DNA from: Cenococcum geophilum | Taxonomy: Eukaryota | Length of the DNA stretch: 64,000 nucleotides | Direction: 5' to 3' | Assembly (NCBI GenBank): GCA_050273025.1 | Contig: CP158635.1 | Span: 620,001-684,000 of the forward strand | Shown here: piece after piece, positions 1-64,000 of the stretch | Position numbering within the stretch: the stretch's first letter is position 1 | Layout of the letters: each line of letters begins with the position of its first letter | Notes under the pieces: model-generated | The model's database searches: none | What the model saw: only the letters and a program-made list of their open reading frames with translations | Told to the model about the DNA's origin: nothing | Position numbers and translations under genes: made by a program

Positions 1-1461
1 GAGCCTTTAAGCGAAACTCTAAAAAGGCGGTATTAATTGGTATCGCTATCTTACTAAAATCCTCCTTCCAATCCTTATCCCATTCGCTATTAAGTACTAG
101 ATTAATTGTCTAGATACGCTTATATAAGAAGATAAAGCTCTAGCTTACTTATTAAAGCACTAGCACATCTATTTTAACGCAGCTAGCCTTTAATAATTGC
201 TTTAGCTAGGTAATTTACCGGATTTAAATATAATAGAACTATACTGGAACTACCTAAAGCAAGTTACTATAAAGAAGGGAGTATTTAGGAACCGAGTAGA
301 AGCTAAGCAAGCTTAGTAGAAGGCGTAAGAGGAGCTTAAACAGTGGCGAATTTAAGCTTAGATTAAGCGAATTCCACGTTATATTTAAGAGGTTATTTGC
401 TATAAAGGATGGAACGACTATTGCGAAGGCGCTGCTAACTGTGCACGAGATTGGAAGGCGCTTAAGAAGCTAGATCGATATCGCCGTTAAATAATTACTT
501 ATATGTAACAGCAGGTACTTTTAAGCCTTAATTAAGTTAATAAGAATAAGCCTCTATTAAGGAAGCCCGAGCCACTAGAGCTTCTAGAGCTTATATAAAT
601 AGGCCCTTATCTACCTTACGATTTAATTAATTTAAAACCTCTACACAACGATTAAGATCTAAAGCTTTGCCGCCGATGTCGCAATAAATGGGACCCCCTC
701 TAGCCGCCCACTTAATCAAAAGCTTTCTCCCTTAAGCCTCCATTTAAGCCTCTACCACCTATTAAGCCTCCTCCTCTTCCTTAGCCGCGATTAATCTAGA
801 ATTAACTAGATATAAAGGGCCGGAATATAAAAAAGGCAGCGTTTAAAATTAGCTTTGTAGAGCCTTAAATTAGGTAGCAGTAGGAGCGGCAGTAGGAATA
901 GCAGCAGCAGGAAAAGCAGCAGAAGTAGTAGCAGGAGAAAGAATACCAGAAGGATATAAATATTAGGTAGAAGACAATTAATAATCTAAAAAGGAAGTGG
1001 GTAAGGAAGAAGGACTCTACTATATCTAATAGGGTTATAGATAAGGGCAGAGCCTCTACTAAGGCCTCTACTAGTAGGACAATTAACGTTAAATTAAGCT
1101 CTGTAGAGCCTTATATAGATCCTTCGCCAGAGGCTCTACTATACTAAGGCTCTATATAGAAGATTCTAAAGAAGGTAGGAAGGCGGCAGTGACTTAAATA
1201 TAGAGAGGGCTATATTTAACCAGTAGAGGACGTTCCTAAGCCTCTATAGGGCAGGAAGCTACGCTAGCGCAGAGCTTAATACCTTCTAATTAGCTAGCAT
1301 ATTAACTAATTAACCAAATATATATATATAGCATTTTATTTAAAGCTTTAAGAACGAATTTAATGCGTCTGGCGTTAAAATTCATATTCTGCCGGTTGGC
1401 GGTAAGCCAAACTGCCTAATTAGGCAGGTGTAATTGGCTATATTAGCGACTTCCGTACCCC
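1..1461 (+). mobile_element. Tc1/mariner (DDE_3) DNA transposon, 3' part, RIP-inactivated
   Basis: Allowing G>A/C>T changes, ~123-150 reads (V)QEDGAPAH and ~212-262 reads N(S)PDLNxIExxWxYLK, both Tc1/IS630 catalytic motifs. Probable TIR end ...CTTCCGTACCCC followed by TA at 1462-1463. The left end lies outside the window. Confidence 0.7.
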
Positions 1462-1463
1462 TA

Positions 1464-3295
1464 ATACCAAAACTATAAAATAGGAGCTAGTTTTGCTACT
1501 ACCTTTTAGCCTAATCTCCCTAGAAATCTTCTAGTAGGATTAGAAAGGAAAAAGGGTATAAGGATAGTAAAAACTAGGGAACTCCCCTATAAGATGCCGA
1601 AGCCTAATAGGTATAAAAAAAACAACCTCCTATAGAAATAAGTAATAATAAGTCTATATTTACTTTTTCTGCCCCTTCTCCTTCTCCTAGCCTATTTGGG
1701 ACAGGAGAAAAAAGAGGATATCCTTAGTCTTCTGCTAAAAAAGAAAACCAAAAACCTGCAAAAAAGATAATAAAACTTATAACTTTTACGGCTGGTATAC
1801 CTAGTATATCCTTCCCTTTCCTTTCTCTAGAATAACACCTATAAAAGGCCTTAGAAAGCCTAATCCAGGCCTATAAAAAGCCAGAAGAAGAAGAAGAAAA
1901 AAAAAGAATAAGTTAATAGCTAAAGGTCTATACACGTAGTCTCCTAGTAGGAAAAAAAATCCCTTTATAAAAGGAAAAGAAAAGATAAAAGAAGTCCTAA
2001 AAAGACTAGTTGAAGAAGTAAGAGCTCTCTGTAAGGAGGTAACCCCTACTAAAGAAACTTATATAGAGAGGCTAAAGAAGGACTTCCTTCTTCTTTATCC
2101 TTACTACTATCTCCTGCCCCTTTAACTTCTACTAGAAGTAAGAAAAAGCAGCTATAAGAAAGGAAGCTAGTCCCAATTATAGACTAAAAGGACTAACCCC
2201 TAAATACCTTCTCTATACGAAATAAAGTTAATTAACTATTTACATTAAAATTGTAAGTAAAAAAGCTAGTTTTAGCGTTTATAGCTAAAACAAGAGGAAA
2301 ATAAATTATTCTCCTTATAACTACAGAAGAGTATAATATAGATTTCTTAGTTAAATATAAGGAGATCTAGTATAACTACTTTACCTTTTAAAAAGAATAA
2401 AAACTAAAACTATAGGTTTAAATTATAGCCTATAGGGTTCCTACTCTACCTTTTCTAGGAGAAGGAGGCTTTAAGCTCCTAAAGGAAGAAATTAAGACCT
2501 TTAATTCTATAAGGATATAAGGATTACCTAGATAGATCTTATCTAGTAAAAAAACACAATCTATAGACTAGATTTGGCTCTATAGTTTTTACTATAGAAA
2601 ATAAAGAAAAAAGATAAGAAATCCTTAAGCAAAAAGAGATATTAATTGTAGGTACAGCTACTAAGGTAGTAAAATACCTTAAAGTCTCTCCTACTACGCA
2701 GTGTACGAGTTGCCAAAAATTTGGCTATATAGGAGATAGGTGCTCTACTAGGGCCTATAGATTCTATGCGGCTATATATTTATCTAAAGACTATTCCTGT
2801 CCTACCTATATAATAATAGGCAAGCCTTACTAGCATACTACCCCTTTTTACATTAATTATAAAGAAAAACACTTTACTAATAGTAAAGACTGTAAGACTC
2901 TTAAAGTAGCTAAACTAGTATATAAAGAGGATTTTATGGAAGAATAAAATAGATAGGATTCTAGAAGGAGGCAACTCCTACTAAGCTCTTAAAAAGATAT
3001 AAGAGAGAAAGAATAGAAATAAATTGCAAAAGGATAGGGACAGGTATTAGGATTTCTTATAGTTTTTTTTACTATTTTCTTATTCCCTAGTAGTTATAGG
3101 AACTTAGGGTTTACTAAGGAACTATAAACTCCTAGTTTAAAAGTTTATAAACTACTAGGATATAGCTACTAGTATATATTAAGCTACCTAAAAAGGATTT
3201 ATGTATATAGAACTATAGCGCCATAGTCTAAGGCTATATGCACAGTATTGTACATAGTATAATACAATAGATATATATAGAAAAAAGAAAAAAAA
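1464..3295 (+). mobile_element. Non-LTR (Tad/LINE-like) element remnant encoding only a gag/ORF1 protein with multiple zinc knuckles, RIP-inactivated
   Basis: De-RIP reading of ~2410-2900 gives WVQIIAHGVPT...EEIETFN...GLPRWI...FGSIVF, then QCTSCQKFGHxGDRC..CRFCAAxH..DHSCPTC..PCxH..CxNC..H..NSKDC. The ORF stops near 2947, followed by a hairpin-rich UTR and an A-rich tail at ~3280-3296. Confidence 0.7.
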
Positions 3296-3296
3296 G

Positions 3297-5400
3297 AGAC
3301 TATAGACCATTATTCTTAACTAGCTATAATTTAGCCGCCTATTAATTAGATGTTAATAATAGCGGTATATATATATATTTCCTTATTAATTATTACTAAG
3401 ATATTAGAATCCTACTACTATTTAAATACGTTTAAAATTATAGATCTTTCTTACTGCTATACTTCTTAGTTTTTTAGTAATATTATCTAATTAAGCAAAG
3501 CCTCTCTGTTATAGGAAAACCTTAGCGCTAAATTATAAATAAATTTATACAGTCCTAAGGAATTAGATAGAACTAGAGGTTTATAAGCCTTTCTAAACTA
3601 GGAGTACGTAGTAGGATTAGTCTTTATAGTACTAAGGTAGTTATAAGCGTAATATATTAAACGGAGTCTATAATATAGTGCGGTATAATTTAAACCCTTT
3701 ATCACTAAACCTATACGTCCTTTTATTACTTAATTATGCATCTAGTAGTCCTTATATATCTCTAGATTAGAACTAGCTGCCCTATATTATCTGCGTAAGA
3801 GCTTTATAATCTCTATTGGTTTAATTTTAATAGTTTGGTTTAGGGACACCTTAAGATATACCGGTACGTTTTCTTATAGTTATATCCTCGTTTTATATAG
3901 AGTACTGCTATAATGCCTATAGCCTCCTTAATATACTTTATATTATCTCCCGGCTTAATAATATTCTTATTAAACATTAATTCTACTCCTAGCCCTCCTA
4001 CTTCTAGGTAAGTAATTATTAGCCTTTTTTTTAGATGTCTTTTTAACGAAGATACTAGTAGCTGTGGGGGTAAGCCAATAGGCGTTGTAGCTGCGAGAAT
4101 GCTCTTATTTATAGATAATAAAGGCGAGTTAACTAATATAGTTGATCCTTATTAGGACGGGCTTGGTATAATACTACTACCTCCTTTTTAAATCGGTATT
4201 GATAGCTAAAAAGCTAAGAGATTTATTACGTTAGAAGTATATCGTAAATATATTTATAGTGTAAGAGCTAAGCTTTTTCCTATTTATTTAATTACGATAT
4301 TAGTGACTTCTAGTCCTATAGTAGCCAGTCTCCTACTTCTTAGCAATAGGTCCTTATATAGAATAAGGAAGCCAATTAAGTATCTTTTTAAACTATGCTT
4401 ATTTACTACCTGGTCTAATATTGCCCTTTCTAACTTTATAGACGCGAGCGCGAAATTGGCTGCTTATAATTAAGTAGTAGTCTTAATACCGCGTTCTAGA
4501 TAATTAAGCCTCTCGATTAGAGCTTTATTAACTCTTACTATAACCTTAAAAAATAGGTAAACTGCGAGCTTTTAGATAGCGAATAGGAAGTTATAAGAGA
4601 CTACGTATTTAAGCGGCCTACTAAAAACATCTTATTCCTAGGCCTTTTAGATGGTCTCTTTAGCTTTATTATACCAGTTTCTTTAATCTTTAGCTATTTT
4701 ACTAATGTTAAAGATATCCTTAAAGATTGATATAAACACGTCTTTTCCTAAAGATGCTTGTAGTCTATTATTATAGTTAATAAAATTAACTACTATATTA
4801 GTAGTATCTGCGTAGTTTTTTTTTGTAAGAGCAAAATCTTATTATAGATTTGGATAAGTACTACCTAGCGCTAATTAACCGCGAAGCTTCTAACCTCTAT
4901 AAGGACGTTACTAATCTATTACTTAGCTCCTTTATATAGTACTAGCGGGTTACTAGATAAAGATATAATAAGTATACTATTATTAATTCTACTTAGTTAA
5001 TGCTTTAATTAATTATAGCTATCTTTAAGGTTTATTAAGGGCGAAAAGGTAAGGTTTTAAATAGGGTTTCCTAATTTAAATGGTCTATTAAATCTAGGTA
5101 GTGATGTAGAGTTTTACCGGCTCTAATTATTAAATAGACCAATTATAATTTTCTATGCCCGGTATAGAAAATCGCTATAAGCTTAGTAAAGGCGGTAAGC
5201 GGAACTAATATCTTTATAGTAAATAATACTAGATAGTTATACACAAATATTCTTCTACCCTTATCTTACTATTGGCACGCATTAGATTCCTATAACTAAA
5301 AAAAGTAAATAAAAAAGCGTAATAAAAAGAGCTTTAAAAAACACGGTAAATAAATAGACAGAGTATACGGCTGTTATCTATACCTCCTATTTTACCTTAA
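3297..5400 (-). pseudogene. RIP-mutated repeat with a long degenerate minus-strand coding region of unknown function, 3' of Gypsy A pol
   Basis: The minus frame at ~4200-4650 reads as protein, with stops only at RIP-compatible codons (e.g. KALIERLNYLERGIKTTT*L*AANFALASIKLERAILDQVV). No family recognised. Confidence 0.35.
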
Positions 5401-5678
5401 ATCTTAACTATCCCCTAGTTAAATATCTTATGCTTAGTTCTGTTAAACAATCTTTTTAAAATGCGCACTTTTTAAACTATACGGCGTTGTAATATTAGTA
5501 GATTTTATATATCTTCCTTAGGCTCTAGCTCTACTGTTATTTTTTATAATATAGTTCCGCCTAACCAGTTAAGCCGGTCCTTTTAGCGGACTTTAGATAT
5601 CTATTATTAATAAAACTTCTTTAATTTATTCCCTAGAGTTTAATTGCGGAATAGCGTGCCGCTAAAATTCTTAATTAA

Positions 5679-6057
5679 TATTACGGAGTAAGTATAAGCG
5701 ACGATAATATATAGTAAGGTAGATATTATTAAGCTATATATATATACTGTGTAAGAAGTTAAGACGTTATATAAGAAAGGAAGGTAGGAAAACGGGAAGA
5801 AAGGGTATATATTATAAACTTAGTTACTTAGTTAACACATACACAGAGCAGAGTAGGATTTAAGTAGTGGTCCTAGCAAAACTTAGTAGGATTTAGTAAA
5901 ACTTAGTAGAACTTAGTAGAATATAGTAAAATATAGTAAGTTACCGTTAGATTGCCGCAGATTGCTATTAAATTGCCGTCTTATGGTCGGTCTTTAGTTG
6001 CTAAGTTAGTAGAAACAGGTAGATATATATAAGGTATTACAGGGGTGTCCCATAATA
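5679..6057 (-). repeat. Gypsy B 3' LTR (379 bp)
   Basis: Direct repeat of 11287-11666; TG..CA ends RIP-converted to TA..TA; internal ~10-bp TTAGTAGAAC-like tandem. Confidence 0.92.
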
Positions 6058-9000
6058 GTACCCCCCTTTAAACTTAAGCTTCTGCGAGATAGGGCTATAG
6101 TAGTTCTAGGTGGAGTTTATAAAAGTCTTCTATAGTTTATATAAGTCCTATAAAGTTAATGGGTTCCTATAAAGGCTTAATAAAGCCTCTCTATTTTATA
6201 AGATATATATATTAGCGTTTCCGTTTATTATACTTAATATTATTAATTCTTATAATAAAGTACTCGTTCTTACTATTTACTTTAACTAGTAGGGGAGGGT
6301 CTTATATTTATTTAGGTAGGGCGTTTAATATAGAAGTAATAGGGTAGAGGACTAACGTGTAGAATATAGGGTGGATTTTAACCGTATTAGGGAGCTTTAG
6401 TTAGTAAGCATAGGAGGAGATAACCTTCTAAACCTTATAAGGGCCAGCGTTCTTTTAATTAAGCTTCTTAATAGGTTATTTTATGTTTAGATTCCTTATA
6501 TTTAGCTAGATAAAGTTACTAATTTAATAGGCTAGTACTAAGGTTTATTTCTTATTCGCTGCGGCTTTATAGATAGATTAAGCCTATATTATTTTATTAG
6601 TAAGAAACTGTTATAATTCTTCTATCTTCTTTACAAATTTATTTACTTTTATAACTTATAAGGCGTAATAAGTAGGGTAAGGAATATTGTTAAAGGGTTT
6701 AAACCCCATTTATAAATACTAGCCGTAGTTAGCCAGAAATATGGAGACCTTTATAGTTTTTAAGGCGGAATTATTTATAGTAAACTTAGTAAATATAAGC
6801 CAGTTAATCTAGTTATCTTATAAATAACGTATATATCCGGATATACTATTCTATTATAGCGTTTATATATTCTATTTAACTATCTATTTTTAGATAATAT
6901 ATAGTAAATAGTAGTACTTTAATATAGAGTTAGGTAGTTAGTTCTTTCTAAAATATAAAGATAAACTAGCTGCCTCTATTAGAGATAATTGTTTTAGGGA
7001 GTCTATAGAGTTTCTGTACGTAATTTAGAAATAATTAGGTAATAGTAGGCGTTAATATATTAGGGCAGGCGATTAAGTGCCTTATCTTAGATAGTTGGTC
7101 TATAACTACTATAATATTTATACAGCCTTTACTTATAGGGGGGTTAACAATAAAGTTAATTAAGATATCCTTCTATCTTTAGTCTAGAATAGGTAGTAGC
7201 TTTAGGAGGCTGTTATACATCTTATATAAAGCTTTAGCTTATTAGTAGATATAGCAGCTAGAGATATACCTTTATATTATATTATATATATTCGGCTAAT
7301 AGTATTCCCATTAAAGCAGTTTTAGGGTTTTTCCTTAGCCTAGGTAGCTGGCTACTAGTAGATTATATATATGTTTAAGGAGCTTAAGCTTAAGTTTATT
7401 ATAGTTAGGTATAACTAGGTAGTTCTAGTAATATAAGCGGTTTCCGCAAGCTTTATATTTACTTAAAGAAATCTTTTTAAAGCATCTAATACTATCTTAT
7501 ATTAGATTAAGCATCTCTTAAATAAACTTATTATTTAAGTATTCGTTAACTATAATTTATTTAATTAATTAATTAGTTATTTTAAGGACGTATACTATAA
7601 GATCTTTAGTGGGAGGGTTAAATAGTTTAGGGCGAAGTAGGGTCTAATTTTAGTAAGAGCGCGCTTTTTTTAGGGCTGGCGCGTCTTATAAGCATTAGGT
7701 TAGGGTATTAGGCTTCTAACCTTAAACGCCTAGGTAGTATATAATTAAGAATTAGAAGCGTAATAAATATTCTAACTAGTAGGCCTAATAATAACTTAGC
7801 TATTTCGTGGTTATAAAGTACTGTAGGTTCTTATAGTCGCTAAGGACCTTAATTGGAAATCCGGCGCCGTCTAGTTTGGGTCGCTATTGCTTAAAATATC
7901 TAATAATAGCTAGTAATTCTTTATTATAGATCTTATAATTATATTTAGCAGGGCTTAGTCGCTTTAAGAAGTATACTATAGGGTATAATACTCCTTCTTT
8001 GTTATATTAAAACAGAATGCCTCTAGTAATATAATTAGATAAGTCGGCTTTTATAATACTTATTCGTTTTAAGTTAAAGTGTTAAAGTATAGGTATAGCA
8101 GTAAATATAACCTTTAGATAAGTAAAGGCCTTCTTATATTCTTTATTAAAGATAAAAGCTTTATTATTTTAGATTAGAGTAATAAGGGGTAAAACTAGGG
8201 CGGAGAAGTTATTAATAAACCGTTAGTAAAAATTAGTAAATCCTATAAAGGCTCTTATATCCTTAACGTTCTTAGGTCCTTACTAGTTTATAATTACTTT
8301 AACTTTCTTTAGGTCTACTTATATACTGTTTATAAAAATAAGAAGTCTAAAGTATAGAACTTCCGTTTTATAGAACTTATATTTATCTATATCTAATTAT
8401 AAACTAGCTCCGTATAGGGCTTATAAAATAAGGTTAATATATTTCTAATATTTAGTTAGGTTATTACTATATATTATAATGTCATTAATATAAGTAGTAT
8501 AGAAGATGTCTAGGTAGGGACGTATGGTATTATTTACGTAATATTAAAACAAGCTTGGAGTATTTATAAGGCTAAATAGTATTACTAAGTATTTAAATAA
8601 TCTATACCGTGTATAGAATACAGTAAGCTATTTATCTCCTTTTGCTATATAGAGGAGGTTAAATATAGAGATAATATTAAGCTTCGTATAGTAGCGAGCC
8701 TTACTTAGTTAGTTTAGTGTCTTCTATATTAATAGGATCGGATATTAGTTCTTAATAGTAACGGCATTAAGAGCTTAGTAGTTTATATAGAAGCGTAAGC
8801 CGCTACTAGGTTTCTTAACAAAGATTACTAATACGGCTATAAGCAATAAGCTTACTCTAATAAATCCTTTACTTAGGTTCTTATCTAAATACTTTATAGC
8901 ACTTAGAGTTCGTTTTAGGATATCCCGTATAGGGGTCTAACTCTAGGCTGCTTTCCTTCTTTAAGTATAATCTTATAGTTATATAATTAGTATTATAGTA

Positions 9001-11286
9001 GCTTATTAGCTTTCTTCTATAAAAATACCTCTAGGCGGGTATAGTACTCTACTAGTACCTTTATAGTAGGGTTAGTATACTTCTTCAGTACTAAGGCCTT
9101 CTTAATATTAGCTATAGTAATAGCGAAGATTATATATTCGGATTTCTTAGCAAGTTACGCTAGCGGGATAGCTTTAATTAGACGGATATTTAAGGTGCCG
9201 AGCTTACTTAGATTATCTATAGTTTTATATTTAGGTTTAGGTTTAATATTAGGTATAGAGTTAGTATTAGATTTAGGTTTGGGTTTTTTAAGAATCCTTT
9301 TTATAGTAGAATACTAGTTCCCCTAGTATTTTTGTGTATTAAGCTTAAGCTTTTACTCAGCTTAGGGTAGTATAGTGCTTAGTAATAACTTATAGAATTT
9401 AGTAGAGTTTTCGGATCCTTAGTAGATATTAGTAGAAATTTTATATTAATAGAATTTAGTAGAATTCCTAGGTTAGTAAAATCTGGTAAATTCCTTAAAT
9501 ATAAGGTAGATATTAGTAAAAATCTTAGGCTAATAGATTTTAGTGGATTTCCTAAATTTTAGCTTAGGGTTAGGATAATATATTATAAGGCACTCCTACT
9601 TATAACGGGAGGCAGTTAATAAAAGCTTAAGGTTGTTTTAATTAATAGTTACCTTATATAGCTTTATCTAGGATTATTTAAGAATTACTAGGTAACCTAA
9701 GATAGTAAAAAAGAGCTTAATTAGTTCTTTATAGTTTAGGTATTAAAGTCTTAGGGCTACTATATAAGTAATACGGCCTAAAATAGTACGTTTACTATTA
9801 AATCTAAATACGTTAATATGCTGGTTAAAGGGGGTTAGGGTAAAACTATTATCTTATACAAAGATCTTATTAATAAATCCTATGCTGCTAGCTTCTATAT
9901 TAATTAGGATTTAAATATTAAACTCTTAACTATTCTGCCAGAGGCGGTAGTTAATAGTTATACTATAGTCTTAAGACTTAAAGTTTATAACGTTAAATAC
10001 GTTTAATAAGATTTTATAATAGAGCCGTCCTAAGGAGCGACTTAGCTCTAAAATTTTCCTTTTAAAGGTAATTAGGGCGGGGTTCTTATAAGACGTTAGT
10101 TAGATTTTCGTTCTTATAAATAGTACTTACTAAATAAAAGGCTGGAACTAGATAAGGAGGGCTATAATTAATAGCTTAAAGTTAGGCGCGATAAATAGTT
10201 CCTAATATTAGCTATTTGTAAATTATTTTAGGGTGTAGGTAAGGAGATAAGGTAGTATTTTAAGATATAGTCCTTACTTCCATACTTAAAGTAAAGGCTT
10301 AGCTTAATATATTTTTCTTATTTAGGGGACCCTAATAAGGTATACTCTAGGGTTCTAGTATTAATATTTATGGCATTAGGGTGCTTAGGCTAAGATAATA
10401 ACTTAATAAACGTTTATAGAGTTACTATATTATATTAGGGGGCGGGCTTTAGTATTAGGCGTAGTATATTATTATACTATTTATTAATAACGTTTACGTA
10501 TACATTAAGGGCTCTAACTAGGTCTATGCCTATTAGGGAGGGTTTTAGTTTAGGGCTTAAAAATTTAATAAGGCTGTTAACTAGTGCAGAGTCATTTTAG
10601 CTAGTCTCCCTTACGTAATAGTTAAATTCAGAGAAGTATACTAGGAAACTTTCCGTTCTTTAAGCTATATAGTTTATCTTTTTTAAGTAGTGGCTTAGCG
10701 GTTTGGGTTACTATATATAGCTTTAAGAAGTATAACTAGGCTTTATACTAAGTTCGGTTAGAGGGGTTTAATAAAATTAGCTATCTCTTCTCTTAGTTAA
10801 CTTAGGGCGTAACAGAGTTAGTTAGCTTTAGTTAGGTAATAGTTAGCGTTACTAGTTAGCTTATTCTTAAGCTAGCTTAGAAATAATTAGAGCTCTTACC
10901 GTTTACTAGTAAATACTAAAGGGTTAGGTAGCCGTTCAGATTATTATAGTATAGTAGTTAATTTAGGGTAGGCAGCTATTATAGGTTTAAGGCTTACGTT
11001 CTACGTATTTATCTTTAGGGATAGTATTTAGTCTTAAGGCCCTAATATAGACATCTTAAGTATACGGATTTCTTCTTAGAAGTCCTTAATTAATCACTAG
11101 TATCGTGCTTTTTATTCGGCTTATTATTAATTTAAAGTAGCTTAGTTTTATATAAGGGCGTCTATAAAAGACTTTTATATTTCTACTAGTTATTCTTAGA
11201 GTGCGGATATAATACTAGCAGCCGTTATAGGGGCTTTAGGGTCGTTCTATATTTTAGAGGTAGTATATAAAGTTAACGCAATATAG

Positions 11287-11666
11287 TATTACGGAGTAAG
11301 TATAAGCGGCAATAATATATAGCAAGGTAGATATTATTAAGCTATATATATAAACTATATAAGAAGTTAAGACGTTATATAAGGAAAGAAGGTAGGAAAA
11401 CGGGAAGAAAAGGGTATATATTGTGGACTTAGTTGCTTAGTTAATATATATATAGAGTAAGGTAGGATTTAGGTAGTAGTCCTAGCAAAACTTAATAGGA
11501 TTTAGTAGAACTTAGTAGAACTTAGTAAAATATAGCAGAATATAGTAAGCTGCTGTTAAATTGCCGTAGATTACTATTAGATTGCTATCTTATAGTTAGT
11601 CTCTAGTTACTAAGTTAGTAAAAATAGGTAGACGTATATAAGGTATTATAGGAGTATCCCGTAATA
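11287..11666 (-). repeat. Gypsy B 5' LTR (380 bp)
   Basis: Direct repeat of 5679-6057. Confidence 0.92.
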
Positions 11667-12408
11667 ATTAAGTACTATCCTTTATAAGGGTGACTTTTAT
11701 ATACACGGAACGGGCCTAGCTATTTTAGATCTAACTTATAACTACTAAAATAGTCTTACTTAAGCTATATATTATAGAGTATAACTATATCTTAAATCTT
11801 AAATCTATCCTAGCGAATATAATAGATAGTATTAAAATACTCCTTATTTACTACCCTTAGTCGTCTTATATACGCTATAGCCTTTTATATATCTACGTCT
11901 CTTTAGTTAAACTATATTATATAAAGTGCTAATAGCTTTATAGTAGTCCGGACCATTTACTAAGGTAGTATTTACTAAGTATATATATAGAGTTTAATAA
12001 AAAGGATATGCTTATACCCATATATAACTCTTACTAGCGTTATTTCTATAAATCGCTTAATAGTTATTTTATTAGCCTATAAGACGGTATAAAGATTATC
12101 TAGCTATAAGCTATCTATCTTCGCCAAAGCGTTTATTATAGGTATATAACCTCGCTCTATAAAGTCTTACTCCTATAGGTAATATACAAAAGCTATAACC
12201 CTTTTTATATTATAGGGCTCTACAAGCGTAGCGGTAATATTAGCATTCTCTTCTTTACTAACTATAGAGAGCTGTCTAAATACTCCCTATTAGTAAATAA
12301 CGTCTTTATAAAGGAACTTCGCTATACTTTTTATATCCTTATTTCTAAGGGCTTAAGTTTTTACCTATTTAAATATATATTCTTAAGTAATAGCTAAATA
12401 TTAGAATC

Positions 12409-12628
12409 TATAAGCTTTGCAATATAGGAAGAATTGCAAAAACAACTTAATTATAGATCTATGGAAATCAAGTAATATAAATATATAAGGAAGGTGTTGG
12501 TAATAAGATAAAAGGGGAGACTACTTTATAACTAAAACAGCGTAATATATAAGTGATACGCAGTTAATACGCAGTCGATACGTAGGTAATATATAGGCGT
12601 TCCGGCATAGTACCGGTAGTCGGTTACA
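12409..12628 (-). repeat. Copia C 3' LTR
   Basis: Direct repeat of 33267-33486; ends GGTTACA; adjacent PPT complement CACACCCCT. Confidence 0.92.
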
Positions 12629-14721
12629 CACACCCCTAGATTTAACAGTGCAGTTAAAGCTGTAGAAAAATGAAGGTCAAAACTATACCAACATAGGAAA
12701 TTTAGATACAATTTAAGAGTAGTAAAAGAATGGGGTAACCATAACGGATATTACAAATATCGCGGATATTGCGGATATTGCGAATCAATTGATCTAATGT
12801 TAAATATCCACCAAATTCAACTGCTTTATCCATACTTCATGCTTTTAACGAGGTAAGATTTTAGTAAGACCGTCGGCAGGCATTTTGGCCGTAGAAACCT
12901 ATTAAACGTTAATCTTTTTGTCTTAGACTTTCTGTATAAGCTAGTGCTAATAAACGTCGATATATTAAAGCTTAGTATCAGGTTTTGGTGTGTCCTGTCT
13001 TAATAGGCGTACGGTTTGCATATTATCGTATAGTAGGGTAAATTCGCGTTCTAAATTGAAGCCGACTGCCTTAAAGAATCGTTGCCACTAGATAATCTCA
13101 ATAGCAATAATAGATAGGGAGAGAAGTTCTGCTTTAGTAATTAATCGAGTTACTAATTGCTATAGGGTCGCCTTCCAATTAATTAGCCCTTTAAATAGCA
13201 TAAATAGGTATCCTTAAGAGCTCCGTCTAATCTCTTTATAATCCGTAAATACTATATTAAATGCTCTGTAAAAGGCGATGTCTTCTCCTTTAGGGTTTTT
13301 AAAGTAGATATATACTCTAAATACTTTACTAGAATATTTAATAGCTGTCAATTTTATTCTAAGGCAGTAGGTAATAGCTTAGTTTGCCGTATTAAGGTGC
13401 TTTTAATTTAAATTAGTAAGGAATTCGGCCAGTTTAGAATATATCTTAGCAATATTAGGTCTTCTATACGGTAAGGTATATAAGCAACCCTACTCGCTAC
13501 TAGTAGGCTAGTGTCCTTTAAGGGTTCGTCTGCTAGTTAGACGGAATTAGTTCTTTAGTAGGAAGTAATAACTTAGGAAATCTACCTAGTTAAATATTAA
13601 ATTAATTGGCTATCTTTTTAATATAGGAATCTTAGCAAAGCCAGAGCTTTTAACTTAGTCGATCTCGTTCGATTTAAATTCCTAGGAACTACTGTAGGTC
13701 TCCTAGTATATGGATCTCGTATTAGTATAGTAGTTTAGCTTCAAATTCTTTAAATCTTTAAAGGTCCTTTTTAGCAAATAGAACGGCGATATTGTCTACG
13801 TAGAAGAAGATAATAAGTCGTCCGTTAGTAAATAGGTAGTTAGTGCCTAGTACTAGTTTCAATCCAAATTTAGCTAAGGTACTAGTAAGCTCTTTATACT
13901 AAAGTAGTGGTGAGATTTTTAATCTATATAGCGCTATAAGTAGCTCTAGGACATGTTTATCTTATTTAAATCCTTTTAGGTAGTAGTAGTAAACTAGCTT
14001 ATTAAGCTTGGCGTTTATAAATACGTTTATAGCGTTATACTGTCGAATTTCCAAATTAAATGCAGCTGCTATAGCCATAAGTGCACGGAATATTCGAGCA
14101 GCTAGGGTTACTGCATAGGTCTCTTCTTCGGTAATCTATAAGTCTTCGCAGACACACAGTCTAGCTTTAAGCTTTTATAGGTAACCGTCGCTATTAGGCT
14201 TATATTTAAAGACCTATTTTAGTAAAAGGATCTGCTTATTGCTTACTTCTGCTTTTAGTACAGTCTTAAATATCCCTTAGCGCTTTAGGTCGTTATATTC
14301 TTTTTCTATAGCCTTTTAAAAGCTAGTAGTTAAAGGATACTTTCTTAGTTCTTTAAGGTTCTTTAGTTTAGGAGGAAGATTGTCCTAATATAGAGATAAG
14401 GATCTAGTTCGGTTAATGTCCTTTACTAGTCCTATAATAAATCTAGCGTAGTAACTAAATAGGGTAGATAGATTGGCTAGTGCTATCGCATACGCTTAAT
14501 ATTAAATTCGTTTAAATCCTTCTAATAGGATAAGGTTGGCAGAAGGTTTAGCTAAGACTTTATTAGCTCGTGGAGCTATATTAGTTACTCTATTAAATAG
14601 TTTTAGGGAACTTAGCTAGGTAGGAATTGCTTTAATTATATCTAGGATATCGTCTTAAAGTCCTTTTAGTGTAGTATTTGTTTCTAGTAGATTTAGAGAT
14701 GCCGTTCTACTAGGAGTTAGT

Positions 14722-14936
14722 TATAAGGGATATTATTATAAACACTTTAGGTTGCCCTTAGGACAACCCCCGGACGCCCCTTAAATAGTTGCCGGTTACG
14801 TGCCAGAGGCACGTGCCCGTAGTATATAGTCTCCACAATCCCAAAGGCCTTACCTCCTTAAGGATTTGTCTCTCTTACTAATCTATTTTATTCTAATCAT
14901 ATCCTTATAGCCCCCTGTCTATAAAATCCCCTTATA
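14722..14936 (+). repeat. Gypsy D 5' LTR
   Basis: Direct repeat of 30062-30276. Confidence 0.92.
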
Positions 14937-17900
14937 TTCAAATCCTTTTTACTTTTTTTTAGAAGGGTAGTTGGCTTTAAGGACCAGATTGTTTATTTAT
15001 ATCTTTTATTTATAACTACTATCCTCCCTTAAAATCTCGCGACGACCTAAACGGAAACTCTACGGATACCTTATAGAAAGCTGTCGCGTAAAGGCAGGAA
15101 GGTCCCTTTAATAGCGAGAGATTGCGATAATATAACCCTCTGAGTAAGATGGCCGAATAAGCCTTAATACCTAGATACTTTAAGAGCTTGAAGACTCTTA
15201 TATACCTATAGTTACTAGTAACACTAAGGAAAATATAAATACCCTCTATAATAGTTATAATACTACTAAAAAGTAGCTAGAACCCCTTTAGCCCTACCTA
15301 GGCTAATTAAAAGATTAAGCGCTAGAGGCAACTTTAAGATTTTCTCCTAAGCTAGAAATGCTAGAGGAATATACTAACGCGTTTAACTAGGGAACTAACT
15401 AGAACCCTCCCAGAAGACTACCGGCCTATAATTGGTATAGTAGCGGTATATAAACTGCTTATAAGCTAAGCAGGCCTACCCTTTTAGATAATTTAAGCTA
15501 ATTACTAACTTAAGACCTAAGCCCTGTTAGGAAGCCTATACTAGCTACTAGTACTAATACTACCTCTATAGTAGGAGCCTCCCTAGGCCCAAGTTTAGAA
15601 GGTTAAGAGCCCTATACCGATCTCCTTTAAGATAGATATTAGGAAGCTATTATAAGGCTCTCGGAAGCTATACGGGAGGAAGCTACTAATAAATATATTA
15701 GAACCCTTTAAGGGCAAATCTAGATCTAGTAGGGTCTAATCTAAGCTAGGTAAATTTTTTTATAACCTAGTTAAGGCTAAGGGCTTCTTAGGAGCTACTT
15801 AATACCTACCTAAGAAGGTATAGAAGACTTAGAGAGTTATCTACGCTATAAATAAAAAAAAGATATGGACTAACTGGCTAAGGCCTTTAGTAGTTTAGAA
15901 CTCCGCTATAGACCTAATGCCTAGTAGTTAGACGATTGGGTTTGTAAGGTAGATAACTTCTTTAAGATGCTAATGATATAAGATAATACTAAAGAGTGTA
16001 TACGCTAGATTATTAGCAAGATTAAAGACTAATTGCTAAACTAGATTATACTTAATTAGCTTAATAAAGAGTAAATTACTATATAGCTATAGCTGCAAAC
16101 CTTCCTAAAGAAATGAACTTAAAATCTGTATATCGTATAATATAATAATGCAGAGCTATTCTAGAATAAGATACAGCTAGACCGCTATAACTTCCGCTAG
16201 TTTATAAACTTTATAGAAACTTATACTTAGTAGATAGATTTAGAGCTCTTTAAAAATAAGGACGGTAGTATTTATAAGAAGGAGAAGATCGGGTTTATCT
16301 AGGCTAGAATTAAGCTAGTAATTTATAATAAAATAAAGCGCGTAGGAGCCCTATCGCGGATTACTATATATATAGATTTTAAACAAGCAGTTCTAAACGC
16401 TAAAGATATAGTAAGGAACTAGACCTCTTTTAGTAGGAAGCTAGGGGGTTACTAGAAGTGTAGGTACTCTAGTAGTAATATAGGGTAGACCTAACCTTTA
16501 AAGAAGCCGTTCTTAAAGAGAACTTTAGAAGGGTTAAAGTTAGGAACCTTAAATAATAGGAAAGACTTCTAGGGTTAACCTAATACCCATTTAGCACCTT
16601 TATAAAAACACTCCAAGAAGTTAAGAGAAAACTTTAGAGGTAGATTCTATTGGAAAAATAAGTAGGGTAATAACCGCACTAATAATCTAAAAAAAAGAAA
16701 AGCCCTAGTTATAGACCTTTTTTAGCTGCAACTAGGGCAAGATATAAAAGGAGAGACTCTCCGTATTGCTATTAAGCTAGAAATAACACTCCCTATAGGT
16801 GAGGTACGATAGTTCTAAGCACTATACAATAGCGGCGCCGAAATCAATCTTATATAATATAATTTGGTAAAAGAGTATAAACTTATCCTATTATAAAGGT
16901 AGCGGAAACCTATTATAGGCTTCCTAGATAAGCATTAGATTAAACTATATAGTGCCTATAAGCTTACAGTATTAGTGGCCGATATGTATAACCACACTAA
17001 GGTAGTCGGCCCGCAACCCTTCTAGGTAGCTGACTTTGTAGGTTATAACCTTATTCTTAGATACCCTTGGCTTATAAAAGTAGATCTTAAGATACGCTTT
17101 AAAACTAGAGCCTTTAAATAGTAGAACGATAAAGATTTGGAAGGGTGTATATTACTAATAAGCCTAAAGGATATTCTAGAGAATGTAGCCCTAGGTAAAA
17201 TAGTATACGCTCTATACCTAAAGGAGTATTAAACCTAACCTCTATTTAATAGTAAGATGGGTATAGAGCCTAGTATAGGTGATAACCCCTTTATAATAAA
17301 GACCCTATAGGGAACTACCGGATAGGTCGTAAAGATATTATAGGGAGGTAGCGATCTTAAGGATTTTATAAGATACTTTAACCGCTATAGGTTATTCTGG
17401 CTTAAGCAATATGCGGAGAGTATGCTATAGCACCTTAAACGCTGCGTTAAGGAGTTCCCTACCTTCTACTGGCTACCGCATAAAATGGTTTAACGTATAG
17501 TGGCAACTATATATAAGTAACTACTATAGCGCACAACGCTACCCGCGAGCATTCTAAGGGAGCTCTAGAATCTACCTAATAATGATACGGAGGATAAATG
17601 CGACCCTAATTTGTTAAATATTCTAGTAGGCCTAAGGGACTTACTAAGGGTATTTTTGGGTAGGAGAGCTAAAGTCCTACCGCAGAACTTGATATATAAT
17701 TATGTAATTAATCTAAAAGAAGGTAAACAACTGCCAAACTTTTTTATTTATAACCTCTCGCGCAAAGAGCTTAAGATCCTATGGGAGTACCTTAATAGGT
17801 TACTAGAAAAGGGGTAGATCCGGCCTAGTAAGTTACTGTTAGGCGCACCGATCCTCTTTATTCTAAAACTAGATGGAACTATAAGGCTATATGTAGACTA

Positions 17901-20594
17901 TTACGGTCTTAATAAGATTATAATTAAGAACCGTTACCCACTACTACTAGTTAGTAAAATGCTAGATTAACTATCTAGGGCAAAGATCTTTACAAAGCTA
18001 GATTTATAAGACGCCTACTATAGGCTCCGTATTAAAGAAGGGGATAAGTAGAATACCGCTTTTAAGACCTAATATAGCTACTTTAAGTATTTAGTAATGC
18101 CTTTTAGGCTAGCCAATGCGCCTGTAATATTCTAATTATATATTTACAGAGCCTTAGGGGGACTAGTTAACCGTATATATATTATCTATTTAGATAATAT
18201 CTTAATCTACTTAGAAGATAAGGATTAATACGAGTAACACGTCCGCGAAGTGCTGGAACGTTTAGATAATTAGGGCCTCTACGCTAAGGCGTTAAAGTAT
18301 ATCTTTAATATTAAGTAGGTCGAGTTCCTAGGTTATATTATAACGCCTATAGGTGTAGTTATGGACCTAGTATAGGTATAGATAATTTAGGAGTGGCCGG
18401 AGCTAGAGAGCTACTAGGATATTTAAGTATTCCTAAGCTTTGCCAATTTCTATAGGCGCTTTATCTATAACTACTTAGACGTTACCTAATACCTATCTAA
18501 CTATATTACGAAAGCTTCCCAAGACCTAACCTAAGGAGTAAAAAGCTTAAATGCGGTAAGGAAGAAAACTAAAAAGGGACTAACTAAATAGTATAAGCTA
18601 TAATTATGGCCCGGAAAGGTTTAAAAGGCCTTTTAGGAACTTCGCGTAAAGTTTATAAAAGCTCTATTACTACGGCATTTCAACCTAAATTAGCCATTAA
18701 TAATGATTAATAATGTATTAAATTTTGCCCTTATTAGTATCCTACTATAATCTAATAGGCATTTAGACACTACCTAGCTCTATTAGAGACTAATAGTATT
18801 TTATAGCAGAAAATTCTAGGGACCTAAAGTTAGGTATTATACCCACGATAAGGAACTGCTAGCTATAGTTAACTACTTTAAATAGTGGTGACACTACCTT
18901 AAGCACGTAAGCTATACCACTTATATACTTTTAGATTATTATAATCTACGCTACTTTATAACTATAAAGGAGCTTATACCTTAATAAGCTAGATAGGTAG
19001 AGGAGCTTACGTGATTTAATTTTAAGATTAAATATAAGCTAGGGGAAAACAACCCTACTAATAGACCGTTACGACGGCCAGACTATACTAAAGGCTTTAA
19101 AACGGGAGAAGGAAAATAGATAATAAATATCTTACTCCCTATATTGCAGAACAAGCTCTAGGTGTGGGATGCTTAAATACCTATAGCTCTATATACTAAG
19201 TCTTAGGTAGTATAAGCCCTATTAGTTTCTACTAACGTTTCGGCTAGTACCCGGTCTGTTGCCGATAAGGGTCCAAATATACCTAAATAGGACGTCCCTA
19301 ATATATTCTTAGAACCTAATAATATACTATCCCTAATTACTAAGCTATCCCCTTAAGCTAATAGTAAAGCTATAGAGTAATTGGAACTTGGAGCCCTATA
19401 ATAACTAAAGGACTTTAACCTTATAGCGGCCTTTCTAACGTACGCGCATTAAAGAGTTATAAGATCTATAGTACTATCTAGTCTTATACTTAGAGTAGTA
19501 TAGGACAAAATAGCTTTTACCCGGGAATTATCTAAAAGGTTAACGGATCTTATCCGTAAGGTATAATAGAGGGGCGCTTTTTATGCTATCCTTAATATAG
19601 AAGTAGACTAGAAACGTAACGAAAAGGAAGCTGCTAGGCGTTACTATTAGGAACTAGACCTAATAGGCCTACTATATAGAGGTAATAAGGTTTAGGTGCT
19701 ATAAAAAGCAAATCTATAATAGAAGATTCTTATAAAGAATTACGATAATCCTTTAGGCGGCTACTATAGTTAAGCAAAGATAGTGGAATTACTTTAGCGT
19801 AAATACTATTAGCTAAGGCTTAATTAGGAAGTAAAGGAGTATATTAGCTATTATAAGAAGTGTTAAGTATATAAGATCCGTAGGTATAAGCTATGGGGTC
19901 TACTTAAATTAGTTCCCCCCGCCAGTAAGCTATAGCGACATTACGCTATAAACTTTATTACGGATCTTCCGCTATTTAAAGATAGCTAAGGACGAATATA
20001 CAATTTAGTTCTTATACTTGTTAATAGGTTTTCAAAGTACGTCTAATACCTTCCCGTTAATAAGATGATTAATATATAAGAGCTTGCTAACCTAATTAAG
20101 GAAAAATGCTTTCTTAAAGTAGATTAGCTATACTCTATTATTACTAATAGGGGCAGCGTCTTTATAAGCCAATACTGGTCGGACCTATGCTTCTATTTAA
20201 AGATAGATTACTAGTATAATACGGCTTTTTACCTATAGACGGATAGGTAAACGGAACGCCAGAACTAGGAACTAGAGTCTTATCTATAGATATATTTAAA
20301 CTACTAGTAAGATAACTAGTATAAGCTACTTTTATATGCGGAGTACGCTTATAATTTAAAGTAATATATATTATATAAGTATGCACTAATCTAGATTGCC
20401 TATAGCGTTTAACTATTTGGGTTTAATGGCATACCTAATAATTACTGGCTAAGGCCGTATAATTAGTTATAGGATCCTACTGGGAAGTCTAAAGATATCT
20501 ACTAAAGAGTATAAGGATACCTCTAGGAATAGGAGGAGTAATAAAAGTATATAAAGTAGAGCCTATAAGATGCCTAAGAGTAGTAGAGACTTTA

Positions 20595-20797
20595 TGTTAG
20601 GCTATAGAGACGCACTAGCCGTAACCGGCTTAGCGTAGGCGAGGCGCAGGCGAGGCGCCTACAAAACGTAGTTGCCCCGTATTAGAGAACAATAGAATTC
20701 AGTTCTATAGTTCTACTTTATTAAGAACCAGATACTCTTTACATCCCGCTACTATTGTTATATTACTATATACCCTAAGGACCTCGGCGTCCTAACA
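20595..20797 (+). repeat. Gypsy E 5' LTR
   Basis: TGTTAGG...CCTAACA termini; direct repeat of 26978-27180. Confidence 0.93.
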
Positions 20798-23700
20798 GTA
20801 CTAAATTCTTATCCCTTTTTAGGGGTAGTGGCCCAACAATATAGTGGTCTGCTAAGGCTACGACTATATAGCAGCAACCCTCTGTTAAGAAGACGACCTG
20901 TATTTATTAACTATATCGCAGCCTATTGACCTAATGGCGAGACGCGGGCGTACTAGCGTAGTGCGTACTACTAAGACTAGGGATCAGCCCTAGGATAATA
21001 TAGGCGAACCTATATTGTCCTAGACAGAACTGGAAGCTATAGGTAAAGGGGATATATAGGAAGAAATATAACGGCTAGAGAACGAGAAGCTACAACTCCT
21101 AGAGTAAAGAAAACTATACTTACTTAGGGAAGAGGTGGAAGTACTAAGACGGCGTTAACGTGGTGAGGTGACGTTAACTCCCGTTCCTAACCTATCTTTA
21201 TAACCTTAAATAATCCTATTAGAGTACTTAGGGGGTAGCTTAATATATTTAAGTCTTAAGCGGAGGGCTACTAATATATTAGGCACTCTATTAAAACGGG
21301 CCGTTAAGATAAAGAAGATTGCTCTATATTATGGCAAGTCTATATAAGAGCACTAAGACTTCCGTAATAGCTTAAAGCTAGCGTTTCGCCTAAAGCGCGA
21401 TAGCTTTATAGATAAGGATACTAAGGTTGTGTTTACTATATAATATATAAAGGGGACTAACCAAACCCTTTGGCTATAGTATAAAGATAACTATCTAGAC
21501 ACGCAGTTTACCTAGGATGAGTTTATGGAATTCCTACTTAACTAGGTTAAAAGTCCTATTAATTAAGAACTCTATATAGCCTTAACCTATATAAAGGTAA
21601 TGTAGCGAACTGATTAACTAGTAAACGAGTTTACTGCTTACCTGACCTCCTTAAAAGCGCAAATTAACCCTCCTTATAATGTAAAGCATTTAATAATATA
21701 TCTGTTTGTGAAGCTGCGGCTAGAGCTATAGGTTGCTATTACTAACTATTAAGAATTCCCTTAAACTTAAGACTAGCTAGTTTCCCTAGCTGCCTTATTA
21801 GAGGAAAACTAGAAGAGCGCAAGCGCCCTATAGGGTAGAAGCAATAGGCGTGCCGTAAACTTGAATATAAAGACTACCTAGTTGGGTAACTTAGGGAAAG
21901 CGGACTCTAAAACCACCGTTAACGACTTAATGGCGGGGCGAAGCAATACCGCTGGGGGTTTGATTTAGCCTAAAGGAAACTGCTTAAGGTGTGGGCAGCT
22001 AGGATATTAGTGGCGATAATATAAAGAGCTGTAACGGAATTAACTACCGCTAAGCAGCGTAAACGCTACCTCTATACTAGGAAAAGATAAGCGCCTTTAG
22101 ACCTCCTTATAGCCGTAGGGTGTAAACTCCTACTAGATTATAAGGAAGCTATTACTATCTTAGGTAAAGTCCTTTTTAAGTAAATCTAGAAGGAGACCTT
22201 AGTAATACTTAATATCAGTGCTAAAGTAAATTTAATTAACTAGTGATTTGTAATGGAGTATAACTTTAAGATATTAGATGCAGAATTGCCTACCTACTCC
22301 TAGTTAAACAAAACTTAGGTATATTGCTATAAAGCCTATAAGGTACTATTACGAATAAAGGACAGCTGGGGTAGGATTAGGGAAGTAACCCTTATCTACT
22401 ATAGAATGGCTAATGTATTCCCCCCTATTACCCTAGGTATGCTAGGGTTAAAGAAGGCCTAGCTTCTTATTAACTGCGAGGCGAAGGCGTGGCAATGAAA
22501 GCTGGATGGCTTATCCCTATTGCTATAAACCCCTAAGGGTTTTATAAAGTCTCTCTAAAGGGAATCTAGGGTCTTCGCCCTAGTAATTACTGGATTAATG
22601 CCTAGTAAATAAGACGATGATAGCTTACTGGTCCTTCCCCTATAGTTAAAAGAAGCTAGCAATATCTTCTTATATAAGGAAGCAGGAAAGCTACCCCAAC
22701 ACTACTGGGGCGATTATACTATTGACCTAGAAGAGGGATAGGAGGTCCTGTATAGACCGCTTTATAACCTCTTAGTTAAGGAGCTAGAGGTACTAAGGGA
22801 GTACTTAGACGACGCCTTAGCTAAAGGCTAGATTTAACTAAGTACTAGTCCTATAGGGGCACCTGTCCTATTCGTACCTAAAAAAGATAAAAAGCTATGG
22901 CTTTGTGTAGACTATAAAGGCCTTAATAAGGTAACGATTAAGAATTGTCTTATACTACTATTAATTAGTAAGACCTTAGACCGCTTAGTAGGTTCTAAGA
23001 TCTTTACTAAGTTGGACCTAATAAATGCGTACTACCGCCTTTGTATCCATTGGGGCAATAAGTAAAAGATAGCGTTCCGCACGCGTTATAGCCACTTTAA
23101 GTATTTAGTTTTGCCTTTTGAGTTAATTAACGGACTAGTAACCTTTTAGGGCTATATTAATTAAGCCTTGTTAGGACTAGTAGACGTCTTCTATATAGTC
23201 TACCTTAATAATATTCTAATTTTCTTGGAAAATTTAGAGGAACACTGGTGCCACGTACTAGAAGTGCTACGTAGGTTGTGGTAATATTAACTATATACAA
23301 ACCTTAAGAAGTGCAGGTTTGGCGTATAAGAGGTTAAGTTCCTAGAATATATTATTAGTCCTAAAGGCGTAGCGATAAATCCTAGCCAGGTAGAAGCCAT
23401 TACTAAGTAAAAGAGCCCCCGATCCTATAGGGATATCTAGGTCTTTCTAGGTTTTGCTAACTTCTATTACTGGTTTATTTATAATTACTCTACTATTACG
23501 AAGCCTATTACTAATCTCCTTAAGGGAGTAAAAAACGGCCGTAAAGCTAGGCCTTTTAGTTAGCCAGAAGAGGCGGAGTAGGCAATACGCCAGCTCTATA
23601 ACGCCTTTATGACGGCGCCGCTCCTACGATACTATACGCTAGGCTTACTAACCTAGTTAAAGACTAATGCCTCTATATAAGGCCTAGTAGCAATTATATT

Positions 23701-25915
23701 ATAGCTGTTTAAAGATAACCTTTAGTATCTAATAGCTTTCTAGTCTAGGAAGCTTTCGCTAGTAGAGCGTAATTATAAGACTTATAATTAGGAGCTACTA
23801 GCTATTATAGAGGCTTTTAAGTATTGGAGATACTATATTAAGGGGCTATTAAGCCGCCTAAAAGTGCTTACAGATTATAATAATCTAAAGGGTTTTATAA
23901 AGTAAAAGCCCTTAATGGACGGCAAGCTGGATGGGCTATAGCATTAGCTGCCTATAACTTTATAATTAAGTATAGGGCGGGAAAAACGAACCCTGTAGAC
24001 GCGCCGTTAAGGCAACCCCTAGGCGTAGGGGGTCCGCTAGAAGAAGATACTATGCTACTACTGCTCTAAAGGACTTTAGGAATATAGGGCCACTAACCTA
24101 AGGTAAAAGTCCTATTAGGTATATAAGAAAGCGAGCCTTCTATAGAGGTATTATTTCTACGGCTATAAGCCGGCGACCTAACGGCGGTATGCCTGGGCTA
24201 TATAGCATTATAGTTTAACTAGGCAACCTATATATATACCGTCAAGCAGCATATAATAAGGACCTAAGTTAGAGAAGCTAGTACTTAAGAGAGTGCTTAT
24301 AAGTCTAGTACAGAAACCGTTGTTAAGCTTATTAAAGGACTCTAAACCAAAGATAACTTTGTACTGCAAAGGCGTAGCGACAGTATAGATACTGCGAGAC
24401 GCCGTTAACGCGCCCGCTTAAAGCCAGTATAGTAGTTTAATTCCGCTAGACTACTTTATTACCGCGGGAGGTTATATATACCCCTAAACCTAGCAGTTTG
24501 TATAAAACTCCTACAGATCCACCACAATAATGCCCTAGCTGGCCACTTCGGTAAGAAAAAGACCCTAGATTTACTCTTGCGTAAGTACTACTAGCCTAAT
24601 ATAACTGCGGACATTATAAACTATATCTCTACCTATAATCTATACCAGCGTATACATGCGCCTTAATATTACCCTTATAGCGAGCTCTAAGCGCTACCTT
24701 ACCCAGATTAGCCGTGGCAGGAGATTATAATAGATTTTATTATAGGCCTACCGCCTAGCAGACGAGGCGATAAGGTGTATAACGTAATATATGTAATAGT
24801 TAACCGCTATATAAAGATGGCCTTGTATCTGCCTATAGTAAAAACTATTACTATAACTAAACTTGCGGATCTCTTCCTTAATAAAGTAGTACGCCGTTTT
24901 AGAGCCCCTAGAGGGATTATATCTAATTATAGTAGTATCTTTACTAGTAAGTTCTAGTCGGAGCTATGCTTTGCTATAAAGATTAAACGTAGGCTAAGTA
25001 TAGCCTTTTGCCCGTAAATAGACGGGCAAATAGAACGCTAGAACTAAACCTTAGAGTATTACCTCCGTGTGTTCTATAACAAAAAGCAAAGCAACTAGGT
25101 AGGCCTCTTATTACTAGCCAAATTCGCCTATAATAATACTAAATATAGCATAACGGGTATAAGTCCGTTCTATACCTACTATAAGTTTTACCTACATCTA
25201 GAATATAAGGTCTAGGCAAACGATAATAGTTCTATTCTAGCCGCCTTTAAGAGGATTAAGAGAATATCCCTTAAACATAAAGCGCTAGCGAAACGCTAGG
25301 AGCATGCCGCCGAGGCGTAAGCGAAATACTACGATTGTTATTATTAACTATAGGTATATAAAGTAGGGGATTTAGTCTTACTATCGACTAAGAACCTTAA
25401 ACTAAAAAGGCTAAGTAAGAAACTTATAGTACGCTTTATTAGACCTTTTAGTATAGCCGAACTAGTTAGAAAGTAAGTATACTAACTATATCTACCTATA
25501 TCTTACTATATCCACCTAGTGTTCTATATTAGCTTACTAGAGCTATATAAATAATATAAGGGCACTACTAGAGACCCTTTATTAGGGCCTATTAAGCTAA
25601 ACGATTAAGCGGACTAAGAGGATTAATATGAGGTAGAAGAAGTATATAGAAGGAAGGGACGTAACTAGACCCTATAGTACCTAATTAAGTGGAAAAACTA
25701 GCTAGAAGAGTATAACAAATGGGTCCTAGTAAAGGACATTAATAAGGACGCAAAGGAGACGTATAATAGTTACTTTACCCTAAGGGGCAAACGGAAAAGA
25801 AAGTAGGTAAGAGAATAAAAAACTTTTAATTGGAACTGGGAGTACGCCCTACCAATAGGGCGACAACGGAACGACGGCGGAGCGACGGCAGTACGCTAAT
25901 AGAAATACAGAAACT

Positions 25916-26730
25916 CTACAGCTCTAACGAATCCTCCCTCTCCTCCCCTCCTTCCTCTTCCTCCTCCTCTCCCTCCTTATCCTCCTCCCCCTCCTCCTTA
26001 TCCTCCTTACTCTTATCCTCCTCCTTATTCCTTATAATAGGAGGCATATTAGCCTATAGGTACTATTAGCATACGCTATAACGGCGAAACATCTATGCTA
26101 TAATACGTACTAAAGCGCGCATTATGTTAAGAATTCCTTTAAGAGTATAACGGATAGCCTATAATTCCTGCACTTAAAGTAGAGGAAAGTCTTCGCCCTT
26201 TAGGCGCTAGCGGAAACCATACTTAGCGCCAGTGCGTACTAAGGCCTTAATATCCTTCGTAAAGGACTTCTAGATGGCAGTAACGCGAGCGTTAAGGTTA
26301 GCTATATCTCCGCTAGTAACTTACTAGCGCTTAGCCCTATTAATAAGGGCGAGTAGCTTATTTAGGCGGCTATAAAAGGCCTTAGGGACCTAGTCTATTA
26401 GCTATTAGAACCTAAACTAACGCACTTAGACTTACTAGTTAGCACAACTTATTTAGTTATTAGCAGTACCCGCAATTGCGGTTGGCCTACTTACCGTAGG
26501 TGGCCCGCTTAGTGGTAGCTATACGCTTAGCGCAGTAAAGGCAGATTGGTTCTAGCAAGGCTAAGGGGGCGGCTTATAAGCGGCGTGGGAGCTTTAACGG
26601 CGTTTAGTAGGGTTAGTAACAGCTATAAGCTAGTATAAAGAATACTTATAAAAGGTTCCCTAGCAGGCAGACCAATAGCTTAGCGCTTACAATTTATAGT
26701 TAATTAGAAGTCGTAAAAAAGGCGAGTTAT
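25916..26730 (-). pseudogene. Antisense spliced accessory gene of Gypsy E (six-Cys Zn-cluster-like N-terminus, acidic tail), RIP-mutated
   Basis: The minus strand reads EPICLxCAKRIATTKRAT(C)GK(Q)ANRNCGYC(QQ)LNKLC, then an intron at 26390-26435, a helical exon, an intron at 26054-26110 and an E/D/G-rich tail to a stop at 25916. The start is uncertain. Confidence 0.7.
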
Positions 26731-26977
26731 AGGCTAAATAAATTAAAATAGAATTAGAAGGGAAATCTAATGTCCTACCTGGGTAGAAACTCTTACCTTT
26801 ATAGATCTCTACAAGGTCCTATTGTTATATTATTCTATTATTATATTGTCCTATTATTACATTATCTAATTTACTTAAATTTATTAAAAACTTTTTATTT
26901 AGAGAAGGGCAATAATAGCACTCCTACTGTATAATAGCGTCGGCTAAGGACAGCCGCTTAAGAAGGGGGGGGGCAAT

Positions 26978-27180
26978 TATTAGGCTATAGAGACGCACTG
27001 GCCGTAACCAGCTTAGCGCAGGCGAGGCGTAGGCGAGGCGCCTATAAAACGTAGTCGCCCTATATTAGAGAATAATAGAATTTAGTTCTATAGTTCTACT
27101 TTATTAAGAACCAGATACTCTTTATATCCCGCTACTATTGTTATATTACTACATGCCCTAAGGACCTCGGCGTCCTAATA
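26978..27180 (+). repeat. Gypsy E 3' LTR
   Basis: Direct repeat of 20595-20797. Confidence 0.93.
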
Positions 27181-27899
27181 GTACTAAAGTAGAGCCTATA
27201 AGATGCCTAAGAGCAGTAAAGACTTTAGTATAACCGTAAGTACTAAAATAAGTATTTTGGAGTAGGCGATAAGGTTTTATTATATTTAACAAATATTAAA
27301 ACCTATTAACTATTAAAGAAGCTTAATATAAGATACCTAGGTCCCTTCTAAGTTAAGGAACGAATTAGTAAGCTAGCCTATTATCTCTAGCTATCCCTAT
27401 CTATAGCCTATATATATTTAGTGTTTTATATAAACCTACTAGAGCTATAGCATAGACTACTACCGGAAAAGAACTTCTGTCTAGGCCTAATTAAACACCC
27501 TAAGGTAGTAGGCGAGCGATATAAGGTTAAAGCTATATTATACTATAAGTTTATTAAGAACAAGCTTTAATTTAAAGTTAAATGGCTAGGCTAGCCCGCT
27601 AAGGACTCTATATAGGAACTAGAGGATTACCTTAATTATTATAAAGATATTCTAAAAGAATATTGGGACTAAGGTCTATAATTTATAAGTCGCAGAAAGC
27701 GCTTTAATACTATAGTGTCATTACGACCTATAAAGAAAGCTCGCGAAAAGAGTAAATAGGTTAAATTGAATATAGAATAAATAGGCTCCGGAAACTATAG
27801 GGAAAGGGCTACGGCCTAAGGCAGGATAGGTCCTTAGCCTTTTTACGTATATAGCATAAAGTTAATAGGGCATTTTACTAGAATTATATTCCTATTTAT

Positions 27900-29013
27900 T
27901 AATTTATACTAGGAATATTGTTTTTAGGGCTTCTAAGCCCTTTTTAAAAGCCTTATAAGGCCTTCCTAAGCACCTAATTGAGGTCCTTAATTGCTACTAT
28001 ATATAAGAACGAATCCTAAAAGTCTAAACCATAAATGCCTAATCTGAAAAGCTACTACGCCTTATTATTATTAGGAGTAAGATTAGTATCTATTAGGCTA
28101 CTAAGTAATAGCTAACGAGAATGGGATCTAGATACCTTGGTAGGCGTATAAGTAGGTATAAAAATAGGGGTAGGACGATAAGGTGTAGCTAGAGTAGAGA
28201 CTCTTAAACGCTTAACACTAATATTAGGTCTAAACTAATACTAATGAAGCTCTTATAGTGTAAGCTTATAGTTAATAAAGATACGCTTAAGCCTAGAATA
28301 AATAGAGATGTTAGCTGGCTAGTATAGTTTAGAACTACTGAGACCTTGCTATAGCAACTATTAGTTACCTATCTGCTAGGTACCTAAAGGGTAACTTACC
28401 TAATACCGTATTATATTATACTCTTTTAAAACTTAATATATATACGTAAACTCCTTCCTATAGTAGACAGCGACCTTCTTCTTATTACCCCTATCTCTTA
28501 CCCTATCCTTAGTATACTAACCTTACTCTCGTATTAGGCGTTACTAGCTAGCTTACTAGGAATTGTAGGCGGTGTAGATAGCTATAGTATAGTCTTAAAT
28601 TCGACTAAAACGTTTAGTATTAGCGCTAGAATAAGACAAAGCCCGGGCAATATAGTAGTTAAGAACATTAAAGGATTGTCGCTACTTAGGCCTAGGCTAT
28701 TAAAGCTTAAAGTTAGTAATGGAAATCTATTAAGGATAGAAAAGCTTACCTTAACGTAACTGCCGCTCTTAGTACGTATACATTAATTATAAGGACTAAA
28801 GGTATTAGATTTAACGCAGTGCGTCTTATTATAAGCCTCTAGAATCCTATTATTAGATTTCTAGTCTTCTAAAGATATATAGGTAAAATTATTTAGGTAG
28901 GACTAGCACTAGTTGTAGGTTAGCGGAGGTTGGGGTTCTATATATAAAGGTAGGGCTAAGATACGCTGTGGAATTTGCTTAGAAGAGTAATTAGCGGGAG
29001 AATAAAGAGGCAT
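27900..29013 (-). pseudogene. Antisense spliced accessory gene of Gypsy D (Cys-cluster N-terminus), RIP-mutated
   Basis: ATG at 29013; MPLYSPAN...PLT(C)NxCxS-x~27-HCVKSNTFSP(C)NxCIRTKSGS(C)VK, then a GTAAGC..ACTAAC..TAG intron at 28697-28749, after which the frame continues. The 3' end is approximate. Confidence 0.6.
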
Positions 29014-30061
29014 ATTGAATTAATGATAAAAAGGAAGAAAATCTTAATAATATATTGAAGATACGTCTAAATTAGATGAAGGTTAATGATGGGAAGTAAG
29101 GTATTAAGGAAAAGGATTAAGCTTAATAAGTAAAGTGTCTTTATACTTTACTGTCTAATACCCATTTAGTAAATAGCTGCAACCTTACTAATATAACTCC
29201 GTTATAATAGCGCTATTTAGAAGGAAGGAAATATATGTATAAGTTATTTAACTATTACTTCCTTATAAAAACTAACTACGCGGCTGGGGGAAGGTAATTA
29301 AGATGTTAAATTAAAGACGTATATAGGTTAAATTAGACCTAAAACAATACTATAGTATTAAAGAATAACGTTATAGACGTTCTTAATAATTGTATAATAG
29401 CTATAATTGCTATTATAACATATCCCTGTTTGCTAGGTAGTAGAGATACGCTAAATATATAGCATAGGACTATTAGATTTAAAAGTATATACACTAAATC
29501 TTAAGAGATAAGCCTCTTTAACTAACTAATTAATATCTTAACCGTATCTAATAGTCTAAGGGCAAATGCGGGAGTAATATATTAGTGACATAGAGGATTA
29601 TAAGAAAAGGATTATAAGAAAGGATTATAGACTATATCTTAGTAGTTAAAGATAACAGTAAGCTAAGGCTCTATACGTTAAATCTTATACTAAAAGGTTT
29701 TACGGAACTATATTAGAACACTAAATTGCCTATAATACTTATAATTAATTATAGACTAGTATAAAGGCTTAAAAGTAGAGTTGTATAAAAATCCCTATAT
29801 TAGCCTAGATAGTCACTAGTATACTTCTAGTAGGCTTTTAATAGGTCTTCTAGTAATCCTCGCGTCTTTTCTCTAGTTATATTTTTTCCTTATTAAGGTT
29901 TTTTAGGAGTTTAAAGTAGGGGTTAGATAGATAGATAATATATAGTGGTATACTAATACCTCTTTAATATTTCTCCGAACCTCTTCTGGGACGAGCCCTT
30001 ATAATCTCCCTACTGTAAGGTAATAGCAATTAGGGGCCGACCGTAAGAAGGGGGGGGGCAA

Positions 30062-30276
30062 TGTAAGGGATATTATTGTAGACACCTTAGGTTGCCCTTA
30101 GGACAACCCCCGGACGCCCCTTAGATAGTTACCAATTACGTACTAGAGGCACGTGCCTACAGTATATAGTCTCTACAATCCTAGAGGCCTTACCTCCTTA
30201 AGGATTTGTCTCTTTTACTAATTTATCTTATTCCAATCGTGTCCTTATAGCCCCCTATCTACAAGATCCCCTTATA
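30062..30276 (+). repeat. Gypsy D 3' LTR
   Basis: Starts TGTAAGGG after the PPT; direct repeat of 14722-14936. Confidence 0.92.
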
Positions 30277-33266
30277 TTAGTAGCTGCTTAGTATCCTTTA
30301 TAGGAGGCTCTACTAAATTGTTTAATTTAGGTATAGTTATTTAATCTATATTTAAGGTAGGTCTATATAAAATAGATTTATCCTTAAATTTATCCTTATA
30401 GAGAGGTTTTAATAGACTAATCGTCTAAATAGTGTCTTCTAATACTTCCTTTAATAGGTAGTCGATATTTTAACCCTTAGGGTTATAGAATAAGGTCTTA
30501 TTAAATATAACGTCTCTAGTTTAAATAACTTTGTAGAGACTCGGAATTTAGATTTAGTAGATACTAGTTAAATTATAGCCGACTAGGTGTCTAATCAATA
30601 TATAAAGACCTAGCTTATCTCCCCTTTTAACTTATTTATTTAGCGTATAGGTCTTATAACTATATACGTGTATATAGATAAGTAATAGTGTCTTACCGTA
30701 GGCAATCTTGTATAGAGTTTTCCACCCTAGTTTCTTATTTAGGGTTTAATTAAGTGCGTAGCTAGCAGCAAAAAAGGCTTTTAGTTCTAAAAATAGGGGT
30801 AAGGAAGCTTCTAGCTGTATAGCCCTAGACCGTTCTATAAGGGTTCGTCTAGATCGTTCTACTCCACCATTTTGTTCTTTAGTATATGGTGCTTAATATT
30901 TAAAAGTAATGCCTTTATCTGCGCACTATATTTATAAGGTGTCTCCCGTCTATCTAAAAGCTTATTTATTATCGCTTTAAAAGAAGACGACGTCTTAGTG
31001 GAATCGTATTTTAATTAAACGGTAAGTCTTTTAGATAGTAGGTAGGATAGTAGCTTTATCCTTATTCTTAAATATAAAGATAAAATTAAATTTAGAATAC
31101 GTGCAATAGAAATGCATAATATATTTATTGCCGTTGTAGCCTAGTTCTCTAAGGCTGATAATATTAAATACGAGCCATTTAAATGGTTGAGTGGCCGGAA
31201 ATTTATATTCTTGTCTTTGAGAGATCTGCTATATATACTTTACTATTAAGCAAGTTTTACATTCAATTTTAAGCGGTGCTTGTTTAGTAGTTAATTCGGT
31301 TAGCTCTGCGCCATTAACATACTTAGGAAGCTGCTTAATAGTATTAGGCCTTATATAGCTAAATATTTTATACCATTTTATAGCTGTAGCTCTAATTAGT
31401 TTACGGGCTATACGGCTAGGCTAGTACCTCTTAAAGGTTAAGAATGTTAATTAAGTCGAATCTAGGGAATTTAAAGGCGTAGGCTCTTTGTGTATTAGTG
31501 CCCAATAGCCCCCTAGTTGTTTTGTATAGCATACTATTTCGCTAGTTACTAGATAGTATAGCACATTTCGTCCTAAGTCAAAATGGATATCGTTATTAGT
31601 AGCTCTTAATAGTGCTACGATATTTGTAAATATAGTGGGTACTAATACTATATAGAATAGCTTCATTTTTAAGCTCCCAGTAGGTGTATTAACAGTAATC
31701 GTTACTATTCCGTAAGCTTATATTTTCTCGAAATTTCCGCTAATAATTAGGTAGTCGTCTTCTACTACTAGGTACGAGAAGGTAAAGTCTTCTTTATTAT
31801 TGTAGACGTGTATATTTACGCTAGGGTTAAGTATTTAGGTATTCTAGAGTTTAAATAGAATTTAACTAGTACTAAACACGGCAGTATAGCTAGTTGGTAT
31901 CTTAGACAGTAGGGTTTTAAAATTAAATCAATTATAGATTCTATATTCTTTTAATTATTCTCCTTTACTTCCTATTCTTCTTTTTAAATTCAGTTAACCG
32001 CGCGTTTAATCGAAGGTATAGATGAGATTATTTTATCTACTTTCTTTTAGATATCTGCCCTTGGTCTCTATCCTTAAAGGCGCTTATACTTAATAATATA
32101 GTAGCAATTACCAAATCGATGTTTAAGGCCGCATATGCATTCCTTATACCCTCTTAAATTTGAATTTAGATTGCTGTTGGAATTGAAATTGCCGTTAGAA
32201 TCTAGATTAGAATTGTTTTAAAGGGTTATAAATGCAGAGCTATTGGCAGTAGAGGTAGAGGATGCTTACTACATGCGGTAGTACTCCTTAAATTCCTTGA
32301 TAAGATTAATAATAGATAGTGCAGCTTCGTCTTTACGTTCCTTACGAATAAGGTCTACTTTTAATACTCCTACAAAACTAAAAGAGATGGATTTAATAGC
32401 TTAAACAAAATCGTAGTATGGCCTAAATCCCTGCACATCTAGTAGCTTTAATTACTCCGTAAGCTTATAGACATTTCGCCAATTATTTAGCCATTTTTTA
32501 ATACTCTGCTTCTTATTATAGACCTTTAGTACCGTATATTAATTAAGGACGTTATACTTTCGACCTAATAAGATAGAGGCTAGTGCAGCCTTCAATGCTT
32601 TAAGCCGTTTGTGTACTGTGTTAAGGCTATTAATAAGTAGAAGGTAGGCTACCGATGTGGTGCGGACGATATAATTACTGATATCGTTTATAGCCCGTTT
32701 TTGCTTCTTATGTACGCGTAAATCATCCTTATATTTAGCGTAAAGCTAATTATAGGCAGTAAGCTTAATTTGGTCTAGTTAAGCTATTAATATAGCATTA
32801 GGAAGTACGTCCGCTAGTATAAGTTAATACGGTAGTTCTAGCTTTGGAAGCTCGTCTTTTATAAATAGGTCGATATACTGCCATACCTTATTAGTTGTGG
32901 CTATATCTTAGATAATAAAGAACTATTAAATCCAATCAGATAGCTGGTTGAGGATAACGTTAATCTTTAATTCGGTAGAGGTCGTTATTTTTAGAATTTA
33001 TAGGGTCAAGCAGGGTCCAATTGGTGGCTTAGCAAAACCCTTATTTTGACATTTCGAACTTTTAATTTAATTCGTCAGTTTATTCGTTAATTAGGTACGG
33101 TCGTTATTTAAGGTCAATTGTCCGTTTGTTTAGTAGATAAAGAAGCTTAAGACACTTATAAAGGTAGTAGAAGTAGTGACTTCTTAAATGAGGTAGCAAT
33201 TAATTGCTTAGTAAGCGCTAAATATACAAATTAGATACAGTACGGTAGGCAGGCCGGGCTTATAAC

Positions 33267-33486
33267 TATAAGCTTTACAGTGTGGGAAGAATTGCAAGAA
33301 CGACTTAATTGTAAATCTATAGAAATTAAGTAATATAAATACATAAGGAAGGTGTTGGTAATAAGATAAAAGGGGAGACTACTTTATAACTAAAACAGCG
33401 TAATACGTAAGTGATACGCAGTTAATACGCAGTCGATACGCAGGTAATACGTAGGCGTCTTAGTATAGTACTAGTAGTCGGTTACA
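33267..33486 (-). repeat. Copia C 5' LTR
   Basis: Direct repeat of 12409-12628. Confidence 0.92.
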
Positions 33487-34826
33487 GAATCTAAGATGGT
33501 TTAGCGGTATAAATATAATATTTACTATTACTTATTGTTATAAGGTAGACTCCTATATAAGGTATATTACTTCTTCTTCCTATTTTAACTATCGCTCCTA
33601 GCACTATAGGTATAACCTAATATACTATAATATCTAATCCTATAGTCTTAACTACTAATACTAATTTAAAACCCTCTAATATATTTCCTCTTATCTGCGA
33701 TATTTACTCCGGTTATAAAGGCTTTTAATAATCTCCTATTAAGCATCCTTGTTATTAACTACTCTTTATATTAATATATTTTTTAACTATTAATAGAAGA
33801 GCTATTAATTACACACTAGGAACTTTTGTATATATTATTTAAATCTTTTAAACTCCTTAGTATTTATCTCCTTTAGGCGTTATAAGGTTACTAGCTATTT
33901 CGCTATCTTTTAAGATTTCTTTAAATATAAGTCTTCTAATAGTAGACCCGCTTCTATTTTAAGAGGGGTAGCTGTATATTCTAAGGCACTTAGCTTAAAG
34001 TTAATAAACTCTTTAATATCTTTAGTTAACTTATTAGGCCGTTTACTATTAGGCGGTTATTACAAAAGTTTATTAGCTAGGCTATTTTTCTTCCCTAAAA
34101 TATATCTAATATTAAAGCCCTATAGTTGGATCTATACTAGCCATCTTATTATGAAGGCTCTAGGTAAATTAGTAGTAGTATAATTTAGCTATATAACTAA
34201 GGTATTTATATTTATCTCTACTATAAATTAAACGCCATATAAGTATACGCGATACTTCTTTAACGCGTATAGTAACGCCTAATATTTAAGCTTTTCTAAG
34301 TTATATTTCTGTTCCGCTTAAGACTAAATGCCGCTTTTATATTAATATAGGTAATAATAACCTTGCATATCTAGTTATATTAGGCTATACCCCTATCTAT
34401 TCTTATATCTATTAATGGCGAGAATAATTAGTCTAGCCCTCTTACTATAATTTAGATAAATTAATACGGGTGTAGTAGTAATTATATACTTTAGAGTCCT
34501 TATAGCGGTTATCTGCTTTATACTCTATATAAACAAAACGTTTACTTATAGTAGTTAGAAGATTAGCTCCGCCTTAATTACAAAGTCTTTTACCTATATT
34601 TAATAATATATAATAACTCTTAAGAACGCTTAGGCTAATATAATATCTTTATAGTCTTTCTAGTAAATCATCTTCGCGACCTTCAACTCTTTTAGATATT
34701 ATTTCTTTTTATTATAGCGGGAACTAACCACTATAATCTCGTCTTTATAGAAATAAGACTTTACGCCTAAGATTATATACCTAGCTCGTTTTAAGTCTAT
34801 AAGTACTTTTTTAGCTATATAATATA

Positions 34827-35475
34827 AGGTGATGCTATTTAGACACTGCCTAATTGCTAGGTAGACACCCCCCTAAATTAGGTTTAGCGCCTACCTTAAT
34901 AGGTTAAAATATTACGTGCGTTTAACTTATTTACATCTACATTACGAAAATTAAAGTGCGCGCCCCGCTTAAATTAACACCGCATTATATCTAAGAGCCT
35001 GCAATTATAGAGCGTTACTATAGTTAGCCAATTAGCTCTATAACTAGCTCTATAATTGCCAATCGCGTTAATAGATTTACTTATAGAGAGCCCTTAGTAT
35101 TTAAGCGAAATATTAGCTAGAGTCCTACCGGGCGTATATACCGGCGCGGCGCAAGCATAGGCGCGGAGGTAGCAGCATCTAAATTAGTTCGCGCGATGCT
35201 TTATAAAGCACTACGCAATCTAATTAATCGCTCCTTTAGCGCGGTCCGGATTTGGACTTTACTACTTATACTATAACTAAAATTAAGACTTAATCGTGAT
35301 GTTACAGTTATGGCGCGCACTTTGATTTTCGTAATATAGGCGCAAATAAGTTAAACGTATATAATATTCTAACCTATTAAGGTAGGCGCTAAACTAAATT
35401 TAGGGGGAGGGGTATCTACCTAGTAATTGGGGGGTATCTACCTAGCAATTGGGGGGTAACTAAAGAGTATTACCT
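34827..35475. mobile_element. Non-autonomous DNA element (MITE) with ~140-165-bp terminal inverted repeats
   Basis: 34827-~34965 is the reverse complement of ~35312-35475, the right arm carrying a ~21-bp internal duplication. 8-bp TSD ATAATATA; removing the element restores the Gypsy A RT frame. Confidence 0.85.
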
Positions 35476-35590
35476 ATAATATATTCTAGAATATATTTAT
35501 AAATACCTAAAAGGCTTTCTTCCCTATTATATACTATCTATAGGCCTTTTATTATAATATTATTTAGAAATAGCAGGGTATAATATAGGA

Positions 35591-38524
35591 TGTTGTTTAT
35601 ATTAACTTAATAATACAAGTAAGTTATATCCAGGGGCACAAAATACATATAGTATCGTATGCTCTTTTAGATAGTGGTAACTATCGATTCTATTTAGGTA
35701 GACTACGTAGTCTATATACTAACGCGCCTCCCCCCTAATTAGTTAGCACTTTATAAACAAGTAGTTAATGCACTAAACGCGTAACTACGCGTTTGGTATA
35801 CTACGTGCTATAATTATATACTGGCGGCACTTAAAGATAGATCCACTTATATATAGCCCCCGTAATTACTTTAATAGAAGCGTAGAACATAAAAGAAATA
35901 TATAGGAAATCCCTCCTAAGGTGCCTTCTAGGCTGCCTTCTAAGCGGTGCTCTAAGCTAGCCATAAGTCCTATTTACGGACCGTAAAATAAACCGTATGG
36001 CCTTCTAACGGGCCGTAAATAAACCGTAAGTGCTCCGTTAGTCTTATTCTACCCATTTTATAACCTTTAAATTAAGCTTATTTGTGTCAATTAGGGTTTT
36101 AAGAGCTTAGTACGGCTTTGCCTTAGTTATAGCGTCTACTAGGTTGTCTTTACCACTAATTTATTTAACCTCTATAATCTTACGTCATTTATAAGCCTAA
36201 TGTAAGCACATTAGGTTGACTATAAGCCTTTTCTCTTATATTATACCTAGTTTAACTAGGCAGTTATAAAGGGACTTTAAATTAGTATATAAAACTAGGG
36301 GTAACTGCTCTAATTATAGAATCTTCTAGATTGTTAATTTAATTGTAGCTGCTATATTAAAGCTATAAGCTAGTATATATAGTTTAGAAGCTAGCACACT
36401 ACGGGTTACTCGTTTATATTTAATTAAAGACTAATACAGTATATTTACGTCCTAATTATGGTCCGTAAGTATAATTATAAAGCCAATTTATAGAGATAGG
36501 TCTCTATTATTAGCAAAGGAGGCGTTTATAAACACTAGTACGCTAAGGGAATTTAGGTCTAGTGGTATAAAAGTAAATCCTCTTATTGCATTGTTAATTT
36601 GCCACTAAATACACTTATTAAGCTGCTTAATATTTTCCTTTTATAAATCTATTACCTAGGCCGCAAAGGATAAATTATAGGCAGATTTAGGTTAACAGAC
36701 TATAGCAATATAGGCGCCTCTTACACGTTATGCAACGTATTAGTCCTTTATATTTATAGTCTTATAGGTCTCTCTATAGAAACTAGTAAGGTCTATAGGC
36801 TTTACTATAACAAGCCTTAGGTTTTAAGCTTAGCGTTCTTAAATTAGTTAGATTAAGTTGCCCTTTTATATAATTAAACCTCTATTAAACTTAATTAGAG
36901 TCTGCTTAGTTAACTACTCTTACAGCTTTACTAGGAACTTGGCTTCTTATAGTTTAGTCTTTTTAGCGTCTATAAAGGTCTAGTCTGCTAGGAAGAGGGT
37001 ATTACCTATTTAAAGTCTAATAATACTAAGGCTGTTTAATAGGGTATATAGGAGGCAGGGGTCGTAGGTTAACTGTTCCATTTTGAGTTTACTAACGTAA
37101 TGCTAGTAATACGTTTTAAACCAGTAGTTTCTAGCTTTTAGTGCTCTATAAAGGGGTTTTATAACCTATAAAATTGTTCCTAGTTATAAATTAAGCTTAA
37201 GGGGTGGTCGTATATAGATGTCTCTACTTAGGTAGGTGTTAGACTATATATAGGCTTACGAAATATCCCGTAAGTAAAAGGCTATAGGTTTAGTTTACTA
37301 TAGTCCAGGCATAAGTATAAGTATAATCCATTAACTAACTCATTAAATTATAGGCGATTGCGTAAGGATTAGATCCTTTCCCTAGTCATTATAAGCTTAT
37401 ATAATAAGCCTTAATTTCTTAAAGGCTTTATTAGTACTAGGATACTTAATCTTGTTAATAAAGCGTAAGTTAAATATACGGACGCCTTACGGAATATCTC
37501 TCTCTATTATAACCGTAAAGACGCCCTTTTTAAGTAGTCCGTTAATTTCTTTACATTATAAGTCCGTAAAAGGGGTTTCCTATACTAAGACTAATATATC
37601 TATAGGTGTAAGTTGCCTTGTGGATATACCTACGGAGGTTAGATAATTCTTTATTATGGGGTTCTTAGTTATAGGGTGCTTTTAGGGGCGTCCTCGGCCA
37701 CGCTTTATAGTAGGTTTAATAGGTTTAGTAAGTTTACGGGGGACTTCTAGAGTAGGTAAGGGTGCTTCTAGTTTGTCTAGTTTAACGTTATAGGTATTTT
37801 TAAACCGAAAATAGGGTTTTATAGACGTGCTTCTAAAGCTAGTCGGTTCGCTAGAGAGTTATATATAGTACGTTCCGTCTTCTATAGCTAGTAAATAATA
37901 AGGTCTAGTCTAATTACCACTCTTACGCTATATAAGGACTTTAGAGTTAAGCGGGAGGTTATATACTAAGGTTGTGTTAGGTCCATTACAGTAGTATAAA
38001 GCGCTATTAACAGTTTATTTTGCCCGTAACTTAACTATTTTAGCTATTACCTTCTATATTATAGCTACTTAATCTATAATAGATAGGGTAGAAGGGTCCA
38101 GTTTGCCTATCCTTAAGTAAGCTCTATAAACTAAAAGGGTAGGTACTAGTCCGTTAGGGCTAGCGGTGTTATTAATGGCTTTTACAGCTATCTGTAAAGC
38201 TAGTTCCTTTTAAATATCCTTACCCTTATTAGTAATAATCTAGTAAGCTCTCTATAAAGCTAGGTAAGCTTATTTAATAAGCCTAATAGACTAGTACGCC
38301 TTAACTAGAATGGCTTTTGTTAAAATAGCTATGGCCGTAGTGTATTATTAGAATTCCTTACTAATAAAGTTCCTACCGGTGTTGTAGGTAATATACTTAG
38401 GGGATCTAACGTATATATTAATCTAGCAGGTCTATAAAATATCTTAAGTATACTTTGCGGATATATTTTATAACTAACGGGCGGCTTAATAGTGGGTTGC
38501 CTTGTCAATTATATATAATACTAG
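35591..38524 (-). mobile_element. Copia F: GalEa-clade Copia, 5'-truncated (3' LTR, RNase H, RT, part of integrase)
   Basis: De-RIP C-terminus EKRLMVDLMCLRQAYERREI.EVKWI.GKDNP.DAMTK...LNLxVxxWVE, and integrase PVLHIxDxATxYQAARWLxNISAKHTW. Probable short LTR from TGTTG at 35591 to ~35724, followed by PPT complement CGCCTCCCCCT. Confidence 0.82.
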
Positions 38525-38637
38525 GCATCTGGGATCATTGAGACTATATACTACGGGCACGAGCCTCCGGCTCGTAACCGGCGACCATTTGAGGGGCGTT
38601 CGGGGTTGTCCTGAGGGCAACTTGAGGTGGCTGCAAT

Positions 38638-38823
38638 TGTTAGATAACCTGTATTCTCTAAAGGCGTAGACCGTGCACGAGTCACGTGTATGAGTCACGT
38701 GCATTGTAAACCTCTTTATCTTAGCCCGAGGGCCCTAGGTCCAAGGTCAATCAAGACATCTACAAGATCATCAATCAATTAACCCATTTCATTAATGAAC
38801 AGCTCAATACGAGTTACGTGACA
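38638..38823 (+). repeat. Copia G 5' LTR
   Basis: TGTTAG...GTGACA; near-identical to 47322-47507. Confidence 0.95.
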
Positions 38824-38967
38824 GTTATAAGCCCGGTCCGCCGACTTAAGAAGCTATTTAGCTATTACTCAATCATTTGAAGAAATTCTACCTCATCGTC
38901 AGACTCTAACACCTCATCGTCAAGACGCAGACTCTGACAGAAATCCTACCTCAATTGTCACAGGATG

Positions 38968-39110
38968 AGGTTCCACGAGGTTCCACGAGATTCCACGAGA
39001 TTCTACCTCAATCGTCAAAGGACGATCCTGACGACAAGGACGATCCTGACGACCAGGACGATCCTAACGACCAGGACGATCCTGACGACCAGGACGATCC
39101 TGACGACAAA
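38968..39110 (+). repeat. Tandem repeats in the Copia G leader: 10-bp (A)GGTTCCACG x3 and 18-bp GACGATCCTGACGACCAG x5
   Basis: Directly visible arrays upstream of the gag ATG. Confidence 0.9.
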
Positions 39111-42100
39111 ATACCATCTCAATTCCTCCTTTGCCTATCAGTTAAATGACTCCACTGACGTCAAGTTCGTCGACCACGATCATCCTCAATAAGCCAGAAG
39201 ACTGGGAACAATGGCTATGGCAACTCCGAGCCCTCGTGGATCAGCAAATTTGGGCACACGTTGACCCAGCTACAGAAGCACCTCAAGAAGGTCTACTTAA
39301 AAAACCACCCCATCTAAAGGTCACAGATTTCAATGAGAATGCAACCTCATATGTACAGCTCTTGACGAATCAACAGAAAGCGTACAAGAACAGCAGACGA
39401 TACTACGACCAGGACATAAAGTATTTCCTAAGACAGGAAGATCATCTTTGACAGATCCGCACCCAGATTATATCTACAGTATCGATTTAGAAGAAGCTAT
39501 TGCTTAACCCTTCCTTAACAGTTAAAGAATGGATATCTCGGCTGAAGGAGAATACAGAACCTACCTCATCGTTCGTCAGGAAGAAGGTATAATACCAGTA
39601 CATAGAAGCCCTTAAGGGGTTCAAACAGTTGTCAAAATTAAACTAATAGCTAAATCAATGGGAACACGCAATATCCCTAGGAGAGAAGTATAAGATCCCT
39701 TAAATATCCAATGGAATCTGGCTTTAAGATTTAGTAGAAGTTATTTAACCGTTTAGCGACGCCTACTATATAAAGTACACTACCGAGTTAAATAACCCTC
39801 AGAAGTCGAGATCTTCTAAATACCGTAGAGTAGCAAAGGAGCTGCAAGAAGGACTTAGAATACCCTCAAAAAAAGCCAATACTACTACAAAAGGGAGTAC
39901 CTTTAATGTAGACTTCGCAGAGTAAGCTATGATGGATCACTCTAATACTACTAAAGGTCCAGGGAAAGGAACCTTAGTATGTACTAGACGCTTAAAGAGA
40001 GCCGGGTCACTAGTAGATGAGGAGACGTCCTATAAGAAGCTACTACCCGTATACTTGGCGTGCGAGAAACGAGGACATTCCCTTCAAAACTGTTAGTATT
40101 TATTTAAAGACAAGAGACCCGAAGGAGTTATAATTAGAGATACTCGCATTAAAAGGGTGTTAAAGAAGGTAGAAAAGAATAAGAATCTTACTAACTAAGT
40201 TATAAAGATTAGACTCGAAGAATAAGAAGACGAGGCTTAATAATAATAGGACGAGAGCTAGGAGACAGTTAAGATTAAGGGAGAAGCTAATGCAATATTC
40301 CTAGAATCGTATCACACCAGTTAACTCCATCCACTAAAGCTATTAACTATTCTTAACTTAGGAACCACTCTCCACATCTTTAATAACCTCTCTCGTTTTT
40401 ATAATTTTAGGAAAGCTTTAAGACACAAATATATTATCGCCGGCAGCTTAGAAGTGCCTATACTAGGCTATAGCGATATCACTATCTAAATTACAAAACT
40501 AGATAAGAGTAAGGGAATCCTACGTCTTAAGGACGTTGCCTTTTATACCGACTTTAATACAAATCTAGTGTTGTTCCGTCTACTTCAAAAACAAAGATAC
40601 TATTAGGACAATAAAGGAGACAACAATCTTCTTATTTGAAAGGACAATACAATCCTATATTAAATGGAAGAACGTCACGGATAATAGACTATTGAATACG
40701 TCTAATTAGGAAACTTAAAATCCGCATTTAATATTAGCCGTCTAACGCGCCGTCAACGGAAGCGGATATCGTTAAGAGACGTTTATCCAGATTTAAAAGG
40801 TAATGCACGTCTATAGCATCTACGTCTAGGTTATCTAGGACCTATAAGCCTTTACTATTTAGGTCTTAACGCCCTAGGAGTTAAGCTTTATAGCCTAAAG
40901 ATAACGGAATATTAATACTGCAGTCTCGCCAAAATTAAGTATTAGGTCTTACGAAGGTTCTTAAAACAGAAAATTAATAAACCCTATCTTAACCTCCATA
41001 TTAACTAGACTGACCTTAAGGAAGCGCATACTGGTTTTGTACGAGTTATACTTATCTACAACACCTTCTTAGGAAGATCCTTCCCATATTTTATAACAAC
41101 GTATAGTAAGAAGAAGGAGACACTATAAGTGCTTAAAGATTTCACCTAGTGGATTCGTCTAAGGTATAACCTTAAAGTTAATACTATTAGATCGGACAAC
41201 GAGCTAGGGAGAAGGAGAACCCTTAAATAGCTATGAACTTAAGGGATTATATTTAAGCCTTCGGCGCCATATACCTAAGCTTAGAACGGTACCACCAAAC
41301 ACTTAAGGGGTATAATTATTAAGAGAGTACGAGTAATAAGAATTGCTGCTAATCTACCACATAATCTATAAAACGAGATAGTTAACTATGCAGTTTACCT
41401 TTAAGATCAAACGCCACGGGAAAGCAATGGTTGGAAATCGCCATATAAGAGGTTTTATACCTTCCTAGCCAATAGGAGATTAAGAAAGCCGCAACTGGCG
41501 CACCTAAAAGCCTACAGCTATAGGGCGTACGTAATAACGTTAGACGCCTAGCTAAAGAAGAAAAGGCTAAGCAAGCTAGATCCGCGAGCCCATATCGGCT
41601 ACCTTATTAGCTATAACTTTACCAATATCTATAGGATCTGGATCCCATATAAGGGTATCATTATCTCTATAAGGGATATCATCTTTAACAAAAAGACGTT
41701 CTTTAATGGTAAGCAAATGGACATCTTAAAGGACCTACACGCTAAATTAGACACGCTAATTAAGAAGATTTAACTCCCTAATACCCTAACTAAGAATAAG
41801 GTTCTTCTAGAAGATAATAAAGAAGTATTTAAACCGTTAATTTAAGAGGAAAACGATGACGTTGATAAGCCAGTTTAAACCTTTAATAAGTTAGCAGATT
41901 TTAAGCTTATAAGAGCTCTCGAAGATATATACTATACATTACCTCTAATAGAAGAAGACAAAGAATCTCTATATACCTTTTATATTAAGTATCCTACGAA
42001 GTCAGATATACAAGGTACTAATTAAGACGTCGCTTATTAAGCAGGAAATGCGTTTCACACTTAGGGGGTATTTAACAACTCGGTTAAAGACTCCTTTACG

Positions 42101-42815
42101 GAAGCTAGCGATTATAGGTTTAAAGACTTTATTACTAAAAGGATCACTTCAGCCTATTACGGCGCCTTCTTAGTAGGAAGGAAGTTTAACCTTAATAGTT
42201 AACTTAATAATAGCAAGCTGAAATCAGGTAGAATACGCGATGTTAGATTACATAGGAAAAACTTACCTCCGCCACCTCAGTCGATCCGCGACCTTAATAC
42301 GCATCCTCTTTAAGATTAGTTCCAAAAAGCTTAATAAGCTTATCTACAATCTTATTATCAAATAAGGTCGTTTTAAAAAACAGAAAAGAAGTATATAAAG
42401 GAACAGTAGGTCCTTAACTTAATATAAGTATTCGTCTACAAGATAGACAAGCACGGATTTCTCCAGAAATGCAAGGCACGCTTAATAGTCTGCGGAAATT
42501 AATAGGCCCCAGGAGACCTACCTATAAGAGCTACTATATTAGCTAGTATAACCTTCCGAACCCTTATAGCGATCACTACAAAATTCGACCTAGAGACGAC
42601 ACAGAAAGATACAGTCAATGCGTTTATCCATTACGATCTTAACGAGGTCGTCTATATAAAGCTACCGCTAGGGTTTAATAAAGGAAAAACAGACAAAGTA
42701 CTGCGCTTAAGAAAAGCCCTATACGGACTATAACGATCACCACTGTTATAGCAGAAGAATCTCATGAGCTTGTTAAACGAATTGGGTTTTAAAGAGGTAC
42801 CTTAGGAGCCATATG

Positions 42816-45800
42816 CAGGGGTGCCGGTAAATCTTCCCATTAAGTCCAAATTGACTTGAATTAATTATAAATCAAATTAAATTAAATCAGTTTAAGGTCC
42901 TCTGCCAAGCCAATTTAAATTAAATTAAGGGCTGAATTGAATTGATAAATATATAGAATATAGAAATATTTTTACCTTTAGTGTTAATGTTTAATAGATG
43001 CTCTCGGTTGGCGTATAAAATGCCGATTCTTTAAACTTTATTAGGTAAACCTATATAACCCAGTAATTGCCGTTATTATTAAGCTAGATCCGAGTCATTG
43101 GCTAGGTATATAACCTATATAAAGATATTCGCACCTATAAAGGTCCTTCCAAAATTGCCACCTTATTAACCTTTTAACACTACCACTCTATATTATTATA
43201 ATGGACATTAAATCCGATTCTGAACCACTTTCTGTGCCTCCTAGTACAATTGAGGTACCTACTGAGCTTCAGAAGACCTCTGATTTCGATTCTCGCGCCT
43301 AGGACACTGTAAGAGACTTATCTTCTTCTAGTGACGATAAATACAAAGACCTTAATTGGCTGAAGTTTCCCGGCTTTCAGATTCCTCCTTTATTAAAACG
43401 AGACCGCCGATCGTATATCTGGAAGTATTGCTATAAGATCTACCAAACAGAAACAGGAAATCTCTATGCAGTATATTAGATCTGCTATATAAAATATAAA
43501 ACAAAATATGCCACTGATTACCGCTGGCTTAACGCCTTAACTGGTAGAGCTGCTAAACACCTCCTAAAAAAGCATAATATTGGCAAGAATGGGCCAATTA
43601 AGCTTTTAGATTAATCTTAATTAGTCGCCAGTATACAAAACAAAACACCTACCGAGCAAGCCGAGTTTAATTAATGTTGTAGGAGCTTTAACGAACGCTG
43701 ATTTTAGAAGCTTCTAATACAGTGGGTTATTTAGGACGGAATTGCATTTAATTAAGTTAATAGTAAGTATTTTTGTAAGCTAATTATCTACCTAAATAAG
43801 GACTTTAAAGAGATTCTCCCTTACTAAATAATAATACGCGATTGGATTATTAAGGACTTTAAACGATATAAAGGTGTAGTAATAGAGCTTCTTAAGCGCG
43901 CGTATAGTTAAATATACGTCTCTATAGATATATAGACCTTTTGAAACCTCCTAAGCCTCTACGGAATTGTTATTTACTTTATTAATAATAAGGGCAACTA
44001 TAGAACCTTCCTACTTAGTATACTAAAACTCGCTAGGCGATATATAGGCGTTAATATTACTAATAGCGTAGCCGCGATTCTTATGGAGTTTAATATTAGT
44101 AATAAAATCGGGTATTTTATACTAGATAATGCGTTAAATAATAACACCTATATGGAGGCTCTAGGTAAGGAGCTTGGATTCAATTAGAAGGAGCGTTAAC
44201 TTCGGTGCGCTGGCTATATAATTAACCTAGTGGCTCGCTTAATCCTCTATAGTAAGGATACAAAGGCTTTAGAGGACGAGCTTAAAGAGGCTAAAGATAA
44301 GATTAAGCACCTAGAGCTTTAGAGGAAGCAGGGCCCAATTAGAAAGCTTTATAATATTATTATTTATATATTTCTACGTTATCCCAACGCGAGCAGCAAT
44401 TTAAGGAGTTTTAATATATCTATTTAACTACTATGCTATCGTTTTTAGATGGCTTTACGACTTAAACTACCTGGAAGCTTATCCTCAACGTTAATACGCG
44501 GTGGAACTCTACTTTTGATATAATTGAGCGCGCGCTATACCTTATGGCTGCAATTAACGCCTTTATTAAAAAGGAGCAACGGGATTAGGAGGCTTACTAT
44601 AATTAGGCCACTAAAAACGGCATAAAGCCTTACCCAAAAAAGGGCAAGAAGAAGCCTTTAATTATCGACAACGCCTTAGGTAAGGAGGAATGGTAGATTC
44701 TAAAGGAGTATATGCAGATATTGGCGCCGCTTAAGGAGGTTACTAAGACTCTAGAAGGCAAGGCTTATAACGGTAAGTTAACCTTAATTAGGGTTTAAAA
44801 ATATCTACTAATTTATAATAAATTAGGTAGAAATGGAGCTCTATAGGAGGTCCTCCCGTCCCTAGAGTACCTTATTAAGTAGATTAACCTTCTTACGTTT
44901 TAATATAAGCATAACCCAGAGTCTTACTTTTACATGGGCCTTTAACTTAGATGGCAGAAACTTAATAAGTACTATAAGCTTACTAATAAATCCGCCGTAT
45001 ACGTCGCCTCCGTTACTCTATACCCGCGATATAAATAGAAGTGGATTAAGGATAAGTAGAAGAATAAGAAGAGATAGATTAGAGATATAAAAGAGCGTAT
45101 TTAAATAGAATAGGAGACATACAAAGGCCTTAATTTAGGTAGGAGAGTTAGTATACCACCATCTAAGCGCTAGCAACGCGAGGCAGAGGGTCTAAGAGCC
45201 TTCCTAGATGAAGGCCTTAGCGACGACTTGGAAGATAATAAGGAGGAGGACGAGTACGAAGCATGGATAAGGAAGTATCTAAAACGGGATAGGAAGGTTA
45301 ATAATCCAATTAAGTATTAGTGGGAGCTTTGATTTAACTATCCACGCCTCTTACGCTTCGCAATTAATATGTTTAGTACGCTAGCGATAAGCGATAAGCT
45401 AGAACAAGTATTTAGCCTTACTGGTAATATAGTGCGGCCTAATAGAGCAAAGCTTAAAGCTGACGTTATTGGCGCTGCAATTAGCTTAAAGCATTGGGAT
45501 ATAAATAAGGTTATAAATATAAGCCGCTGAAGCTGGTAAGTTAATATAGAGGTGTTCTAAAAGTATATAGAGTGCTAATATTTGTATAGGAACGACGACT
45601 TGATCCTCCCTACTACTACCTAAGCCTCTACTAGAGCCTCTACCGAAGCCTCCTCTACCGCTTCCACTACGCTGGTGATGTTATATATTGCAAGATCCTT
45701 ATATAGGCGGAAGGGTTAAATAAGAGGCCTTATTTATAGGCGGGCATTAAGTAATTTCGGGTGACTGCTGCGCAAAATACTATGCTAAGACTTTATATAG

Positions 45801-45943
45801 CATTATATCAATTTGTTAATTTAATTCCAATTCGAGCCTTCCGAATTAATTTAATTCTTTTAATTCGCCTAATATAGAACGCCAAGTAATTTAATTCAAT
45901 TCGAACCTCTTCGGAAGACTTGAAAGGTTTACTGGCACCCCTG
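42816..45943 (+). mobile_element. hAT DNA transposon (3.1 kb), RIP-inactivated transposase at ~43201-45530
   Basis: TIRs CAGGGGTGCCRGTAAAYCTT; 8-bp TSD GCCATATG/GCCATATA; BED-like N-terminus, SIDI(W)T, LRCAG(H)IINLVA, NTRWNST and C-terminal YPRLxRFA...E(R)VFS motifs; probable intron at ~44773-44827. Confidence 0.95.
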
Positions 45944-47321
45944 GCCATATATTATGCTAAAAGGTAGAATAGTCGTCTTCTTCTACGTCAACGATATTGT
46001 CTTCTACTACCGAAAGACAGATAAGAAGAAAGCTTAAGAAGTAATTAAGGAGCTAAGCAAGGAATATTAGATAAGTACCCTTAGCGAGCTAAAATAGTTC
46101 CTAGGAATCTACGTACTACGCGATCGTAGCCAGAGGCTCCTATAGCTATTCTAGGAAGCCTATATTAAGAAGATAGCTAACCAGTATAAAATAGATCTCA
46201 GAGGGCGTCTTTTAAACACTCCTATAGTAGAATCGGAACTCCTCCCTACTAATCACCGTATAATCCGTCTAACGCCTCCGTTCCCTAATACAGACCTATT
46301 AGTCCGTCCTATATCCCTACCAGCCTCTACAATACTATATCAGAGAAAATTGGGTTTAGTACTCTATGTAGCCACTATAACACATCCGGATATTGCCTTC
46401 GCAGTATCACAGCTAGCAAGGTTTAATCAGAACCCAAGCTAAGAGCATTATTAAGTGGTAGAAAGAGTCATCCAGTACCTATATAGCATGAAAAGCAGAG
46501 CAATCTGCTATAGAGGAGATGAGGAAGGAATAAATGGTAGAGGGAGAGACAAAGGAATACGCGACAAAGGACGAGACGACGGAAGAGACGGTGCGCAATC
46601 ATTTATCTATGTTAGCGACGCATCATTTACGGACAACTCCGTCGACAGAAAGAGCTCGCAAGGATACATTATAAAGCTATTTAGGGGGCCGATCGCCTAG
46701 AGAGTAAATAAGCAGGGTATGGTTACGACATCAAGCACAGAAGCCGAGTTGTTAGCCCTATTACAGACAGTAAAGGAAGCTATCTTTATCAGCAGGCTGT
46801 TTAAAGCAATAACGCTACGCCTGAATGAGCCCTTAATTATTAAATGCGACAACACCTAGACGCTCCAACTGATCACAGAAGACACGGCAAAGCTAATCAC
46901 GAAGCTCCGACACGTTAACATCCATCGATACTGGCTACGTTAGGAATACGCAATAAGACAAGTACAATTTTAATGGACAGCGACGAAGGAGATGATTGCC
47001 GATAGACTTATAAAGGCCCTGCCCAAGCAGAGGTTTTAAAGCTTCGTTAATATAATTAGAATGGTGGATATTAAGGAGCGGCTAAATAAGGAGAAGCAAC
47101 TGGAGGACCTTAGGGACAGTATCAGAGCAAGACGGAAGGATTTAGATAAGATTACAGTTCAATTGACGCATTAACGAGCACGAGAAGGGTCACCAAGGCG
47201 CTAGCCGTAAGCGAGCCAATAGCGATTTTCTATGCCAGGCATGGAAAATCCTAATTGGTTGGCAGAATTTGGCAGGAAGGTGGTTAGCTTTAACCTCAAA
47301 GAGCTCAAAGCTAAGGGGGTA

Positions 47322-47507
47322 TGTCAGATAACCTATATTCTCTAGAGGCGTAGACCGTGCACGAGTTACGTGCACGAGTCACGTGCATTATAAACCTCTT
47401 TATCTTAGCCCGAGGGCCCTAGGTCCAAGGTCAATCAAGACATCTACAAGATCATCAATCAATCAACCCATTTCATCAATGAACAGCTCAATACGAGTTA
47501 CGTGACA
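47322..47507 (+). repeat. Copia G 3' LTR
   Basis: TGTCAG...GTGACA, followed by TSD GCAAT. Confidence 0.95.
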
Positions 47508-47774
47508 GCAATAATATCCCTTACAATAGACCGCTCGTACCTCGGGTCAATAAAGCTCTATATATAATATATATACGAAATTTGACATATTTATAGCCTC
47601 ATCTACGAGGCCTTGGTTTTCTGGCAGAACGATTGACCGCCTGCGTGTGCAGCTTCCTAATTGGTGCGCACGGAGCACAGCTCTGAGGGGTTTATTAATG
47701 CAAGGGATATTGCATTCATCAGGATTACGAAGAGAGCTACTCAACAAAGTTCCATTACCACTTTCACATATTCC

Positions 47775-50700
47775 TTACTCATCGTAGTACAACTTCCAAG
47801 TACTAGGGAACGGCGTCCACTGGCTCCAGTCCTCCGTCATAAACACCTTAAACGCCCCATTCACCGTCGTACTCTTCAGCTGTCCCGCCGGCCCAGCCGC
47901 CCTCCTCAGATTCTTCAGGCGCGCAAACGCACGAAGCTGCACCGCCATCGCAATCATCACAGTCTTTTGTCCAAGACATACGTGTTCCCCGTACCCATGA
48001 TGGATGTACAAATCATCTGGCCGATCGAGCTTCACCTCCAGCGGGTCCGGGAACACGGTAGGGTCCAAGCCAGCAGTGTTGAAGTCGGCGAAGATCGTGC
48101 TTCCCGCAGCGGGAGTGAGGGTGTTCTTGCCGTCCTGGATGGAAGCGTTGGGCGCGGCAACGACGCGCAAAGCACCAGCGGCCGCGGGATCGAGACGGAA
48201 GCCTTCGAGGGCGTATTTGCGGAGTTTTTCCAGTGCCTCGGCGGAGTCAGAAGCGGCGAGAGCTTGGATTTCAGCCCAGTGGGCGGCGTTCGCGGGCGAG
48301 AGATAGAAGTCGAGCAGGCGGGAGATGCCTTGTGTCTGGATGGGAGCCGCGGCAGCCGACGTGGGTACGACGGTCCAGATCACCTCTTCGAGGGACATGC
48401 CGGAGTCGAAGAGACGCTGGATCAGCTTGGTGCCGAATTCTGGGAGCGCCGGGTCTCCCTTGTCTGCATGTAGCTTGGAAAACATGCTCTCTAAGAAGGA
48501 GAGGTTGCCGCCCTGGACGTCGGTGCAGGAGGTGGAGACCGCAGCAGCTAGAGCGGCTGTGGCTTTCTTCGCTTTGGCCTTAACGGCGAGGGTCTTTGCT
48601 GCGTCAATGTCGAGGAATGTGTACCAGAAGACGATGGCCGTGGCTTCATAGAGCTCGGTAGGTGTGAAACCGACGCCTTTCTCGTCCTCGGAGTCTTTGA
48701 GCGGAATGCCCCAGATGTGCGCGGTGACAATGGCATGCGAAGGGATGGCAACATCGCGAACAAGGTCGATCTGATAGCGATCACGCAACTTGATACTCTT
48801 TTTCTTGATGAGATCGGTCGTAACAGTATCATAGAAGTCGCGGATCTGGCTGAGGCCTTTGACAGGATCGTAGAGCGCGTGTATGCATATCTTCTTCTGC
48901 TTTGCGTTCCACGGCTTGTCGCCGCTGAGCATCCAGTCGTGTTTGATCAGCTCGCCCACGTGAAGACCCCACGGAACCTTGAAAGACTCTTGGTCTTTCA
49001 GAACACCCTTGACGCCGTTCCAGCTGAGGATTGGCGTTGGCTGGGGAATGAAGCGTGGCCGGTCGTAGTCATAGTCCGCTTCCACGCCCTTCGCAGCCAG
49101 AATAGCTCTGTTCTCAGACGGGACGGTCAAAGGGAACAAGGCATAGACCGAGTTGCTTCGGTACCATCCGGGATATGCTCGCTGAAGAAGCTTGTAGATG
49201 GTCGTTCCAAAGCCGACATTTGGATCCGACGCGATTTCATTATATCCGAAAGACGTTAGATTGGCGGGAGAACTGTCGATGGTGTAGTAGCGATCACCAC
49301 GGACTAGAGCGACAGCATCCGAGAGAATAGCTTTCGCAACAGTCAAGCCAGCACAGAGACCAGAGCCTGGTACCTCCAGCTTCTTAGTATCCTCGCAAAC
49401 CAGGCCAGGGTAGAGTTCCACGTTGTCAGGTTCTTGGTACAAAGCCTGGAGAGACGCAGCGACATCTGGATCCGGATTAATGTCATGAAAGGTGGCATGC
49501 GGTTTGAGCTTGAAGAACTTGCGAACTTCGTTGAGGCTTGCTGTGCCCCAGTTACGACCCTGGTTGATGCCGAGGATTTCAATGGCGCGAAGGGCTGTAG
49601 GTACATTTCTGGCTCCAAAGGCTCCAGCGACATCCTCAGTAGTACTAGACAGTATCGAAACCAGCCTAGCATCGTCAAAACCACCAGCGGCATTGCGTGT
49701 CAAGCCACCAAAGGTCCACTTTCCTGGGTCGGAGTCCAAGGAGTGTCCCCATTTCTTGAAGCCCTCGTACAATTGCGTCTGAGTAAGCGTCGCTGGATCC
49801 TGTCCAGGCCACAACTTCTTCATGAAATCGTTGACCCATGCCTCGTTTCTGTTGCTGATGGTGGCGTGCCATCGGTAGATCAGGTTGAACTCCATGCTGA
49901 CCTGGTTGCCGACACCCTTGGGGATGCCCTCTGAGTCAAACGCATCGAAAGCTTGGGCGCGAGGGTCCAGCGTCCAGGTGGTATCAGTACGATTGAGGTT
50001 CAGGATAACACGGACGTAGTCGCGGAGGATAATGTTGATGTAGAGGCCGCATGTGATGAGTCTTCCGGTCTGGAAGAGGTCGTTGTCGCGCTTCGCTTCC
50101 GCTTTTTCGCCGTCCAAACCCTGGGAAAGTGTTAGCAAAAGATCATCAGTACAACAGTAGTTTCGAAGGCTTACCTTGGCCTTGTCGAGCTTTGAAGCAG
50201 TGAACCGACCACCCTCATTGATCTCGGCCAATTGCGTCACAACATAATTATGAAACCTGTTAAAGGAAACCAGCAAGGCACCAACACCGGGCGGCTGTCC
50301 CAAAATTCGCGGCTCAGCAAAGGTATCTGGCTTGAGTTTTCCATCTTTGAACGTCCTCACAGTATCCTGCATAGCCTGATTATGTCCATAAAGCGGCCCA
50401 AGATCCAGGTATGACGAGGACGCAACCTTATTCGGATCAACATCATCTGTGCGAAAAATATCATGAATGATGATGGTGGCCGTTGAGATTGCTATGCTGG
50501 AGAACTTGGCCGGATGCTCCTTTGCCAGACCTTTGCGGGCGAACAATGCATCGAAAATGTCCCCTGGATCTGGTAGAGCAGCAGGGGGAGAGCGCTGCGG
50601 GACCACGCTGCGGGCGTAGTACGAGCCGGCTTTTCCGAGCTCGGGATAGAGGATGTTGTTATGAGAGCCATCAGCCGTACGGTAGCGCCAGGCATCGCCC

Positions 50701-51054
50701 ATGTACGAGAGCGGAGGGTGTTTGAGGTTGTCCCAGAGGTTGCCAAGCATGGCGTTTGTTAGGAGACCGGCGGTGGGTGAGCCTGCGGGATATGAGGAAG
50801 CCCATTTGACGGTGTTCTCTAGAAGTTGTCTGGAGAGATCAGCTTGAGCGAATGACTGAGGTGCAGCGGTCTTACTTTCGATCATCGACGACGTTCTCTG
50901 TGAAGAGACCGTCGACCAATGACTTCACGACGCCGAAATCTTCCGGGAGACGGTCGAGTTGACTCTTGATATCAGTGATGTAGCTATGGATGGTCTCTTT
51001 AACGGTGGGCACGTCATTGGAGTGGCCGTTGGAGGGACCGCTGGTTAACGCCAT
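47775..51054 (-). CDS. ppo: Fatty-acid heme dioxygenase-cytochrome P450 fusion (Ppo / linoleate diol synthase family); exons 51054-50876, 50829-50175, 50120-47775; ~1059 aa
   Basis: Dioxygenase motifs RTADGS.NN, IIIHDIFRTD (distal His), SSYLDLGPLYG, EFNLIYRWH (Tyr and proximal His) and LVRGDR. P450 motifs EGFRL (ExxR) and HHGYGEHVCLG (heme Cys). Two GT-AG introns (46 and 54 nt) give a continuous frame (DDRK-QLLE). Confidence 0.96.
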
Positions 51055-51880
51055 GCCGGGCTGTGGGGTTGTTGGCGCAAGCAAAAATGGGTGAAATGTA
51101 GTCAATGTAGCAAAGCTTTGAAACGATCAGTGCAGGCGGAATGGGTGAACGTGCCTACCAGACTGCTAAGCAACACGAAGGGGTGAGAGCGGTCTCCTTA
51201 TGACAGGACACAGCTTCTGCCTCCGAGCTCATCGCTTTCACATGACCATCCCTCCATGTCGTTTATTAAGGCGTTCTACATAAGCGGCGTCAGCCATAAT
51301 GCATAGGCTGAGAATAGCTGAGGTCTTGGCCGCTTCCAGCATCTCGCTGGCCGGATCTGGCTCAGACGGCGGCGTCCTACCGTAGGCATCTCGTTCGTAA
51401 AGGTTACTCCTAGGACAGCCTCCAACGGATGTTGGAAGGCGGTAGGATGGAATAAGATAGTAGCAATTGGCTGGAAGCTGTTCATGTGAAGGGTCGGGCC
51501 AGTTGGACAATCTTTGCCGCCCTTTAGAAGCTACCCTTATGAACAACATCGTACGGTAAGCATGGAGAGCTTTGAATCGTAGGCCTCTCGTATTCGACAG
51601 CCCCAGAGGTACGCATAAAGAGACTCGGGCTGTGGCATAGGCAGAATGACCTGGGAACGTGCTAGCCAAGTAACTTGAGGCTAAATGCAACATGTCAGCT
51701 ATGGGCAGAGCATATTGAGGTAAACGCACCTCGCTTATGTCATGTGTCTGGCAAAAGCTGGATGCCATTGGCTGGCGTTTCTTGGACGGTGTAGTGTATG
51801 GAACAATCACATTTAAAAAAGTGATTACGCCATGCATTAGAATCAACATGCCAGGCGCAGCGTGACAGTGGGGCAGCTTA

Positions 51881-52306
51881 ACGTATCTTACCACTCATCC
51901 GCCCACACCAGTCACCCGCCCACCCTAAAAACCCACCAAAAATCGGAAAAACTGCACCTTAATATCTTAACAACGGCTTAATAATAAATTCTGAAATTTT
52001 ATAATTAGCCTTTTATACCTATATTAAGACTCTTAATAAAGTTCTAGCGTAATAAGCCTGGCCATTATTAAAATATTAGGTTTTAGCCCCTAATCTTAAG
52101 CTAAATTATAATATCTCTAGAGCTACTTAATAGATTCCTTTTTAAATCTAATAAGAGGTTTAAAATATATATAAAAGGCTAATTATAAAATTTCAGAATT
52201 TATTATTAAGCCGTTGTTAAGATATTAAGGTGCAGTTTTTCCGATTTTTGGTGGGTTTTTAGGGTGGGCGGGTGACTGGTGTGGGCGGATGAGTGGTAAG
52301 ATACGT
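51881..52306. mobile_element. Fot1/pogo-type MITE (426 bp) upstream of ppo
   Basis: TA-ACGT...ACGT-TA ends; perfect 137-bp inverted repeats at 51881-52017 and 52170-52306. Confidence 0.93.
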
Positions 52307-53899
52307 TATAGAGACCTTATTACTAAGCGCGACCCCCCATTTCACATGCCTTCTATTGCACATGCCTGACGCGTCGCGCACGACCCCGCAGTTGTCGAAA
52401 TCGCACCGAAGTCCGTCGCGCCTGTGGTGACCGTCGGCGCGATGTCGGTCATTGCTGTCGGGGAGACTATGCGGATTGTAAAGGCTATTACGAAGTTATG
52501 AAAAGAGCACACAGCAGCCAGGTTGGGCTGGGCTGAGCTGAACGGTTATCACAGGGCGATCTGCACGGTCCGTTGTGATGTAGAAGTACCTTGGTCACAG
52601 AGGCGCCGAGACATCCTTAGGCACGCTCCAAAAATCCCGCAACCCTTTCTACTAGTGGAACTGGTTTGCGCCCAGACTCTTGCGACCACTCTGGTCGCTG
52701 CCGTCACATAAAAGTGCAGCTGCACTCGGTGACAATGGTAGGCTTGTCCTTTATCCAGTGAACACGAGATATAACAAGGCAAGTCGCAATTAACACGTGC
52801 GGGGATTGTCAATTTAGGTAGAGACCATACCTTCATCCCACACAGCAAACTATAATGATCTAAAAGAGCTTTGAAGATAGGACTACCCAGAAGGATTTGC
52901 ACTCGTATCAATGCTGTGCTGTTTAAGTAACTTTCCGGCCTGGCAGCTCTGTAGCTGACCGACTTGCATTTGTGAACCCGTGAGTGACAATCGGTTCGTT
53001 TTTAACGGGGCATTCGGCTGCAGAACTGTGTCATTCCCAGGATTGCGCAAGGCGCGGTAGAGTGTCCACAGCATGCAACGGTGCTGTCCTGAATCCTGCC
53101 TTCCATGGCGGCAGGTACTTGGGCTGTTCATTCGTAAGAAAGAAAATGCGCTAGCCACGCCCAGTAAAGCCGAAGCCACAATGCATTCCCCAAGTTCTCC
53201 GGTTCCCCGTCTTCGAATCCCCGCTGCAGATAATGTTGAAACTTTAATCTAATGGGACTGAATAAAGGTGCATCTGACAGAAGTGATCCGCTTACGGCCT
53301 CCACGCATGAGCCTTGGGCGCTAAGGTCTGATTTATTGGCTAAATATAGGTAAGCGTTCACTCACATTTAAGTTGAGTGTGCCCTAAAATTCCTGCAAAA
53401 GCGCCACGGCTGCATCTTTCACACAAAGCACTTAGTCTGGCTGCCTTCTCTACTCTCCTAGAAGACCTTTAATCAACACGTCATGTGTTCAAGCGATAAA
53501 GTTTGTAGATCCCTAGAGAAATAGCGTTGGTTCCATAGGCGCATTCTAGCCCAACGCCGCGCACGCCAAAAGGAATACTACTCTTCTCCTCTGCTTACAT
53601 AGGGCATTCAGATATGGGCCTCTAGAGTTCTGCAGCATAGGTCTACGGTATTATACCAGCTGTGGCCTTCCCGGCCGCATATCTCGGGCGTGTCCGGTCT
53701 CATACGGTCTCTAGCTCTGTGACCGAACCTTCAGACTTGCTCAACAGGCTGCTTCCAGTGTCCATCGCCAGGGACACTCCGATACACCGCTTGGACCGCA
53801 AGCCACTTGGATCCAATAAGCCTTTCCCCTAGGATGTGCCGTTCCGGCAAACACGAGTATGTAACCTACAAAAGAAAGTCGCTTTTAAGTTCAATGTCC

Positions 53900-54404
53900 A
53901 GGTTCTTCATACGCCATTCATTTACGGCTTCAAGGGATAATAGTATGTAAGGATGCCCGGGGCCGAGAACCCGCTTCCCTAGTTGGAGGTATTTTTCCAT
54001 GAAGAAAACAGCCTCTTCGTCACGACCTTGGCCGCCATGCTGGTCAGCGTGGAAGGATGCTCCTCCTTAAGCACCCTCTTTCTTATCTCCATCACTTGCA
54101 CCCCCAGCTCTTTAGCCTCCTTCCACCGCTCCTGATTCCAGTACGTCGACGCCAGTATACCAATGCTGGCGAGCGTTTCTACGGCGTTTGTTCCTATAAC
54201 CTTCCTTGCTCTGATGGCCGCTTTCAGCATCCTCTCTGCTTCACATACTTCCACGCCTCTATAACATACCACACCGTCTTATATAGTATAGAGGTCTCCT
54301 GTTGCAGCGAACCTTTAGAAGTTGGCTTATGTGCTTCTGCTAAATTTGCCTGAGGAAGAGTGTGTGGCATATTATTTAGTTCTCGTGCCTCTCTAAGAAA
54401 AGAC
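53900..54404 (-). pseudogene. Degenerate TPR (kinesin-light-chain-like) region of a fungal NLR-type gene
   Basis: LASTYWNQERWKEAKELGVQVMEIRKRVLKEEHPSTLTSMA, then ..KRVLGPGHPYILLS in another frame. Frameshifts present; no NB domain or start codon. Confidence 0.8.
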
Positions 54405-54412
54405 TTCTCAAC

Positions 54413-54828
54413 CAGTGATGTCAATGGTTAGGTTACTCTTTGGATTGGTTCGGTTTAAGCAAAATCTTGAGAGTAACCGGTTCGTCAATTTGATTAGCTC
54501 AATTTGGATCGGTTATTAGATATTTTGATAAACCGGTTATCCAGTAAAACCAGATAGCTCTGGCTACAATACAAAAACGAGCCTCTGCAGGAGCCTCTGC
54601 ATAAGCACCTACTAAGCCTTACCCTACGGGGATAAGCGCCACCCCTAAATAGAGCTAGCTTCTGCCAAGGCCAAAAAACACGCTAAAACACGTAAATAAA
54701 CACTTGAAAGACGTGTTATCTGGTTAATCCGGTTTAACCGGTTCTGTAACCGGTTCAAGCCTCAAAATTGTATTTTGGATTGGTTTTGGCCTCATTCCTG
54801 AAACCTAACCTAACCGTTGACATCACTG
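54413..54828. mobile_element. hAT-type MITE (416 bp)
   Basis: TIRs CAGTGATGTCAAYGGTTAGGTT; perfect 8-bp TSD TTCTCAAC (54405-54412 and 54829-54836); subterminal AACCGGTT-like motifs. Confidence 0.93.
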
Positions 54829-54898
54829 TTCTCAACATAACGTAAACCATTACCAATGGCAAAGAAACTACGTACTGCTTCCTTCCTCCCTCCACCCG

Positions 54899-55060
54899 TT
54901 ATAAAGGCACCAATGACCAGCGCGCCTTCACTGCCCCAGGCGTCCGATCTGGGAAACGTCTAAATATATCATCCCACCCCATGCCCATCTTGTCCTTGTA
55001 TAAGCGTAAGCGCTCTTCGTCCGACTCTAACCAAGGCAGACGCGCCCGTTTTCGTTCCCT
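54899..55060 (-). pseudogene. Myb/SANT-like domain fragment
   Basis: RARLPWLESDEERLRLYKDKMGMGWDDIFRRFPDRTPGAVKARW shows the spaced W..W..R..RW Myb pattern. The upstream frame is broken. Confidence 0.65.
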
Positions 55061-55709
55061 ATGTCTTCATCTCCATTCTCGTCTCCCTCTTCCAGTCCAC
55101 ACTTCGCCGCGTTGAGCTTCGACTAGCACATGGATTCGGCACACCATCATATCGGTATCCCGGTAACCAGTGGTCCCGATAATATTTTTATTCATTGCTT
55201 CTTAACGATATTGTTGGTTACACAAGGGGGATATCACGTAGCTACGGTTCGTAGATAGTATGATGATTGTTCTGTGTTCTTCTTGAAGAAAGGGGTGAGG
55301 AACTTAAGGTTCCTCACCACGCTAGTGCCGCGGCGGCACGTGATGGCAACTTGCCACACGTGACGGCAATATGCCTCATATGGTGACCATTTGCCTTTAT
55401 TCCCAACAGATATATTCATTCATAAGGAGTGATAATAATTAAATATGTTGACGGCCCTTATAAATGAATATTCGTAAAATTATGAATATATATATATAAC
55501 GACTAAAAGCTCTCGTGGTGTAGTAGGAAGCTTTTGTGGTGTAGTAGAAGGATACTAATGTGTAAACGTAAGACTAATTTACACCATACGTTGTAATACA
55601 TACGCAAGAGAGCCGCTGGTGAACGTTGCCTCATTGCAACGGACAATTGCCGCCACCATCAACGAGTCTTTTGGTGCCTGACAAAATGTAATATCAGTTA
55701 ATTGGTATT

Positions 55710-55972
55710 TGTAAGGCAGTATTGCCAGGGTGTACGGTAGGGAGCAGGCAAGCCAAGCATGAGTCACATAGGGAGTCGATGGAAGAGGACGATATGGTAA
55801 TGAGGGTAGGCAATAGCCTAGGTACAGAGAGAGACAAACCGATAGGGGAGGAAGGAGGCTGCAAGCCCGAGGAGCTTATAAGGGGTGGCCAAGGCCTAGC
55901 CGAAGGCTAGCCTTGGCAGCCCCTGAGAGCTCCCGGGATGTAGCCGAGTAAGGGACCAAAAGTACCCTTACA
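55710..55972. mobile_element. Solo LTR (263 bp), not RIP-mutated
   Basis: TGTAAGG...CCTTACA termini with a perfect 5-bp TSD GTATT on both sides. Confidence 0.88.
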
Positions 55973-56441
55973 GTATTCCATATTGTTGCCTGATCCATAG
56001 TTGATACTAGAATCATATACTGTCCTCGTTCCTGGAGAGGATGTCCGGAGAAGACCAGACTGAGTCGCAATGTCCGCTTTGGGCCTAGACTGGTGCCGTG
56101 ATGGGATGACTTCAGTCGTCGCGATGTCCCTATGGGCATGGTGCTCCCGCCCTGTGGTTTAAGACTAGTTCGTGATGGACCGCGCCGTCTTTCATCCTCG
56201 TCGCTCTCCCCAACTTCACTGTTGTCAAATTTTGTTGTGCTAAGAATATACTATATACAATTGGGAAATCACGTGAAAAGAACCACAGCTTTCACAGCGT
56301 ACGTTTCTTCCAAGCACAGACCCTTGCGGCAAGCAGAATGTAACGACCTAGGTATTTTACTAATTTACCCTTTCAGAAGACGAATTCAGCTCCGAGCCAT
56401 CAGTTGGGGCCCGGATGGCTTGCGCTCCATTGCTGTGGCAG

Positions 56442-59400
56442 CTTATCTCATAAATCAGACTCTCGGTGGACCGTGGATATACTATTGGTACGTGCGGACG
56501 GGCATATTGCTCCTTATCACCAATGAATTCTCCGAAAGTCTGAGAGCTTAGTTATAGGCGCAGCTTTGATAGTAACCCATTATTTTAAAAATTAAAAATT
56601 CCTTTTTTTTGTCTTTTTATACCCCACAACTCGAACGTATAAGTTAAAAAAAATTATTTAATGTAATAGATTCTTTAAGTATTTTTATATATTTTTATAT
56701 ATATTATAGCCCTATATCTTTAATATTAAAGGGGGAGATACATTATTAAAAAAGGTAAGTAATTCTCTAAATTTTCTAACCTAAAAACGTGTTCGGTTGC
56801 AATCTGGAGCTATTTCAATCTGACGTTGATCCGTGCTTTCACTGGCGTTAATTAGGGTGTGTTCGGTTGCAATCTGGAGCTTTTTCAATCTGATGTTGAT
56901 CCGTGCTTTCACCGGCGTCAATTAGAAGATAATTAGTGGCGCTTAATCTGGTGGTCGTACTCAATCTGAAATAAAGCCGACTGTTCGGTTGATCATTCTA
57001 ATAAAAAGGCCTTAGATGAGACTTAAAATTAGGCGCCTTCTGCCTAGTCGGATCTGAACGGTGACAGTATGAATTAAGGAGAGGACATTGGAGCGTCTCC
57101 GGGCAGAACCATCCCATAGAACCAGATTACTTAGCAATTAGTAAGCTCGCACGGGCCACTATTGCTAGCGTATAATTAACTTCAAAAAAGCCAGTGTCTA
57201 CCGCAATCTAAATAGCTTAATATTCCACCAACCATATAGCATATATGCTTATCTAAGGTGATAAATTAATAGTCTAGTATACTAACAATAAGCCCTAAAC
57301 GGCTTGTGGAGAACATATCCGTGCGGGGTAAAAAATTAAAGGCTAAAGTCGGAGTATAGAATAGTTAATTTCTAAAGGATTATTACCGCAAATTTATGTC
57401 AAATCTACCTCTTCTAAGCCTATATTAATTTCCTATTACATAATATGGCCGATAGCTCTTTATTTAATATTAATTCGTCCCTTCCTAACCTTAATAAGCT
57501 CCTGCAGACTAGGTGGGCCCGTCTAGCTATTACTACTACATCCGCTGCCCCCTTGGGTACTCCTTTAGCTGCACCTTTTTAAAAACTTAGCAACAGCCAG
57601 AGTAATCCAATTAAGCTCTTTAATACACCACCACCTCGCTAAACCGTCCCTACTCCCTCACACGAGGTTACTTAAGGTCCTTTATAGCTCCGCAAGCCCT
57701 GGTTTACAGTACAGAACCGTCTAATAGCGTCTTAAGTAGATATATAGGCTTCTGCGGAGGAGCCTTTTCCTACTCTACTACCACCTAGAATACCACCCTA
57801 TACCCGCCATAAACGTTAGGCTGCTTCCGTTACCTTAGAATACTATACCACAAGTCCTCTTCTACTATAGCTTTAATTGCTATTGCCAGAAGTTAAAATT
57901 AAGCGTTTAGAGTAAAAGCCGAACCCCTAGTTACACCCAGATTTACTACTAGTAGTAAAAAAGGTAGTTAACTTAATGCCGGCCTAATATCTTTTAGAGC
58001 TATATACGGGTGAAAATTTTAAGGATATTAACGCCGCATTTAATTAATATTAGGACTATACATTCTCTAAAGGTTTCTTTATTGTTAAATTGTCAGTATC
58101 TAGCCTAGATACTCTACGGCCGCGCACTATTTTCGTCTGTAAGCACTATAGCAAGTATACCCGAAACTACCGCAAATTGGACAACTTTCGCGGCAAAAAT
58201 AGCAACCGTTAGCAAGAGGCCACTAAGGTGCACCAGATAAGGTGCGGCTGGACTATTCAGGTGGCCTGGAAACAGCTTATTAAGCATATAGGCTTGGTAT
58301 ATAGGTGGGTGGCGACTCTTACCTATACTAAGTATGGCGATCCAGACAATCCAGAGGCCTATCCGCACGACTTTATTGCTAATCCTCTTACTTATATTGG
58401 CCACTAGGATTAACTACTAGAGGCTAAAGAGGTAGCCGCAGAAGCCTATGCTCTTAGGGTAATACGAAAGACCTATCTTATTACGTAGCGTTAACTTTCT
58501 GCCTAGGAGTTATATATAAGCAAGAAGAAATACTATAGCTTAGCGCGATCGTTAAGCGGCCTTCCTAGTGGAGCTAAGGGCCAGCCGCGGGCGCTTGGCG
58601 TGCTTAAGCTGCTTCTCTACTAGTATAGATTTAAGTACCGGTCTCAATATACCTATATAATTAATCTAGAATTAAGTTATCTAATTGCCCGGAGTCTCTA
58701 GCAGCTTATATTCTAGCTTCCTATTTAGGTAAATTTAGCGCAAAGGTTTATTACCAACTTTAGCTGCTAAATAGACGCTATATTTAATACCAATCGATCT
58801 AAGCTCTTATTAGCTATTATTACTAGCGTTACTAATATGGGGTCCTCTTTTCTAGCAATATAGTTATTTATTAAGAGCGAGTCTTAGCCAGATTAGGCCT
58901 TCTTCCTAAAGTCTACTTAGTAGAAGCTTTAGAAACGGCCACCTAAAGTTATTATTACCAACTTTAGTAAGGGCCTTGCAGCCGCCTTATTAGTAGGGCA
59001 GTTAATTATAGTTATTCTCTAGTACTGCTAGTGGCACGCCATAAAGGCAATAAAGAAGCGGATTAATAAGGGGATTTAGACAAAGGCTAAGAGGCCGTAT
59101 GGCTACTCGGCGGAAGAGAGGAAGGTAGTAAAAGAACTATTTTAGCCCTACCTAAAATCCAAAACAGTAGTAGAGCTTAAAGTCAATCAAAAGGCAGTCC
59201 TAAATAAGCTACACCTATGCGATAAGGTGTGGTTTTAGACTATATACGTTAAAAAGGAGAGCTAGATAATTACCTACTATATTAGGTAAGTTTTAGTAAG
59301 CTTTTAATATTAAGGTTAACTTTTTAGCTGGGAATAAAATGTTACTATAAGGCATTTGAATAAGCTTTACTATAGGCTGCCCTATAGTAAAGCTCATCTA

Positions 59401-61787
59401 AATGCATTATAGCGATATTCTATTTCCCAGCTTAAAAACCTTATTTTAACGTCGACTTTTCCTTAACCGCTTACTCCCTTACTAGATACCTTCCAAATTT
59501 AGGTATAGCGGTAAGCTAACGAGGTAAGGGTATTAATAGAGGGTTAAAATGCTTTACCAATTATTAATTAAGCCTTAAGGATACTATAATTAAGCTAAAG
59601 AAATAGATCTTGATATTGTATAAGGAGTTAATTAAATCCGAATATATGTCCGAAACGTCCCTCCCCCAAATTATTACCCTAGATCTCTTTTAGCACCACT
59701 TCGCGCAAATTAACGGTATAGTAACGCACTATGCGCTTAAGCGAATCTTTAACTCTATATATGGCGCAAGAGCTTTAACAAATAAGGAGAAGCAGGAGTG
59801 GGCTAATTGGGAGTAGAAGTAGGACAACTGCGACTACAAAGACCCCTACCGATATGGCCTCCCCTATTGCTATATACTTATTTAGTGCTTAATATAGAGG
59901 CTTCCTATATCGCCGGCTTTAATCTACCCTTACTAGTATATCGCAATAAAGCTAATTGCCGCTCTAAATTGGCAACCGCGATATATTAAGAATATGGCGT
60001 TCTAAGGCGACCCTCTGCTAGAGCACCTGGAAGCTCTTACTAGGATCCGGCTATTAGTTCTCCGCCTCCTTAATATTATTAAGAACCTTCCTACTAAAGA
60101 AATGGGCGAGCTTACTAGTAAATTTAAAGACTTTAAGGTGGCTTAAATAGCTATTTTAAGTAAACAGGTAGAGCTTCGATCGCTACCTAAGGGCGCTCTA
60201 TTTAAGGTTCCTTCAAAGGCTCACTAGCAGCCACCACCTAAAAAGAAGCACAGTAAGGCTAACCAGCGGGGTAAAACAAGCGCTAAGATTGCTAAACGCG
60301 CTGCTGACGTCACTGTATAAGAGCTCTAAAAGGAAAGGTAGGAGGAGGCCTAGAAATAAAAGGAGCAGGTACTAAGTGGCGGCGTAAATCTTAGCTAATT
60401 TCTAATCCAAAATAAAGAGCTAGCTGACGAAGTAGATATAAATATTAAGGAGGATAAGCAGCAACCGTTTAACGAGCCGTCGGTACTATATAACGAAGTT
60501 TTAAGGGGGTTAAAGGACAAGGTGGTTATTTTAGAAGCGGGGAAGGACGATAACTTATGGCTTAATAACGCGGAAGTACTCCAAGGTACTATATTAGACG
60601 ACCCTTACCAAAATATTAGTAAGAAGGAGCCTATTAAGAACCATTTGGCACCTGCCAATTATTAAGAGCCGCCACCTCTCCTACTCCATTAATCTGGCAG
60701 AGCGGCGCGTACTAAAGCTCGAAGGACCTATACTTAATTAGCTCGTGGTAATTTTATATTAATTATAAGTGATACTAACAAGGGTCCTAGTGATCCTAAG
60801 CCAAAAGAGGTTAGTATTCTGTTGAAATTAAAGCGATCGCGACAGGGAGCTTCTATAGACGTGCATAAGGCCTATAAAGCTAGCGCACTTGCTATTAGGT
60901 CCCCTAAGGCCAAGCGCACGCGTAGTAGTAAAAAGGGAAAGGATCCTGTTAAAATAGACGGCCGAATATTGGAGTATTACATATGTAAATAGTGCTTTGT
61001 TATTTAAATTTAATTTGGCGCTGGCGATAGTGGCCCGTGCGAGCTTACTAATTGCTAAGTAATCTGGTTCTGTGGGATGGTTCTGCCCGGAGACGCTCCG
61101 AGAGGACATCGTATAGGGCCTGCAGCTGCTGCAGTAATACTGTCGTCGGTAAGGGCGGTGACGGTGGGGGCATGGTGGGCAATCGGACGGGCGCACGAGC
61201 AGAGCTCCAGATTCGACTTGACGATTGATCTGGAGAAAAAAGCTCCAGATTGATCTGACGCCAAGAGCTCAAGTTCAACTACTATATACGGTAAAGCGTG
61301 TGAATTTGACACGGTTGCCGATCTGGAGGAGCTCCAGGTCAGAATGTCGCCAGATTGACCGAACAGACACCTCCAGATCAGATTGAGGCTCCAGATCAAC
61401 TCGCTTCTGAAGCCTCCAGATTCAATCTGGAGCTGCAACCGAACGCGCCCTTTAGATAAAATTTAATTGAATATAACCGACTATCTATATCTAATATGTT
61501 ATATAATATAGCTACGACGTTGTTATTTAATGCAATAGATAGAGAAGCTAAAGAGCTCCTACCTTGTAATGTTTTTATAATAATTAGACGTTGTAAAATG
61601 GTTAAGATACGGCAGTGAAATGGGTGATTTTTGGTGTATTTTGACGCTCGGTTATCACCAAAGCTGCGCCCATAAGCTCTCAGACTCTCGGTGGAGAATT
61701 CGTTGGTGATAAGGAGCAGTATGCCCACCAGTGCACGTAGTGCACGTACCAACGGTCCACCGAGGGGGGTCTAATTTATGAGATAAG
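56442..61787. repeat. Outer ~137-bp imperfect inverted repeat pair (56442-56577 / 61650-61787) bracketing the Mutator element
   Basis: CTTATCTCATAAAT..CTCGGTGGACCG..GGGCATA.TGCTCCTTATCACCAA.GAATTCTCC..AGTCTGAGAGCTTA..GGCGCAGCTTTG occurs in opposite orientations. Confidence 0.85.
56785..61450 (+). mobile_element. Mutator-like element (MULE) with RIP-inactivated transposase at ~57445-60760
   Basis: De-RIP motifs IDAxFNTNRSKL, IKSES, VIIT(D)FxKGL, LQYCxWHAIKAI and SWIM C-D-(C)...YGLP(C)C(H). Termini G.GTTCGGTTGCA are inverted; an 81-bp internal IR lies at 57090-57170 / 61019-61099; the left end has a 70-bp-period tandem duplication (56789-56855 / 56859-56925). No TSD found. Confidence 0.85.
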
Positions 61788-61957
61788 TGACAGCCAACCC
61801 CGTACTGCTGAGGTGCACTGTACAACTTTTACATACTAGTACTGTCAACACAGAGGACACGCAGTACTAGGGCAACAAAGCTCATCACCTGCTCAGTTGA
61901 AAGAACTCACTTCATTACCAAATCGTCTTTTCACTCAGTCCAGCACCGCCAATTACC

Positions 61958-63759
61958 ATGATTTTAGAAATTCTTAGTAGTCTGGCGTTAAGCTGCCTTG
62001 CGTGGAGTCTGCTGACTATGGAAATCAACTATCGTCGCGCTTCATCGATGGGAATTCCCCTCGTTCGCCTTATAATTGATCCCCAAAATCTCCTTTGGAT
62101 GGTACTCGAATCGCACCTCTGGCCGTACCTTGACCGTCTTCCTATCAATTTGGGCAACTTTGGTCGCTACGCCCGGAGAGGATGGCACTTTGGCGATAAA
62201 GCAGACTCTCATTTACGATATGGACCAGTTTGGGCGCTAGTTACTCCTGTTGACGTCTATGTCCACGTCGCCGACGCCGACAGTATCCATGATATCTTTG
62301 ATCGGCGGACAGACTTCCTTCGTCCAAGCAAGATGTACAGTAAGTGGGCAATTTAGATTTAATCTTAATGTAAGCAATGTTTAACGCTATTTAGAGCTGC
62401 TTGAAGTCTACGGGCCTTGCATCTCTACTGCGAGTTGGACGGATTGGCCACGCCACAGAAAAGTCCTTGCAACGCCTTTCAATGAAAATATTATGACATT
62501 TGTCTGGGACGAGACTATTCAGCAAACTGGCCAAATGTTGGAATCGTGGACAGGCCCAGCTGTACAGCATATTCGGAGTTTTGCCAAAGATACGCGCACT
62601 CTTTCATTGAACATACTTGCCGCAACGGGTTTCCGTCGGTCCTACAAGTTCCGCAGCGCCAACGAGCCAGCGGCAGATGCTGACCAGGTGGGAAGCTATC
62701 GAGATGCTTTGCAGACGGTCCTGGACAACATCATCATGCTTATGATTTTATCACCCAAGCTGCTCTCTCTCTCTTTCGCACCAGAGTCTTGGCATCGCAT
62801 CGCACGAGCCGCGGCAGATTTCAAAGAGTTCATGATTCACATGCTAGATGAGGAAACAATCGCTTTGAAAGAAGGAAAATCTGGCTCAGGAGGTCTCATG
62901 ACTTCGTTTGTCCGCGCATTAGACATGAAGCAGAAAGAGGACACAAAGGGCAGTGCCAACTCAGCACCCCTTAAGGGTCTAACGGTGGATGAGATCTTTG
63001 GAAACATCTTTGTAATTAACTTCGCAGGTCATGACACCACCGCCAATACTTTGGCTTTCAGCATGCTACTTCTTGCAGCGCATCCCGATGTACAAGATTG
63101 GGTCGCAGAAGAGCTTCAGGAGCTTACACCAGCGAACGAGAAATGGGAGTATAGTTTCCTGTTCCCAAAGCTCAATCGGTGTAAAGCTGTATTGGTAAAG
63201 TTATTCTATGCTTACTCAAGTTGCCTCGCGCTCATTTAGACAGCTTGAGACACTCCGACTATATCCCCCGATCATGTCCCTTCCGAAATGGACCAACGAT
63301 GTCCCACAAAGACTGAAAGTCGGAGATCAAATCATTGTGATTCCCCCTAATACAGGCGTCATGCCTAGTCTACTTTCCGTCCAAACTCACCCTAGGTATT
63401 GGAAAGACCCTCTTGTTTGGAAACCGTCACGCTGGATCTCTAGCCCCGCGGCGCCAACTTCTGAATTTGCTGCTGGATTCCAACGAGAAGTGGTCCTTAC
63501 ACCCGCAAAATGTACTTATTTTCCCTGGTCAGACGGCCCCCAGAACTGCCCCGGTGCAAAGTTCTCTCAGGTCGAATTCGTTGCTGTTCTGGCGTGTTTA
63601 CTGCGGGATCATCGAGTCAATGCTGTTCAGAATCCGGGTGAGAGTTTTGGGCAAGCCCGGATGCGAATTCTGGCTACGGCGGAAGACGTTGATATGGAGA
63701 TGTTGTTGAGGATGAAGGACGCTGATAGAGTATCATTGGTGTGCAAACGCGTTTCGTAA
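61958..63759 (+). CDS. Cytochrome P450 monooxygenase; exons 61958-62339, 62395-63194, 63244-63759; ~565 aa
   Basis: N-terminal hydrophobic anchor; I-helix FAGHDTTA; ETLR; WKPSRW; heme motif FPWSDGPQNCPG. Two GT-AG introns join the three ORF-track pieces in frame. Confidence 0.96.
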
Positions 63760-64000
63760 ACAAAGACAATGAGTATTAAAAGATGTTTGGGCGGCAATGC
63801 TTCTATAAAATAGTCTATCGTCATAGGTTACTGCGAAGTATCGACATCAGCGGTAGTGACTGCGGCTGTTTGCCAGGACCCGAAATTGGACCAGTGATGG
63901 AATTGGGCTGGGTTAATTCAGGAGCTCCATGGTGGAGGCGTATTTTGACTGGACTGGATCCTGTCGATTTAATTGGTTGGATAGAGTGGATTTAAAGCTG

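Follow-up and report, generated by a model that had tools for sequence, protein, structure and literature searches.

An antisense four-exon accessory gene in a RIP-degraded Ty3/gypsy chromovirus of Cenococcum geophilum

Does the strand opposite to gag-pol in a decayed retrotransposon of Cenococcum geophilum carry the remains of a real gene, and what would such a gene encode? The question arises from a segment between pol and the 3′ LTR in which a cysteine motif and intron-like signals stand among stop codons. Accessory genes are rare among LTR retrotransposons, and little is understood of those that exist.

The element and its decayed antisense gene

The window, the whole 64-kb stretch of DNA analysed here, holds a single copy of the element, hereafter Gypsy E. 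Its 5′ LTR (20595–20805, plus strand), with a TG start at 20595 read from the sequence, and its 3′ LTR (26978–27188, plus strand), placed by LTR alignment, are 93% identical where 20597–20805 aligns with 26980–27188. Inside the LTRs, on the same strand, lie a RIP-degraded gag-pol (20806–25860) with stops in all three frames and, immediately 5′ of the 3′ LTR, a polypurine tract seen in the sequence (26960–26973), which consists of AAGAA followed by nine G at 26965–26973. A chromodomain at approximately 25627–25767 (plus strand) is recognised by Pfam Chromo when 25501–25860 is translated through its stops (E 2e-6, 28 bits, cutoff 25.1), and in sister copy L001 the domains RVT_1, RT_RNaseH, SH3_Tf2-1 and Chromo follow one another in order on the strand opposite to the antisense gene. 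With a direct LTR pair, a polypurine tract and a pol order ending in a C-terminal chromodomain, Gypsy E is a Ty3/gypsy chromovirus. Past 27188, three reads of run X1 carry on with the sequence that comes directly after the 5′ LTR. Across the DNA runs, the antisense segment occurs in thousands of contigs at depths similar to those of pol, and the gene was therefore once part of a very successful family.

The antisense gene occupies the minus strand of 25916–26697 as four exons, wrecked by RIP, and its structure was traced by alignment to the sister copy L048, in which it is intact. Starting from the 5′ end, exon 1 (26650–26697, aligned to L048 9684–9731) has 16 codons for a basic N-terminus; in the window its ATG has become ATA and it contains one stop. 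Intron 1 (26604–26649, 46 nt), which in L048 spans 9732–9777 and reads GTAAGT..GCTAAC..TAG, is broken by RIP at both ends, the donor now being ATAAGT and the acceptor TAA. Exon 2 (26436–26603), located by the L048 alignment and its Cys codons, encodes a basic stretch and the six-Cys module, and contains 5 stops and a TAC in place of the third Cys codon (26498–26496). Intron 2 (26390–26435, 46 nt, GTAAGT..GCTAAT..TAG) is intact in the window and is placed by the L048 alignment and by an exon junction in the homologue P0010, described below. Exon 3 (26111–26389, aligned to L048 9992–10270), the 93-codon helical domain, is interrupted by 6 TAA/TAG stops. Intron 3 (26054–26110, 57 nt, GTACGT..GCTAAT..TAG) is again intact and agrees with the L048 alignment. 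Exon 4 (25916–26053, aligned to L048 10328–10450) encodes an acidic, E/D/K-rich tail ending in a TAG at 25918–25916. Altogether, exons 1–3 of the window copy contain 12 in-frame TAA/TAG stops, three of them within the Cys motif; this copy alone shows no open frame, and the gene there is unable to make protein. C>T and G>A changes account for 100 of the 116 sites at which its exons 1–3 differ from those of L048.

Much of this architecture had been anticipated. The sequence-only reading described a minus-strand motif C-x2-C-x11-Y-x7-C-x2-C-x6-C, which is present as described in a frame beginning at 26798, and the two introns it placed, 26435–26390 (46 nt) and 26110–26054 (57 nt), are exact and agree with those of the intact copy. 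It also took the TAC to be a RIP product of TGC, as borne out by L048, which has TGC, and by the family, in which the codon is TGY in 21 of 54 copies and TAY in 33 of 54. The 5′ exon (26697–26650) and the intron after it (26649–26604) were overlooked, and the 12 stops of the window copy were left out. On the 1.1-kb minus strand, an intron-like donor/branch/acceptor pattern has 4 matches, which overlap and of which at least 2 are independent; 2000 first-order Markov simulations gave a mean of 0.08 and a probability of 0.005 for 2 or more. Over the entire 64-kb window, both strands included, the pattern has 10 matches.

An intact copy and selection on the protein

A metagenome scan with protein P0006 as query returned 70 loci, all of which match Gypsy E DNA. 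The whole antisense gene is present in 52 of the 70, the remaining loci being cut short or fragmented; its position is identical in every one of the 52 loci covering the gene region. In 44 of the 70, an uninterrupted stretch takes in LTR, gene and chromodomain, and a second LTR lies downstream in 34, in 28 of these at 6.34–6.47 kb. The segment was thus correctly recognised as an antisense, intron-containing accessory gene of a retrotransposon, situated between the chromodomain and the polypurine tract and 3′ LTR. The open spliced frame that the sequence-only reading proposed to seek among the copies was found in L048: an ATG and a spliced 618-nt ORF of 205 codons without internal stop, assembled across three phase-0 GT..AG introns of 46, 46 and 57 nt with GCTAAC branch sites. 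Introns that are antisense to the genomic RNA persist through retrotransposition, because they are not spliced from the template.

L048 is the only one among 54 copies in which the antisense gene is fully open. In its gag-pol, no ORF reaches 150 aa, and no active element was seen among the copies. RIP has affected 9% of the antisense gene of L048, versus 28–40% in its gag-pol. We considered L048 as a domesticated copy and rejected this, given that L002 has the reverse RIP pattern; the sparing of the gene in one copy and the opposite in the other fit patchy RIP. The element subfamilies are 71–89% identical, and in one of them (L010 and L058) intron 1 has been lost by a 55-nt deletion that keeps the frame.

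Conservation was scored over the 54 copies, with separate counts of Cys codons, splice sites, start codons and tail lengths. The six Cys positions are TGY or TAY in 321 of 324 cells (173 TGY, 148 TAY, 3 other). Of 162 splice-donor cells, 129 read GT and 30 AT, with 3 gapped; of 162 acceptor cells, 147 read AG and 13 AA, with 2 gapped. The start codon is ATG in 13 of 54 copies and ATA in the other 41. Columns variable by transversion are distributed over codon positions as 17:7:32 in exons 1–3 (chi-square p = 2e-4), whereas an upstream control gives 42:32:38 (p = 0.5), and the exons hold 56 such columns among 495, as opposed to 151 among 331 for the flanks (Fisher p = 1e-28). Insertion columns number 0 in exons 1–3 versus 159 upstream, and the exon 4 tail varies in length among copies by multiples of 3, save in 2 of 54. 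The constraint check proposed along with the six conserved Cys gave 26 synonymous and 18 non-synonymous codon differences between L048 and L001. The bias across codon positions, the Cys codons, the in-frame indels and the conserved splice sites indicate that selection acts on the protein, and purifying selection at the protein level maintained the antisense gene as the family diversified.

The sense strand of L048 is likewise open at 9988–10311. We rejected this frame as coding; it shares its wobble positions with the antisense gene, its second positions would vary more than its first (7 versus 17 in the antisense columns), and it has neither homologues nor splice logic. The 260 nt upstream of the ATG show little conservation, with a transversion-column fraction of 0.43 and numerous indels, so that no conserved promoter is evident. 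A consensus that retains stops or frameshifts, unconserved Cys or splice sites and absence from sister copies had been named in advance as grounds for abandoning the gene, and none of these was seen. What the window retains is a copy, killed by RIP mutation, of a genuine four-exon antisense accessory gene of a chromovirus family.

The encoded protein and its possible role

The L048 product, 205 residues long, consists of a basic N-terminus, the six-Cys module C-x2-C-x11-C-x7-C-x2-C-x6-C, a domain of approximately 93 residues with predicted helices and conserved PKG and EGILDVMR motifs, and an acidic tail of 40–50 residues in this intact copy. When 1.84 billion representatives were searched by phmmer with exon 3, translated through its stops, 8 proteins matched, the best at E 1e-22, and a profile search returned 45 proteins, only one of them named, a scarcity that may reflect concealment by RIP and repeat masking. 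A word-indexed protein search with the RIPped exon 3 found nothing. An HMM of the helical domain built from the homologues matches the window at 26395–26093 (E 2.6e-31) and found no second copy of the domain in its six-frame translation. The homologues also bear on the splicing model. In P0010 (Zopfia rhizophila, 174 aa), a module C-x2-C-x10-C-x8-C-x2-C-x6-C directly abuts the helical domain at the predicted junction of exons 2 and 3, which confirms intron 2, and in all those of the 8 homologues that reach the site, a V lies two residues past the conserved R, where L048 has the donor GT of intron 3. The distant homologues P0009, P0010, P0011, P0032, P0037, P0047 and P0052 may be host genes.

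Searches for a familiar domain gave little. With an E threshold of 10, neither the L048 Cys exon nor P0010 nor the window frames matched any Pfam family, and the DUF3716 (PF12511) profile likewise went unmatched. Among PDB sequences, the Cys exon had 0 matches, and the best hits of the helical profile, Vps38 (E 0.13) and then ribosomal S20, were taken as noise; viral contigs searched with P0010 contained no relative. AlphaFold confidence is poor for both the Cys exon (pLDDT 51.4) and P0010 (55.0), and homodimer prediction for the helical exon, with a score of 0.02, returned no answer. RNA run X21 yielded only 16 reads, of which none is 95% alike and 14 fit in part, without splice joints, too little to bear on expression or splicing. 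In the literature searched, from which subscription journals were mostly absent, no description of this protein family was found. In the Atlas, the Cys exon lies close to unnamed Ascomycota clusters; in a cluster near it with a score of 0.78, 28% of members have DUF3716, which we treat as a lead only. DUF3716 is described as a fungal Cys-containing domain, in some cases transposon-borne, as in REP9 of Zymoseptoria tritici (PMC8232023), and the proteins reported there are, like the present one, small, Ascomycete, transposon-associated and Cys-containing. REP9, however, is a class II element according to the same source, and the present gene has no PF12511 match.

In its layout, the protein resembles a DNA-binding module joined to a helical domain with an acidic effector tail. 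Transcription of the gene would presumably start at the element's 3′ end and run towards pol, and the gene product would be a small nuclear, zinc-binding protein that sits on DNA or chromatin and regulates the element's expression or silencing. We put the overall explanation, a dead copy of a real antisense gene whose product is a putative element regulator, at a probability of about 0.5. The specific assignment, to a zinc-binding nuclear regulator of its own element that attaches to DNA or chromatin, we infer tentatively, the odds being somewhat against it. More doubtful is the wider proposal that a lineage of Ascomycete chromoviruses encodes, in the three-intron antisense gene, a transcription-factor-like protein built from a non-canonical six-Cys zinc module, helices and an acidic effector tail and acting on the LTR or on the surrounding heterochromatin, where it would activate the element or resist silencing. 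If this were true, the protein would be a fungal counterpart of retroviral antisense regulators, and hosts may have domesticated its relatives, namely P0010 and the unnamed Ascomycota clusters.

Instead of a sequence-specific transcription factor, the protein could be a chromatin or histone cofactor, whose acidic tail would bind histones or the integrase/chromodomain complex, and which would aid integration targeting or anti-silencing. Every copy has an E/D tail with the triplet length variation noted above, the integrase bears a chromodomain, and no DNA-binding family is recognised; slippage of GAG/GAT trinucleotides alone, however, could yield multiples of 3, and the Cys module and basic stretches suit nucleic-acid binding equally. 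We consider this reading unlikely.

Quite improbable is a captured host gene, a passenger useless to the element and conserved through recent capture or selection on a host copy. Its introns suggest a cellular origin, distant homologues exist, including one annotated on a Zopfia contig of 272 kb, and in L048 the gene is intact beside a dead pol. Against the passenger reading, the gene stands at one position in all 52 spanning loci, and the codon bias and absence of indels arose as the element diversified into subfamilies that differ by as much as noted above. Moreover, a frame-preserving variant lacking an intron spread to at least two copies, and the sparing of L048 from RIP is offset by the opposite pattern in L002.

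The putative regulator could also be a true Gal4-type Zn(II)2Cys6 factor that would dimerise through a coiled coil at CGG-type sites in the LTR and activate through its acidic tail; the sequence-only reading had compared the motif with fungal Zn2Cys6 domains. The fungal Zn2Cys6 spacing is C-x2-C-x6-C-x5-12-C-x2-C-x6-8-C. The present module shares with PF00172 six conserved Cys in the arrangement C-x2-C...C-x2-C-x6-C, the C-x2-C-x6-C half and the 7–8-residue loop before it being within canonical ranges, as well as basic residues (K/R) behind the second Cys and, further on, a helical region with an acidic tail; Zn_clus clusters occur among the Atlas structure neighbours of P0010, at a TM of only 0.23–0.34, below the bar. 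Its first loop is 10–11 residues long rather than 6, the sole spacing out of range, and PF00172 (Zn_clus) goes unmatched at E up to 10 by the Cys exon, P0010 and the window frames. The low-confidence model of P0010 places short strands around the Cys, not two short helices, and Atlas returns no Zn_clus for the Cys exon. Membership of the family did not hold up, and we regard this form of the regulator as very improbable.

Lower still in our estimation is the idea that the antisense transcript itself is what counts, controlling the element by way of dsRNA or small RNAs or by interfering with the genomic RNA at its 3′ end, with the protein in second place. Where transcription converges on the 3′ end of pol, RNA complementary to the genomic RNA would arise, and retrotransposon-derived small RNAs are described as prominent in Botrytis (PMC8365987), but the third-position bias, the second position as the most constrained, the Cys codons, the in-frame indels and the splice sites all point to a protein. 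An RNA role and a protein role are compatible with each other. That the Cys spacing and intron signals are chance products of RIP-mutated non-coding DNA, a view to which the 21–35 stops per 294 codons in every frame of the window copy and the capacity of TA-rich RIP products to generate GTAAGT, CTAA and TAG motifs lend colour, is refuted by the intact spliced ORF of L048, homologues at E as low as that given above, conserved Cys and splice sites, codon periodicity and 4 intron-like patterns against 0.08 expected.

Significance and known systems

As a dead copy of a real antisense gene, the locus offers a compact example, with an exact exon–intron structure, an intact natural copy and clear purifying selection. 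According to the passage on the subject in PMC7264820, antisense genes of LTR retrotransposons have no known function in plants or fungi, and the domain layout found here yields testable hypotheses, namely zinc binding, nuclear localisation and LTR binding. The locus is also a warning for annotation, in that RIP fully conceals such genes and repeat masking strips them from proteomes.

As with the plant antisense genes termed aORF-3R, to which we know of no sequence relation, the present gene lies antisense at the 3′ end of its element, with exons from 26697 to 25916 on the minus strand between the chromodomain (ending at ~25767) and the polypurine tract (starting at 26960), and it is found in most family copies and conserved as coding sequence. 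The plant genes, reported from maize Grande1, rice RIRE2, Silene Retand and Phaseolus PvRetro13 (PMC7264820, PMC11963269), are described as having a common position and orientation, presence in most copies and conservation like that of other element genes (PMC7264820). Their hosts are Tat/Retand-type elements, not chromoviruses, and the present protein is distinguished by its small Cys6–helical–acidic form.

Among retroviruses, HTLV-1 has HBZ, an antisense, spliced gene whose transcription starts from the 3′ LTR and whose product is a nuclear bZIP factor. By analogy, the present gene may be likened to it as a spliced minus-strand gene at the 3′ end of a retroelement, with a small regulator-like product that would combine an effector region and a helical domain. 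The two differ in that there is no homology between them, HBZ has a bZIP instead of a Cys module and belongs to a vertebrate retrovirus, and the regulator role is here only putative.

Within fungi, the comparison is with brtn, whose source paper is reportedly that of Zhao et al. (2011) in Virology 417:248, known through the papers that cite it. The sequence-only reading knew of no fungal chromovirus example, a statement overtaken by brtn, the antisense gene of Boty-like elements whose gag-pol has a CHROMO domain, as cited in PMC7264820, PMC8365987 and PMC4227169. No named Botrytis or Sclerotinia protein is among the 45 profile matches; this absence says little, because PMC8365987 describes the current B05.10 annotation as lacking brtn. 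Boty is, in these descriptions, likewise an Ascomycete Ty3/gypsy element with a CHROMO-ended gag-pol and an antisense gene between pol and the 3′ LTR, and the two genes are likened by position and orientation as described there, not by sequence. The antisense-gene layout is thus not new for fungi, and in brtn of Boty, as those papers present it, the gene of Gypsy E has a precedent.

Host element and window copy of the gene

The accessory gene sits within a single plus-strand LTR retrotransposon, Gypsy E, of which the window holds only one copy. Its two LTRs (20597–20805 and 26980–27188, plus strand) are 93% identical, the sequence shows a polypurine tract containing nine consecutive Gs at 26965–26973 (plus strand), and its degraded gag-pol ends in a chromodomain, matched by Pfam Chromo on 25501–25860 (plus strand; E = 2e-6, above cutoff) with stops read through. 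Because these features are joined by RVT_1, RT_RNaseH, SH3_Tf2-1 and Chromo domains in L001, a less damaged sister copy, Gypsy E is a Ty3/gypsy chromovirus, as initially described. Up to ~47 kb, the window is mostly AT-rich (27–42% GC) and every frame is rich in TAA and TAG stops, the pattern that fungal repeat-induced point mutation (RIP) would leave; at ~47–48 kb, this landscape shifts to 45–58% GC. An HMM search of the six-frame translation of the window (1–64000) detected no homologue of the gene's helical domain in the other elements.

Directly upstream of the 5′ LTR, ~52 nt (20542–20594) recur at 27176–27227 with 91% identity, starting 13 nt inside the end of the 3′ LTR and far exceeding a normal target-site duplication in length. 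DNA-run depth remains LTR-like beyond 27188, so this flank may be part of another repeat or of a rearrangement. Two GGCGAGGCG-like units stand in tandem in both LTRs (5′, ~20635–20659; 3′, ~27018–27042) and could be a candidate regulatory site. The few reads of the RNA run X21 stack on the LTR in both orientations.

One minus-strand frame of the window copy contains C-x2-C-x11-Y-x7-C-x2-C-x6-C, as the sequence-only reading described, and the two introns proposed there, 26435–26390 (46 nt) and 26110–26054 (57 nt), are introns 2 and 3 of the intact gene in the sister copy L048. The former leads into 93 codons in the frame expected on its removal, and the latter into an acidic tail terminating at TAG 25918–25916. 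Mapping from L048 places, all on the minus strand, exon 1 at 26697–26650, intron 1 at 26649–26604, exon 2 at 26603–26436, intron 2 at 26435–26390, exon 3 at 26389–26111, intron 3 at 26110–26054 and exon 4 at 26053–25916. The initial description omitted exon 1 and intron 1, and did not mention 12 in-frame stops in exons 1–3, 3 of them inside the cysteine motif. The window copy has ATA for the start ATG, ATAAGT for the intron 1 donor and TAA for its acceptor; 100 of its 116 differences from L048 in exons 1–3 are C>T or G>A. Each of the three minus-strand frames of the segment holds 21–35 stops per 294 codons, and the window copy alone provides no evidence of an open reading frame. Intron-like signals on this strand do exceed chance: the donor/branch/acceptor pattern has 4 matches on the segment (overlapping; at least 2 independent), whereas 2000 first-order Markov simulations average 0.08 (P for two or more = 0.005), and both strands of the 64-kb window together give just 10.

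Sister copies and an intact gene

Scanning metagenome contigs with P0006, a protein matching the helical exon, yields 70 loci, all of which match the element DNA of the window. The whole gene region is present in 52, the remainder being cut short or fragmented; LTR, gene and chromodomain are contiguous and unchanged in arrangement in 44; and 34 have a downstream second LTR, at 6.34–6.47 kb in 28 of these. Public DNA runs contain thousands of contigs of the gene stretch at depths similar to pol, and their differences are nearly all transitions (287 transition versus 14 transversion places in run X1). The alignment combines the window with the 53 copies matching over at least 900 nt, which have 71–89% identity to it and a GC content of 0.35–0.57.

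L048 is the only one of these 54 copies with a fully open gene (GC 0.57, TpA/ApT 1.02). Beginning with ATG, exons of 48, 168, 279 and 123 nt are separated by three introns, all of phase 0 and 46, 46 and 57 nt long, with donors GTAAGT, GTAAGT and GTACGT; in every intron, the branch site reads GCTAAC and the acceptor TAG. Splicing gives a frame of 618 nt, or 205 residues, that contains the six cysteines and no stops. Outside the gene, L048 has no ORF of at least 150 aa, and no working element was found among the sampled copies. RIP-type sites in L048 are mutated at 9% in the gene (9684–10450) versus 28–40% in gag-pol (10701–15560). The gene may be a retained copy, but L002, another sister copy, shows the reverse (30% in the gene versus 6–9% in gag-pol), so the uneven damage in L048 is probably patchy RIP. 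In two copies of a divergent subfamily from different samples, L010 and L058, intron 1 is gone through a 55-nt deletion (the 46-nt intron plus 9 nt, aligned to L048 9729–9783) that joins exon 1 to exon 2 without shifting the frame.

The accessory gene is a conserved protein-coding gene that belongs to the element and lies on its antisense strand. Among 324 cysteine codons (6 in each of 54 copies), 173 are TGY, 148 are the G>A RIP product TAY and 3 are other, so the TAC at the third cysteine derives from TGC, as had been assumed; all six cysteines are kept in 4 of 54 copies. Splice donors are GT in 129 of 162 cases (AT 30, gapped 3) and acceptors AG in 147 of 162 (AA 13, gapped 2), all departures being RIP-type changes or one shared deletion. 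Exons 1–3 show no length change in 48 of 54 copies and no insertion columns, versus 159 in the 260 nt upstream, and length differences in exon 4 are multiples of 3 in all but 2 copies.

Selection was measured on transversions, changes that RIP does not make. Transversion-variable columns in exons 1–3 are distributed 17:7:32 over the first, second and third codon positions (p = 2e-4), and 6:3:16 for those shared by at least two copies (p = 0.004), versus 42:32:38 in the upstream control (p = 0.5). They make up 56 of 495 columns in exons versus 151 of 331 in flanks (p = 1e-28), and 28 of 149 in introns. L048 and L001, the two least-damaged copies, differ at 26 codons synonymously and 18 non-synonymously; because non-synonymous sites are about three times more numerous, we roughly estimate dN/dS at a quarter. 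None of the outcomes that the sequence-only reading named as refuting it was seen. On the element's sense strand, L048 has a 107-codon open frame exactly under exon 3 (9988–10311) that shares the gene's wobble positions. Were it coding, second codon positions would vary more than first (17 versus 7), and it has no start, splice logic or homologues; we regard it as the shadow frame cast by a GC-rich gene.

Protein family and relatives

The protein has four parts: a basic N-terminus, a six-cysteine module, a helical domain of ~93 residues and an acidic tail of 40–50 residues, mostly E, D and, after RIP, K. Pfam on the read-through frames of the window segment gave no match, and a word-indexed protein search no relative. 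A phmmer search of 1.84 billion representatives, using exon 3 with Q in place of each stop, returned 8 proteins: four near-identical metagenome ORF fragments (67–88% identity), the distant P0009, P0010 and P0011 (32–34% along the whole exon) and P0008 (585 aa), whose match is limited to query residues 52–75. A profile search gave 45 proteins, almost all of them fragments from metagenomes; the sole named one is P0010, a hypothetical protein of 174 residues from Zopfia rhizophila CBS 207.26. Its cysteines are spaced C-x2-C-x10-C-x8-C-x2-C-x6-C, and an exon-3-like start, VP..F...N.LL, follows two residues past the module, joining the two parts exactly at the junction predicted from the first intron of the sequence-only reading. 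In the distant P0032 and P0047, the last cysteine likewise leads directly into the helical domain; intron 2 is therefore absent or differently placed in all three. P0032 runs on in frame to an acidic stretch. All 8 homologues extending far enough have V two residues past a conserved R, at the position of the intron 3 GT donor in L048, as would be expected if ORF callers had translated through a conserved donor.

Across distant homologues, the helical domain keeps near-invariant N, LL, A, R, K and G, an invariant P and the motif G-I-L-D-V-x-R. Neither the intact exons nor the homologues match Pfam, including Zn_clus and DUF3716, at E up to 10, and sequence searches of the PDB gave no relative. 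Low-confidence AlphaFold models predict three long helices, with short strands around the cysteines. Near P0010, the ESM Atlas holds unnamed Ascomycota clusters (best 0.93, 157 members); for the cysteine exon, it gives sub-threshold leads only, one being a cluster where 28% of the proteins contain DUF3716. The canonical Zn2Cys6 first loop has 6 residues, whereas here it has 10–11, so we do not file the protein under Zn2Cys6, although it may work similarly. The gene encodes an undescribed protein family, of which we found no description in the literature searched. The original observation thus stands and is extended; of its interpretation, the antisense accessory gene is supported and the Zn2Cys6 assignment is not.

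Proposed role and known antisense genes

Genomic RNA keeps introns that lie antisense to it, and these are hence inherited through reverse transcription. The succession of basic stretch, zinc-type cysteine module, helical domain and acidic tail would be the order seen in small nuclear regulators. This resemblance suggests, with a probability of about 0.4, that the product binds DNA or chromatin and regulates its own element, by activating it or by countering its silencing. It is unlikely to be a cofactor of histones or of integration, and it is less likely still that the gene is a passenger or acts mainly at the RNA level.

The layout, an antisense ORF between pol and the 3′ LTR, is already known. 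As described in PMC7264820, antisense additional ORFs occupy this interval in maize Grande1, rice RIRE2, Silene Retand and Phaseolus PvRetro13, and brtn is the antisense additional ORF of Boty in Botrytis cinerea and Sclerotinia sclerotiorum; that account gives the function of these ORFs, including brtn, as unknown. The gag-pol of Boty-like elements bears a CHROMO domain (PMC4227169), and the current B05.10 annotation, as presented in PMC8365987, is without brtn. The sequence-only reading knew of no fungal chromovirus example, but Boty, compared by description only, has an antisense gene between a CHROMO-bearing pol and the 3′ LTR (PMC7264820, PMC4227169). To this known type of retrotransposon accessory gene, Gypsy E adds a well-documented case.
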